This document shows, one piece after another, positions 1 to 64,000 of a DNA stretch of 64,000 nt. A program made the position numbers and the translations under genes. The first letter of the stretch is position 1. Each line of letters begins with the position of its first letter. Source of the DNA: Thermoanaerobaculia bacterium (GTDB lineage: Bacteria; Acidobacteriota; Thermoanaerobaculia; UBA5066). The notes beneath the pieces are model-generated. The model had not been told where the DNA came from, searched no databases, and saw only the letters and a program-made list of their open reading frames with translations. The stretch is from contig CAVRAY010000001.1 in NCBI GenBank assembly GCA_963719225.1, positions 1,504,001 through 1,568,000 on the forward strand, written 5' to 3'.

Positions 1-610
1 GGGCGGCGACGAACGTCTGGGTGAGGCTCTTGGATCCGAGGCCGCGCGCGAGCGTCCGGATCGAACCCCCGGGAGAGATCGTGCGCAGGTCGCCGGAGTC
101 GACGAAGTACAGAGTGCCGTCCGGAGAAACGGCGAGCCAGCGCACGTCCCGGCAGTCGGAGCACACCGCCCGAACGACGGTCGCGCCCGCCGAAGTCTTC
201 ACGAAGAAGCGGGCGGCTGTATCCCCCTCTTTCCAGTAGGCGTTGCCGGCGGCGTCCCGCACGAAGCTCCAGTCGGTGCGGAACCCTTCGCGGGCGGGGA
301 CGACGTCCGAGAGCCCGCCGTCGGGTCCGAGCCGCCAGACCCGGTACCCCCACCTCTTCGTCGCGTCTCCCTCGTACCAGAGGTGCTCGCCAAAGAGAGC
401 GCCCGATGCGTCCAGCCACAGCTCGTGCGTGTGGACGTGCCCGACGGCGATCGTCCTGACGCCCGAGGGGTCGATCCGCCAGACGTTCGCGAGATCCGTG
501 TAGAAGACGTTACCCCGCGCGTCCCGGACGATTCCGATGGCCGGGTGCGCGGCGGCGGCCCCGGCGAAGACGAGGAAGGCCAGAACGGCGAGCCGGCCGC
601 CCGTGCGCAT
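1..610 (-). CDS. Secreted beta-propeller-like protein (partial, 3' end runs off the window)
   Basis: Manual translation from ATG at 610: MRTGGRLAVLAFLVFAGAAAAHPAIGIVRDARGNVFYTDLANVWRIDPSG... Signal peptide plus 'DxxGNxY' blade-like repeats; starts 2 nt after the GDH stop. Absent from the ORF track, apparently because it has no stop in the window. Confidence 0.7.
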   Translation of the reverse strand, partial: MRTGGRLAVLAFLVFAGAAAAHPAIGIVRDARGNVFYTDLANVWRIDPSGVRTIAVGHVHTHELWLDASGALFGEHLWYEGDATKRWGYRVWRLGPDGGLSDVVPAREGFRTDWSFVRDAAGNAYWKEGDTAARFFVKTSAGATVVRAVCSDCRDVRWLAVSPDGTLYFVDSGDLRTISPGGSIRTLARGLGSKSLTQTFVAA

Positions 611-612
611 TC

Positions 613-2022
613 TCAGGGGAAGATTCCGAGCTCCATGTAGCTCACGGCGATCTTGTCGATCGCCGAGATGAACGCCGCGGTGCGGAGATCGGCTTTCGGG
701 TGTTTTTTCTGCACGTCGCGGATCTGCCGCCACGCGACGGACATGGTCTCCTCGAGGCCCGAATTGACGAGATCTTCCTCCTCGGCCCCGTGAATGACGA
801 GCTTGCGCTCGCCCGAGGAGAAGTGCTTGCCGGTCGCCCCTTCGATGGACTTCACCATCTCCTCGGCCCGCATCTCCTCGAAGCGCTTCTCCATGCGCCC
901 GAAGCGCACGTGCGAGAGGTTTTTCAGCCACTCGAAGTACGACACGGTGACGCCGCCCGCGTTCAGGTACATGTCGGGGATGACGCAAACGCCTTTCTGG
1001 CGGAGGATCGCGTCGCCGTCGGCCGTGATCGGGCCGTTCGCGCCCTCGGCGATGATCTTCGCGCGGACCTTGGACGCGTTCGCGGCCGTGATCACGTTCT
1101 CGAGTGCGGCCGGGACGAGGATGTCGCAGTCGAGAAACAGGGCTTCCTCGCCGGGGAGGTCCGCCGCGCCGGGGAAGCCGGTGATCTTCCGCGTCTCGGC
1201 TCGGTGGTTCATGACCTCGGCGACGTCGAGGCCTTTCGGGTTCGCGATCGCGCCTTCCCACTCCAACAGGCCCACGATCACGGCACCGCCCTCCTGGAGA
1301 AAGCGCGCCGCGTGTGACCCGACGTTGCCGAGGCCCTGCACGACGACGCGCTTGCCCGCGAGGCCGCCGGAGAGGCCCAGCGTCTTGAGCAGCGCGGAGT
1401 CCGTGAGCGCCTCCTTGACGCCGAAGAAAACGCCGCGGCCCGTGGCTTCCTTGCGCCCGCGGATGCCGCCCTGGCTGATCGGTTTGCCCGTGACGCAGCC
1501 GATCGCGTCGATCTCGCCGGGGTGGAACTGGGCGTACGTGTCGGCGATCCAGGACATCTCCCGCGGGCCCGTTCCGTAGTCGGGAGCGGGCACGTCGATC
1601 CCGGGCCCGATGAAATTCTTCTTCGTGAGCTCGGCCGTGTAGCGTCGCGTGATGCGCTCGAGTTGTTCGACGGACACCTTTCGCGGGTCGATCTTGATGC
1701 CGCCCTTCGCACCGCCGAAGGGCACGTCCACGATCGCGCATTTGAACGTCATGAGGGCCGCGAGCGCGAGGACCTCGTCTTCGTTCACCTCCGGCGAGTA
1801 CCGGATTCCTCCCTTGACGGGCAGCTTGTGGTGGCTGTGCTCGGCGCGCCAGGCCTCGATGACCTCGTATCCGCCCCCCTCCTTTCGGACGGGGAAACGA
1901 AACTTGTAGATGCTGTTGCAGACCTTGATCTGATCCAGAAGTCCAGGCGGATAGTCGAGAAAGCTCGCGGCGGCGTCGAAATTCCGGTTCACGGTCTCCA
2001 GGAATCCGTTGGCTGCGGTCAT
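613..2022 (-). CDS. Glutamate dehydrogenase (Glu/Leu/Phe/Val family), animal-GDH-like C-terminus
   Basis: [52 protein letters not shown]. Start at MTAANG (2022) has a GGAGG RBS. Confidence 0.93.
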
Positions 2023-2202
2023 CGATCCTCCGAATCCCGAGTGTAGGCGAGGTCCTCGGCGGGGTCGAGGTGATCCATATGACTCATGACGGACGAGGGG
2101 ACGGGCCCCTACGATGTCCATGATGAGCCGGTTGGAGGAGGGCGCCGTGTCCCAGGTCTCCGGCCGGGAACAAAAAGACTGGACAAAAGAGGGAGACTCC
2201 CG

Positions 2203-3486
2203 ATGAAAAGTGCGTTCAATCCGTTCGAAATGGCGCAGGCGCAGTTCGACAAATCCGCGGACATCCTGGGGCTCGACGACGCCTCACGGGAGCTCTTGAG
2301 GTGGCCTCTCCGCGAGTTCCACTTCGCGATTCCGGTGCACATGGACGACGGCCGCGTGAAGGTGTTCCGCGGGTTCCGCGTCCAGCACAACGACGCCCGA
2401 GGCCCGTCCAAGGGAGGAATCCGGTTCCACCCGCAGGAGACGATCGACACGGTTCGGGCGCTCTCGATGTGGATGACCTGGAAGTGCTCGGTCGTGGACA
2501 TCCCGCTCGGCGGGGCGAAAGGCGGCGTCATCTGCGATCCCCACAACCTGAGCGCGCGCGAGCAGGAGCAGATCTGCAGGGGCTGGATCCGGCAGATTTC
2601 GCGGAACGTCGGCTCGGCACTGGACGTACCGGCGCCCGACGTCATGACGACTCCCCAGCACATGCTCTGGATGCTCGACGAGTTCGAGGTGATCCACGGC
2701 GGCAGGGAGCCGGGTTTCATCACCGGAAAGCCGGTGGGGATGGGAGGCTCTCTCGGCCGGACCGAGGCCACGGGCTATGGCCTCGTCTTCGCGCTGCGCG
2801 AGGCGCTCAAGCTCCTCGAGCTCAAGGTCGACAGGACGCTGGCGAGCGTGCAGGGCTTCGGAAACGTGGCGCAGTACGCCATCAAGCTCTACATGAAGCT
2901 GGGAGGGAAGGTCGTCGCCGTCTCCTCGTGGGACCAGGCCGACCAGACTTCCTACTGCTTCCGTAAGGAGACCGGGGTCGATCCCGACGCGCTCCTCGGC
3001 ATCACCGACCGCTTCGGGGGCATCGACAAGGGGAAAGCCGCGAAGCTGGGATACGAGGTCCTTCCGGGCGACGCCTGGATCGAGCAGAACGTCGACATCC
3101 TGATGCCCTCGGCCATCGAAAACCAGGTGACCGCGGAGACGGTGGGGAAGATCAAGGACCGCGTGAAGGTGATCGCCGAAGGCGCGAACGGCCCCACGAC
3201 TCCGGAGGCCGACAAGTGCCTGCAGGCGCGGGGCATCTTCGTCATCCCCGATTTTCTCGCGAATGCCGGCGGCGTCACGTGCAGCTACTTCGAGCAGGTG
3301 CAGAGCAACATGAACTATTTCTGGGAGCAGGACGAGGTTCTCGGGAAGCTCGACGTGAAAATGACTTCGGCTTTTCATGCCGTGGCCGACCTGGCGAAGA
3401 AGCAGAAGCTCTACATGCGGGACGCGGCCTACGTGATCGCCGTGAGCCGTGTCGCGAAGGCCTGTCACGACCGCGGGTGGGTCTGA
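2203..3486 (+). CDS. Glutamate dehydrogenase (Glu/Leu/Phe/Val family)
   Basis: [67 protein letters not shown] at 2203 follows AGAGGGAG. Confidence 0.93.
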
Positions 3487-3503
3487 ACGGCGCCGAGCCG
3501 CCG

Positions 3504-5258
3504 ATGACGAACGCGACAGAGCCGGCGCTTCCGCTCTTCGACCGGAGGCTCTTCGACGGGAAGGAACCCGCGACGCTGATGGGCGAGGGGCCGGTCGGAG
3601 GAAAGGCCGCCGGGTTGATCCGGATCCGCGACACCCTTGCCTCGGCCTTCCCGGGCGACCTGCCGGAGTTCGAAGTCTCGATTCCCACGATGTCCGTGAT
3701 CACGACCGAGCGCTTCGACCGGTTCATGGAAGAGAACGGACTCGGGGAGATTGCTTTTTCGGGCGAGAGCGACGACGCCATCGCCCGCGCCTTCCTGAAG
3801 GGCGATTTTCCCGCCGACCTCGTGGGTGATCTGCGGTCCCTCGCCGATCACATACACGCGCCTCTCGCCGTGCGCTCCTCGAGTCTCCTCGAGGACGCCC
3901 TGAATCGACCCTTCGCCGGCGTGTACGCGACGAAGATGATTCCGAACAACGAGCCAGAGGCGGACGCCCGGTTCCGGAAGCTGGCCGAGGCCGTGAAGCT
4001 GGTATGGGCTTCGACCTACTTCCGGGCTGCGACGGCCTACCGCTCGACGGTCGACGCCGCACTGCGGAAGGAGAAGATGGCGGTGCTTCTGCAGGAGGTC
4101 GTGGGCCGCCGGCACGGAGATCGCTACTACCCCGACATTTCCGGCGTGGCGCGCTCCTACGGCTTCTACCGCTTCGGCTCGGCCCGCCCCGAGGACGGGA
4201 TCGTGCTCCTCGCGCTCGGCCTCGGGAAGACGATCGTGGACGGAGGGGCGTCCTGGACCTACTCTCCCGCCCACCCGCGCGCGCCCGCGCCTTTCGCCTC
4301 GACCTCCGACCTCCTCAAGAGCACGCAGACGGAGTTCTGGGCGGTGAACATGGGCAAGCCCCCGGCCTACGATCCCGTGCGCGAGACGGAATACCTCGTG
4401 AGAGGCTCCATCGTGGACGCAGAAGAGGACGGCACGCTGCAGGCGACCGCCTCCACGTGGAACGCCGCCTCGGAGAGACTCGTGTCCGGAACGGGCACGC
4501 CCGGGCCGCGCGTCCTGAATTTCGCGTCGCTTCTGATCCACGATCAATACCCGCTGAACGACGCGGTCAGATTGCTCCTGTCGGCCTGCGGGAGCGCGGC
4601 CGGCGGGCCGGTCGAGATCGAGTTCGCCGCGACGCTCGAGCCTCGTCGGGAGCCGCCCTTGAGGATCGGTCTTCTCCAGGTGCGCCGCATGGCGGTCTCG
4701 ACGGAGAGCGTCGACGTCGACGCCGCCGCTCGGTCCGGCCTCAGGGTCCTCCTCTCGTCCGACCAGGTCATGGGGAACGGGATCGTCGACGGGATCCGCG
4801 ACGTCGTCTACCTGCGGCCCGATCGCTTCGACGCGCGCCACTCGCGCGCGATCGCGGAGGAGGTCGCCGCGAGAAATCGTGTGCTGCTCGAAGAGGGCAC
4901 TCCGTACATCCTCATCGGGTTCGGACGGTGGGGAAGCGCGGATCCGTGGCTCGGAGTTCCGGTGGCATGGGGAGACGTGGCGGGGGCCAGGGTCCTCGTC
5001 GAGGCGTCACGGCCCGAGCGAGGGATCGAGATGAGTCAGGGTTCGCACTTCTTCCACAACATCTCGAGCTTCGGCGTGAGCTACTTCTCCTTGCCGCCCG
5101 AGGGCGCCGGCACGCTCGACTGGGAGTGGCTGGAAAGCCGGCCCCTCGTCGCCGAGAGTTTCTTCCTCCGCCACGTCCGTGCGGCCGGACCGCTGCGCGT
5201 GGAAGTCGATGGTCGCGCCGGACGTGGGATCATCTGGAGGTGCGACGAGGAGACATGA
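3504..5258 (+). CDS. PEP/pyruvate-binding (PPDK_N ATP-grasp) domain protein with C-terminal GRWGS/SQGSHFF domain
   Basis: GGKAAGL, AVRSSSLLED, FAGVY, MAVLLQEVV, SGVARS, LGLGKTIVDG, VEIEFA, LLQVR. No PEP-utilising TIM barrel. Confidence 0.85.
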   Translation: MTNATEPALPLFDRRLFDGKEPATLMGEGPVGGKAAGLIRIRDTLASAFPGDLPEFEVSIPTMSVITTERFDRFMEENGLGEIAFSGESDDAIARAFLKGDFPADLVGDLRSLADHIHAPLAVRSSSLLEDALNRPFAGVYATKMIPNNEPEADARFRKLAEAVKLVWASTYFRAATAYRSTVDAALRKEKMAVLLQEVVGRRHGDRYYPDISGVARSYGFYRFGSARPEDGIVLLALGLGKTIVDGGASWTYSPAHPRAPAPFASTSDLLKSTQTEFWAVNMGKPPAYDPVRETEYLVRGSIVDAEEDGTLQATASTWNAASERLVSGTGTPGPRVLNFASLLIHDQYPLNDAVRLLLSACGSAAGGPVEIEFAATLEPRREPPLRIGLLQVRRMAVSTESVDVDAAARSGLRVLLSSDQVMGNGIVDGIRDVVYLRPDRFDARHSRAIAEEVAARNRVLLEEGTPYILIGFGRWGSADPWLGVPVAWGDVAGARVLVEASRPERGIEMSQGSHFFHNISSFGVSYFSLPPEGAGTLDWEWLESRPLVAESFFLRHVRAAGPLRVEVDGRAGRGIIWRCDEET

Positions 5259-8200
5259 CCTCACCGGACAGCCCCGTCGACACGATTCTTGACGCCCTGC
5301 AGGAACGCGCCAAGGAGCTCACCTGCATCTACCGGGTGAACGAGATCTGCAATCGGCCGCAGGCCTCGCTCGACGAGATTTTCCGGGACGTCATCGACAT
5401 CCTCCCGCCGGGCTGGCAATACCCGGCCGAGTGCCTGGCGCGGGTCACGGTGGACGGCGTGGTCTACGAGCCGCCGGGTTTGATCGGCACCCCATGGGTT
5501 CAGGTGGCACCGATCCGTGTGCAGGGTCTGGTGATTGGCAGCGTCGAGGTGTTTTACGTGAAGGCGATGCCGGCCTCCGACGAGGGTCCGTTCCTGAAAG
5601 AGGAGAGGAAGCTCATCGACACGGTCGCCGAGCGCCTCGGGCAGCTCCTTCTGCACCGCAAGCTGCTGGACAGGATCCAGGGCCGGCAGGAGGCGTTCGA
5701 AGGCCTCCCGGCGACGCCGCGCGGGAACTGGTGGATCATCATCGACTTCCTGCGCAAGACCGACGAGCACCTCCTGATGAGGGTCTCGCGCCGGATGATC
5801 AACTACCTCTGCTGGAACGGAATTGCCGAGGCACGGGACCTGCTGCCGCACTTCACCGCGGGCCGGAGCGGCGGGCGCGAAGAGAGCGGAGGCGAGAACC
5901 GGCCCCTGGAGCGGCGCGGCATCGACTCTTTGATCAAGGTCGCCGACGAGGTCTTCCGCATCGCTTCCCAGCACCTCGCTTCCGACGAGATCCTCTCGTG
6001 CATTCAGAAGTGGATCAGGGACGAGAAATCGGGCTTTCTGGTCGAGGCGGTCGAGAACCAGGGAACGCCTTTGATGGAGATTGCCCAGGCGCTGGGCCGC
6101 TTTCACAACACGGCCGTCGACGACCACGAGCTGTCGCGCACCGTACAGGTGGAATTGAGGGTCTCGTTGATCCGCCGGTTCCTCACCGATGACCTCGACT
6201 TCCTCGGCACGGCCAAGAACTACATCGACGTGGGCGACTTCTACGAGCTTTCCCGCCGTGTCATCTGTCCCCCCAGGAGCCACGGCAAGCTCGGCGGGAA
6301 GAGTTCGGGCCTGTTTCTGGCGGCCCAGATCGTCCGCAAGTCGCCCGAGTACGCCGACGCGCTCGGACGCATCCGGATCCCGAGAACGTGGTACGTCACG
6401 TCGGACGGAGTTCTGAACTTCATCGAGTTCAATCAGCTTCAGGACGTCTACAATCGGAAGTATCTGGAGATCGAGGAGGTGCGGCGCGAGTACCCGCACA
6501 TCGTCCAGGTCTTCAAGGACTCTCATTTCTCGCCGGAGATCGTCAAGGGCCTGTCCGTCGCGCTCGACGACCTCGACGGACGCCCCCTCATCGTCCGCAG
6601 CTCCAGCCTCCTGGAGGACCGCATCGGGTCGGCGTTCTCCGGCAAATACAAGAGCCTCTTCCTGTCCAATCAAGGCACGAAGAGCGAGCGCCTTAGTGCG
6701 CTGATGGATGCCATCGCCGAGGTTTATGCCTCGATCTTCGGGCCGGATCCCATCGAATACCGCGCCGCGCGCGGGCTCCTGGACGTGCACGAGGAGATGG
6801 GCGTGATGATCCAGGAGGTCGTGGGCAGCCGCGCCGGCAAGTACTTCCTGCCGACGTTCGCGGGGGTCGCCTTCTCCAACAACGAATTCCGATGGTCGGC
6901 GCGGATCAGGCGAGAGGACGGTCTCGTGCGTCTCGTGGCGGGCCTCGGGACGCGCGCCGTGGACCGCCTCGGCGACGACTACCCGGTGCTGATCGCTCCG
7001 GGCCAGCCCGGACTGAGGGTGAACGTCACGCCCGACGAGGTGGTCCGCTACTCGCCGAGGAAGCTGGACGTCATCAACCTGGAGTCGCGGCGTTTCGAGA
7101 CGGTCGCCTTGAAGGATCTCCTCGCGGAGTGCGGCCCGGAGATCCCCGGCGTTCAAAAGATCGTCTCGCTCGCGGATGAAAGCGGAATTCGCCGCCCCCT
7201 CCTGATCGACTGGGCGTCGGACGCGGACCGCCTCGTCGTGACCTTCGACGGGCTCATCGAGTCCACTCCGTTCCTCACCCAGATGCGCGCGCTGCTCCGC
7301 CTTCTGAAGGAGAAGACCGGAGGGCCGGTGGACATCGAATTTGCTTCTGACGGAAAGGACTTCTATCTCCTGCAATGCAGGCCGCAGAGCTTCTCGGAGG
7401 ATGTCGCGTCGGCGCCGATCCCGCAGGACCTGCCGGCCGAGAAGCTGGTCTTCGAGGCGCGGCGCTACGTTTCCAACGGCCGGATGCCGGACATCACCCA
7501 CATCGTCTACGTCGACCCCGAGCGCTACGCGGCGCTCGCAGACGAGGAGGATCTCAGGCGCGTGGGACGGGCCGTCGGCCGGCTCAACAAGGTTCTACCG
7601 AAAAGTCAGTTCATCCTCATGGGCCCGGGCCGCTGGGGCAGCCGCGGCGATGTGAAGCTCGGCGTCCCCGTCACCTACTCCGACATCAACAACACCGCTG
7701 CCCTCATCGAGATCGCACGGAAGAGGGGGAACTACGTCCCGGACGTCTCCTTCGGCACGCACTTCTTTCAGGATCTCGTCGAAGCCTCCATCCGCTACCT
7801 CCCGCTTTTTCCCGACGATCCCGACATCGCCTTCCACGAGAAGTTCCTGCGGGAGTCCCCCGATATCCTGGCGGACGTCGCGCCGGAGTTTGCGGACCTG
7901 GCGGGAGTCGTGCGTGTCATCGACGTGCCGCGCGCCACGGGAGGCCTCGTCCTGCGCGTTCTGCTGAACGCGGACCAGGACCGTGCGGTCGGCTTCCTGT
8001 CGAGTCCCGGGGTCGGAGCCGACACGTCGGTGGAAAGGAAGCGCCTCCCGGAGCCGGCGCCGCCGGAGGACCACTCGCCCTGGCGTCTGCGGATGGCCGA
8101 GCGCATCGCGGCGGTGGCCGACGTCGCGCGTTTCGGCATCAAGGGGCTCTATCTCTTCGGCAGCACGAAAAACGGCACGGCGTCGCCCGGCAGCGACATC

Positions 8201-8446
8201 AATCTCCTCGTCCACTTCTGCGGCACTCCGGAAATGCGCAGCGATCTGCTGGCCTGGCTTGAAGGCTGGAGCCTGTGCCTGTCCGAGATGAACTACCTGC
8301 GCAGCGGCGTCGCGACCTCGGGCCTGCTGGACGTCCACGTCGTGACGGACGCGGAGATCGAAAGCGCCTCGGGTTACGCCGCGAAGATCGGTGCCGTCAC
8401 GGACGCGGCGCGGTCCCTGACCCTTGGAACGAAGGCTTCAGAATGA
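5255..8446 (+). CDS. GAF-like + PPDK_N ATP-grasp + SFGTHFF domain + C-terminal nucleotidyltransferase-fold protein
   Basis: ATGA overlap with the previous stop. LQERAKELTCIY...FLKEERKLI N-terminal domain; LGGKSSGL, IVRSSSLLED, FSGKY, DIEFA, LLQCRP; GPGRWGS, SFGTHFF; C-terminal LYLFGS...SDINLLV. Confidence 0.85.
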   Translation: MTSPDSPVDTILDALQERAKELTCIYRVNEICNRPQASLDEIFRDVIDILPPGWQYPAECLARVTVDGVVYEPPGLIGTPWVQVAPIRVQGLVIGSVEVFYVKAMPASDEGPFLKEERKLIDTVAERLGQLLLHRKLLDRIQGRQEAFEGLPATPRGNWWIIIDFLRKTDEHLLMRVSRRMINYLCWNGIAEARDLLPHFTAGRSGGREESGGENRPLERRGIDSLIKVADEVFRIASQHLASDEILSCIQKWIRDEKSGFLVEAVENQGTPLMEIAQALGRFHNTAVDDHELSRTVQVELRVSLIRRFLTDDLDFLGTAKNYIDVGDFYELSRRVICPPRSHGKLGGKSSGLFLAAQIVRKSPEYADALGRIRIPRTWYVTSDGVLNFIEFNQLQDVYNRKYLEIEEVRREYPHIVQVFKDSHFSPEIVKGLSVALDDLDGRPLIVRSSSLLEDRIGSAFSGKYKSLFLSNQGTKSERLSALMDAIAEVYASIFGPDPIEYRAARGLLDVHEEMGVMIQEVVGSRAGKYFLPTFAGVAFSNNEFRWSARIRREDGLVRLVAGLGTRAVDRLGDDYPVLIAPGQPGLRVNVTPDEVVRYSPRKLDVINLESRRFETVALKDLLAECGPEIPGVQKIVSLADESGIRRPLLIDWASDADRLVVTFDGLIESTPFLTQMRALLRLLKEKTGGPVDIEFASDGKDFYLLQCRPQSFSEDVASAPIPQDLPAEKLVFEARRYVSNGRMPDITHIVYVDPERYAALADEEDLRRVGRAVGRLNKVLPKSQFILMGPGRWGSRGDVKLGVPVTYSDINNTAALIEIARKRGNYVPDVSFGTHFFQDLVEASIRYLPLFPDDPDIAFHEKFLRESPDILADVAPEFADLAGVVRVIDVPRATGGLVLRVLLNADQDRAVGFLSSPGVGADTSVERKRLPEPAPPEDHSPWRLRMAERIAAVADVARFGIKGLYLFGSTKNGTASPGSDINLLVHFCGTPEMRSDLLAWLEGWSLCLSEMNYLRSGVATSGLLDVHVVTDAEIESASGYAAKIGAVTDAARSLTLGTKASE

Positions 8447-11396
8447 CTCCCTCGTTCCTGCGGCCGTTCATCTTGATGAGGACGGGGCGCTCGAACGTCA
8501 GGTGCCTCACGCACGACTTCGCGCTCGCGACCGCCTGCGCCGAGAGCCAGTCCCAGTCGACGAAGCCGTCTCCGAGCTCCGGGTTGACGGTGAAGTAGCC
8601 CGTGTCGTTCGCGGTGAGGTTCTGGAAGAAATGAGTGCCCTGTGAGGGCGTCACGCGGAAGTCCTTGAAGCCGGTCTCGACGATGACGCGCGCGCCGGAG
8701 ATCTGGTCCCACGTGACCGGAATTCCGAGGAACGGGTCCGCCGACCCCCAGCGACCCACTCCGATGAGGACATAGGGAGTTCCCCGGCTGGAAAGGTGCG
8801 CGTTGAAGGCGGCGACCTCGTCCGCCGCGACACGGCTTTTCGAACGGTCGAAGCGGTCGTAATCGACGACGACGAGGTCGCGGACGTCTTCGATGCGGCC
8901 GTTCCCGAGAACAGTCGCGCTCTGACAGACGAGGTCCTCGCGCGCGACGTCGCCGATCTGGAGCTCGGTCAGCTCCCTCGAGAGAGCCAGCGGCCGGAGC
9001 TGCAGGAAGCCGAACTCCTTCAGCGCGCTCTCCGGCTTCAGGAGGTCGACGGCGAACTCGATCTCCACCGGGGCTCCCGTGCCGCGCGTCGCGACCCGGA
9101 GCAGCGCGGCCAGGATCTCGGCCAGCGGGAAGGTCTCGTGCTTGAGGATCGGAGCGAACGTGACGAGGCGGATGCCGGGGCGCGAGATGCCGTCGTAAAC
9201 GGCTTCGTTTTCCGGGGAGTACGTGGAGGCCACGAGAGCCAGCGTCCCATCCTCTTCGGCCGCCTCGAGGCCGTGGCGCTCGAGCACGAACTCGTGGAGG
9301 GCGGGCCGCGCCTGCGAGTTCTCGAGGTCCAGGGCGAAGAACTCCCGCTGCGAATTCTGACGGATGTCCTCGACGGACGAGAACTGCACGAGGTGGCGGG
9401 GGTATTTCGGGCAGAACCTCACGCAGGCCTCGCCGTCCACGACGCTTTCCCCGAAGCCGAGGGCGACGGCCGCGATGCCGTCCTCCGTCCGGATGGGCGA
9501 CGACGGATAGAAGTTGTGCGACCGCGCCACGCCCGAGAGGGACGGGTAGAAGCGACCGCCGTGCGAGGCCCCCACGATCCGCTGGAGGACGACGGCCATC
9601 TTTTCCTCTTCGAGACGGTAGGGAGTAGCGTCCAGATAGGACTTCGCGCGATGGGAGAACGTGGAGGCGTAGACCCGCTTGATGGCCGCGAGGAGCTGGG
9701 AGAGGCGGATCGCGCGGCTGCCGTGGTTGTTCGGCAGCATGTACGTCTCGTAGACGCCGGCGAAGGGCTGGTACTGCGAGTCCTCGAGAAGGCTCGAGGA
9801 GCGCACGGCGATCGGGTAAGGAACAGCCCTGAGGTACGTATCCAGGTCCTGCGCGGTCTCCTCGGGGAACGCGGCCGCGTGGAAGCGCCGGCGGATGGCC
9901 GTGTCGTCGTCCGTCTCGATCGCGAAGTCTCGCAGGCCGTTCTCGTCGAGGAACCGGTCGAAGAGGTCCGAGCCGAGCACGACGGCGGAGGGAACGGAGA
10001 TGTTGACGTTCTGAAAGCGGCTTCGGACCCGGTCGTCGTCCAGGAGCACGTTGACGAACGCGAGGCCGCGCGCCTTGCCGCCGAGGGACCCGCCGCCGAG
10101 GCGCCAGAATCCCGGCGAGCCGTCGAACGTGGCACGGTCGAAATCGGCCACGATGCGCCGGCCACGTTGCGTGCGGTACTCCTGGATCGAGCGGATCAGC
10201 TCCCGCCTCAGGTTCTCCAGGCCGCCGAAGTCGGCGACCGTGCGCGGCCGGAGGCTGTGGGCGAGAGCGAACTCGGTGCGGGCCTTCAGCCAGGTCGAGA
10301 AGTGGTTTCGCTCGCCGTGATAGGCGAGGCAAGAGGCGGGAACGGTGTGGAGCATCTCCTCCAGCGCCTTCAGGTCGTGCGCCCGCCCCACCTCGGTGCC
10401 GTCGGGCAGGCGGAACAGAAAATCGCCGAAGCCGAAGTTCTCGACCATGAAATGCCGGAGCTGCTGGAGGAGGACGGGCGAGCCCTTCAGGTGAAAGGTG
10501 GCGCCGACCTCTTTCGCGAGCGCCGCGTTCTCCTGGCGGCTGGACTGGAGCATGAACGGAATGTCGGGCTGCTCCTCGCGCACCCGTCGCGCGAGCTCCA
10601 CGCCGGCCAACGGGGTGAGCGTCCCGCCCCGCGGGAACTCGATGTCGGAGATGATTCCCAGGACGTTCTCCCGGTAGGTCTCGAAGAGGTCCCAGGCCTC
10701 CTCGAAGGTGCGGCAGAGAACGATCTTGGGCCGCGCCTTGAGCCGCATGAGCTTGTGCGAGAGGTTGATTCCCTCCGGCGCGAGGTTGTGCGACTGCTTG
10801 ATCACCTCGGTGTAGAGCACCGGCAGGAACGAGGAGGCGAAGGGCACGCTGTCCTCGACGAGGATGATCGCCTGAACTCCCTTCACGCCCGTGTCGTGCG
10901 CGAGGTTCATGCGGTCCTCGACCAACTTCACGATCGCCAGGAGGATCCGCACGTCGCCCCGCCAGAGGTAGATCCCGTCGAGGGCGGAGACGTCGTGCCG
11001 CTCGAGGAGGAGGGCGAGCTCGCGGTGGTCGTAGGCGAGGACGACGACGTGGGCTTTCACGCCGGCCTCCTTGAGCCGGCGCGCGAGCGCCGGGGCGTCC
11101 ATGTCGCCCACGTGGAGGGACGTGATGACGAGGTTGAAGCGGGGCTCCGCGCGCGCCCTCTCGAGCGCCTCCTCGCCCGTGGAGACGCGGGTGATGCCCG
11201 GAACGTGCCGGAGGTTCAGCTCGAGAGATTCGGAAAGGATCCGCTCGTTCAGCTGGCCGTCCTCGGCCAGGATGAAGTAATCGTAGAGGCTCGAGACGAG
11301 CAGGATGTCCTGGACCCGGTACTGCATCAGGTCGTGGAACCCGCCCCACGGACTCTCCGAGCGGAGGGACGGGCCGTCCGGGCCTCGTTCGGACAT
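8397..11396 (-). CDS. Tandem receiver (REC)-like domains + PPDK_N ATP-grasp + SQGTHFF domain protein
   Basis: ILLVSS.../IILVEDS...GIISDIEFP...LQSS...LKGS receiver-like motifs; LGGKARGL, AVRSSSLLED, FAGVY, VEIEFA, FLQLRP; GVGRWGS, SQGTHFF. Start MSERG follows GGGGAG. Confidence 0.85.
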   Translation of the reverse strand: MSERGPDGPSLRSESPWGGFHDLMQYRVQDILLVSSLYDYFILAEDGQLNERILSESLELNLRHVPGITRVSTGEEALERARAEPRFNLVITSLHVGDMDAPALARRLKEAGVKAHVVVLAYDHRELALLLERHDVSALDGIYLWRGDVRILLAIVKLVEDRMNLAHDTGVKGVQAIILVEDSVPFASSFLPVLYTEVIKQSHNLAPEGINLSHKLMRLKARPKIVLCRTFEEAWDLFETYRENVLGIISDIEFPRGGTLTPLAGVELARRVREEQPDIPFMLQSSRQENAALAKEVGATFHLKGSPVLLQQLRHFMVENFGFGDFLFRLPDGTEVGRAHDLKALEEMLHTVPASCLAYHGERNHFSTWLKARTEFALAHSLRPRTVADFGGLENLRRELIRSIQEYRTQRGRRIVADFDRATFDGSPGFWRLGGGSLGGKARGLAFVNVLLDDDRVRSRFQNVNISVPSAVVLGSDLFDRFLDENGLRDFAIETDDDTAIRRRFHAAAFPEETAQDLDTYLRAVPYPIAVRSSSLLEDSQYQPFAGVYETYMLPNNHGSRAIRLSQLLAAIKRVYASTFSHRAKSYLDATPYRLEEEKMAVVLQRIVGASHGGRFYPSLSGVARSHNFYPSSPIRTEDGIAAVALGFGESVVDGEACVRFCPKYPRHLVQFSSVEDIRQNSQREFFALDLENSQARPALHEFVLERHGLEAAEEDGTLALVASTYSPENEAVYDGISRPGIRLVTFAPILKHETFPLAEILAALLRVATRGTGAPVEIEFAVDLLKPESALKEFGFLQLRPLALSRELTELQIGDVAREDLVCQSATVLGNGRIEDVRDLVVVDYDRFDRSKSRVAADEVAAFNAHLSSRGTPYVLIGVGRWGSADPFLGIPVTWDQISGARVIVETGFKDFRVTPSQGTHFFQNLTANDTGYFTVNPELGDGFVDWDWLSAQAVASAKSCVRHLTFERPVLIKMNGRRNEGVILKPSFQGSGTAPRP

Positions 11397-11457
11397 CGAT
11401 GACTCCCCGGGAAGCGGCGTGAAGGAAGAATCCTCCACGCCGCCTCCGGGGCCTAGG

Positions 11458-12894
11458 TTAGACGAGTCCCTGGTCGATCATCGAGTCGGCGACCTTGATG
11501 AAGCCGGCGATGTTCGCCCCGTTGACGTAGTTGCCGGGCGTCCCGAACTTCTCGGCCGTCTCACGGCAGGCCGCGTGGATCGACTTCATGATGAGATGCA
11601 GCCGGTTGTCCACTTCCTCGCGAGTCCACGAGAGGCGCATGCTGTTCTGCGACATCTCCAGCCCCGAGGTCGCGACGCCGCCCGCATTGGCGGCCTTTCC
11701 GGGCCCGTAGAGAATACCGGCGTCGAGGAAGACCTTCACGCCGTCGAGCGTCGTCGGCATGTTGGCGCCCTCGGCCACTGCGTAGACGCCGCCCCTCAGG
11801 AGGTGGGCCGCGTCGAAGCCGTTGATCTCGTTCTGCGTTGCGCTCGGGAAGGCGCACTGCGCCTTGTGGGCCCAGAGCGGGTTGTGGTCGAGCTTCGGGT
11901 TCACCGGCGTGAAGACGACGCCCTTGTACTTGTCGGCGTACTCCTTGATGCGGCCGCGCCGGACGTTCTTGAGGTCCATCACGAAGGCCAGCTTCTCGGC
12001 CGTGATTCCCGCCTCGTCGTAGATGTAGCCCTCCGAGTCGGAGAGAGTCACGGGCTTCGCCTTGAGCTGCAGGAGCTTCTCGACCGTGTACTGCGAGACG
12101 TTGCCGCTGCCCGAGACGAGACAGGTCTTGCCTTCCAGCGTCTGACCCCTCGTCGCGAGCATCTCGGACGCGAAGTAGACGGCGCCGTAGCCGGTGGCTT
12201 CCGGGCGGATCAGCGAGCCGCCCCAGGAGAGGCCCTTGCCCGTCAGGACGCCGGAGAACTCGTTCCGGAGCCGCTTGTACTGGCCGAACAGGAAGCCGAT
12301 CTCGCGCCCGCCCACGCCGATGTCACCGGCCGGAACGTCGGTGTCGGGTCCGATGTGGCGGAACAGCTCCGTCATGAAGCTCTGGCAGAAGCGCATGACC
12401 TCGCCGTCGCTCTTGCCCTTCGGGTCGAAGTCGGAACCACCCTTGGCGCCGCCCATCGGCAGCGTCGTCAAGGAGTTCTTGAGGACCTGCTCGAAGGCCA
12501 GGAACTTCAGGATTCCCAGGTTGACCGAGGGGTGGAAGCGGAGCCCTCCCTTGTAGGGCCCGATGGCGCTGTTCATCTGGATCCGGAAGCCCCTGTTGAT
12601 TCTGTAGGTCCCCTGGTCGTCCTGCCACGGAACCCGGAACATGAGGACGCGCTCGGGCTCGATGATGCGCTCCAGGACCTTCGCGCTCCGGTACTCCGGC
12701 CGCTGCTCGAGGACGAGCTGAAGCGAGTCTGCAACCTCCTCGACGGCCTGGTGGAACTCGGGTTCGGCCGGATTCTTGGCCTTGACCTCGGCCATCAGGT
12801 TCTTCACATACACGGATTTGGATCCTCCCGTGGGACGCCCCGGCTTTTTCCCGACCTCGACCTCGGCATCGAGGGTCTTGACACTTTCTGACAT
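11458..12894 (-). CDS. gdhA: NADP-specific glutamate dehydrogenase
   Basis: EPEFHQAV, GPYKGGLRFHPSVNLGILKFLAFEQ, KNSLTTLPMGGAKGGSDFDPKGKS, GSLIRPEATGYG, SGSGNV, PGKAANAGGVATSGLEMSQN; AGGAGG RBS. Confidence 0.95.
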   Translation of the reverse strand: MSESVKTLDAEVEVGKKPGRPTGGSKSVYVKNLMAEVKAKNPAEPEFHQAVEEVADSLQLVLEQRPEYRSAKVLERIIEPERVLMFRVPWQDDQGTYRINRGFRIQMNSAIGPYKGGLRFHPSVNLGILKFLAFEQVLKNSLTTLPMGGAKGGSDFDPKGKSDGEVMRFCQSFMTELFRHIGPDTDVPAGDIGVGGREIGFLFGQYKRLRNEFSGVLTGKGLSWGGSLIRPEATGYGAVYFASEMLATRGQTLEGKTCLVSGSGNVSQYTVEKLLQLKAKPVTLSDSEGYIYDEAGITAEKLAFVMDLKNVRRGRIKEYADKYKGVVFTPVNPKLDHNPLWAHKAQCAFPSATQNEINGFDAAHLLRGGVYAVAEGANMPTTLDGVKVFLDAGILYGPGKAANAGGVATSGLEMSQNSMRLSWTREEVDNRLHLIMKSIHAACRETAEKFGTPGNYVNGANIAGFIKVADSMIDQGLV

Positions 12895-13220
12895 GAGTCC
12901 TCCTGTTTGATTCTATTCGGCCCGCCGGTTTTTCGCCGGACTGGAGGTCGAACGCGGAGTCCGAATCGAGGGCAACTCCCTACAGGATGCGTCCGGGCCT
13001 GGCCGAAAGACTGATGCACCTTACCTAGTGGCCGGACAAACTGCGGGGCTCCAAGATTTCCTCGAGACCGATTGACGGCGCCCCTCGATCCCGCGATAGG
13101 ATCGGGACGCATCTCGGAAAGATTTTTCATGACTTCGTCTTCACGAAATGTTTACAGCCGACTGCAAGTCTGCGTGTTGTTTTCCTTCCTTTCATTTCCA
13201 ATTTCAGCAGAGGTGACTAC

Positions 13221-16200
13221 ATGAAACTGCGTTCCCGTCTCGGATTTCCGTTCGCCTTTGTCTCGATGGCGGCCCTCCTTTTATCGGCCGCCCCGGCGCC
13301 CGGCCAGGAGACCACCGGCGGCCTTCAGGGCGCCGTGACCATGAAGTCCGACAAGAGCCCCCTCCCCGGCGTGACGGTGGAGGCCGTTCACGTCCCCACC
13401 GGCACGCGGTTCACGTCCGTGACCACGTCCACTGGACGGTTCACGATCCTCAACGTCCGCGTGGGCGGCCCCTACACGGTGACCGCGAAGATCGCGGGCT
13501 TCAAGACGGAGACTCTCAGGGACATCGACGTCGCCCTCGGGGAAAAGCGCGATCTCGAATTCGAGCTGGAAGTCCAGGCGAGGGCGGAGACCGTCAGCGT
13601 CACGGCCGAAGCGGAGCCGCTCATCAGCCCGAACCGGATGGGCTCCACGCAGTCGGTCTCGCAGAACGAGATCAAGTCGCTGCCGACGATCAGCCGGCAG
13701 TTCCAGGACTTCGTGAGGACGAACCCGTACGCCAACGTGCAGCCCTACGATTCGACGCAGACGGCCATCTCCATCGCGGGGATGAACAACCGGTACAACA
13801 CGATCCAGATCGACGGCGCCGTCAACAACGACCTGTTCGGCCTCGCCGCGACCGGCACGCCGGGCGGCCAGACGAACACGCAGCCCATCTCGCTCGACAC
13901 GATCCAGGAGATCCAGGTCGCCGTCTCGCCCTACGACATCAAGCAGGGCGGGTTCACGGGCGGCGCTATCAACGCGATCACGAAGAGCGGAACGAACGAC
14001 TTCCACGGCTCCGTCTACGGCTCGACGCGGGACGAGAAGTACGTCAGCAGCGACGTCCCGCAGGCCTACGGCGACGCGCTCCACAAGCCGATCGCGACGT
14101 TCGACTCGGACCAGTACGGCGCCCGCGTGGGCGGACCGATCCTGAGGGACAAGCTCTTCTTCTTCGGGAGCGTCGAGCGGAACAAGCTTTCGCAGCCGAC
14201 GGGCGGCTCCGCCGACGGATCCACGAGCAACTCGTACAAGGACCCGGCACAGGCAGCGCTCTTCAAGAGCGTGCTCACCACCAAGTACGGCTACGACCCG
14301 GGCGGCCTCGGGGACTACAACCAGAGGACGAACAGCGACCTGCTGCTCGGTAAGCTCGACTTCAACGCGGCCGCGAGCCACCAGCTCTCGCTCCGGTACA
14401 ACTACGTCGACGCCCTGACCGACACTCTGGGTTCGAGCCGCAGCTTCAACGCCTACGCGTTCGAGGGGGCCGGCTACACGTTCGCCAACAAGACGAACTC
14501 GGGAGTGCTGCAGCTCAACAGTGTCTTCGGCACGAGCTCGTTCAACCAGGGCCGCGTCGGCTACCAGACCATTCGTGACAGCCGGCAGGTGCCCGCGGCG
14601 TTCCCGTCGGTTTACATCTGTGCGACTCCCAACTCGTTCTGCACCGGGTCCAACGCGTACCAGCTGGTCGCCGGGACCGAGCGCTCGTCCGGGGCGAACG
14701 CGCTCAACCAGGACATCTTCGAGGTCACGGACGACTTCACGGTGATCAAGGGCAACCACACGCTAACGATCGGGACGCACAACGAGTTCTTCAAGTTCGA
14801 GAACCTCTTCATCCAGGACATCACCGGGACGTACTTCTTCAACAGCGTCGACGCGCCCGGCGACGCCCACAGCCTCAATAGCGGAAACGCCGCCCGATAC
14901 CAGGTCAAGTTCGCGAACGGGGCCGATCCGCGCCGCCCGACCCAATTCGCCGCCCAGCAGTGGGGTCTCTACGCGGGCGACCAATGGAGAGTCAACGAAA
15001 AGCTCACGCTGACCCTCGGCGTGAGGTTCGATCTCCCGCGGCTCACGGACCAGCCGACGTACAACCCGCTCGTCGACACCACGTTCGGGATCGATACGAC
15101 CGACGTCCCGACCAACAACCTCATGTTCTCGCCTCGCCTCGGCTTCAACTTCAACCCGACCGGTGGCGGCAGGGACCAGATCCGCGGGGGCATCGGCGTC
15201 TTCGCGGGCCGCACACCGTTCGTCTGGATCTCCAACGCCTACGGCGGCACCGGCATCGAGATCACGGGCCTGAGCGCGAGCAACGTCCCCTTCAACGCGG
15301 ATCCCAACAACCCGCCCAAGAACTTCCCCCCGGGACGGCCGCCGTCTCGGTCGACACCGTCGATCCCGATTTCAAGTTCCCCCAGGTTCTTCGCAGCACC
15401 CTGGCGTACGACCGGGAGCTCCCGTACGGGATCCGAGGTACGGTCGAGTTCATGTTCACGAAGACGCTGAAGGACGTCTTCTATTACAACAGGAACAAGG
15501 TCCCGAGCGGGGCCACGACGTTCTACGGATCGCCTGTCTACAAGAACTTCAATTCCGGGTTCTCGAACGTCACGTTCCTGACGAACACGACCCGGGGCGA
15601 GCAGCAGAACCTCAACGTGATGCTCGAGAAGCGCTTCCCCTTCGGCCTCTACGTCAACGGGTCGTACGCCTACATGAACGCGAAGTCCGCGTTCGAGGCG
15701 ACGTCCAGCGTGGCGTTCTCGAACTGGCAGTTCCAGACGACGGACGGCAACATCGATACCCAGCAGCTCACGCGCTCCTTCTTCGACGTGCCGCATCGCT
15801 TCAACATCGTTCTGACGCAGGCGTTCAAGACGGGGCCTCTGCTCCACAACGTCGGGCTGGTCTACTTCGCTCAGTCGGGGCAGCCCTATTCGATCCTGAT
15901 GGGGGGAGACCCGAACAGCGACGGTGGCTTCAGCAACGACCAGATTTTCGTTCCCCAGAACTACAGCGACGTCGTCTGGGCCGGAGCGGGAGCTCCCACC
16001 GAAGACAAGTGGAACACGTTCCTCGCGACGACGGGTCTCGACAAATACAGGGGCCGGGTCGCGCCGCGCAACGCGCTCAGCGCCCCCTGGATCCACACCC
16101 TGGACTTCCACTACGACATCACGCTGCCCATCTCGGTCGTCCAGGTCCAGCTCACGTTCGACGTCTTGAACCTGATCAACCTGATCGACAGCAACTCGGG

Positions 16201-16381
16201 ACTCCTCCGTTACGTCAACTTCCAGACGTACACGGCGCTCACCGCCTCCAAAACCGTCGACGCGGCGGGCAGGCCGACCTACACGGTCAACTCGGGCGCG
16301 CTCGACGAGGGGCGGCAGTACAGCACGAACGACCTCCGCTCGCGCTACCAGCTGAAGTGGGGAGCGCGCCTTTCCTTCTAG
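13221..16381 (+). pseudogene. Oar-like TonB-dependent receptor with N-terminal carboxypeptidase-regulatory-like domain, frameshifted at a C6 run (15326-15331)
   Basis: Signal peptide, GGPYTV, IDGAVNNDLFG, GGAINAITKSGTN, SPRLGF in frame 1; barrel strands and terminal ...WGARLSF in frame 2. One extra C gives NFPPGTAAVSVD and joins the two ORFs. Confidence 0.85.
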
Positions 16382-16404
16382 CTCCAGACCCTCTCATTTC
16401 CTGC

Positions 16405-16438
16405 AAGCGCCGGGACTTCATGTTCCGGCGCTTTTTTT
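16405..16438 (+). terminator. Rho-independent terminator
   Basis: AAGCGCCGGGAC-TTCAT-GTTCCGGCGCTT hairpin followed by a T run, just after the receptor stop. Confidence 0.85.
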
Positions 16439-16504
16439 GATGCATTCGCTTTCTAAGAGATTCTTCTTCTTTCCGATATTCTACGGTCGCGGAGGAGTTT
16501 TTCG

Positions 16505-17680
16505 ATGCCCGTTACCGCTGAAACGCCCGCGATCCCGCCCGTGTCCGTCCTCTCCGACCACGAGCGGGAGCTCGCAGAAGGCGTTTACGACTTCGCCCTG
16601 GAGGCGATCGGCCCGAGAGTCCGGGAGATGGACCAGGCGAACGTCATGGACCCGGACCTCATCCGGAAGTTCTTCGACCTCGATCTCATGGGAATCGAGA
16701 TCCCGGAAGAGTACGGCGGCCTCGGCGCGAATTTCGGCACGTCCATCGCCATCATCGAGGCGCTCGCGCGCGTCGACGCCGCCTGCGCCGTCGTCGTGGA
16801 CGTCCAGAACACCCTCGTGAACAACGCGCTCCTGCGCTGGGGCTCGCCGGCTCTGCAGAAGAAGTACTTCCCGCAGCTCGCGAAGCAGAAAGTCGCCTCG
16901 TACGCGCTGTCGGAGGCCGGGTCGGGATCCGACGCGTTCGCGCTCGCGACGACGGCGACGCCGAAGGGCGACCGCTACATCCTCAACGGCGAGAAGCTCT
17001 GGATCACGAACGGCCTCGAGTCCGAGCTGTTCCTCGTCTTCGCGACCGTCGACAAGAGCAAGGGCTATAAGGGCATCACCGCGTTCTTCGTCGAGTCGCA
17101 GTGGAAAGGCTTCCACAAGGGTAAGAAGGAAGACAAGCTCGGAATCCGCGCGTCTTCCACACTCGCGCTCGCGTTCGAGGACCTCGAGGTGCCCGCCGAG
17201 AACGTCGTCGGCAACGTGGGCGAGGGATACAAGATCGCGATCGAGACGCTGAACGAAGGCCGCATCGGGATCGGCGCGCAGATGCTCGGCATCTCGCGCA
17301 ACGCGCTCGACTACACGGCGAAATACGTGAAGGAGCGCCGGCAGTTCGGCCAGCCTCTCGCGCAGTTCCAGGCCGTTCAGCACGAGCTCGCGCGCATGGA
17401 CATGGAGATCGAGTGCGCGCGCCTCGCCGTCTACAACGCGGCGCGCCTGAAGGAAAACGGCCTGCCGTTCGCGCGGGAGGCCGCGATCGCGAAGCTCAAG
17501 GGCTCCGAGGTCGCCGAGATGTGCACGTCGCGAGGGCTGGAGCTCCTCGGCGGCTACGGCTACGTGAAGGACTATCCCCTCGAGAAGCTGTTCCGCGACG
17601 CGAAGATCGGAAAGATCTACGAGGGAACGTCGTTCATGCAGCTCAACACGATCGCGAAGGACGTCCTGAAGCGCGCCTGA
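16505..17680 (+). CDS. Acyl-CoA dehydrogenase (short/branched-chain type)
   Basis: YALSEAGSGSDA, NGEKLWITNG, KLGIRASST, LNEGRIGIGAQ, RRQFGQ, LGGYGY, KIYEGTS. Confidence 0.93.
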   Translation: MPVTAETPAIPPVSVLSDHERELAEGVYDFALEAIGPRVREMDQANVMDPDLIRKFFDLDLMGIEIPEEYGGLGANFGTSIAIIEALARVDAACAVVVDVQNTLVNNALLRWGSPALQKKYFPQLAKQKVASYALSEAGSGSDAFALATTATPKGDRYILNGEKLWITNGLESELFLVFATVDKSKGYKGITAFFVESQWKGFHKGKKEDKLGIRASSTLALAFEDLEVPAENVVGNVGEGYKIAIETLNEGRIGIGAQMLGISRNALDYTAKYVKERRQFGQPLAQFQAVQHELARMDMEIECARLAVYNAARLKENGLPFAREAAIAKLKGSEVAEMCTSRGLELLGGYGYVKDYPLEKLFRDAKIGKIYEGTSFMQLNTIAKDVLKRA

Positions 17681-17731
17681 CGGGCCTTCATCGCGCCGGA
17701 CGCCAGAAGGGCAGGCTATCCTCTCCCGCTG

Positions 17732-19081
17732 ATGGCGCTGAAGCGCGAGATCGGGCTCTGGCAGGGCACCGCCCTGAACATCATCGACATGGTGGGGATC
17801 GGTCCCTTCGTGACCCTTCCCCTCATTCTCGCCGCGATGGGCGGAGGCCGCGCGCTCGGCGCCTGGATCCTGGGTGCCGTGCTCGCGATCGCGGACGGGC
17901 TCGTCACGGCCGAGCTGTCGGCCGAGCTGCCGCGGGCCGGCGGCTCGTACGCGTTCCTGAGAGAGGCCTACGGCCAGGCGCGCTGGGGCCGGCTCGTGTC
18001 GTTCCTGTTCCTCTTCCAGATCATCTTCTCGGCTCCGCTCTCGATGGCTTCCGGGGCGATCGGCTTCTCGCGCTATCTCCACTTCGTGTTTCCCGAAATC
18101 CCGGAGAGGTGGGAGGCGCCCGTGGCGTCGCTGCTGTGCGTCGCCGTCACGCTCCTCCTCATGCGCCGGATCGGCGCCATCGGGAAATTCTCCGTGGTCC
18201 TCTGGATCGGCGTCCTCGCGACTCTCGGGATCGTGATCGGACTCGGCCTTCCGCACCTGAAGCTCGAGGCGTTCCGGTTCTGGGAGGCCCCCGTGGTGTC
18301 GGCGCCGGGAATCGCACCGCCCGCCGGCGTCCTCGGCGGGCTCGGACTGGCGCTCATCCTCGCCGTGTACGACTATCTCGGCTACTACAACGTCTGCTAC
18401 CTCGCGGAGGAGATCGTCGAGCCGACGAAGACGATCCCACGCGTGATCGTCATCTCGATCCTTTCGGTGGCGGTCCTCTACATCCTCATGAACGCCTGCA
18501 TCGTCTCCGTCCTTCCGATGGCGGAGGCCATGAGCTCGAAGTCCACGGTCGCGGACTTCGTCGCGGTGCTCGCGGGCCGGCCCGTCGCGCGGCTCGTGAC
18601 CGGTCTCATCCTCTGGACCGCGTTCGCCTCCGTCTTCTCGCTGACGCTCGGCTACTCACGCATCCTCTTCGCGGCCGCGCGGGACGGAAATTTCTTTCCG
18701 ATCTTCGCGCGACTGCATCCGACCGAAGGCTATCCCGTCGTCGCGATCGCCGCGCTCGGCGGTGCGGCGGCCGTGTTCTCATTCCTCGACCTGAGGACCG
18801 TCGTCTCGGGCATCGTGTCGATCCGCGCCGTCATCCCGTTCATCGCGCAGATCGCGGCGGCCCTCATCCTCCGGAAGACGCGTCCGGACCTCGCGCGCCC
18901 GTTCCGCATGTGGCTCTACCCGCTGCCGGCGTTGATCGCGCTTCTCCTCTGGGGATTCGTCCTTCTCTCGCCCGAGAAAGGGTTCAAGGTGACGGGCCTC
19001 GTCGTGATGGGCGCCGGCGTCGTGGCGTACCTCGGGATGGCGCGGAGAAAGGCACAATGGCCTTTCACCCGTCCCGCCTGA
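17732..19081 (+). CDS. APC-family amino acid permease
   Basis: About 12 hydrophobic segments; MVGIGPF, AELSAELPRAGGSYAFL, RPFRMWLYPLP. Confidence 0.9.
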   Translation: MALKREIGLWQGTALNIIDMVGIGPFVTLPLILAAMGGGRALGAWILGAVLAIADGLVTAELSAELPRAGGSYAFLREAYGQARWGRLVSFLFLFQIIFSAPLSMASGAIGFSRYLHFVFPEIPERWEAPVASLLCVAVTLLLMRRIGAIGKFSVVLWIGVLATLGIVIGLGLPHLKLEAFRFWEAPVVSAPGIAPPAGVLGGLGLALILAVYDYLGYYNVCYLAEEIVEPTKTIPRVIVISILSVAVLYILMNACIVSVLPMAEAMSSKSTVADFVAVLAGRPVARLVTGLILWTAFASVFSLTLGYSRILFAAARDGNFFPIFARLHPTEGYPVVAIAALGGAAAVFSFLDLRTVVSGIVSIRAVIPFIAQIAAALILRKTRPDLARPFRMWLYPLPALIALLLWGFVLLSPEKGFKVTGLVVMGAGVVAYLGMARRKAQWPFTRPA

Positions 19082-19103
19082 CAGGAAAACGAAGGGAGTC
19101 CGC

Positions 19104-20075
19104 ATGAAAAGCATGGCCGTCCTGACGAGCGGAGGCGACGCGCCGGGCATGAACGCGGCGATCCGCGCCGTCGTCCGCGCGGGGATCGCGCAGGGCTGGA
19201 GCGTTTTCGGCGTCCACCACGGCTTCGCGGGGCTCCTCGGCGGCGAGCTCTCGCCGCTCGGCCCACGGGACGTGGGCGGCATCATCCAGCAGGGCGGAAC
19301 GATGCTCGGGAGCGCGCGCTGCGACGCGTTCAAGACCGCGGTCGGGCGGGAACAGGCGCTCGGCGTTCTCAGGGCCCGCGGCATCGAATCCCTCGTCGTG
19401 ATCGGCGGCAGCGGCTCGCAGGTCGGGGCGCACTCTCTCGCGAAGGCCGGGTTCCCCGTCGCGGGAGTCGCGTCCACGATCGACAACGACCTGCCGGGCT
19501 CGGACATCACGATCGGCGTCGACACGGCTCTCAACATCGCGCTGGAAGCCATCGACCGCCTGAAGGTCACGGCGTCCTCCCACGAGCGCGCGTTCCTCGT
19601 CGAGGTCATGGGACGGGACTGCGGATACCTCGCGCTCATGGCGGGAATCGCGGGAGGTGCCGAGGCGATCGTCATTCCCGAGGTGGAGACGAGCCCCGAG
19701 GATCTCGCGAAGGAGCTCTTCGCGTCGCGCGAGCGCGGAAAGAGACACGCGATCGTGGTCGTCGCCGAAGGCGCGCGACACAACGCGCGGGCGCTCGCGC
19801 AGTACTTCCGGGAGAACGAGAAGCGCCTCGGCTTCGACCTGCGCGTCACGCAGCTCGGGCACGTGCAGCGCGGCGGGTCGCCGGGTGCTTTCGACCGGCT
19901 CCTCGCGACGCGCCTCGGCGCGGCAGCGGTCCAGCGTCTCGCGGCGGGGGAGTCCGGCATTCTCGTCGGCCAGCTGAAAGGCGCCGTGTCGGCGACGCCG
20001 CTCGAGGACGTCGCGGGCAAGACGAAACCTCTGGATCCATCGCTCTTCGCCCTCGCGCGCGCGATGTCGAGTTAG
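19104..20075 (+). CDS. pfkA: 6-phosphofructokinase
   Basis: LTSGGDAPGMNAAIR, GGTMLGSAR, TIDND, EVMGR, LGHVQRGG. Confidence 0.92.
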   Translation: MKSMAVLTSGGDAPGMNAAIRAVVRAGIAQGWSVFGVHHGFAGLLGGELSPLGPRDVGGIIQQGGTMLGSARCDAFKTAVGREQALGVLRARGIESLVVIGGSGSQVGAHSLAKAGFPVAGVASTIDNDLPGSDITIGVDTALNIALEAIDRLKVTASSHERAFLVEVMGRDCGYLALMAGIAGGAEAIVIPEVETSPEDLAKELFASRERGKRHAIVVVAEGARHNARALAQYFRENEKRLGFDLRVTQLGHVQRGGSPGAFDRLLATRLGAAAVQRLAAGESGILVGQLKGAVSATPLEDVAGKTKPLDPSLFALARAMSS

Positions 20076-20112
20076 AGCGGGCCCTGCTAACATCCCGCCT
20101 CCGAGGCGGGAC

Positions 20113-20188
20113 GGCGACGTACCCAAGTGGTTAAGGGAAGGCTCTGCAAAAGCCTCATTCGTCGGTTCGACTCCGACCGTCGCCTCCA
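20113..20188 (+). tRNA. tRNA-Cys(GCA)
   Basis: GGCGACG/CGTCGCC acceptor stem, anticodon arm AGGCT-CTGCAAA-AGCCT, GGTTCGACTCC T-arm, encoded CCA. Confidence 0.95.
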
Positions 20189-20234
20189 ATCCCGCCCCTC
20201 CCTCGCGCACGGCTCCCGGCGTAAGCTTCTCGGC

Positions 20235-20319
20235 GCCGGAGTGGCGAAATGGCAGACGCAGGGGACTTAAAATCCCCAGGCCTGAAAGGGCCGTGAGGGT
20301 TCGAGTCCCTCCTCCGGTA
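20235..20319 (+). tRNA. tRNA-Leu(TAA)
   Basis: GCCGGAG/CTCCGGT acceptor stem, GGGGA-CTTAAAA-TCCCC anticodon arm, long variable arm, GGTTCGAGTCC; CCA not encoded. Confidence 0.95.
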
Positions 20320-20326
20320 CGAACTC

Positions 20327-22519
20327 ATGCGGCCCGCGCTGGTTCTCGCCCTGGTGTTCCTGGCGGCTCGCCCGCTGGGCGCTCAGGGCATCCTCGAGTT
20401 CCCGCTCCCGGCGTCGGGAACCCCGTACGGAATCGCCTCGGGGCCTGATGGGGCGCTGTGGTTCACGGAGTTCGGCCTCAACAAGATCGGGCGGATCACG
20501 GCGGGAGGCGTGCTGACGGAGTTTCCCCTCGCCTTCGCCACGTCGCCGCGGGGGATCGCTTGGGGTCCGGACGGGGCGTTATGGTTCTGCGAGCTCAGCA
20601 CGAACATGATCGGCCGCATCACGACGGCCGGAGTGATCACGGAGTTCCCGGTTCCGGGGGGCGGCAGTCCGGAAGCGATCACGGCGGGACCCGACGGCGC
20701 TCTGTGGTTCACGGAGCTCTCGAGCAACCAGATCGGGCGGATCACGACGTCGGGCGTCATCACGGAGTACCTCGTGCCTTCGGCGGCCGGCGGTCTCTAC
20801 TCGATCGTGGGCGGCCCGGATGGGGCGCTGTGGTTCACGCTCTCGGGCGCCGACAAGATCGGGCGGATCACGACGTCCGGTGTCTTCACGCTCTTTCCCC
20901 TGCCCACGGCGGTCTCCTCTCCCGTGGCCATCGTGCCCGGCCCGGACGGAGCGCTTTGGTTCGTCGAGCGGGATGCCCATCAGGTCGTCCGGATCACGAC
21001 GTCGGGGGCCGTGACGGAGTACCCGATGCCGGAGACGACGCGCAGCTTTGGAATCGCGTCGGGTCCGGACGGGAACCTGTGGTTCACCGCGTTCGACGCC
21101 AACAAGATCGGTCGCATCACTCCCTCGGGCACGATCACGGAGTTCCTGATTCCGACGACCGACAGCGGGCCCTACGGCATCGTGACCGGAGCGGACGGCG
21201 GCCTGTGGTTCACGGAATACCGGGGTCAGAAGATCGGACGCTTTCAGATCGGGGGAACGCCGCCCCCGCAGATCGACGTCGAATTCTCCGCGGCCGGCAC
21301 GCCGTACGGGATCACGTCCGGCCCCGACGGCGCCGTCTGGTTCACGGAGGCCGGCCTCGGCAGGATCGGGCGGATCACGACGGGCGGCGTGTTGACGGAG
21401 TTTCCGGTTCCGACATTCGCCGCGCAACCGCGGGGAATCGCCGCGGGGCCGGACGGCGCCCTCTGGTTCACGGAGTTCGGCGCGAACAAGATCGGGCGCA
21501 TCACGACGTCGGGCGCGCTCACGGAGTTTCCCGTCCCGGGCGGGGGAAACGCCGAGGCGATAACGGCGGGGCCGGACGGGGCGCTGTGGTTCACGGAGTT
21601 CACGAGCAATCAGATCGGGCGAATCACGACCGCGGGGGCCATCACGGAATACGCGGTTCCGGTGGCGGCGGGCGGTCTCTATTCGATCGTCAGAGGCCCG
21701 GACGGCGCGCTCTGGTTCGCGCTATCGGGCGCCAACAAGGTCGGCCGGATCACGACCGCAGGGGCGATCACCCTGTTTCCGATCCCGACGAACAACGCCT
21801 CGCCGGTCTGGATCACGTCCGGGCCGGACGGAGCGCTCTGGTTCGTGGAGCGCGACGCCGGAAAGATCGGGCGGATCACGACGGCGGGGTCCGTCACGGA
21901 GTACCCGCTGCCGGTTTATTCACGGACCTTCGGCATCGCCACCGGCTCCGACGGGAACCTCTGGTTCACCAGCTTCGATGCCGACAGGATTGGCCGTATC
22001 ACGCCGGCCGGGGCGATCTCGGAATTCCTGATCCCGACGCCCGAGGCCGGGCCGTACGCCATCGCGGCCGGACCGGACGGCGCTCTCTGGTTCACGGAGT
22101 ACCGCGCGAACAAGATCGGCAAAATCACGCCGCCGGCGCCGCTCACGGGAGCCCACCTGCATCCGATCGCCCCGTGCCGCGCGGTCGATACGCGGAACAC
22201 GGACGGGCCGGTCGGAGGCCCCGCCCTCGTCGCCGGCACCGAGCGTCTCTTCGCGCTGGCCGGCCGGTGCGGGGTGCCTTCTGGCGCACGCGCTCTCACG
22301 GTCAACATCACAGTTACCCGGGGAACGGCATCAGGCTCGCTGAGCCTTTATCCCGCGGGATCGGGACTGCCGATCGCGACGTCGATCAGCTACGGCACCG
22401 GACAGACGCGTGCGAACAACGCGATCGTCGGGCTCGGGAGCGGCGTGACGTTCGTCTTCTGCCGTCAGCCGGCGGGCACGGTGCACTTCATCGTGGACGT
22501 GAGCGGCTACTTCCAGTGA
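20327..22519 (+). CDS. Secreted Vgb (virginiamycin B lyase)-like double beta-propeller protein with C-terminal PCRxxDTR...DVSGYF domain
   Basis: Signal peptide; 14 'GPDGALWF..IGRIT..G..TEF' blades; about 125-aa C-terminal domain. Confidence 0.85.
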   Translation: MRPALVLALVFLAARPLGAQGILEFPLPASGTPYGIASGPDGALWFTEFGLNKIGRITAGGVLTEFPLAFATSPRGIAWGPDGALWFCELSTNMIGRITTAGVITEFPVPGGGSPEAITAGPDGALWFTELSSNQIGRITTSGVITEYLVPSAAGGLYSIVGGPDGALWFTLSGADKIGRITTSGVFTLFPLPTAVSSPVAIVPGPDGALWFVERDAHQVVRITTSGAVTEYPMPETTRSFGIASGPDGNLWFTAFDANKIGRITPSGTITEFLIPTTDSGPYGIVTGADGGLWFTEYRGQKIGRFQIGGTPPPQIDVEFSAAGTPYGITSGPDGAVWFTEAGLGRIGRITTGGVLTEFPVPTFAAQPRGIAAGPDGALWFTEFGANKIGRITTSGALTEFPVPGGGNAEAITAGPDGALWFTEFTSNQIGRITTAGAITEYAVPVAAGGLYSIVRGPDGALWFALSGANKVGRITTAGAITLFPIPTNNASPVWITSGPDGALWFVERDAGKIGRITTAGSVTEYPLPVYSRTFGIATGSDGNLWFTSFDADRIGRITPAGAISEFLIPTPEAGPYAIAAGPDGALWFTEYRANKIGKITPPAPLTGAHLHPIAPCRAVDTRNTDGPVGGPALVAGTERLFALAGRCGVPSGARALTVNITVTRGTASGSLSLYPAGSGLPIATSISYGTGQTRANNAIVGLGSGVTFVFCRQPAGTVHFIVDVSGYFQ

Positions 22520-22557
22520 GTGGCGACCGGACGACCTAGAATCGCGCGGGAGGTCCG

Positions 22558-23265
22558 ATGTCCGCGGAGAGCCCCGACGCCGTCGACGCGCTCGAGCGCG
22601 CTCTCGGCCATCGCTTTCGCGATTCCGTCCTGCTTCGCCGCGCCCTCACGCACGCCTCGTTCGCGAACGAGAACGTGGACGTGGAGGACAACGAGAAGCT
22701 GGAGTTCCTCGGCGACAGCGTCCTCAACTTCCTCGTGGCGGAAAAGCTCTTCGCGGCGTTTCCTCTCGAGAACGAGGGCACGCTGTCAAAGGCCCGTTCG
22801 CAGCTCGTCTCGGAAGAGCACTTCGCGTCGCTCGCGCGACGCATCGGGCTCGGTTCGGCGCTGCGCCTCTCGCCCGGCGAGGAACGCTCGGGCGGCCGCG
22901 ACCGCGACGCGCGCCTCGCGGACGCCTTCGAGGCGGTGTTCGCGGCGCTCCTGCTCGATGGCGGGATCGAGGCGGCGCGCGAGGCGGCCGGACGCCTCTT
23001 CGACGCGGACCTGGCCGCGCTCGACCTCGGAGAGCTCCACCGGCACGACCCCAAGACGGCGCTCCAGGAGAGGGCGCAGGCGGAAGGAAAGCCGCTGCCG
23101 GCCTATCAACTCGTCGAGGAGAGCGGCCCGCCGCACGACAGGCGCTTCGCCTATGAAGTGACTTATGGCGAGGAATTCAGCGCACGCGGACAGGGGAACT
23201 CGAAGAAGGACGCCCAGCGGGCCGCGGCTGACGCCCTGCTGAAGAGTCTGGAGAAGAAAGAATAG
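22558..23265 (+). CDS. rnc: Ribonuclease III
   Basis: ALTHAS, NEKLEFLGD, ADAFEA, dsRBD DPKTALQE...GPPHDRRF...SKKDAQ; GGAGG RBS. Confidence 0.96.
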   Translation: MSAESPDAVDALERALGHRFRDSVLLRRALTHASFANENVDVEDNEKLEFLGDSVLNFLVAEKLFAAFPLENEGTLSKARSQLVSEEHFASLARRIGLGSALRLSPGEERSGGRDRDARLADAFEAVFAALLLDGGIEAAREAAGRLFDADLAALDLGELHRHDPKTALQERAQAEGKPLPAYQLVEESGPPHDRRFAYEVTYGEEFSARGQGNSKKDAQRAAADALLKSLEKKE

Positions 23266-23278
23266 AAGAATTTCTTCC

Positions 23279-23344
23279 TGCAAGGAAATGACTTGGCTTG
23301 CGCATATCGATCTGGAGCCGGTTCACGTGTGGCCGGCCGGGAGG
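23279..23344 (+). promoter_or_regulatory. Duplicated upstream element / candidate ECF promoter (copy 1)
   Basis: TGCAAGGAAA-N7-GCTTGCGCATATC..TCTGGAGCCGGTTCACGT.TGGCCGGCCGGGAGG, repeated at 26187-26252. Confidence 0.55.
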
Positions 23345-23349
23345 TTGGT

Positions 23350-26085
23350 ATGCGCTGTGGTCGCCTCGCCCGGGAGTCCCTTGCCGCGGTCGTCCTGCTG
23401 CTCGCGTGTCCCGCCTCCGCCCAGTCGACCTGGACGATCCCCGGGATCGTGAACGCGGGCGGACTCAACAACACACGCTTCGTCTCGGACGTGATGATGA
23501 CGAACCCGGGGGCGACGGCGACGGAAGTCACGATCTCCTTCGTCCCGTCGTCGACCTCGAACGCGAGAACCGTCACGCTGAACGCCGGCGAGACGCTGGT
23601 GTACCGGAACGTCGTCGACTCGCTGTTCGGAACGTCGGGCGCCGGAGCTCTCTCGATCTCGTCCGACCAGCCGCTCCTCCTGCGCGCCAGGACGTACAAC
23701 ACGGCATCGGGCGGGACTTACGGCGTTGCGCTGCCCGTCTACCCGAACGACAGGCTCATGAGCGCGGGTGACAGGATGGACAGCCTCTGGATCAGCCAGG
23801 ACGCGTCGGGAAGGTCGGGGTATCGAACCAACATCGCCGTCGTGTTCCCGGACGAAAGAGGCGGTGCCGCCATCGTGACTGTCTTCGATGCGGAAGGGAA
23901 CGAGCGTGGCAAGCAGGACTACGCACTCGACACGGCCGGGCTCCAGCAGTTCGCGGTCGGCGGCTTCGCGGGGGCGGTTTCGATCGGACGAGCAGAGATC
24001 GCCGTGACGCGCGGACGGGCGGGAGGCTACGCGGTCGTCGTCGACAACGTGACGGGCGACAGCTCGCTCTTTGCGTTCGAGGATCGGCCCGCAGGCCGGC
24101 AGGACGTCCTCGTCAATGGCGTGGCGAGGGCGAACGGCCGCAACAACGCCTTCTTCCGGACGGACGGGCGCTTCTATAACCCGACGGACACGGACGCGAC
24201 GGTTCAAGTCGCCTTTCACGCGAGCGGCAATTCGAACCCGGCGCCCGCGACTGCATCATTCACGTTGCCCGCGGGGAAGATCCGCGACGTCGTGGACGTC
24301 CTCGACTCGCTTCTGGGCCTGCCCGTTGGATCCGCAGGCGCGCTGCGCTTCAAGTCCGACTGGCCGGTCGCGATCCTGTGCCGCACGAGCAATGTGGATC
24401 CCTCGGGCGCGCGGCAGGGAACGTTCGGCTCGCAGCAGAAGCCGGTGCCGGTCCTTTCGTTTCTGATGTCGGCGGACGCCGGAGCCGCGATCACGGGAAT
24501 GCGCCAGGACGCGGCCTTCCGGACGAACGTCGGTTTCGCAGCCGGTGGGGAGGGCGCGGTCTACACGCTGACGCTGACGACAGCCCCGGGCGCGACGGTG
24601 GCGACGACCTCGGGGTCGCTCGGCTCGTGGGGATGGACCCAGCCGAACATTCAGGACCTCTTCCCGGGTGCTTCGATCCCGGCGGACGCAACGCTGAAGG
24701 TCCAGGTGACCCAGGGCAGCGTCGACGTCTACGACTCCTCGATCGACAACCTCTCGGGGGACCCGGTCGTCACGCCGATCGCGCCGCTCCCGGCCGACAT
24801 TCCGTCCGCGGCGACGATCGGTCCCGCGGGCGGATCGATCCGCTCCAGCGACGGGCGGCTGACGCTGAAGGTGCCGGCGGGCGCGCTGAGCCAGCCTGTG
24901 GCGTTCTCCTTCCAGTCCACGACGAACGACGCGCCGCAGGGGATGGGGCCCGGTTACCAGCTCTCTCCGTCGGGAGTCACATTCGCCAGGCCCGCGCTTC
25001 TGACGCTCGCTTACGTTCGCGCGGACACGGACAGCTCGAGTGCGGAGGCGCTGACCATCGTGAGGCGCAACGCCGCGGGTTGGACCATCGTCGGCGGAGG
25101 CACGGTCGACCCGGTTCGTCACAGTCTGACGGTCCCCCTGCTCTCGTCGTCTCCGGCCCCGGCGGCGCGTGGGCAGGTGCGGAGCTCCGCCGCGGCCGGA
25201 CTGGGCGACCTGGAGGTCGTGAGGAGCTGGGAGCTCCAGCCGTCGGGCCGTCAGACCGTCTTCACGAAGAAACAACTCAAGTTCTCGGTCTACTCGGTTT
25301 CGGAGTCGTCGAGCAGCAGCCTGGGCGACTTCCTGAATGGGCCCATCCTCTCGAACTCACCGTACGAGGTGAAGGCCGATTGGTACGCGAACGACGTTCC
25401 ATATGGAGACACCGAGAATGGCTACATCGCCCCCGAGACAGGAACTCTCAGCGCGCTCTATCAGGCGCCCAACTGTGCCCCGCACGAGAACCCCGTGAGG
25501 ATCGACGCCGTGATCATCAACAGGACCGGTTTCAAGATGCCGTACCGGCCGAGTGGCCTCGCACAAGTGCGCGTTGTCCCGCGAGATTGGAAATTGAAGA
25601 TCGCGCCGCACTTCTTCATTGTCTGTGCTGTCAACAAGAACCCGTTCTCGGACGAAGTCAAGTGGGTCGAGGGCATGGAGGTCGATTTCAGCCTCCAAGA
25701 CGACTTCCATACTCAGACGAATTTCCTGCTTCCCGCGCCGAGTTCCCATGCGCGGTCCGCGTGCCCGGTCTGCCCGGGCGGGAAATTGATAACGCATGAC
25801 CCGGGCGGCGCGGACAGTCCGCTGCTGGTGATCCTCCCCGAAATCCGGTGGAACAAGGAAACCGACAACATGACATTGGACCTCACCCTCTCGTATGACG
25901 GCCGCACAGGGGCCCGGAGCAAATGCGATAAGGAAGAGTTCTACCCGGAAACCGACTACGGCGGCTTCGATGATTCCACGAGGTACGTCTTCGCGCCAGG
26001 TGAGACCAAGGGGTTCATCCATCATCTGGAGAGAGGCGTGAGTACCCTGCTCGGCAGCGTGAAGCTTGAGGAGCACTGCCGCTAG
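23350..26085 (+). CDS. Secreted multidomain protein with ZU5 domain (paralog 1)
   Basis: Signal peptide; two about 230-aa modules ending in DNxxGD; ZU5-like IGPAGGSIRSSDGRLTLKVPAGAL...YQLSPSGVTFARP; Cys-containing variable tail. Confidence 0.8.
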   Translation: MRCGRLARESLAAVVLLLACPASAQSTWTIPGIVNAGGLNNTRFVSDVMMTNPGATATEVTISFVPSSTSNARTVTLNAGETLVYRNVVDSLFGTSGAGALSISSDQPLLLRARTYNTASGGTYGVALPVYPNDRLMSAGDRMDSLWISQDASGRSGYRTNIAVVFPDERGGAAIVTVFDAEGNERGKQDYALDTAGLQQFAVGGFAGAVSIGRAEIAVTRGRAGGYAVVVDNVTGDSSLFAFEDRPAGRQDVLVNGVARANGRNNAFFRTDGRFYNPTDTDATVQVAFHASGNSNPAPATASFTLPAGKIRDVVDVLDSLLGLPVGSAGALRFKSDWPVAILCRTSNVDPSGARQGTFGSQQKPVPVLSFLMSADAGAAITGMRQDAAFRTNVGFAAGGEGAVYTLTLTTAPGATVATTSGSLGSWGWTQPNIQDLFPGASIPADATLKVQVTQGSVDVYDSSIDNLSGDPVVTPIAPLPADIPSAATIGPAGGSIRSSDGRLTLKVPAGALSQPVAFSFQSTTNDAPQGMGPGYQLSPSGVTFARPALLTLAYVRADTDSSSAEALTIVRRNAAGWTIVGGGTVDPVRHSLTVPLLSSSPAPAARGQVRSSAAAGLGDLEVVRSWELQPSGRQTVFTKKQLKFSVYSVSESSSSSLGDFLNGPILSNSPYEVKADWYANDVPYGDTENGYIAPETGTLSALYQAPNCAPHENPVRIDAVIINRTGFKMPYRPSGLAQVRVVPRDWKLKIAPHFFIVCAVNKNPFSDEVKWVEGMEVDFSLQDDFHTQTNFLLPAPSSHARSACPVCPGGKLITHDPGGADSPLLVILPEIRWNKETDNMTLDLTLSYDGRTGARSKCDKEEFYPETDYGGFDDSTRYVFAPGETKGFIHHLERGVSTLLGSVKLEEHCR

Positions 26086-26186
26086 TCGCATCCGTCACGC
26101 GCCCTGAGCGCTTCGGCAAAAGGGAAACCCGGCCTCAGGCTGACACGCGGCCCGCGGCCGGCTGCACGCATCTTTCCAGCAGAGCC

Positions 26187-26252
26187 TGCAACGAATCTCC
26201 TCCGTTTGCGCATATCTGTCTGGAGCCGGTTCACGTTTGGCCGGCCGGGAGG
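26187..26252 (+). promoter_or_regulatory. Duplicated upstream element / candidate ECF promoter (copy 2)
   Basis: TGCAACGAAT-N7-GTTTGCGCATATC... with the same spacing as 23279-23344. Confidence 0.55.
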
Positions 26253-26257
26253 ATCGG

Positions 26258-29029
26258 ATGCGCGTCAGTCGCCTTGCAACGGAGTCTCTTGCCGCGGTCG
26301 TTCTGCTGCTCGCGTCTCCCGCCCAGGCCCAGTCGGCCTGGACGATTCCGGGGATCGTGAATGCAGGCGGCCTCAACAACACCCGCTTCGTCTCGGACTT
26401 CACGGCGACGAACCCGGGGACGGCGGCCGCGCAGGTGACGATCGACTTCTTCCCCTCGTCGACGCCGAACCCGAAGAGCGTCATGCTGAGCCCCGGTCAG
26501 ACGATCGTCTATAGGAACATCGTCGACTCGCTGTTCGGAACATCGGGCGCCGGAGCGCTCTCGGTCTCGTCGGCGCAGCCCCTCCTCCTGCGCGCCCGGA
26601 CGTACAACACGGCCTCCGGCGGAACCTACGGCGTCGCGCTGCCCGTTTACCCGAGCGACAGGCTCATGGCCCCGGGTGACAGGGCGGACAGCCTCTGGAT
26701 CAGCCAGGACGCGTCGCGGGGCTCGGGGTACAGAACCAACATTGCCGTCGTCTTCCCGGATCAAACGGGCGGCTCCGCGACCGTGACGGTCTTCGACGCG
26801 GACGGGAAGGAGCTCGGCCGGAAGAACTACTTTCTCGACGCGGCCGGCTTCCAGCAGTTCTCGGTCGGGTCGTTCGCGGGGGCCGTGTCCGTCGGCCGGG
26901 CGCAGATCCACGTCACGCGCGGCCGCGCTGCTGGCTATGGCGTCGTGGTCGATAACGTGACGGGCGACAGCTCGCTCTTCACGTTCGAGGACCTGCCCGG
27001 CGGCATCCAGGACGTCCTCGTCAACGGCGTCGCGCGGGCGAACGGCCGGAGCGGGGCGTTCTTCCGGACGGACGGCCGTTTCTACAACCCCACTGACACG
27101 GACGCGACGATCACCGTTTCATTCCACGCGAGTGGTAACGGGAACCCCTCCCCCGCGACCGCGTCATTCACTCTCCGGGCGGGGAAGATCCGGGATGTCG
27201 TCGACGTCCTCGACGCTCTCCTGGCCCTTCCCGTCGGCTCCGCGGGCGCGCTCCACTTCCAATCGGACTGGCCGGTTGCGATCCTGTGCCGCACGAGCAA
27301 CGTGGATCCGACAGGCGCGAACCCCGGCACGTTCGGCGCCCAGCAGAAACCCGTGCCGATTCTGTCGTTCCTCACTTCGGCGGATCCCGGAGCGGCGATA
27401 ACGGGCATCCGCCAGGACGCGGCCTTCCGGACGAACGTCGGCTTCGCGGCCGGCTGGGATGGCGCGCAGTACACACTCACGCTGGCAACGGCCACCGGCG
27501 CGACGGTGGCGACGACCACGGCCTCGCTCGGCGCGTGGGGCTGGACGCAGCCGAACGTTCAGGACCTCTTCCCGGGCACCTCGATCCCGGCCGACGCCAC
27601 GCTGAGGATCAAGGTGACGGAGGGGAGCCTCGACGTCTATGACTCGTCGATCGACAACGCCTCGGGCGATCCGGTCGTGACGCCGATCGCGGCGCTGCCG
27701 GCAACCATCCCGTCTTCCGCGACGATCGGGCCGCAGGGCGGATCGATCCGCTCGAGCGACGGGCGGCTGACGCTGAGGGTACCCGCCGGCGCGCTCAGTC
27801 AGGCCACGTCACTCTCATTCCAGAACGCGACGAACGACGCGCCTCAGGGCACCGGGCCTGGTTACCAGCTCTTTCCGTCCGGAATCACATTCGCGAGGTC
27901 CGCGCTTCTGACGCTCGCCTACGGCCGCTCGGAGGTCGAAGGGTCGAGCGCGGAGGCGCTGACGATCACGAGGCGGACTGCCGGCGGCTGGGCCATCCTT
28001 CGAGGAGGGTCGATCGACCCGGCTCGGCACACTCTGACGGTCCCGCTCCGCTCGAGCGTTTCAGGCGCAACGTTCTCGGATCCCCGGTCGCGCGCTCCCG
28101 CCGCGACCGGGCTGGATGATCTCGCCGTCGCGAGGAGCTGGGAACTCGTGCCGTCGGGCCGTTGGGGCGTGTTTACGGGAAGCCAGAAAAGATTTTCCGT
28201 CTATTCTGTTGGAGAATCTTCCAGCATCCTGCGGTACCTCTTCGACCCGAACGAACCCCTCCTCTCGAACTCCCCACTGGAAGTGGCGGCGGACTGGTAT
28301 GCGAACCGTTTCCTCTATGGAGACGAAGAGAATGGCTTCATTGGCCTCCTGCAGGGATCTCTGTCCGTCATCTACAAGGCGCCCGATTGTCCTCCGCCGT
28401 TCAATCCGGTCGAAATCGAGGCGACGATCATCAACAGGAGCGGTTTCCGGATGGCGTATCGGCCCTCCGGCCGCATACAAGTGCGCGTGCTTCCTCGGAA
28501 GTGGAAATTCGAATTCACTGTCGATACGCGGTTCGACTGCAGGAGCCGGCGGGTGGGGGGCGGTACGCCGTCGAATTTCTCGGACCATCTCGGTTGGGAC
28601 GTCACGGTGAGCTTCACTCTGGACGACGAGTTCAGGGTCGTCGAGAACACTCTCGAAAGTCTGACGGCTCGCCACGGCACACCGACCTACTGCGGGCCCT
28701 ACCCCGACTGCGGGGCGGACCCGGTCATCCGGGAGGGCTCCCCGCCGTTCCTCGCGGTACCGAACGTAAGCGGGCTCTGGGACCGCGACTCCGACACGTT
28801 CGGGCTTCGCATCATCATCGCTGGCTTCGGCCCCGGCGATTATCGAGTGCACTGCACCGGCGACACTTACGCCCAGACGACCGGCAATTACGCGCACTTC
28901 GGTTACTCCTCAATACACACGTTGCTTCCGGGCAGGAGCGTCCCGTTCAGGGCCTCCCCCGACGGGTTCGACAACGAGGTCGAGGACTCGACGACGATCA
29001 CCGGCACGCTGTATTACGAGTGCCCCTAG
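26258..29029 (+). CDS. Secreted multidomain protein with ZU5 domain (paralog 2)
   Basis: Colinear and highly similar to 23350-26085 up to VRVLPRKW; unrelated-looking tail afterwards. Confidence 0.8.
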   Translation: MRVSRLATESLAAVVLLLASPAQAQSAWTIPGIVNAGGLNNTRFVSDFTATNPGTAAAQVTIDFFPSSTPNPKSVMLSPGQTIVYRNIVDSLFGTSGAGALSVSSAQPLLLRARTYNTASGGTYGVALPVYPSDRLMAPGDRADSLWISQDASRGSGYRTNIAVVFPDQTGGSATVTVFDADGKELGRKNYFLDAAGFQQFSVGSFAGAVSVGRAQIHVTRGRAAGYGVVVDNVTGDSSLFTFEDLPGGIQDVLVNGVARANGRSGAFFRTDGRFYNPTDTDATITVSFHASGNGNPSPATASFTLRAGKIRDVVDVLDALLALPVGSAGALHFQSDWPVAILCRTSNVDPTGANPGTFGAQQKPVPILSFLTSADPGAAITGIRQDAAFRTNVGFAAGWDGAQYTLTLATATGATVATTTASLGAWGWTQPNVQDLFPGTSIPADATLRIKVTEGSLDVYDSSIDNASGDPVVTPIAALPATIPSSATIGPQGGSIRSSDGRLTLRVPAGALSQATSLSFQNATNDAPQGTGPGYQLFPSGITFARSALLTLAYGRSEVEGSSAEALTITRRTAGGWAILRGGSIDPARHTLTVPLRSSVSGATFSDPRSRAPAATGLDDLAVARSWELVPSGRWGVFTGSQKRFSVYSVGESSSILRYLFDPNEPLLSNSPLEVAADWYANRFLYGDEENGFIGLLQGSLSVIYKAPDCPPPFNPVEIEATIINRSGFRMAYRPSGRIQVRVLPRKWKFEFTVDTRFDCRSRRVGGGTPSNFSDHLGWDVTVSFTLDDEFRVVENTLESLTARHGTPTYCGPYPDCGADPVIREGSPPFLAVPNVSGLWDRDSDTFGLRIIIAGFGPGDYRVHCTGDTYAQTTGNYAHFGYSSIHTLLPGRSVPFRASPDGFDNEVEDSTTITGTLYYECP

Positions 29030-29047
29030 CCGGGGGGAGAACGAGCC

Positions 29048-30949
29048 ATGAAGACGTTGCGCTGCACGGTGAGGAGCCTGCTCGTGGCCACGATGTCGCT
29101 GCTTCCTTGCGCGGGCGCCCTCGGCCAGACCCCCACGATCGCCCGGGTCGTCCCGGCCTTCGGATCGGCCGCGGGGAACAACGTCGTGATCGTGACAGGC
29201 ACCGGCTTCGCAGTTGGGGCGACCGTCACGTTCGGGGGCGTTCCCGCGACGTCGGTGAATGTCGTCAATTCGACCTCGCTGACGGCGCATCCTCCCGCCC
29301 ATGCCACGGGATCGCTCACCGTTTCGGTCACGAACCCGGGGGGCTCGCCCGGCAGCCGCGCCAACGCGTACAAGTACCTCGCGACGTCGGGTCAGTTCGG
29401 CATCCAGTTCTTTCCCATCACCCAGGGCGCCGTCACCGACATCACGGCGGGCCCGGACGGCAACCTCTGGCTCCTCAACAACGGAGGCGAGGACCTCGCG
29501 ACGTGGAGCGTCTCGAAAATGACCCCGTCGGGCGCCTTCACGAACTATCCCCTGCCCGATGCCGGCCTTCTGACGGACATCGCGCCGGGTCCGGACGGCA
29601 ACGTCTGGTATACGCGGGAAAGGGAGGGGTTCACAACGCCCAATGCGGCCGTCGGTCGTATCACTCCCTCCGGCGCCGCGACCGAATACCCGCTCAACCC
29701 CCTGAGTGATCCGAAAGGAATCAGCGCCGGGCCTGACGGCGCCGTGTGGTTCGGCGAAAGCTACGACACCATCGTCGGGAGAATCACGACGAGCGGCTCG
29801 CTCACCGAGTTCACCGTCGATGCCAAACCGCACGGGATCACGCTCGGGCCGGACGGGGCGCTGTGGCTCGCCGGATTCAAACAATACGGCTTTTGACTGC
29901 GCCTACTGCCCGGCGGGCAGTTTCAGGACTTCCCAATCCCCAGTCTCCCGGCTGGTGTCTATCCGGACAAGATCATTGCGGGCCCCGACGGAAATCTCTG
30001 GTTCCAGTTCTCCGCCCTCCGCTCGAGCATCGGACGCCTCACGACGGCCGGGGCTTATACGGAGTTCCCCGTGCCGACTGGATTCGCGGTGCACGACATC
30101 GCGGCCGGTGTGGATGGCAACCTGTGGTTCACGAACAGCGATTTCGCATTCAACGTGTTCGTCGGACGCATCACGCCCTCCGGCCAGGTGACCACGTTTC
30201 CTCTTCCCTTCGGGAGTGTTCCCCGCGGGATCACTGCGGGTCCGGACGGCGCGATCTGGTTTGCGAACGGATACGACGTTGGGCGGATCAATCCGGGCGC
30301 GCCCCCGCCGTCGGTAACGCGCGTGACGCCTTCCTTCGGGCGGGACGCGGGAGGGACGCCGATTACGCTGCTGGGCGCGGGCTTTCAGTCCGGCGCCGCG
30401 GTGTCGGTCGGCGGCGTCCCCGCGACCGGCGTGACGGTCGTGGATTCGACGACGATCACCGCGACGACCGGACCTCACGTCACGGGGACGGTGGACGTGA
30501 CGGTCACGAATCCCGGCGCTCAGCCCCTCGTTTTTCCCGGGAGCTTCTTCTACAGCCCTCCTCCGGCGACGTCGCGTCTCTTCCCGCTGACACCGTGCCG
30601 CATCGTCGACACGCGCAACCCGATTGGGCCTCATGGAGGTCCCGCTCTCGTCGGCAACGGGACGCGGCGGACCTTCGTCCTGGCGGGAAGCTGCGGCGTG
30701 CCGGCTGACGCGAAGACGATCTCGGCGAACGTCACGGTGACGGGGCCCGTCGCGGGAGGAACCCTGACCTGCTTCCCCGGGAACGCCGTCCCGACCGGAA
30801 CCACCACGATCGCTTTCAGGGCCGGCCAGACCCGGGCGGACAACACGATGCTCTATCTCGCTACCGACGGCGCGGGCTCGATCGGCGTCCAGAACGACGC
30901 CAGCGGCTCCGTTCATTTCATCGTGGACATCAACGGCTATTTCCGATAG
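29048..30949 (+). pseudogene. IPT/TIG + Vgb-like propeller + IPT/TIG + PCRxxDTR domain protein, interrupted by an in-frame TGA (29894-29896)
   Basis: ORFs 29048-29896 and 30071-30949 are in the same frame; read-through gives FKQYGF*LRLLPGGQFQDFPIP...AGPDGNLWF, continuing the blade pattern. Confidence 0.8.
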
Positions 30950-33572
30950 GCGGCGAAGCGTCGACGCGCGCCATCAACTCCGCGAAGCGCCGGTCGCGCC
31001 GGAGAGCCTCCAGCAACGGATACACCTGCAGGATCGCCATGTTGTCCGAGCGGTCTTCGTACGCCCGCTCGAGCAAGGCGAACGCGCGATCGTTCTCTCC
31101 GAGACCTGCGTTCACGAGCGCGAGCTGGAAAGGAGAGACGTAGCGCTTTCTCGAGAGAGCCTCCAGCCGCTTCTCCATGGCGCGCGCGTCGGCGCGGCGG
31201 CCCGCGACGCCGTACGCGTAGCCGAGCGTCGCGAGAAAACGCGGAGAGCCGTCGATCTGAAACGCGCGCTCCAGCTCGTCGACCGCCTCCTTCACCCGCC
31301 CCTCCTTGAGGTGGACGATCCCCAGCATGTTGTGCGCGACCGCGAAGTTGGGCTCCATCTCGAGCGCGGCCTCGAGCTGCTGAATCGCCTCGTCGTATCG
31401 GCCGGCCCAGCAGTGGATTTCGCCGACGTCGGTCGCGATGCTGACCGAGAGCGGATCGAGCTCCTGAGCCCTGCGGATCTGGGCGATCCCCTCGTCGAAG
31501 CGGCCGCGCGACGCGAGGAAATACGCGTACCACTGTGACGCCGTGGCGTATCCGGGATTGAGCGTGATCGCGCGGCGAAACGCACGGTCAGCGCCCTCCC
31601 AGTCCCAGTCGTAGATCCAGCGGACGAACGCCGCCGAAGCGTGCGCCTCGCCCGGAGCGTCGTCGGAAGATACGGCGCGGAGCGCGGCGGCGCGGGCCTC
31701 GTCCAGGGTTTCGCGGGGCGGCCCGGCACCCCAGACGCTCAGCAGGCTGTAGCAGTCGGCGAGGCCGGAGTGGGCCAGCGCGTATCCGGGGTCGGCGGCG
31801 ATCGCCTGCCGGAAGAAGCCGATCGCCTTCCGGAAGTCGGCTTCGGTGCGCCGGTTCCAGAAATAGCGGCCCTTGAGATACGCGTTGTACGCGGAGAGAT
31901 CGTCGGTTCCGCGCCTGGCGAGGCCGGCCCGCGCTTCGGCGCTCAGATGGGGAATCAGGGCCTCGGCGACGCGCTGTGCGATCGCGTCCTCGACCGCGAA
32001 GACGTCCGTGTATACGGAATCGAAGGTTTCGCCCCAGACCGATCGGCCGTCCCCGACGTTGATCAAGCGGACCGAGACTCTGAGCCGGTCCTTGACGCGC
32101 TGAAGGCTCCCTTCCACGACCGCGTCCACGCGTAGCGTACGCCCCAGGCGAACGGCGTCGTCGCGCTCTACGGAGTGCTGTAAGACGGCGCCCATGGGCC
32201 GCAAGGCGATGCCCGGCACGCTGCTGAGCTTCGTGATGAGAGTGTCGGTCATCCCGAACTCGAGCACCTCGTCCCGGTCGGCCGCGACGAGCGGTTTGAA
32301 CGGGAGAACCGCAAGGGTCGTCACGGACGGGAGGGAACGGACGGGCGCCGCGGCCGTTCCCGTCACAGCACGGTTCTCCCGGCGGGCCGAAAAGGAAAGC
32401 CAAAGAGCGTAGCAACCAGCGGCAAGTGAGATCGAGGCGATGGCCGCCGCGACCACGCCTGCCCGATGCCGCCTCACGAACTTGCGCGCCCGGTAACCCG
32501 CCGTGTCGGGGCGGGCGCGGACGAGTTTTCCCTCGAGGAACCGGCCGACGTCCTCGGAAAGTTCTTCGGCGGAACCGTATCGCAGCTCGGGCTCTTTCCG
32601 CATCGCCTTCAGGACGATCGCCTCGAGATCGCGCGGGATCTTCGCCTCCGGAGCGGCGGCTGCCGGCCGCAGCGGCTCCTCGGTGAGGACGGCGTGGAGG
32701 AGGGCGGCGTACTCGTCGCCGGTGGTCGTGCGGTAGGGCTTCTTGCCGGTCAGGAGCACGTAGAGGAGGACGCCGAGCGAATAGACGTCGGAAGCCGGCG
32801 TGAGCGCGTCGCCCCGCACCTGCTCGGGGCTCGCAAAGGCGGGCGTGAGCGCGCGGTACCCGGTGGCGGTTCGGTCCGTCCCGGCCTCGGGCGTCAGCAG
32901 GCGGGCGAGGCCGAAGTCGAGGAGTTTGGGAACACCCTCTTTCGTGACGAGGATGTTGGAGGGCTTCAGGTCCCGATGGATGACGAGATTGCGGTGCGCG
33001 TGCTCGACGGCCGAGCAGACGTCCCGAAAGAGCCGGAGTCTCGCCTCGAGCGGCGTCTTCTCCTCGCGGCAGTAGACGTCGATCGGGCGCCCCGAGACGA
33101 GCTCCATGATGAGGTACGGGCGGCCGTCCCCCATGGTCCCGCCGTCGAGGAGGGCTCCGATGTTCGGGTGGGCGAGCGAGGCGAGGATCCGGCGCTCCTC
33201 CCGAAAGCGCTCGAGGAAATAGGCCGCGTCGAGACCGAATCCGACGAGCTTGATCGCGACGTCTCTCTCGAACGCGCCGTCCGCGCGGCGCGCGAGATGG
33301 ACGGTCCCCATCCCGCCCCGCCCGATCTCTTCCACGAGCTCGTACGGCCCGATGCGCGTGCCTTCGGGGGGACTTTCGAGAGAGCGCATCGCCTCGTGAA
33401 CGTCCCTCTCGAGGGGGACCGACTCCGACTCGGAAAGGAGCGCCTCGACTTCCTCGCGCAGCGCGGCGTCGTCCCCGCAGGCCTCGCGAAGGAACGCTTC
33501 CCGATCTTCCCGCGGCATGTCGGCGGCTTCGCCGAAGATGGCCCGCGACCTCCGGAAGAGGTCCGGCGTCAC
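30930..33572 (-). CDS. Membrane Ser/Thr protein kinase with C-terminal TolB_N-like and TPR region
   Basis: GTG start overlaps the sigma stop (GTGA). IGRGGMGTV, VAIK, HRDLKPSN, DFG, TPAFASPEQ, SDVYSLG; TM segment; LAVLPFKP; TPR repeats. Confidence 0.92.
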   Translation of the reverse strand: MTPDLFRRSRAIFGEAADMPREDREAFLREACGDDAALREEVEALLSESESVPLERDVHEAMRSLESPPEGTRIGPYELVEEIGRGGMGTVHLARRADGAFERDVAIKLVGFGLDAAYFLERFREERRILASLAHPNIGALLDGGTMGDGRPYLIMELVSGRPIDVYCREEKTPLEARLRLFRDVCSAVEHAHRNLVIHRDLKPSNILVTKEGVPKLLDFGLARLLTPEAGTDRTATGYRALTPAFASPEQVRGDALTPASDVYSLGVLLYVLLTGKKPYRTTTGDEYAALLHAVLTEEPLRPAAAAPEAKIPRDLEAIVLKAMRKEPELRYGSAEELSEDVGRFLEGKLVRARPDTAGYRARKFVRRHRAGVVAAAIASISLAAGCYALWLSFSARRENRAVTGTAAAPVRSLPSVTTLAVLPFKPLVAADRDEVLEFGMTDTLITKLSSVPGIALRPMGAVLQHSVERDDAVRLGRTLRVDAVVEGSLQRVKDRLRVSVRLINVGDGRSVWGETFDSVYTDVFAVEDAIAQRVAEALIPHLSAEARAGLARRGTDDLSAYNAYLKGRYFWNRRTEADFRKAIGFFRQAIAADPGYALAHSGLADCYSLLSVWGAGPPRETLDEARAAALRAVSSDDAPGEAHASAAFVRWIYDWDWEGADRAFRRAITLNPGYATASQWYAYFLASRGRFDEGIAQIRRAQELDPLSVSIATDVGEIHCWAGRYDEAIQQLEAALEMEPNFAVAHNMLGIVHLKEGRVKEAVDELERAFQIDGSPRFLATLGYAYGVAGRRADARAMEKRLEALSRKRYVSPFQLALVNAGLGENDRAFALLERAYEDRSDNMAILQVYPLLEALRRDRRFAELMARVDASPPIGNSR

Positions 33573-34162
33573 GCCGTGGCGCCCCTCATCTGCCTCCTCA
33601 GCCACGCCTCGGCGTGCCGGTAGTCGCGGCTCGCGGTCGCGGAAGAGCAGCCGAGGACCTCGGCGGACTCCTGAACGTTGAGGCCCGCGAAGAGCCGAAG
33701 CTCCACGAGCCGGGCCTGCCTCTCGTCGAGGCCTGCGAGCTTCTTCAGGGCCTCGTCGAGCGCGAGGAGGTCGACCGTCCGGGGGTCCGCCGCGACTTCT
33801 GCGATCTCGATCGAGATACGACGGCCCTCGGGGGTTCGCTTGCCGGCGTCGCGTTTGCGCGCGTGGTCGACGAGGACCTCGCGCATCGCGCGGGCGGCCA
33901 CGCCGTAGAAGTGTCCCCGGTCCTTCCACGAAAGGCGCTGGTCCACGAGCTTGAGGTAGGCCTCGTGAACGAGGGCAGTCGGCTGGAGCGTGTGATTCGC
34001 GCGCTCCCGGCGCATCTGCGATGCCGCGAGATGGCGCAGCTGGCGATAGACGAGGGGTAGCAAGCGGTCGGGCGCCGTCGCGTCGCCCGACGACCAGGCG
34101 CGAAGGAGCGCCGTGACCTCATCGGGCTCGAGAGCGGCACCTCGGGGCAGGCGTACATCCAT
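33569..34162 (-). CDS. ECF RNA polymerase sigma factor, STK-associated (TIGR02999/EcfK-like)
   Basis: VTALLRAWSSGD, HTLQPTALVHEAYLKL, AMREVLVDHAR, LLALDEAL, VELRLFAGL; start position uncertain. Confidence 0.92.
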   Translation of the reverse strand: MDVRLPRGAALEPDEVTALLRAWSSGDATAPDRLLPLVYRQLRHLAASQMRRERANHTLQPTALVHEAYLKLVDQRLSWKDRGHFYGVAARAMREVLVDHARKRDAGKRTPEGRRISIEIAEVAADPRTVDLLALDEALKKLAGLDERQARLVELRLFAGLNVQESAEVLGCSSATASRDYRHAEAWLRRQMRGATA

Positions 34163-34232
34163 GCGGAAACCAGCGGAATTCTCGCATGCGGGGTGAAAGG
34201 AGAAGCCGCGTTTCGAGCATTGCCTGGCCCAT

Positions 34233-36044
34233 CTATCTCGTCAAATCAGCTTTCAGCAGAACCCACCCCTTCGCCGCCGCGATCACGCGCGGGTCGCGAA
34301 AGGTCCTGTGGTCGAGCTCCTTGCACGGCAGGCACCAGTCCGCGTAGAAGTCGATCATGACGGGCCTGCCGGTCGATTTCGCCTCGGCGACGGCGGCGTC
34401 GGAATACGGCTGGAACACGAGCTCGGCCGAGGCCTTCCGCGGCATCGCGAAGGCCGCGCCCGCGGCGAGAAGCGCGACGGCGACCGCCGCCTTCACGGCC
34501 GCGAAGCCGCGCAGCCCGGCTCCGCTCCTCTCGAAGAAGAGGAACCACACGCCGCCCGCGAGGAGCGGAAGCGCGAGCCCGATCTCGTAGGTGCGCGTGG
34601 GCAGGAGCGGGCGAAGGAAGTACACGGCGAGCGCGACGAGCGCGAAGCCGAACACGCGCCGGACGGCCGTCATCCACTCCCCGGAGCGCGGGAGCGCCTT
34701 CAAGCTGCCGGAGGCGGTGCCGAGGACGAGATAGGGAAGTCCGAGACCCATCGCGAGCGTGAAGAAGAGGCCGAAGCCGAGAGGGGCCGAACCCCTCGCG
34801 GCGACGTAGGTGAGCAGTGACAGGACGAACGGCCCGATGCACGGCGCGGCCACGAAGCCCACGAAAAACCCCATCGTGAGCGCGCCGGCGACGCCTGCCT
34901 TCGAGCCCGTGCGGTCCGTGATGAAGTGAGGCGCCTGGATCTCGAAGAGGCCGAACATCGAAAGCGCGAGAGCGAGGACGATCGCCGCGATCCCGACGAG
35001 CACGGCGGGCTTCTGGAGCCATGCGCCGAAGAGGGAGCCCGAGAGCGCCGCGAAGACGCCGAGAGCTGAGTACGTGACGCTCATGCCGAGGACGTAGGCG
35101 AGCGCGAGGGAGAACGTGCCGCCTTTCTTCCCTTCCGACTGGCGGCTGAAAAAGCCGAGCGTGATCGGGATCAGCGGATACACGCAGGGGGTGAGGTTGA
35201 GCGCGAGGCCAGAGGCGAAGACGAGGACGAGAAGGATCGGCAGGGACTTGCCCGCGAGGCCGCCCCCTTCCGCCGCAGCCGGGCCGCCTCCGCTGAAGCG
35301 CGGCGCGAACGTCTCGGGCGGCTCGTAGCCCACGACGCGCGTGCCCGTCTCCTTCCCGTCCGGGCCGAGGAAGAGGAGCGTCGGGACGCCCTGGACGTTC
35401 CACTTCTCGCGCAGCGCGCCCGCGCCGAGCGGCGCGCCTCCCGCCGGGTCGTCGGCCGGGGAACCGCTTCCGCCTGAAGTCGCGCCGCCGGGTCCGCCGC
35501 CCGCGGCGGAAGCCGGAGCGCCGAACAGGTCCGCGTTCTTCGGCGCTGCCTCGGTGCCCGCCCTCGAAACGTCGATCGTGAGCGACGCCGTCAGCTCGGT
35601 CGGGGGCAGGCACTGGTTGTCGTTGCACGGCTGATACGAGATCACGGACGTGAGAGTTCGCGGGCCCGGCGCGGCCTTCGCGTCGACTGTGCCGGGCACG
35701 AGGAAGACGGTCCTTCCTTCATAAACGGCGAGCGGCTGATCGGAGAACGCGAATTTCGTCTCCTTGTGCTTCGGGTACCTCACGGCCGAGAACGCGAGGC
35801 CCGGCGCCGGTTTCAGCTTGACCTCCGTGGGGATGAGGAAGTCCTCCTTCGGCGTGTGGCTGTTCACGTGCCAGCCCGGCTTGATCTCGGCGACGACCGC
35901 GAGGCGGAACGGCTTTCCCGCGACGAGCCGATCCGCGTCGGCCGCGAGGCGCGGCGCCACGATCGTGTTCGAAGTCGGAACGGGCTGCGCGAGAGCCGGC
36001 GAGCCGGCGAGCACCAGAGCGGCAAAGGCGGGTCGGAAGGACAT
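34233..36044 (-). CDS. dsbD: DsbD-family thiol:disulfide interchange protein with permuted thioredoxin domain
   Basis: N-terminal domain (GWHVNS...YQPCNDNQCLPP), TM domain (LTPCVYPLIP, AAPCIGP, LPRSGEWM), DFYADWCLPCK; start overlaps the upstream stop (TGATG). Confidence 0.9.
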   Translation of the reverse strand: MSFRPAFAALVLAGSPALAQPVPTSNTIVAPRLAADADRLVAGKPFRLAVVAEIKPGWHVNSHTPKEDFLIPTEVKLKPAPGLAFSAVRYPKHKETKFAFSDQPLAVYEGRTVFLVPGTVDAKAAPGPRTLTSVISYQPCNDNQCLPPTELTASLTIDVSRAGTEAAPKNADLFGAPASAAGGGPGGATSGGSGSPADDPAGGAPLGAGALREKWNVQGVPTLLFLGPDGKETGTRVVGYEPPETFAPRFSGGGPAAAEGGGLAGKSLPILLVLVFASGLALNLTPCVYPLIPITLGFFSRQSEGKKGGTFSLALAYVLGMSVTYSALGVFAALSGSLFGAWLQKPAVLVGIAAIVLALALSMFGLFEIQAPHFITDRTGSKAGVAGALTMGFFVGFVAAPCIGPFVLSLLTYVAARGSAPLGFGLFFTLAMGLGLPYLVLGTASGSLKALPRSGEWMTAVRRVFGFALVALAVYFLRPLLPTRTYEIGLALPLLAGGVWFLFFERSGAGLRGFAAVKAAVAVALLAAGAAFAMPRKASAELVFQPYSDAAVAEAKSTGRPVMIDFYADWCLPCKELDHRTFRDPRVIAAAKGWVLLKADLTR

Positions 36045-36976
36045 CAACTCCCCGCCTTTCCCTGCAGCGCGTCGAGAAGCGCCTTCGCCTCTGCCGCGAA
36101 AGGTGAGTCCGGATGCGCCTTCAGAAATCCCTTGAGGCGCCAGGCCGCGAGGTCCTTGCGGCCGCGCGCGATCTCGACGTCGGCGCGGCGAAGCTCGGCG
36201 CGCTGTTTGAGAGTGGGATCCTGGGCGGTTGCGATGAGCGTGTCGAGGTGCGTGACGGCTTCGTCGAAACGGCCGGAGTCCATCTCGAGCGACGTCAGGT
36301 AGCCGAGCGACTGCTCGCGGATCGGGGCGGGAGACTTCGGGTCGCTCACGAGGCGCCGGAAGCGGGACTCGGCCTGCGCGCCGCCGCCGCGCTGATAGGT
36401 CTCGCGCGCCGCGTCGAAGACGAGCTGCAGATTCGAGGGCTCGGCCGATTCGGCGGCGAGGAGCTTCTTGTAGCCTGCCCAGCCGCGTTCGGCCTCGATG
36501 AACGCCTGCACCCAGCCGTGCTGCGTCGTCGGCCCTTCCTGCCGGCCGCATTCGAGAAGCTCCGGCGTGATGACGATCCAGGTCGGCCCGCCCCGGATCT
36601 TCAAACGACGTGCGAGGTCGGCGCCCTCCGCCGTCGAGACGTCCTCGTAGAGGGGCACCTTGTCCCGCGTGAACGCGTAGAAGGACGTGGACGGCGCGAC
36701 GAGCGCTTCCATCCGCTGGCATTGCCCGCAGTTCGGCTCCACGAAGAAAATCAGAATGCGCCCATCCTTGAGGCGCTTCGCGCCTTCAGTCGCCTCCGAA
36801 AGAGTCCGGGCCCAAAGAACGTCGAGGCCGGCCGCCCCGGGAAGAGCGCTCCCCTTGGCCGGGGGGGCCGCGGGGGAGATGGCGGACGGGACCGGCGTGG
36901 AGGCGCTGGAGGCGCCCTCCGCGGGCGGATTCGCCGGAGATATCTGCGCGAGCGCGATGAGAAGCAGTAAGAACAT
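36044..36976 (-). CDS. Exported thioredoxin-like (CGQC) + TPR protein
   Basis: Signal peptide, FVEPNCGQCQRME, GGPTWIV, C-terminal TPR-like helices ending HPDSPFAAEA. Confidence 0.75.
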   Translation of the reverse strand: MFLLLLIALAQISPANPPAEGASSASTPVPSAISPAAPPAKGSALPGAAGLDVLWARTLSEATEGAKRLKDGRILIFFVEPNCGQCQRMEALVAPSTSFYAFTRDKVPLYEDVSTAEGADLARRLKIRGGPTWIVITPELLECGRQEGPTTQHGWVQAFIEAERGWAGYKKLLAAESAEPSNLQLVFDAARETYQRGGGAQAESRFRRLVSDPKSPAPIREQSLGYLTSLEMDSGRFDEAVTHLDTLIATAQDPTLKQRAELRRADVEIARGRKDLAAWRLKGFLKAHPDSPFAAEAKALLDALQGKAGS

Positions 36977-37086
36977 CCGTATTCCTTCAGTTTGACTATT
37001 CTAGGCGCGCCACTTATAACGCGCAGGCGCTTCGCGGCCTGCCTCTCCGCAAGGGACGTGCCCGGGGTGCGATGGTCGCGCGGCCG

Positions 37087-37162
37087 GCCCAGGTAGCTCA
37101 GTTGGTAGAGCACGCGCCTGAAAAGCGCGGTGTCGACGGTTCAATTCCGCCCCTGGGCACCA
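37087..37162 (+). tRNA. tRNA-Phe(GAA)
   Basis: GCCCAGG/CCTGGGC acceptor stem, AGCTCAGTTGGTAGAGC D-arm, CGCGC-CTGAAAA-GCGCG anticodon arm, CCA encoded. Confidence 0.93.
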
Positions 37163-38070
37163 TCCTCCTTCTTCCAGTTGCCGATCACGCGCAGCGCGTG
37201 CGGATGCATCCGGAAGACGAGCGGGTCGGGATGTCCTGCCGAAAAGACGAGGTTGCCGTCGACGTGCGCCGTGAGCGGCCGGTCCGAGGCCAGAACGACC
37301 TCCCGGGCGCGTACGATCGTCACCCACGGCAGCCCCACGTGCGAGCCGTCCAGCGCTTTCGGGAGATGGCGCAGAGCCTCGAGCTTGCCGAGGTTGCCGA
37401 GACGGCACACGTCGAAGAGGCCGTCGTCGGGGCACGCCGCAGGAGCCAGGAGGAAGCCGCCCCCGCTGCGCGGACCGTTCGCGACCGCCGCGAGGAACGC
37501 CAGCCCCTCGAGAACGCGGCCGTCGATCGTCAGCGTCAGCTCGAAGTTCTCCCAGTCTTTCAGCACCGTGAAGACCGACCAGAGGTAAGCCGGAAAGCCC
37601 TTCAGGTAGCGCACCTTCGACGCGGCCTCCGCGACGGCGCCGTCGAACCCGAGGCCGACGCTGTTCGAGAAGAAGCGCCCGTTGACCTCTCCCACGTCGA
37701 GAATGCGTGTTTTTCCCTCGACGAGGACCCGCGCCGCATCCGCCAGATCCCCGGGCCTCAGGCCGAGCGCGAAGCCGTAGTCGTTGCCCGTGCCGTCGGG
37801 CATGAGGCCGAAGGCGGGGCGCTTCGCCTCCGGGATTCGCATGAGGCCGTTCACCGTCTCGTTTACCGTGCCATCGCCCCCGATCGCCACGACGACGTCC
37901 GCTCCGGGGTTCCCGGTCGCCTCGGCGAGATCGGCCGCGTGCCCGGGGCGCTCCGTTTCGAGGAACTCGCCTACGAGGCCGGCGGCGTCGAGAACGGAGC
38001 GGATGCGGTCCCGATCGCGCATCGCCCGGCCCTTCCCGGCCGCGGGATTGAAGAGAAAGACGTGCTTTAT
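37141..38070 (-). CDS. Diacylglycerol kinase-family lipid kinase (YegS/BmrU-like)
   Basis: GGDGTVNE, PDGTGNDY, GLGFDG, DDGLFD, HVDG. The conserved NPAAG motif lies upstream of the first ATG (38022), so the start is placed near ATA at 38070. Confidence 0.88.
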   Translation of the reverse strand: MKHVFLFNPAAGKGRAMRDRDRIRSVLDAAGLVGEFLETERPGHAADLAEATGNPGADVVVAIGGDGTVNETVNGLMRIPEAKRPAFGLMPDGTGNDYGFALGLRPGDLADAARVLVEGKTRILDVGEVNGRFFSNSVGLGFDGAVAEAASKVRYLKGFPAYLWSVFTVLKDWENFELTLTIDGRVLEGLAFLAAVANGPRSGGGFLLAPAACPDDGLFDVCRLGNLGKLEALRHLPKALDGSHVGLPWVTIVRAREVVLASDRPLTAHVDGNLVFSAGHPDPLVFRMHPHALRVIGNWKKEDGAQGRN

Positions 38071-38129
38071 GACACGGATTCTAAGGCCCCTACAATGCGG
38101 GAGAGGAGCGCGGCCTCCCGGGAGATCAC

Positions 38130-38642
38130 GTGGCCATTCTGAAAGTCGCCAAGCTCGGCTCGCCGATCCTGAGGACGCGCGCCTCGGAGATCGAGGCGCA
38201 CGACCTCAAGAAAGGCCGGTTCCGGGCGTTTTTCGAGGACATGATGGAGACGATGGTCGAGTACCACGGCACGGGCCTTGCCGCGCCGCAGGTCTCGACG
38301 GGCCTGCGCGTGGTGCTCTACGAGGTGCACGGTGAGAAACGCGGCAAGGACGTTCTCGAAGTCGCCCCCACTCTCCTCGTGAACCCGACGTTCGAGGTGC
38401 TCGACCGGACGGAAGAGGAGGACTTCGAAGCCTGCCTCTCGGTGCCCTTTCTCGCGGCGAAGGTCCCGCGCCCGAAGAGCATCCGCGTGAGCGCGCTCGA
38501 CACGTCCGGAAAGACCGTCACCTTCGTCGCCGACGGATTCCACGCGCGGGTCGTCCTCCACGAAAGCGACCACCTCGACGGCGTCGTCTACCTCGACCGC
38601 GTGCGCGACCGCGCGTCGATCCGGTACACGGTGGATTTCTAA
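38130..38642 (+). CDS. def: Peptide deformylase
   Basis: GTGLAAPQ, EACLS, HESDHLDG. Confidence 0.93.
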   Translation: MAILKVAKLGSPILRTRASEIEAHDLKKGRFRAFFEDMMETMVEYHGTGLAAPQVSTGLRVVLYEVHGEKRGKDVLEVAPTLLVNPTFEVLDRTEEEDFEACLSVPFLAAKVPRPKSIRVSALDTSGKTVTFVADGFHARVVLHESDHLDGVVYLDRVRDRASIRYTVDF

Positions 38643-38645
38643 CCC

Positions 38646-38885
38646 TTGTCCGCGGCCCGACCTCTCACCACCGAGGAAAAGCGCCAGCTCATGCTGCTGA
38701 AGTTCCGGCCGGTGTGCATCTGCAACACGATCCGGTATCCGCGGGTGAAAGAGGCGATCGACCGCGGTGCGCGGACGATCGAGGAGGTCGCGCGCGCGAC
38801 CGGCTGCACGACGGGCGAGTGCGCGGGCGAGCGGTGCCGGCCGGTGATCGAGGCGATGCTCGCGGAGCTTCAGGCGAAGACGTAG
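38646..38885 (+). CDS. BFD-like [2Fe-2S] protein
   Basis: VCICN...ATGCTTGECAGERCRP. Confidence 0.75.
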   Translation: MSAARPLTTEEKRQLMLLKFRPVCICNTIRYPRVKEAIDRGARTIEEVARATGCTTGECAGERCRPVIEAMLAELQAKT

Positions 38886-39535
38886 GTGCCCGCGACGAGC
38901 TTCTTGATCACGTCCTCCGTCTCCTGCTTGCCGGGAACGCAGAGCGTGAGGTCCTTCTCCTTGCCGGTGGCGATGGCCTGGGCGTAGCCCTCGCAGTCGT
39001 ATCCGCACGCCGTGCAATCGGTCTGCGCCATGGCCGCGTAGAGCTTCAGCGCGAGGTCGCCCGTCTTCGTCATCTCCATGCGCTTGGGCAGCGGGATCGT
39101 CTCGTCGTGGAACGCCGGCGCGTCCTTCCGCACCGCCGGCTTCGCGACGACGTCGTCCTTCTTGTCGGTGTACTCCCAGCTTCCGAACGAATAGCACCTC
39201 GGACACTGGAACGTCCAGTCCCACTCGTTCGGAAAGCGCACGGCAGGCGTCCGCTTGACGATGAGCGGCTCGAAGTCCTGCGGACAGACGGGGTTCTCGC
39301 GCTCCTTGGCGTCGCGCACCATGGACTTGAGGTGCCCGTCCGAGAAGACGATCTGTCGCGGCTTCTGGTCGAAGCGAAGATGCTCGCCTTTTCCGCCGAT
39401 CATGACGACCTGCGGATTGAAGCTGCGGTCCACGAAGAAGGCGCGCATCGGGCGCCCGGTCTTGGGAGAAGGGACGGTCTCGCCGGACCAGAACTTGTGG
39501 AGGAGAGCCGCGCTTTGCTCGAACGTCAGCTTCAT
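38870..39535 (-). CDS. Hypothetical protein with C-terminal RnfB-type putative Fe-S domain
   Basis: DCTACGYDCEGYAQAIATG...LCVPG at the C-terminus; CPQD...CPRC in the middle. Confidence 0.7.
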   Translation of the reverse strand: MKLTFEQSAALLHKFWSGETVPSPKTGRPMRAFFVDRSFNPQVVMIGGKGEHLRFDQKPRQIVFSDGHLKSMVRDAKERENPVCPQDFEPLIVKRTPAVRFPNEWDWTFQCPRCYSFGSWEYTDKKDDVVAKPAVRKDAPAFHDETIPLPKRMEMTKTGDLALKLYAAMAQTDCTACGYDCEGYAQAIATGKEKDLTLCVPGKQETEDVIKKLVAGTYVFA

Positions 39536-39544
39536 CGGCGGCGA

Positions 39545-40207
39545 TTATAGGGGGCGGTAATTCGGATCGCCCACGAACGGATTCCTCCTGCCTTCGTCGG
39601 CGATCGTCGTCTCGTCGCCGTGGCCCGGGACGACACGGAGATTCCCGGGCAGGGTTAGGAGCTGTTCGCGGATCGATTCCAGGATCTGTGGCGCCGAGCC
39701 GCCCCAGAGGTCCGTCCGCCCGATGGACCGCCGAAAGAGCGTATCGCCGGAGAAGAGAACGTCGCCCCCCTCGCCGGGCATCCGGAAGCAGAGGCTCCCC
39801 GGCGTGTGGCCCGGCGTGTGGATCACCTCGAGCTCCCCCTTGCCGCACGCGACGCGGTCTCCGCTCACGAGGGTCCGGTCGATGATGCCCGGCGCGTCCA
39901 GGCTCAGGCCGAACTTTTCTGCCTGAACCGTCAGATTCTGGTAGAGCGGCCGGTCGCCGGCGTGCATGAGGATCGGCGCGCCCGTGATGCGCTTCAGGAG
40001 AGCCGAGCAGCCCACGTGATCGAAATGCGCGTGCGTATGGACGAGCGCGACCGCCTTCAGGCCGGCTCCGGCGAGCGCCTCGAGGATGCGGTCCGGCTCG
40101 TCGCCGGGATCCACGACGACGGCCTCGCGGGTCGTCGGGTCCGCGACGATCGCGCAGTTGCACTGGAGCGGCCCGACCGGAAAGGTCTCGATGAGGTACA
40201 GGCTCAT
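39545..40207 (-). CDS. MBL-fold metallo-hydrolase (glyoxalase II-like)
   Basis: THAHFDH, HTPGHTPG, SGDTLF, GRTDL, PGHG. Confidence 0.92.
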   Translation of the reverse strand: MSLYLIETFPVGPLQCNCAIVADPTTREAVVVDPGDEPDRILEALAGAGLKAVALVHTHAHFDHVGCSALLKRITGAPILMHAGDRPLYQNLTVQAEKFGLSLDAPGIIDRTLVSGDRVACGKGELEVIHTPGHTPGSLCFRMPGEGGDVLFSGDTLFRRSIGRTDLWGGSAPQILESIREQLLTLPGNLRVVPGHGDETTIADEGRRNPFVGDPNYRPL

Positions 40208-40239
40208 GTGTCGCCGATTATCCCGCTAGACTCGCCCGA

Positions 40240-40680
40240 GTGTCGCTGGGGGACTTTTTTCTCGAGGCTTCGCGCGTCCTGATCGGACTTGGGCTCGCGG
40301 TGTTCATCGGGGTTCCGCTGGCGAAGGAGAAGATCTTCTTAGAAGGGGAAGAGGGGACGGGAGAGCAGCTCGGCCGGGCGAAGTTCGTGGCGGCGGGCGC
40401 GCTTCTTCTGGGCGTGCTGTTGGAGACGCAGGTGCTCGGCTCGAGCCTCCCGCCGCGCCACGTGTGGCGTGCGGTGGCGATTTTTCTGCTGCTGGCCGCC
40501 CTCGTGTCCTCAGTGATGGTCGTACTTCCTCGGGAGCGCTACTACCGCGAAAAATCATTGACCTTCGAAGAAAATCTTCGACCGCCGTGGGTGAGTCGGG
40601 CCGATTCCGCGCGGCGCCGTGCGGCCCGCCTGGATTTCTTCGGCTTCCTCCTCGCCCTCGCCGCGCTGGTTCTGGGATGA
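40240..40680 (+). CDS. Small membrane protein of unknown function
   Basis: Four hydrophobic segments; fills the gap before ltaE; TAGACT 7 nt upstream of the GTG. Confidence 0.6.
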   Translation: MSLGDFFLEASRVLIGLGLAVFIGVPLAKEKIFLEGEEGTGEQLGRAKFVAAGALLLGVLLETQVLGSSLPPRHVWRAVAIFLLLAALVSSVMVVLPRERYYREKSLTFEENLRPPWVSRADSARRRAARLDFFGFLLALAALVLG

Positions 40681-40687
40681 TCCGGGC

Positions 40688-41734
40688 ATGACTGATCCCG
40701 TCTCGGACTTTCGCTCCGACACCGTCACGAAACCCACCGTGAAAATGCGGCGCGCGATGGCCGAGGCGGAAGTCGGCGACGACGTCTACGGGGAGGATCC
40801 GACGGTCCGGCGCCTGGAAGAGAGGACGGCCGAGATTCTCGGCAAGGAGGCGGCTCTCTTCGTCCCGACGGGCTCGATGGGCAACCAGCTCTCGCTGCGC
40901 GTCCACGGCAGGTCCGGCACGGAGGTCATCCTCGAAGGCAGGAGCCACATCTTCCATTACGAGATGGCCGGCATGGCCGCCCTCTCGGGCCTCCTGCCGC
41001 GTCCCATCGACGCGCCGCGCGGCCGGATGACGGCGGACCAGGTAGCGGCGTGGATCCGGCCCGATACGGTCTACTACCTGCCGCGAACGTCCGTTCTCGC
41101 CCTCGAGAACACGCACAATTTCGCCGGCGGCGCCGTGGTCCCGCGCTCGATCATCGATCCGCTCCTCGCCCTCGCGAAGGAGAAGGGGCTCGCGACGCAC
41201 CTCGACGGCGCGCGCCTGTGGAACGCGGCGGCGGCGCTGGGCGTCTCCGAGGCGTCGCTCGCGGCGGGCTTCGACTCCGTCATGACCTGCTTTTCGAAGG
41301 GCCTGCGTGCGCCGGTAGGCAGCGCCGTGGCGGGATCGAAGGCCTTCGTCGCCGAGGCGCGGCGCGTCCGCAAGCTCTTCGGGGGCGGCATGCGACAGGT
41401 GGGCGTCATCGCGGCGGCGGCGCTCGTGGCGCTCGAGGACGAGCGCGAACGGTTGCCGGAGGACCATGCTCGAGCGAAGAAGCTCGCGGAGGGACTCGCC
41501 GGCATTCGCGGGATCACGCTCGACGTGATGGCCGTCGAAACCAATATCGTGTTTTTCTTCTTAGAAGGGGAATGGGGGTCTGCCGCGGATGTCGTGGCCA
41601 AGCTGCGCGCGCTGGGTGTTCTGGCAGGCGCCGCGGGTACGAACTCCATCCGCATGGTCACGCATGCCGACGTGAACGACATCGACGTCGCGCGCGCGCT
41701 CCGCGCATTGGAGGAGATCGCGGCAGGCCGTTGA
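40688..41734 (+). CDS. ltaE: Low-specificity L-threonine aldolase
   Basis: DFRSDTVT, GDDVYGEDP, PTGSMGN, ENTHN, HLDGARLWNA, SKGL, GGGMRQ. Confidence 0.92.
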   Translation: MTDPVSDFRSDTVTKPTVKMRRAMAEAEVGDDVYGEDPTVRRLEERTAEILGKEAALFVPTGSMGNQLSLRVHGRSGTEVILEGRSHIFHYEMAGMAALSGLLPRPIDAPRGRMTADQVAAWIRPDTVYYLPRTSVLALENTHNFAGGAVVPRSIIDPLLALAKEKGLATHLDGARLWNAAAALGVSEASLAAGFDSVMTCFSKGLRAPVGSAVAGSKAFVAEARRVRKLFGGGMRQVGVIAAAALVALEDERERLPEDHARAKKLAEGLAGIRGITLDVMAVETNIVFFFLEGEWGSAADVVAKLRALGVLAGAAGTNSIRMVTHADVNDIDVARALRALEEIAAGR

Positions 41735-41753
41735 CGGCTGCGGAGAGCGGGCG

Positions 41754-42751
<998 letters not shown>

Positions 42752-42755
<4 letters not shown>

Positions 42756-43774
42756 CGAGAGGCCTCCCGTTCCAGGGCGTAGAAGCGCTCGAGCAGCTCC
42801 ACCGCGCGGTGCGCGTAGCCCCAGCCCGCGTCGTACCACGAGAGAGTCTTGGAGACGTTCTCGCCGAGGGTCATCGTGGCCCGGGAGTCGAACGTGGAGG
42901 AGAACCTGCTCTGGGCGATGTCGCTCGAGACGATCGGCTCGGTCTCGTACGCCATGATTCCCTTCCACTTTGCCGCGATGGCCGTTCGGACCACCTCGTT
43001 GATCGCGGTGATGGTCACATTCTTCTCGTGCCAGCACACGAGGTCGACCGCCGAGCCGTTCGGAACGGGCACGTTCATGGCGGCGCCGACGACCTTCCCG
43101 GCAAGCTCGGGGATCAGCTCCTGCAGCATCCCGGGAGAGCGCGATTCCTGCGGAATGATGTTCTCGGCCGCGGCCCGGCCGCGGCGCATGTCTTCGGCCG
43201 GAACGTCCGCGAGCCGGTGCTGGTTCGTGTAGGAGTGCATCGTCGTGAAGAGCAGCTTCTTGATGCCGAACGCGTCGAGCAGGATCTTCGCGAGCGGCGC
43301 CACGCAGTGGACGGTGGAGGACGCGCTCGACACGATGCGGTGCTCTTTCCTGACGAGATGGTCGTTGATCCCGTTCACGACCGTCAGGTCGAGGGAATCC
43401 ACGGGCGGCTCGCAGAGAATGACGCGCTTCGCGCCTGCCTGAAGGTGCTTCTCCAGCTCGGCCCGGGTCAGCTTCCGCGCCGTCGCCTCGACGACCGTGT
43501 CGACGCCGAGCTCTTTCCAGGGTGGCGTCGCGCCCTTCTCCTGGTTCGTGAGGAGTGCGATCTGGCGCCCGACGACGTAGAGATGCCCTTCCCTGGCGCT
43601 GATCTCGTCCGGGAAGCGGCCGAAGAGGGTGTCGAACTTCAGCAGGTACTCGACCGACGCCGCATCGCCCAGGTCGCTGACCGCGCCGATCCGGATGTCG
43701 TCCCTCTTGTAGAGGATCCGGAAGACGTTTCGTCCGATTCTTCCGAAGCCCATGATGCCCACGGTCATGGTCAT
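42752..43774 (-). CDS. GAPDH-like protein lacking the catalytic cysteine
   Basis: GFGRIGR, full GAPDH length, but SASSTVHC replaces NASCTTNC and WYDAGWGY replaces WYDNEWGY. Confidence 0.88.
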
Positions 43775-43801
43775 GACGATGTCGCGCTCTTTCCGAGCCC
43801 C

Positions 43802-45889
43802 CTACGGGAGGATCGTCCTCGGGTCGCTCGTCGTGTTGTCGATGACGGCGGCGTACGTCCCCACCTGCGCGCCCGTCGTCGCCGTCGACACGACCAGGAC
43901 CGCGTTCGTCGTGCCGAAGGGCGCGCCGAGCGCGGTGACCACGTGGCCGATCTGCGTCATCCCGAGCGGAGACAGCGTCCGGTTGGTCGTGCCGAACGTC
44001 GAGCCGTCCGCGGCAAGCAGAGTAAGAGTCACGGTGACGGTGGAGGTGGTCGCGTTCGCGAGGATGAGGTTCGCCCGGAACGCGGCGTCCTCGCGCAGGC
44101 CGACGAGGGACTTCGGCGAGGCCGGGGTGACGAAGTCGTTGGTGGTCTGTGCCGGAACGGACTGACCGAAGGTGCCCACGCCGCTCGGCGTCGGCGTGGA
44201 GGTCTGGCTGACGATCTTGAGCGACGCGGAGTCGGCCGTGATGAGGATCGCGCCGTAGTTCTGCGCGTCCGTGGCATTTACGGCGAAGAGCGAGGCGAGG
44301 ACGTCGGCATAGGTCACGGCCTTGTTCGCGGCGAGGGCGCGGAGCTGCTTCGGTCCCCCGGTGCCGTCCTGGTCGTGCCCCAGGAACTGGATCGTGAGGT
44401 TCGCGTCCGTCGCGCCCCGGTTCGCGATCGTCAGGTCCGTCGTGTAGAAGGCGTTGATTCCGCTCAAGTGGGCGCTCGAGGGCAGGAGGTAGGTCGTCGT
44501 CGGGCCGCTCGAGCCGGCGAACCAGCCGATGTCGTTGAACAGGGGGAGCGTGGCGTCCACTCCAATCGGCAGGTCGGAGTTGATGTTCGGCTCCATGAGA
44601 AGGTTCGGAGACGCCGACGAGTCGAAGTGCGACACCGATGAGCCGGCTATGCGTGGGTTAGGGGCATAAAGGAGCAGCCGGCCCGCCGCGTCCGCGCCGG
44701 CGACGAGCGTCGCGTCGGTCCCCAGGTTCGCGGAAGCGGGAGTGTTCGCGCGGAGGGTGGCGCCGTTCGCCATCGTGATCAGGACCGAGGGAATCGTGAT
44801 CGTGGCGTCCGTGCCGGACATTCCAATGAGGCCCTGGACGGCGTTGTCCGCGATGACGGCCGCGATCGCGCCCGCGTTCTGGGCGTTCTTGACCTTGACC
44901 GTGAAGTTGCACGTTCCGCGGTCCATGAGGGCGATCTTCCCGGAGACGTTCGACGTGATCGCGGTGCAGCCGTCCGTGGCGGACCCCGACGTCGCCGCGA
45001 CGATCTGCCCCGTGACGCCTGGATTCGAGAGGGGGGGGCCGAAGGAGGCTGTGCCCACGGAGTACATCCCCGCCGCGGCGGCGGGTGCCGTCACGAGCAG
45101 CCGCTGCCGCTTGCCGAGGTACGAGGCCGCGAACGCGTTCGCCGCGGCACCGGACCACGCGAGATTGCCCGAGTTGACCTGAGACGTCGCGCGCTGCGTG
45201 CTCGAGAGCTTGTCCCAGGTCTGGCCGAGCGTGTCGTCGTAGATGAAGCGGTCGAAGATCGCGGGTATGCTGCCCTGGAAGGAACCGTTGGAAGTCGCGA
45301 CGGAGACGAACCCGAGCCCGTGAGCGAACTCGTGCAGGGCGACCGTGAGGAAGTTGATGTTGTTGCCGTGGAGGTTGTCGAGGCCGAGATAGAAGGAGGC
45401 CCCCGTCAGGCAGCCCGTCATATCCGACCCGGCCGGAGCCGGCTTCCCGAGATCGCTGTTGAACTGCGCCGTCATGTCGAACGTCGCGGAGTCGAGGTCC
45501 GAGCCCACGTACTTGTTTGCCTGCGCCTTCACGTACCAGGTCCCCGCCAGGGGAGCGCCCGTGAAATCGGCGTAGACCAGGTTCGCGAACGTCGAGCCCA
45601 GCGTGCCCGTCGTTGCGTTGCACTCGAGGGGAGCAAAGCTCGCGCTCACGCGGATCGTGACATTGCTCGTGAGGAGCCCGCCCCAGATCGCGCCGGCCTG
45701 CTCGAACACTTTGAGCCTCTGCTGGCCGAGCGTCGTGCCCGCGTTTCCGCCGACGGGGGAGACGGGAGTCGGGTCGTTGAGGCCGGTTCCCGCCGGATCG
45801 GTGTTGACGATGACGATGTTCGCCGCGAGGAGAGGCCGCGCCGCGAGCGAGGCAAAAAGAACCAGCGGAATGAGCGAACGGCGCGTCAT
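43802..45889 (-). CDS. Secreted zinc metallopeptidase with PA domain and C-terminal DNxxxDP module
   Basis: Signal peptide, HEFAHGLGF, PA domain (GKIALMDRGTCNFTVKVKNAQNAGA), SHFD...LMEP. Confidence 0.85.
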   Translation of the reverse strand: MTRRSLIPLVLFASLAARPLLAANIVIVNTDPAGTGLNDPTPVSPVGGNAGTTLGQQRLKVFEQAGAIWGGLLTSNVTIRVSASFAPLECNATTGTLGSTFANLVYADFTGAPLAGTWYVKAQANKYVGSDLDSATFDMTAQFNSDLGKPAPAGSDMTGCLTGASFYLGLDNLHGNNINFLTVALHEFAHGLGFVSVATSNGSFQGSIPAIFDRFIYDDTLGQTWDKLSSTQRATSQVNSGNLAWSGAAANAFAASYLGKRQRLLVTAPAAAAGMYSVGTASFGPPLSNPGVTGQIVAATSGSATDGCTAITSNVSGKIALMDRGTCNFTVKVKNAQNAGAIAAVIADNAVQGLIGMSGTDATITIPSVLITMANGATLRANTPASANLGTDATLVAGADAAGRLLLYAPNPRIAGSSVSHFDSSASPNLLMEPNINSDLPIGVDATLPLFNDIGWFAGSSGPTTTYLLPSSAHLSGINAFYTTDLTIANRGATDANLTIQFLGHDQDGTGGPKQLRALAANKAVTYADVLASLFAVNATDAQNYGAILITADSASLKIVSQTSTPTPSGVGTFGQSVPAQTTNDFVTPASPKSLVGLREDAAFRANLILANATTSTVTVTLTLLAADGSTFGTTNRTLSPLGMTQIGHVVTALGAPFGTTNAVLVVSTATTGAQVGTYAAVIDNTTSDPRTILP

Positions 45890-45896
45890 GTTCGGC

Positions 45897-46337
45897 CTAC
45901 TTCTCGCGGGCCGCGGGGGCCGGAGCGGCCGCCGGGGCCGCTTCGAGGAAGGCGCGCGCCTCTTCTGCGCCGTGCACGCATGCGCTCGTGAACGTCCCGT
46001 CCGGATTTCGCCTCATCACGGACAAGCTCGCCTGATCCGGACCGAGCCGCATCATCTTCGTTCCGTCCGGCAGCGTGACGACCTGGGGCTCGGCCGTGAC
46101 CAGAGCTCGCCGCCCCAGGAGCTGGCGGGCCTCCTCGGGAGTCAGGGGGCGCAGGGCGCCCGTGACCGGATCGCGCGCGACGGTCAGGCCGGAGCCGGCC
46201 GACGCGGGCTTTGCCGTCCGGGCCGCAGGGGCCTTCTTCGCCTTTTCTTTCTGTGGGGCGCTCGCCGCTGTCTCGTCGGCGCGAACGGGGAGAAAAAGCA
46301 GGATTGCGAGGATCGAGAGGCAGCGGACGAGGTGCAT
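45897..46337 (-). CDS. Small secreted protein, probable partner of the downstream protease
   Basis: Signal peptide, RDPVTGALRPLTPEE motif; 7 bp upstream of the protease gene. Confidence 0.65.
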   Translation of the reverse strand: MHLVRCLSILAILLFLPVRADETAASAPQKEKAKKAPAARTAKPASAGSGLTVARDPVTGALRPLTPEEARQLLGRRALVTAEPQVVTLPDGTKMMRLGPDQASLSVMRRNPDGTFTSACVHGAEEARAFLEAAPAAAPAPAAREK

Positions 46338-46378
46338 GAAAGGGCTCCTTCCCGCCCGACCGTGCCGGGGCGAGGCCC

Positions 46379-46765
46379 CTATCCTACGCGGACCACGAGG
46401 TCGATCTCCACCCGGGCTCCCGCTGGCAGTGCCGCGACAGCCACGGTCGACCGCGCCGGGCGGTGGGCGCCGAAGCGCGCCGAAAAGACCTCGTTCATCT
46501 TCGCGAAGTCGCCCATGTCGACGAGGTACACGCCCGCGCGGACGACGTCCGAGAGCGTGGCGCCCGCCCCCGCGAGGACGGCCTCGAGGTTGTCGAAGAC
46601 GCGCTGGGTCTGGGCCGCGACGTCGCCCTCGACGAGCTTGCCGGTGGCCGGGTCGAGGCCGACCTGGCCGGCGGTGAAGAGGAAGCCTCCGGCCACGATT
46701 CCCTGTGCGTAAGGGCCGATCGCTTTCGGAGCGTTACCGACGGAGATGGTACGGAGATCGCTCAT
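46379..46765 (-). CDS. ridA: RidA/YjgF family reactive intermediate deaminase
   Basis: APKAIGPYAQ, AGQVGLDP, FAKMNEV, PARSTV, LPAGARVEI; true start MSDLR at 46765. Confidence 0.92.
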   Translation of the reverse strand: MSDLRTISVGNAPKAIGPYAQGIVAGGFLFTAGQVGLDPATGKLVEGDVAAQTQRVFDNLEAVLAGAGATLSDVVRAGVYLVDMGDFAKMNEVFSARFGAHRPARSTVAVAALPAGARVEIDLVVRVG

Positions 46766-46836
46766 ACGCCGAATCGGACTATACCGGGTGAAATGAACAT
46801 AACGGATCAGGGCGGCGGATCCGTCCCCTGGAGATT

Positions 46837-47896
46837 TCACTCCACGCGGTTGAACCCGTGCGCGAGCCGTGAGATTTCGATCCGCTGAGGCAGATGGCTG
46901 CCTTCCAGCCAGATGATGCGCTGGGCGTCGACGGTCTGGGCGACGACCTCGAAGGCCTGGACGAGCTTCGGAAAGGAGGAGCCGTCGAGCAGAGTGCCGC
47001 CGAATGCGGCGGCAGTCACTCTCGACCGTTTGTCCACGTCGATCACGAAGAGAGGCACCGAAATCGACTTCAGGTAATGCGCGAGCCCTTCCGATGTGAG
47101 GTCGCTCCGGTCGGCCGGAGTCGGCCCCGCCAGGAGGATCACGGCCCGACGCCGGTTGTTTCGAGCAGCCGACATGCCCGCCACGGCGAGCGCGTCGCGC
47201 AGCTTCTGATCTTCGCGCACGGCCGGACGCCTGGGGGAGAAGAGAAACTTCCTTAGCCGCAATAGTGCAGGCTCCTCGGGGTAGATTTCGTAGCTCCGAA
47301 AGCCTTGGAGTCGTCTCTCCGGAACCGCCGACATATACCGGAGCCGCTGACCTTTCAAGACGCGTAACCCGGGGCGGCTCAATTCGGCGATATGCCAGAG
47401 CGCCGTCCAGGCGCTCGCGTCCACGACGGCGACGATCTCCGCGGGCCCCTCTTCGGTGCTCACGGCGCGAAGGGGCTGGCCCGCGTCGACAAACCAACCG
47501 TCCATCGTGTCGGGCGCCGGGAGCTTCGCGTCCTCGGAAACGCTCACGAGAGCCGCCGTGAGCTCGGTCTGCATCCCGTCCTTCTGCCATCCGCCGAAAG
47601 AGATCTCAGTGGATGCCGTGATCTTCTGCGGGAAGTCGAGGTCGGCCCGAAGGATGTGCATCTCTCCCGGAGTGAAATCGGGCAGGAGGACCCGAGATCG
47701 CACCTGGCTCCGGAGCGGACGGCCGTCGAAGCTCAGTCGAATGTGGGTAGGATCGACGGCGATGGTCGATTCCCACGACACGGTGGCGACGCGGCCTCTT
47801 CCGCCGGTACCAGGCAGTAGCACGAGTGACGCGTCGGCCATGCCCGTTTGCCGGTCCTATAACGAGCCCGAGAAAGAACGTGGCGAAGGCGATCAT
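46837..47896 (-). pseudogene. Paralog copy A of a secreted Ig-like/VWA-like protein, with a 200-nt internal deletion and frameshift
   Basis: MIAFATFFLGLVIGPAN leader at 47896 is 55 nt from MADAS (47841); the same distance is 255 nt in copy B. Confidence 0.75.
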
Positions 47897-47897
47897 T

Positions 47898-49535
47898 TCA
47901 GTTTCCCAGATCGAGAAACGCGTAGCCAAGCCGGTTCGTGCCGAGGTCGCGGACGCCGACCCAGAAGCGACCCTTCGCAAGACGCTCTTGAACGTAACGG
48001 CTCGAATACCTGTAGACGGTCTGAGGATTGACGTCTGCGTGGCCGTCCGGAATGTGAAGGGAGACGGGCTGCATCTGGAGCGGAGAGACCCGGCCCTCGG
48101 CGTCGATCGCCATCATGAGGACCTCGACGTTCGCCGTGCGCCCATCCCGGCCCGGGGTGAACTGGATTTCCGAGAGAGGGATCAGCACGTCGACCTCGAG
48201 GCCCTTCTCGTTCCCCTTCGCGGATTTTTCGCCGGGGGCCTCGAGGCTGATCTCGAAGTCGGGCTCAGGGGGATCCTCGGACAGCAGCAGGGCGGCGAAT
48301 CGCCCTCGCGACGTCTCTTCACTCGTGAGCGTGCGCTGCCCAGGAGCCGTGCGGACGGAGAGACCCGGGCGCGCGACCTCGACTCGGATCTCGCGCCGGT
48401 TCGAGGTCCCGTCCGGGGGCGTGAAGCCGAGCCGGTACCTGCGGCCAAGCCGCCGCGCCTCGTCTCTGAGCAGCTTATCTGGCGCGTTCGAGCCGCTGAG
48501 CCGTGCCCCTCCCGTAGCGGTGGCGATATCGGCGAAGGTGTCGAGACGGGAGGCAAGCGACAGGGGCGGCTCGCTCGCCGGCAGATCCGACGCATGCGTA
48601 TTCGAGGTGACGACGGAACCCTGGGGGCGAATCTTCGCCTCGCTGGCGTCTATTTCCGGAGAGATGGCGACCCCTGCCGGATCCAGGCAGATCACGGTCG
48701 CCTTCGCCAGGAGAGCCAATTCCACGGCTTCGTCTCGTTCGGAGTGAAAGTCGAAGGGATTCTTGGGTCTCTCGAGCTCCCGCGGCTTTTCTTTCCAGCT
48801 CGGGCCAAATCTACCCGCGTTGGCATCACGCGCCACGCTCGCCAGGTCTTCCGGGTCAAACACGCCGGACCGCGGCAGGTAGCCCGCGAGGATGACGACC
48901 GTTTTCGCTTCGGGGCGGCTGGAAAGGGTGCGAAAGAGATAAGAGAATCCGCGCAGCGCCTGGCTCGACATCGACACCCAATCAGGCGCATAGGGCTGAC
49001 TGTAGGAGCTGGGCGGCTTTCGCCCGACCAGCTCCAGCGTGTCTTTCGCCAGGCGCCGGTCGGGCGTGAAGCGCTGCAACATCTTCATCCCGAGGTCGAA
49101 GACATAGACGGCGACCTCTTCCTCGGGCGGAAGCGTTTCCAAGTGCCGCTCCATGGCGAACAGTCCCTGGCGCCGGGATCCGAGATCGAGATGAAAGTTG
49201 TCGATCAGGTAGACGGTGCTGTGTGGGGGACGGGCAGGCGATGCTGCCGCTGGCGCCTCCTGTGCTCGACGGGACTCGGCGGAGGGGCGGGAGGCGCTCG
49301 GCCCGCTTTCCTCGGCCGGGGGCGGCTCGATCCAGTCGATCGGCGAGGGCCGGCCATTCACGTAGAGCCTGAACTCGTCCTTTCGGAGATCCAGGACGGG
49401 CCGGCCCTTCCGGTCCTGGACGAGCACCTGCGCCTCAGCGGATTTGACTTGTACAGCCGCGGTAGCTGGCGGTGCGGCCGGCTCCTGACCGAGCAACGGC
49501 GACGAAAGCAGAAGGCACCCGAGAAGTGCCCTCAT
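47898..49535 (-). CDS. VWA-domain protein (acidobacterial VWFA-related)
   Basis: Signal peptide, VQDRKGRPVLDLRKDEF, IATATGG, YRLGFTP, IRVEVARPGLSVR; ATGA-coupled to copy B. Confidence 0.8.
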   Translation of the reverse strand: MRALLGCLLLSSPLLGQEPAAPPATAAVQVKSAEAQVLVQDRKGRPVLDLRKDEFRLYVNGRPSPIDWIEPPPAEESGPSASRPSAESRRAQEAPAAASPARPPHSTVYLIDNFHLDLGSRRQGLFAMERHLETLPPEEEVAVYVFDLGMKMLQRFTPDRRLAKDTLELVGRKPPSSYSQPYAPDWVSMSSQALRGFSYLFRTLSSRPEAKTVVILAGYLPRSGVFDPEDLASVARDANAGRFGPSWKEKPRELERPKNPFDFHSERDEAVELALLAKATVICLDPAGVAISPEIDASEAKIRPQGSVVTSNTHASDLPASEPPLSLASRLDTFADIATATGGARLSGSNAPDKLLRDEARRLGRRYRLGFTPPDGTSNRREIRVEVARPGLSVRTAPGQRTLTSEETSRGRFAALLLSEDPPEPDFEISLEAPGEKSAKGNEKGLEVDVLIPLSEIQFTPGRDGRTANVEVLMMAIDAEGRVSPLQMQPVSLHIPDGHADVNPQTVYRYSSRYVQERLAKGRFWVGVRDLGTNRLGYAFLDLGN

Positions 49536-50794
49536 AGGTCCACCCGGGTCAGTCCGTGTGCGAGCCCGGAAATTCCGATCCGCTGAGGCAGGTGCCTGCC
49601 CTCCAGCCACACGATGGTCTGGGCGTCGACGGCCCGCGTGACGAGATCGAAAGCCTGAACGAGCTTCGGAAAGCTCGAGCCGTCGAGGTGGGTGCCGCCG
49701 AATGCGGCGGCGGTTTCTCTCGATGTTTTGTCCAGGCCGATCACGAAGAGAGGCACTGAAATCGACCTCAGATAATGTGCGAGCCGTTCGGAGGTCAGGT
49801 CGCTCCGGTCAACCGGAGTCGGCCCCGCCAGGAGGACCACGGCCCGACGCCGGTCGTTCCTGGCGGCCGACATGCCCGCCATGGCGAGCGCGTCGCGGAG
49901 CTGCTGGTCCTCGCGCACGACCGGATGGCTGAAGAAGAGCAGCGTCCTGAGCGGCAAGAGAGCCAGCGCCTCGGGAAAGGCCGCGTAGCTCCGGGAGCCC
50001 TGGAGTCGCCGCTCCGGGACCGGCGACATGTACCGGAGCTCCTGGCCTTTCAGGACGCGCAGCCCGGGACGGTCCCATAAGGCGATGCGTGAGAGCGCCC
50101 TCCAGCCGCTCGTGTCCACGACGGCGACGATCTCCGCGGGCCCTTCCTCTTCTGTGCTGACGGCGCGCAGCGGCTGGCCCTCGTCGACGAACCAACCATC
50201 CATCGCGTCAGGCGCCGGGATCCTCTCACCCTTCGGAACGCTCACGATCGCCGCCGTGAGCTCCGTCTGCGTCTCGTCGCTCTGCCGTCCTCCGAAAGCG
50301 ATTTCCGCCGACGCCGTGACCCTTCCCGGGAAGTCGAGCTCGGCCCGAAGGAAGTGCACCTTGTCGGGAGCGAAATCGGGCAAGAGGATTCGGGACGGAA
50401 TCTGCTTCAAGAGCGGACGGCCGTCGAAGCTCAGTCGAATGTGAACAGGATCGGCGGTGACGGTCGATTCCCACGACAGGGTGGCGACGCGTCCTTTTCC
50501 ACCCGCACCCGGCACGAGGACGAGAGACGCGTCGGCCATCCTCGGGTACCGGTTGATCCATCTGCGGACCCTCGCCGTCTCGCGGCCCTGGGCATCCCGG
50601 GCTACCGCGACGAGAACGTGCGGCTCGGGAAGCCTGCCAAAGTCCACGACCAGCTTCCAGGGTGCGCTCGTCAGGACGCCGACGGATGTGTCGTCCAGGA
50701 ACAGCTCCACTCGGGCTACACCTTCGCCAGGTACAATCTCGACGTTCGCCGGCCCCATCACGAGCCCGAGGAAGAACGTGGCGAAGGCGATCAT
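49532..50794 (-). CDS. Paralog copy B (intact) of a secreted Ig-like/VWA-like protein
   Basis: MIAFATFFLGL leader, Ig-like segment (VELFLDD...VAVARDAQGRE), LRDALAMAG...RRAVVLL...YLRSISVPLFV. Confidence 0.75.
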   Translation of the reverse strand: MIAFATFFLGLVMGPANVEIVPGEGVARVELFLDDTSVGVLTSAPWKLVVDFGRLPEPHVLVAVARDAQGRETARVRRWINRYPRMADASLVLVPGAGGKGRVATLSWESTVTADPVHIRLSFDGRPLLKQIPSRILLPDFAPDKVHFLRAELDFPGRVTASAEIAFGGRQSDETQTELTAAIVSVPKGERIPAPDAMDGWFVDEGQPLRAVSTEEEGPAEIVAVVDTSGWRALSRIALWDRPGLRVLKGQELRYMSPVPERRLQGSRSYAAFPEALALLPLRTLLFFSHPVVREDQQLRDALAMAGMSAARNDRRRAVVLLAGPTPVDRSDLTSERLAHYLRSISVPLFVIGLDKTSRETAAAFGGTHLDGSSFPKLVQAFDLVTRAVDAQTIVWLEGRHLPQRIGISGLAHGLTRVDL

Positions 50795-50908
50795 TCCCAC
50801 TTCTAACCCCTCCCGAAGGCGGTCAGTCAAGCCTCTTATGTGGCTCGAAACGGCCGAGGTCAATGATTCAGATGACCCCGGCGACCGAAAGGTCGTGCGT
50901 AAGAGCGC

Positions 50909-51640
50909 TCAGTCCACGCGGGTCAGCCCGCGCGCAACCTCTGAGATCCCGATCCTCTGGGGCAGGTGCCTTCCGTCCAGCCAAAGGATGCGCTGGGAGT
51001 CGACGGCCCGGGCGACCACCTCGAAGGCCTGAACGAGCTTCGGGAAGGACGAGCCATCGAGCTGAGTGCCGCCGAATGCGGCGGCAGTCTCTCTCGACCG
51101 ATTGTCCACGTCGATCACGAAGAGAGGCACCGAGATCGACCTCAGGTAGTGCGTGAGCCCCTCCGAGGTCAGGTCGCTCCGGTCGGCCGGCGTTGGCCCC
51201 GCCAGGAGGATCACGGCCCTTCGCCGGTTGTTCCGGGCGGCCGACATGCCCGCCACGGCGAGCGCGTCGCGTAGCCGCTGCTCCTCGGGAGCGACCGGGT
51301 ACCGGGAGTGGAACAGAAACCTCTCGAGCGTTATTGGGGTCGCCGACTCCGGATAGATCGAGTAGCTCCGGGAGCCCTGGAATCGCCGCTCTGGAACCGG
51401 CGACATGAACCGCAGCTCCTGACCTTTCAGGACGCGTAACCCAGGGTGGGACCATTTGGGCATGAGTCCGAGTGCCGTCCATGCGCTCGCGTCCCTGATG
51501 ACGACGATTTCCGCAGGCCCCTCCTCCGTACTCACGACACGCAGCGGGCGGCCCTCGTCGGCGAACCAACCGTTCATCATGTCGGGCGCCGGAAGCTTCG
51601 CGCCCTTTGGAACGCTTGCAAGAGCCGCCGTGAGCTCCGC
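50909..51640 (-). pseudogene. Paralog copy C, 5'-truncated
   Basis: Similarity to copies A/B begins abruptly at AELTAALASVPKG (about 51640); the N-terminal part is missing. Confidence 0.75.
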
Positions 51641-51736
51641 CTAGCCGTTGAGCTTGATATCGTTAAGTGGCGTACCCGTAAGTGTCCATTGCCCGCGGCT
51701 CGCTTCTTGCGGTATTTCGCTCGGAGGCCAAGGCCG

Positions 51737-52108
51737 ATGAAATCCTCGATGCTTCTGGCCATTCGAGCTAGGGGCCCTGCACTGCTTGCCTTGCTCGCAC
51801 TCGGCTCGCTGCTCACCTGCGACAGAGAGCATTCTTCGCCGTTCGAGCCGGTCGAGGACACCAGGCCAGGTCACCTCAGTCTAATGGTCGGCATTCCCTG
51901 TGGAACCGTCTCGGTGGCCACCGTATTCCTCGACGGCCGGGCAGATGGAGAGATGAAGATCCCTGGCGGTTTCTACGTCGATGTACCCGTCGGTCTCCAT
52001 ACCTTTCAGATTGGCGCCTACTCGTACGTCATATCCTTTCAGGTCGACCACGGTGAGACAGCCACCTTCACCAACGGCTCCTTCGTGTGCCCTCAGACTA
52101 CCCCCTAG
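51737..52108 (+). CDS. Small exported, possibly lipoprotein, hypothetical protein
   Basis: GGAGG upstream; hydrophobic stretch ending LLTC; beta-rich mature part; less GC-biased codons than neighbours. Confidence 0.55.
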   Translation: MKSSMLLAIRARGPALLALLALGSLLTCDREHSSPFEPVEDTRPGHLSLMVGIPCGTVSVATVFLDGRADGEMKIPGGFYVDVPVGLHTFQIGAYSYVISFQVDHGETATFTNGSFVCPQTTP

Positions 52109-52182
52109 TTGGCGCAAGCTGGGTACGCCTTTCCGGCGGCTCGCTCCTCTCTCTGAGGGGTTAATGATTCAGGTGCGAGGGC

Positions 52183-52701
52183 TCAGCGCGTCGGATCCCA
52201 GACCGCGACGTGCGGCAGATTCCGGAACTTCTCGTCGAGGTCGAGGCCGTAACCCACGACGAATTCGGGGCCGATCTCGAATCCGAGGAAGTCCGTGCGG
52301 ATATCACGATTTTCGGGCAGGTTCTTCTTGAGGAGGGCCGCGACGCCGAGAGTGCGGGGCCTCCTCGAAGCGAGGAGGTCGAGAATCTTCCGAAGCGTGA
52401 GACCGGTGTCGATCACGTCCTCGAAGAGCAGGACGTCCCGGTCGAGCACGTCCATCGAGAGGTCGTGGACGATGTTGATGTTTCCCGAAGAGCTCGTTCC
52501 GGCGTAAGAGCGCACCTGGAGGAAGTCGACCGAAACGGGCACGGTGAGGCGCTTCAGGAGATCGGTCAGGAAGAACACCGAGCCCTTCAGAATGCCGACG
52601 GCGAGCAGGTCCCGGCCCGCGTACGCGGCGTCGATATCCCTCGCGAGGACGTCGAGGCGCTTCGCGATCGTCTCTTCGGAAAGCAGGATGTGGTCGATCA
52701 C
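52183..52701 (-). CDS. hpt: Hypoxanthine phosphoribosyltransferase
   Basis: GILKGS, EDVIDTGLTL, FVVGYGLD, RNLP. Confidence 0.95.
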   Translation of the reverse strand: MIDHILLSEETIAKRLDVLARDIDAAYAGRDLLAVGILKGSVFFLTDLLKRLTVPVSVDFLQVRSYAGTSSSGNINIVHDLSMDVLDRDVLLFEDVIDTGLTLRKILDLLASRRPRTLGVAALLKKNLPENRDIRTDFLGFEIGPEFVVGYGLDLDEKFRNLPHVAVWDPTR

Positions 52702-52727
52702 GCCCGTCAGACTATCATCCGCGAAAC

Positions 52728-54313
52728 GTGACCAGCAGCGTTCCCGACCCCGAAGCGATCTCTCTGGCGTATGCCCGCCTCTCCACGAAGTTCAAGACTC
52801 TGTGGACGTTTCACCAATTCCTGCAGGGAGTTCATCGCACGAGCCTTCGCGGGCCCACGGGGCCTGCGGTCTCCTTCGCCCCGCTGTACGAGCAGATCAA
52901 GCGCATCAAGGAGACGAAAGGCGTCGAGCCCGCGGCCGACACGCGAGCCGCGATGGCACGCCTCGACGGCCAGCTCGACTCGCTGCACGCGACGCTGGCC
53001 GAGGACGATCGCGAGATCTCCCCGAGCGCGATGCGGCAGTTCTTCGAGCGCGTGAAGGCCGGCGACGAAGAGCTGCTTCTTTCGATCCTGAAGTTCTATT
53101 ACTACGCCCCCACCCTGTCGTCCGACGAGATGGACAAGGTGGACTTCCTCCTCACGCGCATCGGCACGACGGTGGGACAAGAAGGCGCGGCGGAGCTCAA
53201 GTCCGGCCCCGAGCTCCAGAAGCTGAGCGACGCGCTCCTCTCTCTGATGGTCCGGCCGCGGGCCGAGGCCGCCGAGGTGAAGTCCGTCGTTTCCCTCCTG
53301 GACCTTCTGCGCCGCGACCTCGAGGCATGCCAACGGTTCGAGGACCTCTCGAAGCGCAAGACTCTCGAGAACATCCGCACGCTGAAGCACCGGATGGGCA
53401 GGGCCTTCTACGACTCCGAGGTCATGCAGGCGATCCTGTCGTCGAACGTCGCGGTGAAGAAGAAGTTCCAGCTCCTCTACAAAGAGGAGGAAAAGCGAAT
53501 CCTCGCGGCGTCGCACGAGGTTCTCGAGAAGGAAAAGGACCTCGAGCACGACGCGCGCTTCATGAGTCCCGAATTCCGCGAGGACCTCGAGCGCTTCCGC
53601 AAGGACAAGGAGGAGTTCGAGAAGGCGAGCCGCCGGCGCGGCGTGCGCCCGCGCGACGTGAAAAGCCTGAAGGAATCGCTCCACAAGCTTCTCGCGCATC
53701 TCGATCCCGCGGCTGCGGAGGAGTTCGAAGTCGGCTCGGATTCGACTGCGGGCGCCGGCGGCCGCAGGAAAAAGGACGCCACCGCAAAGGGCGCGACGCC
53801 CCTGCCCCTCAGACGTGACACCGGCGCGGAAATCGCCTGGCGGGCCGAGACGGATCGCCTCACGTCCGAGGCGGCCCGTCGCCTCCTCGCGAGCATCGAT
53901 CTCGTCCGGTCGGATCCGCCCAGCGGCGTGCCCGCGCACGGAGCCCGGCTCGAATCATGGGAGGTGCGGGCGGCCCTTCGGATCCTGCGCAAAGGCAAGG
54001 GCGGAGAACCCGCGAGCGAGCGGGATCGCCTCTACTTCAACGCCGCGGTCCTCCGGCAGAAGATGGACGAGGAGGCGCAGACGTTGCGTGATCTCGTCAG
54101 CGAAGTCGGGGAGTCGTCGGCATCCGAGGGCACGCTCCAGGCCACGGAAAAATGTCTCGCGCGCGCGCGAGAAATCGACGGCCTCTTCCGACAGGCTCTC
54201 GGCGTGGCCGAGTCCGAGGGCATCCAGCCCTGGAATCACCTGACGCGCTCACGCTTTCGGCACCTTCGCGCGTTCGCGGGTCTCTGGCTCCTCTACGACG
54301 CTCTGGGTGGCAC

Positions 54314-54317
<4 letters not shown>
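52728..54317 (+). CDS. Hypothetical helical protein, translationally coupled to lysS
   Basis: 529-aa ORF with host-like codon usage and charged helical content; GTGA overlap with lysS. Confidence 0.75.
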
Positions 54318-55924
<1,607 letters not shown>

Positions 55925-56005
55925 AAAGGTCAGCAGGCGGCCGTCGCCCTCTTCCCCTTCTAAGAAAATCTTCCTCTTCTCTTTTCCCAACAAAAAAATC
56001 TTCTC

Positions 56006-57151
56006 TTGATCTCTCTCTTTCTAGCCCGCCGTTACCTTCTCGCGTCGCGGCGCGACGCGCAGGTAGGGGTCGTCGCGCTCGCGGCCTTCTGCGGGCTCGC
56101 GCTCGGCGTCGGGGCGCTCGTCGTGTCGCTCGCGCTCCTCGCGGGCTTTCAAACGCACGTGCGGAGCCGGCTTCTCGCCGAGACGCCGCATCTGCTCGTG
56201 ACGCCCGCGGGCCGCGGCACGTTCCACGACGCGGATCGGATCGGGAGCAAGCTCGCCGCCGTCCCCGGCGTGGTTTCCGTCTCTCCCGTCGCGCGGGGCC
56301 GCGTGTGGGTCTCGATCGGACGGGACGCCGCCCCGGCGGAGGTCGTCGGCCGCGAACGGACGAAGGGGCTCGTGCTCGACGTGACCCAGGCACGGCCGCT
56401 CGGGGTCGTGCCGGGCGAGACGGTGACGCTCGTCTCCTCGCGCGCGCGCCTCTCGCCGCTCGGCCCGGTCCCGATCGTGTCGACCCTGAAGGTCAGCGCG
56501 CTCGCGGCCTCGTCCACGGGACGACGCTCGGCCGAGGCGAGTCTGCCGCTCGACGAGGCGCGGCGCCTCTTCGCGCTCGGCCCGGACGGCGCCACCGGCT
56601 ACGAGGTCTTCCTGAAGGACCCGTCGAACGCGAAGGCCGCGGCCGCCGCGGTCTCGGTCGCGCTGGGGCCTTCGGTCACGCTCACGACGTGGGAAGAGCA
56701 GAACCGCGCCCTCGTCCTCGCGCTCAAGCTCGAGCGCTTCGTCCTGTTCGCCGCCGTCTTCCTGATCGTGATCGTGGCGGGCCTGAACCTCGCGGCGACG
56801 TCCGCGGTGCTCGCCGCGACGCGCGCGGGGGACGCGGCCATTCTCTCGGTTCTCGGGGCGTCTCCGAAGATCGTGGAGCGGGTCTTTCGGACCGCGGGCG
56901 GCTGCGTGGGGATGGCCGGCACGACCGCGGGCGTCCTCCTCGGCGTCGCCACCGCCCTCCTGCTCGAGAAATTCGGTCTCGTGCCGCTCCCGGCTCAGCT
57001 CTACGGAATGAGCCACGCGCCGTTCCGCGTGGATCCTTTCGACGTGAGCGCCGTCGCGGTCCTGTCGATCCTGTGGGCGTTCGTCGTGGCCACCGTGCCT
57101 GCCCGCACCGCGGCGCACCAGTCCGCCGTGGAGGTCCTGCGTGGCGCCTGA
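56006..57151 (+). CDS. LolC/E-like lipoprotein-releasing ABC permease
   Basis: ARRYL N-terminus, 1+3 TM layout, WEEQN motif; position in the lysS-lol-clpC-bamA cluster. Confidence 0.82.
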   Translation: MISLFLARRYLLASRRDAQVGVVALAAFCGLALGVGALVVSLALLAGFQTHVRSRLLAETPHLLVTPAGRGTFHDADRIGSKLAAVPGVVSVSPVARGRVWVSIGRDAAPAEVVGRERTKGLVLDVTQARPLGVVPGETVTLVSSRARLSPLGPVPIVSTLKVSALAASSTGRRSAEASLPLDEARRLFALGPDGATGYEVFLKDPSNAKAAAAAVSVALGPSVTLTTWEEQNRALVLALKLERFVLFAAVFLIVIVAGLNLAATSAVLAATRAGDAAILSVLGASPKIVERVFRTAGGCVGMAGTTAGVLLGVATALLLEKFGLVPLPAQLYGMSHAPFRVDPFDVSAVAVLSILWAFVVATVPARTAAHQSAVEVLRGA

Positions 57152-57860
57152 GGGGGCGTTGCTCGTGGCGGAAGGCCTCGCGAAGGGCTTCGGCACCGGA
57201 GAGGCGCGCGTCGAGGTCTTTCGCGGCGTCTCCCTGGCGGTCGTCCCGGGGGATCTACTCGCGATCACGGGCCCCTCGGGCTGCGGAAAATCGACCCTGC
57301 TTCACATCCTCGCCGGGCTCGACGTTCCTGACGCGGGACGCGTGATGCTCGACGGCGCGGACTGGGCGTCGCTCGCACCGGCCCCGCGTGCGGCGGTGCG
57401 CGGAGCGAGCGTGGGATTCGTGTTCCAGTTCCACCACCTTCTTCCCGAGCTCACGGCCGAAGAGAACGTGGCGCTGCCGCTGTTCCTCTCCGGGGCGGCG
57501 GAAAAGGACGGCCGTCGCGTCGCGCGCGAGGTTCTCGACCGCGTCGGCCTTCTCGCCCGAGCGGCCGCGTTTCCGCGGACCCTTTCCGGCGGTGAACGGC
57601 AGCGCGTCGCCATCGCTCGCGCGGTCGTGAGGCGGCCCCGGCTCCTCCTCTGCGACGAGCCCACCGGGAGCCTCGACGCCGCCCACGCGGCCCAGGTCTT
57701 CGAGCTCCTGGCCGAGGTCGCCAGGGAGCGTGCCGGGGCCGCGATCGTCGTCACCCACGACCCGGAATGGGCGCGTCGCTGTGCTACGATGAAATTGCTG
57801 GGAGAAGAGGGGTTGAGCGACGTCGTCGGGGCCGCCCTCCCGCTCTCTCCGAGGGGTTGA
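57141..57860 (+). CDS. lolD: LolD-like ABC ATP-binding protein
   Basis: GPSGCGKST, GFVFQFHHLLPE, LSGGERQR, DEPTGSLD, VTHD. Confidence 0.85.
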   Translation: MAPEGALLVAEGLAKGFGTGEARVEVFRGVSLAVVPGDLLAITGPSGCGKSTLLHILAGLDVPDAGRVMLDGADWASLAPAPRAAVRGASVGFVFQFHHLLPELTAEENVALPLFLSGAAEKDGRRVAREVLDRVGLLARAAAFPRTLSGGERQRVAIARAVVRRPRLLLCDEPTGSLDAAHAAQVFELLAEVARERAGAAIVVTHDPEWARRCATMKLLGEEGLSDVVGAALPLSPRG

Positions 57861-57875
57861 AACGGTCATCTGACG

Positions 57876-60302
57876 ATGTTCGAAAAATACAACGAGAAGG
57901 CGCGCCGGGCCCTGTTCTTCGCCCGGTACGAGTCCTCGAAGCTGGGCTCGAAGGTCATCGAGTCGGAGCACATCCTGCTCGGCGTCCTCCGCGAGGGCGA
58001 GGAGATCATCAAGGAGATCTTCGCCCGCTTCAACGTGAAGCCCGACGAGATCCGCCGCGAGATCGAAGGCGATCGCGTCTTCGTCGAGCGCGTCTCGTCC
58101 ACCCAGGAGCTGCCGCTCTCGGAGGAATCCAAGAAGATCCTCGCCTACGCCTCCCACGAGGCGGAGTCGATGATGCATCCCTACGTCGGCACGGAGCATC
58201 TCCTCATCGGGATCCTCCGCGTGGACCCCTGCGTGGCCGGCCGCATCCTCATGTCGCACGGTTTCAATCTCTACGGCGTGCGCGAGGAGACGATCGCGCT
58301 CATCAAGGAGCGCGAGGCGTCGAAGCAGAAGAAAGAGCTGCCGTTCCTGGCCGAGTACGCGCGCGACCTGACCGCGCTCGCGCAGCAGGGCGCGTTCGAT
58401 CCGCTCGTCGGGCGCGACGTGGAGGTCGAGCGGATCATCCAGATCCTCTCGCGCCGAACGAAGAACAACCCGATCCTTCTCGGCGAGCCCGGCGTCGGAA
58501 AGACGGCGATCGTCGAGGGTCTCGCGCAGCGCATCGTGGAAGGGGGCGTCCCGCTCTTCCTCGCGCAGCGGAAGATCCTGGCCCTGGACCTCTCGCTCAT
58601 CGTCGCGGGAACGAAGTACCGCGGCCAGTTCGAGGAGCGCCTCAAGGGAATCCTCAAGGAGCTGAAGGAAAACCTCGACCTCATCGTCTTCATCGACGAG
58701 ATCCACTCGCTCATCGGCGCGGGATCGGCCGAAGGCTCTCTCGACGCCGCGAACATCCTCAAGCCCGCGCTTTCGCGGGGGGAGATCTCCTGTATCGGCG
58801 CGACGACGCTGAAGGAGTACCGCAAGTACATCGAGAAGGACCGGTCTCTCCTGCGCCGCTTCCAGGCCATCATGGTCGCCCCGCCCGACGAAGAGGAGAC
58901 GCTCCGGATCCTCGACGGCGTGCGCGAGCGCTACGAGACGTTCCATCGCGTTCGCTACACGGCCGATGCCATCAAGACGGCCGTCTATCAGGCGAATCGC
59001 TACATCCCGGACCGTTTCTTTCCCGACAAGGCAATCGACATCCTCGACGAGGCGGGCGCGAAGGTGAAGCTGCGCAAGACGGCCGACACCCAGAACCTGA
59101 GGCGCCTCGAAAGCGAGATCAAGGGAATCGTCAAGGAGATGAAGAAGGCCATCTCGGAGAAGGACTTCGAGCGCGCCGTCTTCCTGCGCGAGCGCGAGAT
59201 CGAGATCAAGGAGGAGATCGAGCACACGAAGACCTCCGCTCTCGACGACGGGTTGCCCGCCGACGTGACGCGCTCGGACGTCGAGGAGATCATCTCGAGC
59301 TGGACCGGGATCCCCGTGACGTCGCTCCAGATGGAGGAAGCCGAGAAGCTGCTCCACATGGAGGACTCGCTGAAGAAGCGGGTGATCGGCCAGGACCGCG
59401 CGCTCGAGGCGATCAGCCGCGCGATCCGCCGCTCGCGCCTCGGGGTCAAGAGCCCGAACCGGCCGATGGGCTCCTTCATCTTCCTCGGGCCCTCCGGCGT
59501 CGGCAAGACGGAGGCCGCGCGCCAGCTCGCCGTGTTCCTCTTCCACAACCAGAAGGCTCTCGTCCGCTTCGACATGTCCGAGTACATGGAAAAGCACGCC
59601 GTCTCGAAGCTCATCGGCTCGCCGCCGGGCTACGTCGGGCACGAAGAGGGCGGCCAGCTCACGGAGCGCATCCGCCGCCAGCCCTATTCCGTGATCCTCC
59701 TCGACGAGATCGAGAAGGCACATCCGGACATCGCGAACCTCCTCCTGCAGATTCTCGAGGACGGCCAGCTCACGGACGCGTACGGGAACGTCGTCGACTT
59801 CAAGAACACGCTCATCATCATGACCTCGAACGTGGGCACGAAGTTCCTCGTCACGGGCAGCCGCATGGGCTTCGGTGACGGAAAGAACGCCCCCGAGAAG
59901 CGCGAGATCGAGGAGATGGTGCTCAAGGAGCTTCGGCGCGAGTTCTCGCCGGAGTTCATCAACCGCATCGACGAGATCATCGTCTTCAACCCGCTGGGGC
60001 TCCCGGAGCTCCGGGCCATCGGCCGGCTGCTCCTCGACGACGTCGGCGAGACCTTGAAGCACCGCGGCCTGAAGCTCGTCGTCGACGAAGCCGCCGTGGA
60101 CTGGCTCCTCAAGGCGTCGGGCCACGACATCCATTCGGGCGCGCGCCCGCTGCGCAGAACCATCCAGCGACACGTCGAGGACGCGGTATCGGAATTGCTC
60201 ATCGGCTCGCGAGAGCCTGTCGAGTGTGTCGAAGTGACCGTATCAGGAGACGAGCTCAAGGTTCAGGTTCGAGCTCCCGAGCCAGTCGGTACGGACCGGT
60301 AA
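57876..60302 (+). CDS. clpC: ATP-dependent Clp protease ATP-binding subunit ClpC
   Basis: Clp-N repeats, GEPGVGKT, UVR-like middle region, GPSGVGKT, GSPPGYVG, MGF loop. Confidence 0.93.
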   Translation: MFEKYNEKARRALFFARYESSKLGSKVIESEHILLGVLREGEEIIKEIFARFNVKPDEIRREIEGDRVFVERVSSTQELPLSEESKKILAYASHEAESMMHPYVGTEHLLIGILRVDPCVAGRILMSHGFNLYGVREETIALIKEREASKQKKELPFLAEYARDLTALAQQGAFDPLVGRDVEVERIIQILSRRTKNNPILLGEPGVGKTAIVEGLAQRIVEGGVPLFLAQRKILALDLSLIVAGTKYRGQFEERLKGILKELKENLDLIVFIDEIHSLIGAGSAEGSLDAANILKPALSRGEISCIGATTLKEYRKYIEKDRSLLRRFQAIMVAPPDEEETLRILDGVRERYETFHRVRYTADAIKTAVYQANRYIPDRFFPDKAIDILDEAGAKVKLRKTADTQNLRRLESEIKGIVKEMKKAISEKDFERAVFLREREIEIKEEIEHTKTSALDDGLPADVTRSDVEEIISSWTGIPVTSLQMEEAEKLLHMEDSLKKRVIGQDRALEAISRAIRRSRLGVKSPNRPMGSFIFLGPSGVGKTEAARQLAVFLFHNQKALVRFDMSEYMEKHAVSKLIGSPPGYVGHEEGGQLTERIRRQPYSVILLDEIEKAHPDIANLLLQILEDGQLTDAYGNVVDFKNTLIIMTSNVGTKFLVTGSRMGFGDGKNAPEKREIEEMVLKELRREFSPEFINRIDEIIVFNPLGLPELRAIGRLLLDDVGETLKHRGLKLVVDEAAVDWLLKASGHDIHSGARPLRRTIQRHVEDAVSELLIGSREPVECVEVTVSGDELKVQVRAPEPVGTDR

Positions 60303-60307
60303 GAAGA

Positions 60308-62923
60308 GTGTCCCTGAATTGCTCGTCCGGCAGCCGTGCCGGGTCCGTCCTGGGTCGATCCGCGCGCGCCGTTCCGGCTGGAGCTCTTGCGGGAATCCTG
60401 GCGGCCTTTCTCGGTCACGGTCCGGCTCGCGCGCAGGCACCGGCTCCCACCCCCACGCCCAGCCCCACGGCCGGCGAGGGGGTCTTCGGCGCCCGACCCG
60501 AGTCGCCGCTCACGGGAACGTTGCCGAAGCCGTCGATGTCGCTCGTCCCCGGGCCCACGCCCGCCGCCGCCGACAGGCCGAAGATCGCGCAGATCGTCGT
60601 GCGCGGCGGGAAGACCACCGCGCCCGAAACCGTGGGCTTCTACCTGGGAGTCAAGGCCGGCGACCCCTACGACGAAGAGACGATCAAGCGGAACTTCAAC
60701 AAGCTCTGGGACTCCGGCTTGTTCGAGGACGTGGCTCTCGAGAAGGAAACCTCGCCCGCGGGGATCGTGCTGGTCGCGACCGTCGTCGAACGGCCCACGG
60801 TCTCGGACCTCGAGTTCCGTGGTAACAAGAAACTCACGACGTCGCAGCTCAAGGACAAGCTCAAGGAAGGGAAGGCCGAGATCCGCGTCGGCGCCCCCGT
60901 CTCGCTTCGCGACGTCGCGAAAGCCAAGACGGTCCTCCTCGAGGCCTACAAGGCGGAGGGTTTCCGTTCCGCGGCGATCGAGGCGACGACCGAGAACGTC
61001 TCCGACCTTCAGCGCCGCATCGTCTTCCTCGTCGACGAGGGCGACAAGATCAAGATCGAATCGATCCGGTTCACGGGAAACACCGTCTTCGGCCAGACGA
61101 AGCTCCGCTACGCCCTCAAGAAGACGAAGCAGGCGCACTGGTGGCGTTTCTTCGACAGCAAGTCTACGTACAACCAGGCGGGATACGAGGAAGACGTCGA
61201 GGCCCTCCGCAAGGTCTACCAGGACGTCGGGTACAAGGACGTCGTCATCAAGGACCCCATCCTCGACGTCTTCGTGACGAACCCGGCCGAGAAGCGTCCG
61301 GAGAAGATCAACCGGCGCGTGAGGATGACGATTCCGATCGTGGAAGGGGAGAGGTTCTACTTCGGAAAGGTCACCGTCGAAGGCTCCGTGGTGTTCAAGC
61401 CGGAGCTGCTCGAGCGGTTCTTCGCCTACAAGCCGGGAAAGCCGATGAGCCGGGCCGTGATCGCGGATGGGATGAAGGCGATCGACGCGACGTACCGCAG
61501 CCGCGGGTACATCTACGTTTTCATGAATCCCGAGAACACCGAGAAGCCGAATCACGTCGTGGACGTCGCGGTGAAGATCACGGAAGGCGATCAGTACCGG
61601 CTCGGCAGGATCGAGTTCACGGGCAACAAGACGACGCGCGACAAGGTCCTGAGGCGCGAGCTCCAGGTCTTCGAAGGCGACATCATGGACATGGAGGTGT
61701 TCAAGAAGAGCCTGTTCAAGGTGACGCAGCTCGGCTACTTCAAGATCGAAGAAGACCCCGATTTCCGCGTCAACCCGGAGAGGAAGACCGTCGACGTCTC
61801 GATCAAGGGAACGGACACGAATCGCAACGAGGTCCAGTTCGGAGCGGGCTATTCGCAGCTCGACGGCCTCTTCGGTCAGTTCCAGTTCAACACGCGCAAC
61901 TTCCTCGGCCGCGGCGATACGCTGGGCGTCCAGTTCCAGCGCGGCAATCGCTCGAACTTCTTCGACGTCTCGTTTGCGGAGCCTTGGTTCCTCGACCAGC
62001 GGATGTCCATCGGCGGGTCCGTGTTCAACCGGACCCTGGACTACAGCGACGTCGCGGGAGGCCTCGACCAGAAGAGCAAGGGCGCGAACTTCTCGGTCGG
62101 CTACGGGCTTGGGATCTTCGACCTCGTGTCGATCTTCTACGGGTTCACGGACCAGACGAGCACGTACCAGGTGTATCCGCCGCCGCCTCCGCCCGGAGGC
62201 GGAAGGGTGCCCATCGCGTTCGCGACGTACGCGGGCAAGACGTCGGCGGTCACACCCGGGTATCGCTATGACAGCCGCAACGATCCCTTCGATCCGTCGC
62301 GCGGCACGAAGATCGGGACGTCGTTTTCGGTCGCGGGAGGTCCATTCGGAGGAGACTTTTCGTATTACAAGATCAGCGCGAACGCCACGCGCTACCTCCC
62401 GTTCGGGAGGAAGGGAAACTTCGCCTTCAATCTAGACCTCGGCCTCCTCCGGGCCTACAAGGGAACGCAGGACCCGGCGGAGAACGGTTTCGACAGCCGG
62501 ATTCCGCTCTTCGAGCGCTACCGCATCGGCGGAGACCGGTCCGTGCGCGGCTTCAAGTACGGCTCCATCTACCCGTTGGACAGCCAGGACCGCGCGTTCT
62601 TCACGAGCAGCGGGGCGCTCCTCGGAGGCGACCGGTTCCTCGTTTTCAACGCCGAGTACGTCTATACCGTGGCCGGCCCCCTCAAGCTCGCCCTCTTTTT
62701 CGACGCCGGCAACACGTGGCTCGAGGGCCAGTCTCCGAACGTGGGATCGATGCGAACGTCGGCGGGAGCCGAAATGCGCGTCCTCCTCCCGATTTTCCAG
62801 GCACCGCTGAGGTTCATCTACGGCGTCAACCTTGCGCCGAAGGAGATCAAGGACCAGGCGGGCACCGTGATCCAGACCGAGTCCCGGACGGATTTCCAGT
62901 TCTCCATCGGGACGACGTTCTAG
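60308..62923 (+). CDS. bamA: Outer membrane protein assembly factor BamA
   Basis: POTRA repeats (GNKTTRDKVLRRE), NFLGRG, SVRGF, C-terminal FQFSIGTTF; start approximate. Confidence 0.93.
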   Translation: MSLNCSSGSRAGSVLGRSARAVPAGALAGILAAFLGHGPARAQAPAPTPTPSPTAGEGVFGARPESPLTGTLPKPSMSLVPGPTPAAADRPKIAQIVVRGGKTTAPETVGFYLGVKAGDPYDEETIKRNFNKLWDSGLFEDVALEKETSPAGIVLVATVVERPTVSDLEFRGNKKLTTSQLKDKLKEGKAEIRVGAPVSLRDVAKAKTVLLEAYKAEGFRSAAIEATTENVSDLQRRIVFLVDEGDKIKIESIRFTGNTVFGQTKLRYALKKTKQAHWWRFFDSKSTYNQAGYEEDVEALRKVYQDVGYKDVVIKDPILDVFVTNPAEKRPEKINRRVRMTIPIVEGERFYFGKVTVEGSVVFKPELLERFFAYKPGKPMSRAVIADGMKAIDATYRSRGYIYVFMNPENTEKPNHVVDVAVKITEGDQYRLGRIEFTGNKTTRDKVLRRELQVFEGDIMDMEVFKKSLFKVTQLGYFKIEEDPDFRVNPERKTVDVSIKGTDTNRNEVQFGAGYSQLDGLFGQFQFNTRNFLGRGDTLGVQFQRGNRSNFFDVSFAEPWFLDQRMSIGGSVFNRTLDYSDVAGGLDQKSKGANFSVGYGLGIFDLVSIFYGFTDQTSTYQVYPPPPPPGGGRVPIAFATYAGKTSAVTPGYRYDSRNDPFDPSRGTKIGTSFSVAGGPFGGDFSYYKISANATRYLPFGRKGNFAFNLDLGLLRAYKGTQDPAENGFDSRIPLFERYRIGGDRSVRGFKYGSIYPLDSQDRAFFTSSGALLGGDRFLVFNAEYVYTVAGPLKLALFFDAGNTWLEGQSPNVGSMRTSAGAEMRVLLPIFQAPLRFIYGVNLAPKEIKDQAGTVIQTESRTDFQFSIGTTF

Positions 62924-63000
62924 CCGTTTCCAGTATGATCCCCGTTTCCGTGGACTCGGCGTCCCCGCCCGGGCCCAAAACAAACGAAGGAGTTCCATCC

Positions 63001-63642
63001 ATGAATCGCATCGTCACTCTCGCGGCGGGCGCTCTCGCCCTGGGCGTTCTCGCCGGCAGCGCCTTCGCCCAGACCGTTCCCGCGACCGCGCCCGGCGGAA
63101 AGATCGGCGTCATCGAGGTCCAGAAGATCGTCCAGGAATCCGCGATCGGCAAGGAGAGCCTGGCCCGCGTCCAGAAGGTCCAGCAGGCCAAGACGGAGGA
63201 CCTCCAGAAGCGCCAGAAAGAGCTGCGCGACATGGAGCAGAAGATCCAGGACCAGGGGAAGTCCCTGTCCGAGGACGCGATGGAGAAGCTCCAGAAGGAT
63301 TATCAGTCGAAGGCGCTCGACCTGAAGCGCTTTCAGGACGATGCGCAACGCGAGCTCGAAGAGTCCCAGCGCAAGGAGCTGGGGGAGCTCGAAAAGCGGA
63401 TCATGCCCGTCATCACCGAGGTCGCGCGGGAGCAGGGCTACGCCCTCGTCTTCAACAAGTTCAACTCGGGGCTGCTCTTCGCCGACGACAAGTCCGTCGA
63501 TCTGACGGAGGCCGTCATCACGAGGTTCAACTCGCAGATCGCGGCTCCGGCCAAGCCCGCAGCGGTTCCCGCCGCGAAGAGCGCTGCGCCTGCTGCGGCC
63601 AAGCCGGCCACGACGGGCACTCCGGCCCCGCCGAAGAAGTAA
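63001..63642 (+). CDS. skp: Skp/OmpH periplasmic chaperone
   Basis: Signal peptide, KIGVIEVQKI, coiled coil, DLTEAVI; AAGGAG RBS; follows bamA. Confidence 0.92.
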   Translation: MNRIVTLAAGALALGVLAGSAFAQTVPATAPGGKIGVIEVQKIVQESAIGKESLARVQKVQQAKTEDLQKRQKELRDMEQKIQDQGKSLSEDAMEKLQKDYQSKALDLKRFQDDAQRELEESQRKELGELEKRIMPVITEVAREQGYALVFNKFNSGLLFADDKSVDLTEAVITRFNSQIAAPAKPAAVPAAKSAAPAAAKPATTGTPAPPKK

Positions 63643-63649
63643 GCCGGGC

Positions 63650-64000
63650 GTGGCCTCCTTCTCCGTCGCGGAAATCGCCGCCGCCTGCGGCGGGCGTGTC
63701 GTCGGAGACGGAGAGTCGAGAGTTTCCGGCGTTCGCTCGCTCGAGGGGGCAGGCGAAGACGCGCTCTCTTTCGTGAGCGACGAGCAGGCCCTGAAGCGCG
63801 CGGCCGCTTCCAGGGCCGGGGCCCTCCTCGCGCGGTCGGCCTCCGCTTTCGAGGGCCGCACCGTCGTGGAGGTTCCGGACCCCTCGGCAGCCCTCATTCT
63901 CGTGCTGCGCCTGTTCCATCCGGCGCGGCTTCCGCGGCCGGGCATTCACGCGACCGCCGTCGTCGACGCCGGCACGTTCGTCGACCCGTCCGCGGAAATC
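63650..64000 (+). CDS. lpxD: UDP-3-O-acylglucosamine N-acyltransferase (partial)
   Basis: Manual translation MASFSVAEIAAACGGRVVGDGESRVSGVRSLEGAGEDALSFV...PGIHATAVVD; bamA-skp-lpxD synteny. Confidence 0.88.
   Translation, partial: MASFSVAEIAAACGGRVVGDGESRVSGVRSLEGAGEDALSFVSDEQALKRAAASRAGALLARSASAFEGRTVVEVPDPSAALILVLRLFHPARLPRPGIHATAVVDAGTFVDPSAEI

Follow-up and report, generated by a model that had tools for sequence, protein, structure and literature searches.

Gene arrangement at the locus

The window, a 64,000-nucleotide stretch from a Thermoanaerobaculia bacterium, carries three glutamate dehydrogenase (GDH) genes interspersed with three genes for PPDK_N paralogues, here called A, B and C. 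On the forward strand GDH2 (positions 2203-3486), a family-II GDH, is followed after 17 nt by the gene for protein A (3504-5258; 584 aa), which in turn overlaps the gene for protein B (5255-8446; 1063 aa) by ATGA. The reverse strand carries GDH3, or gdhA (11458-12894), which encodes an NADP-specific enzyme, the gene for protein C 61 nt away (8397-11396; 999 aa), and GDH1 (613-2022). The B and C genes converge and overlap by 50 nt. This arrangement had been described in an initial sequence-only reading, and our recomputed coordinates agree with it. Gene spacing suggests that GDH2-A-B and gdhA-C form two operons. Promoter and terminator scans of the cluster returned hits at chance level, with no promoter found, and a search of sequencing runs yielded small shares (0.21 at most) that gave no evidence of expression or habitat.

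An ATP-grasp core without a pyruvate barrel

All three paralogues match PPDK_N in Pfam (PF01326; E 4e-32 for A, 6e-53 for B and 8e-38 for C) and keep the GGK, RSSSLLED, (D/E)IEFA and LQxR motifs. Residues K441, R532, E778, E780 and Q799 of C were invariant in 73 of 73 sequences; RPH is reported to require Lys22 and Arg117 of the equivalent motifs (PMC4844700). The core fold of C aligned best with the ATP-grasp domain of RPH (Z 26.4, rmsd 2.7, 284 residues aligned), compared with Z 19.5 for that of HpeI and Z 12.9 for PPDK. Neither the PEP-utilizers nor the PEP-utilizers_C family matched A, B or C at E 0.1 in Pfam, and the C-terminal PEP/pyruvate-binding TIM barrel is absent, with short tails in A and C and a nucleotidyltransferase in B. 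The Pfam and motif checks thus agree with the proposal that all three retain the ATP-grasp motifs and lack the barrel.

Databases nevertheless label such proteins 'pyruvate, water dikinase' or 'PEP/pyruvate-binding domain-containing protein', names that favor their being PEP synthases or pyruvate dikinases. Against those names, only 69 residues follow the candidate phospho-histidine in A and 77 in C, whereas 439 do so in the genome's own PPDK. The PEP-synthase model scored 30-51 bits on A, B and C against a cut-off of 740, and the RPH model 17-39 bits against a cut-off of about 1000. A complete PPDK is encoded elsewhere in the same genome, as it is in 57 of 61 Bacteroidales genomes. Because the barrel is missing, the model scores are low and a separate PPDK is present, we reject the PEP synthase identity, which is highly improbable on structural grounds, as the sequence-only reading had also concluded.

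A predicted phospho-histidine arm

The C-terminal 183 aa of C (8427-8975, reverse strand) form a domain common to A and B that carries GRWGS and S.G[ST]HFF motifs and is unannotated in Pfam. Its isolated model (pLDDT 92.7) is predicted to be a swivelling beta/beta/alpha phospho-His domain: six of its seven best VIA matches were phospho-His/PEP-utilizer swivel domains (Z 5.6-7.0), comprising pyruvate kinase 475-583 (Z 7.0, rmsd 2.9, 107 residues aligned), RPH 756-867 (Z 6.8), PPDK 384-512 (Z 6.7) and Enzyme I (Z 5.8 and 5.6). These matches are middling, all lying under Z 8, and a DRTGG domain ties among them at Z 6.8. The top Foldseek row for the isolated domain was also PPDK, at E 0.011, with nothing at E 0.001. 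Sequence comparison gave no support: hhalign of the His-arm alignment against the central domain of the genome's PPDK returned a probability of 0.3%, and PDB sequence searches found no significant match.

The candidate phospho-histidine (His515 in A, His836 in B, His922 in C) was invariant in 121 of 121 sequences and sits at a helix start after G-S/T, comparable to the TSH of PPDK. The neighboring G-R-W-G is invariant or nearly so and is missing from the arm of PPDK. The domain begins immediately past LQxR, leaving no acceptor-binding domain between the two, and falls into 2542 clusters at 50% identity. Based on the structural models, the C-terminal domain is probably a divergent phospho-His swivel homologue. 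Since the fold resembles a swivel and the invariant histidine occupies an equivalent place, the architecture would be sensor, ATP-grasp and His arm, as in VadK. The initial view of a dikinase-derived module held for an ATP-grasp without a barrel, and had overlooked the likely phospho-His arm. Readings of the domain as 'swivel-less' or of 'unknown fold' were rejected.

Interchangeable putative input modules

Protein A, a C-branch paralogue that accompanies B, is sensor-less and consists of the ATP-grasp and the predicted His-swivel domain. A and B also occur as fusions of 1523-1655 aa, which made up 18 among the 120 longer homologues listed. In B, a candidate GAF-like input (residues ~8-140) and a helical region precede the ATP-grasp, the predicted His-swivel and a nucleotidyltransferase tail. 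No GAF Pfam match was found at the B N-terminus, and its Atlas scores of 0.86-0.89 against GAF clusters provide a lead only. The same N-terminal module is present in a histidine kinase (L164). In active minimal nucleotidyltransferases GS precedes a DxD that provides the metal ligands, and the tail of B has DxN in that place; among 19 motif rows, some from the same gene, 11 had DxD and 8 had DxN.

Protein C begins with two receivers followed by a DUF5752-like helical domain, the ATP-grasp and the predicted His-swivel. The first is a pseudo-receiver without phospho-acceptor residues, and the second is canonical, with its acceptor set retained at E181 (73/73), D182 (67/73), D251 (72/73), S/T285 (73/73) and K304 (72/73). 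Across the family the N-terminal modules are interchangeable: a receiver pair, a GAF-like domain, a KaiC-like domain or none. Of the signaling add-ons noted initially, the receivers in C and the nucleotidyltransferase in B were upheld, and the GAF-like domain in B stays a lead.

Two of the three GDHs probably belong with the family

The three GDHs share 31-32% pairwise identity, and only GDH3 reached an NCBIfam cut-off (PRK09414 NADP-GDH, 742 vs 536 bits). GDH1 is an animal-type enzyme: among solved structures it scores highest with mammalian GLUD1, at 479 bits against 326 for the group that follows. GDH2 carries SSWDQ(A/G)DQ inserted at its cofactor loop. Of 12 relative loci fetched, 3 have a GDH1-type gene next to the cluster; such genes also occur in relatives that lack the family and, in others, elsewhere in the genome. 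GDH1 is therefore probably not a core part of the module despite its adjacency, and a module built on all three GDHs, as first proposed, was not borne out and was rejected.

Among 40 relatives, B was present in exactly the 18 genomes that have a GDH of the GDH2 clade, while C and A were present in exactly the 11 that have GdhA. Both pairings fit all 40 relatives, including one (G033) in which the pairs lie 1.16 Mb apart, although physical linkage and a small number of independent events could produce such co-loss, kin not being independent. GDH2 is thus the likely cognate of B, and GdhA that of C. The C-GdhA distance correlation was modest (rho 0.36) and is expected from shared descent, and a tree of GDH2-like proteins, with a long-branch outgroup and 15 near-identical rows left out, did not settle whether the family-linked ones form a single clade. 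Separate isoenzymes under separate control fit this paralogue-specific co-occurrence; the NADP-versus-NAD switch that had been suggested is unproven.

Linkage to gdh genes across bacteria

Scoring a family gene as linked when a gdh gene lay within 8 kb, we found linkage for 63 of the 77 family genes in an even draw across the phylum (0.7 expected), spread over 37 of 42 genomes, and for 31 of 84 in Bacteroidales (0.76 expected). Only 1 of 57 PPDK control genes was linked. In GTDB, 58 of the best 80 loci were linked, and, shadow frames aside, no family other than GDH turned up in more than 9 of them. The 53 Bacteroidales genes and 22 of the best 80 GTDB loci without a gdh gene within 8 kb include many on short contigs; unlinked members sit among GOGAT, GS and NrpR genes. 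The family was present in 42 of 80 genomes from the window's phylum and in 56 of 61 Bacteroidales genomes drawn. This survey, set beforehand as the first of the refuting tests, found clear enrichment.

Incomplete linkage in Bacteroidales and a gene order common to kin could reflect historical hitch-hiking with no functional link. We consider this very unlikely, as linkage persists through head-to-tail, divergent and convergent orders, involves more than one GDH clade and is seen in each of the family's two deep branches, while the PPDK control is unlinked. Tandem gdhA-C-gdhA-C repeats occur at two loci (L058 and L090). That gdhA heads the C operon did not hold as a rule: in five relatives gdhA lies upstream of gdh2, and Bacteroidales arrangements are divergent or convergent. 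The gdh linkage, together with the paralogue-specific co-occurrence, lends support to the proposal of a sensing/phosphotransfer module tied to GDH.

A candidate switch for GDH

As relatives adjoin gdh genes in many bacterial groups, the family is likely to be a sensor-gated, self-phosphorylating GDH switch. Specifically, A, B and C would be His-autophosphorylating kinases that set the activity of the cognate GDH by contact, B acting on GDH2 and C on GdhA, a reading drawn from sequence, models and analogy to which we give an even chance. The ATP-grasp core with its conserved nucleotide-binding residues would, by the chemistry of PEP synthase, RPH and VadK, phosphorylate the invariant histidine of the predicted swivel domain, probably with the beta-phosphate and with release of AMP and Pi. 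The interchangeable N-terminal modules would serve as inputs, and A and B may act as one two-ATP-grasp unit. The output would be directed to GDH because no acceptor domain lies in cis and GDH is the sole strongly conserved neighbor; phosphoryl transfer and VadK-like binding dependent on phospho-state are about equally probable. A bolder version is doubtful: that the arm covalently phosphorylates GDH, with every paralogue connected to a GDH clade and a sensor of its own, as a post-translational isoenzyme switch in anaerobes including gut Bacteroidales, and with an A-B two-ATP-grasp heteromer coupling the two GDH modules.

The acceptor residues kept in the second receiver of C, D251 and K304 among them, would also suit a phosphorelay, in which the phospho-histidine passes its phosphate to a receiver aspartate (Asp251 of C or that of a separate regulator) and thereby sets how strongly gdh and other nitrogen genes are transcribed. 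NarL-type regulators at 6 of the best 80 loci, NrpR and sigma-54 activators next to members of the Desulfobacterota type, and the sharing of B's N-terminal module with a histidine kinase point the same way. This is unlikely, given that no regulator is conserved across the best 80 loci, that the cluster in the window has none, that A and B lack a receiver and that no DNA-binding domain occurs in A, B or C.

Bacteroides GDH is reversibly inactivated on ammonium shifts, for which GDH control by this family, if true, would provide a mechanism. It would likewise put a name to the trans-acting gene(s) downstream of gdhA that affect GDH activity in B. thetaiotaomicron, as announced in a 1996 title (Baggio and Morrison). 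From its annotation and position, BT1972 is probably the family member of that species, its locus tag falling between those of two genes for GDH. When homologues were sought with a Phocaeicola member as query, the matches were near-identical copies, and the B. thetaiotaomicron protein was absent among them. In Table S3 of PMC8121099, korA and korB are the sole listed cofit partners of BT1972 (0.82), and neither gdhA BT1970 nor BT1973 is listed at a cofitness of 0.8 or more; BT1972 is not named in the main text of either PMC8121099 or PMC5552732. This cofitness suggests that the net effect favors 2-oxoglutarate/glutamate supply for biosynthesis.

The korA/korB partnership also fits regulation of another enzyme at the 2-oxoglutarate node, such as KorAB. 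A related idea is a small-molecule dikinase whose phospho-histidine phosphorylates a metabolite, either in the family-specific GRWG pocket or with GDH as acceptor subunit in the manner of two-component dikinases, in keeping with the nearest folds, RPH and HpeI, being such dikinases and with the near-invariant G-R-W-G beside the histidine. We judge these readings improbable as well: the best 80 loci hold no conserved acceptor-subunit gene, no acceptor domain exists in cis, swappable signaling N-termini are typical of regulators, and a free metabolite would give no reason to expect each paralogue to pair with a particular GDH clade. For the favored reading, control of GDH by contact, the two likely cognate pairs at one locus (B-GDH2 and C-GdhA) open pair specificity to testing by crossing.

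Comparison with known systems

GDH is where carbon and nitrogen metabolism meet, and this family is common yet labeled PEP synthase, which misleads metabolic models. A full-text literature search, covering neither subscription papers nor bioRxiv supplements, found no paper describing it. Partner proteins are known to control GDH after translation in Bacillus (GltAB-GudB), actinobacteria (GarA) and Thermus (AprTh). To our knowledge, the folds of these regulators are unrelated to A, B and C, and none has dikinase chemistry.

Among dikinases, PEP synthase and PPDK share with the family the PPDK_N domain, nucleotide-binding motifs, a swivel arm (predicted in the family) and a histidine at a helix start; they differ in having a TIM barrel, in GGxTSHAA where the family has S.G[ST]HFF, and in lacking the GRWGS insertion. 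The stand-alone ATP-grasp of two-component dikinases, such as the HpeI subunit (PDB 9goj), likewise depends on a partner for its acceptor site; in the present family the predicted His arm is part of the ATP-grasp protein itself, and GDH is the only potential acceptor subunit whose gene is conserved nearby. RPH-Lm (PDB 5hv1; PMC4844700), the best structural match to the ATP-grasp, has a C-terminal His swivel domain like the one predicted here, but its rifamycin-binding (acceptor) domain, which lies between the ATP-grasp and the His arm, has no counterpart in A, B and C.

The closest parallel is VadK (Rv1127c), described as a PPDK-derived His autokinase of mycobacteria (PMC13400623). Like A, B and C, it combines ATP-binding and phospho-His domains (the latter predicted here) without a pyruvate barrel, and a regulatory role on a central metabolic enzyme through protein contact is what we propose here. 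VadK derives from PPDK, whereas the present cores, in a structural comparison with RPH, HpeI and PPDK, are nearer RPH and HpeI; their His arm is too divergent for Pfam, and the family adds receiver, GAF-like, KaiC-like or nucleotidyltransferase modules and a tie to GDH. Glutamate dehydrogenase and receivers go unmentioned in the VadK report. If our reading is true, the family would be a second dikinase turned regulator after VadK, independently evolved.

Gene order and linkage to glutamate dehydrogenases

The gene coordinates reproduced all six positions claimed by the sequence-only reading (613-12894): the glutamate dehydrogenase genes GDH1 (613-2022, minus strand) and GDH2 (2203-3486, plus strand), which resembles archaeal and firmicute family-II enzymes; the PPDK_N paralogues A (3504-5258, plus), B (5255-8446, plus) and C (8397-11396, minus); and the NADP-GdhA gene GDH3 (11458-12894, minus). 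A lies 17 nt downstream of GDH2 and overlaps B by ATGA, 61 nt separate GDH3 from downstream C, and the convergent genes B and C overlap by 50 nt. The three dehydrogenases are only 31-32% identical pairwise, and a fourth GDH and a complete PPDK are encoded elsewhere in the genome. At 13221-16381 (plus), a frameshift at a short run of G near 15330 interrupts the gene of an Oar-type TonB-dependent receptor, reflecting either sequencing error or a pseudogene.

The family is estimated at about 19,000 stored stretches in GTDB (2542 clusters with a profile of the C-terminal domain) and occurs in 56/61 Bacteroidales genomes, 42/80 genomes of the window's phylum and 12/61 from the phylum of a Desulfobacterales genome. 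The best 80 loci were picked for their similarity to C in a search covering 3 of the collection's 64 parts, and 58 of them carried a GDH within 8 kb; the next recurrent neighbour was a GltD-like/NAD-binding pair (9 loci). This GltD-like flavoprotein and DHODB-like partner, which we take to be NfnAB/SudAB-like, adjoin C mostly in Terriglobia (L032, L035, L039, L040 and five more). Even draws bore out the anticipated gdh linkage: in the window's phylum, 63 of 77 family genes (37 of 42 genomes) lay within 8 kb of gdh, with 0.7 expected, and in Bacteroidales 31 of 84 (24 of 56 genomes), with 0.76 expected, against 1 of 57 for canonical PPDK in the same Bacteroidales genomes. A third draw, from the Desulfobacterales genome's phylum, placed gdh within 1.5 kb at 7 of 15 loci.

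Other loci of this third draw sit amid GOGAT, GS and NrpR genes. Members with a putative KaiC-like N-terminus (Atlas 0.80-0.83), a lead only, come from this third phylum; such members lie inside GOGAT/GS/NrpR/ANTAR nitrogen clusters (L163:4161-17113, L164:5736-13922, L165, L166), one between two NrpR genes. A same-genus relative has the order gdhA-globin-gdh2-A-B><C, with a single-domain globin inside the cluster (L160:4163-16175), and one Bacteroidales A-B pair without nearby gdh is followed by a convergent metallophosphoesterase, a candidate phosphatase (L169:6314-13099).

An ATP-grasp core without the PEP barrel

PPDK_N was found in A, B and C, and none of the PEP-utilizers families. The core common to all three joins an ATP-grasp, with nothing in between, to a 180-residue domain whose GR.G and S.G[ST]HF motifs are invariant. 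Only 69-77 residues follow the histidine of this domain in A and C, versus 439 in PPDK, so both barrel and acceptor domain are absent there. The missing pyruvate/PEP TIM barrel is thus confirmed, and a PEP synthase is scarcely credible.

A structure model of C (pLDDT 89, pTM 0.84, 73 sequences) comprises, from the N-terminus, two receiver folds (the first degenerate, the second canonical), a helical domain and the ATP-grasp. The last is closest to rifampin phosphotransferase (RPH; Z 26.4, rmsd 2.7, 284 aligned), then HpeI (Z 19.5), with weaker likeness to PPDK (Z 12.9). Its nucleotide-binding residues, invariant in 73/73 rows, were matched by motif to RPH Lys22 and Arg117, both required in RPH (PMC4844700).

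Folded alone (pLDDT 92.7, 121 sequences), the C-terminal domain resembled the swivel domains of pyruvate kinase (Z 7.0), RPH (6.8), PPDK (6.7, twice) and Enzyme I (5.8 and 5.6); one DRTGG domain tied at 6.8. The best Foldseek row was PPDK (E 0.011), and sequence-profile comparison of this domain gave no swivel-domain match. Given Z values in the middle range and no signal from sequence profiles, a swivel-type His arm is a prediction. It is strengthened by a histidine kept in 121/121 sequences: like the one in PPDK's TSH, this residue follows G-S/T, opens a helix and lies between two strands.

The N-terminus of B may resemble GAF domains, a lead only; this module also occurs in a histidine kinase and a second Bacteroidales paralogue. 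Its nucleotidyltransferase has DxN in the window copy and DxD in most distant relatives. Two single records, possibly read-through artefacts, apparently fuse C-type proteins to an NB-ARC/TPR protein or to methylmalonyl-CoA mutase (P0040, P0049).

Pairing with cognate dehydrogenases

The family tree (FastTree, 151 rows) divides into branches B and C, with A a sensor-less offshoot of the latter and Acidobacteriota as nearest named relatives. A precedes B wherever seen whole, and 18 of 120 longer homologues listed are A-B fusions. Among 40 relatives compared by eye, the 18 bearing B are the same 18 with a GDH2-clade gene (at least 78% identity), and C and A are present in 11, exactly those that have GdhA. 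Seven have GDH2 only, with a B that lacks the nucleotidyltransferase tail, and in one genome (G033) 1.16 Mb separates the two pairs. Of the 22 negatives, two genomes (G025, G030) are unpublished; leaving them out, agreement is 38/38. Since the relatives are kin and the genes physically linked, this represents a handful of events, not 40. Hitch-hiking with no functional link to GDH appears very unlikely.

GDH1 had been read as part of the module, which did not hold: GDH1-type genes occur in genomes that lack the family, and of 12 relative loci fetched, 3 showed all six genes in this layout, which makes GDH1 a likely bystander. It is a bacterial GDH nearest to mammalian GLUD1, with a short insert, by eye, at the place of the animal antenna. 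An insertion of six residues, SSWDQ(A/G)DQ, marks the cofactor-binding loop of the GDH2 clade and is absent from the other GDH2-like rows. In a third GDH type, found in Ignavibacteria and others, TDKP replaces the usual TGKP, alongside further substitutions; this type is the GDH downstream of C at L049, L054, L058, L064, L065, L072, L075, L085, L089, L090 and L106.

A putative mechanism and traces in Bacteroides

Drawing on the domains, residues, linkage and co-occurrence observed, we give about even chances to sensor-gated control of the cognate GDH. The N-terminal modules would be inputs gating the protein, the predicted arm would undergo ATP-dependent His autophosphorylation, and the cognate GDH would be the target, controlled by phosphoryl transfer or phospho-dependent binding. 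Given the canonical second receiver of C, a phosphate relay to a receiver, and then to transcription, is a possible but doubtful route.

The GDH of B. fragilis undergoes reversible inactivation. In the Parabacteroides and Phocaeicola records, gdh is succeeded by a family gene in divergent orientation, then by three or four genes and a convergent gdh. A 1996 paper by Baggio and Morrison, going by its title in a reference list (PMC4539542), describes one or more trans-acting genes that lie downstream of gdhA and influence GDH activity. BT1972, a B. thetaiotaomicron gene probably of this family judging from annotation and layout, is placed by its locus tag between two GDH genes and linked by cofitness to korA/korB (0.82; PMC8121099), and neither GDH is among the partners in that listing. 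This links the gene to the 2-oxoglutarate node and suggests a positive role in supply. A target other than GDH, either a small-molecule acceptor or a different enzyme acting on 2-oxoglutarate, KorAB for instance, is an alternative that we hold tentatively, at low probability.

Comparison with known systems

Full-text searches of a mainly open-access literature returned no description of the family. A, B and C represent a real, widespread and unnamed family, putatively a variant of the dikinase-derived type of regulator. Tests of the defining features of VadK, PEP synthase, PPDK and RPH distinguish it from all four. The system that it would most resemble in its working is VadK, a His autokinase derived from PPDK and able to bind enzymes of the methylcitrate cycle (PMC13400623).
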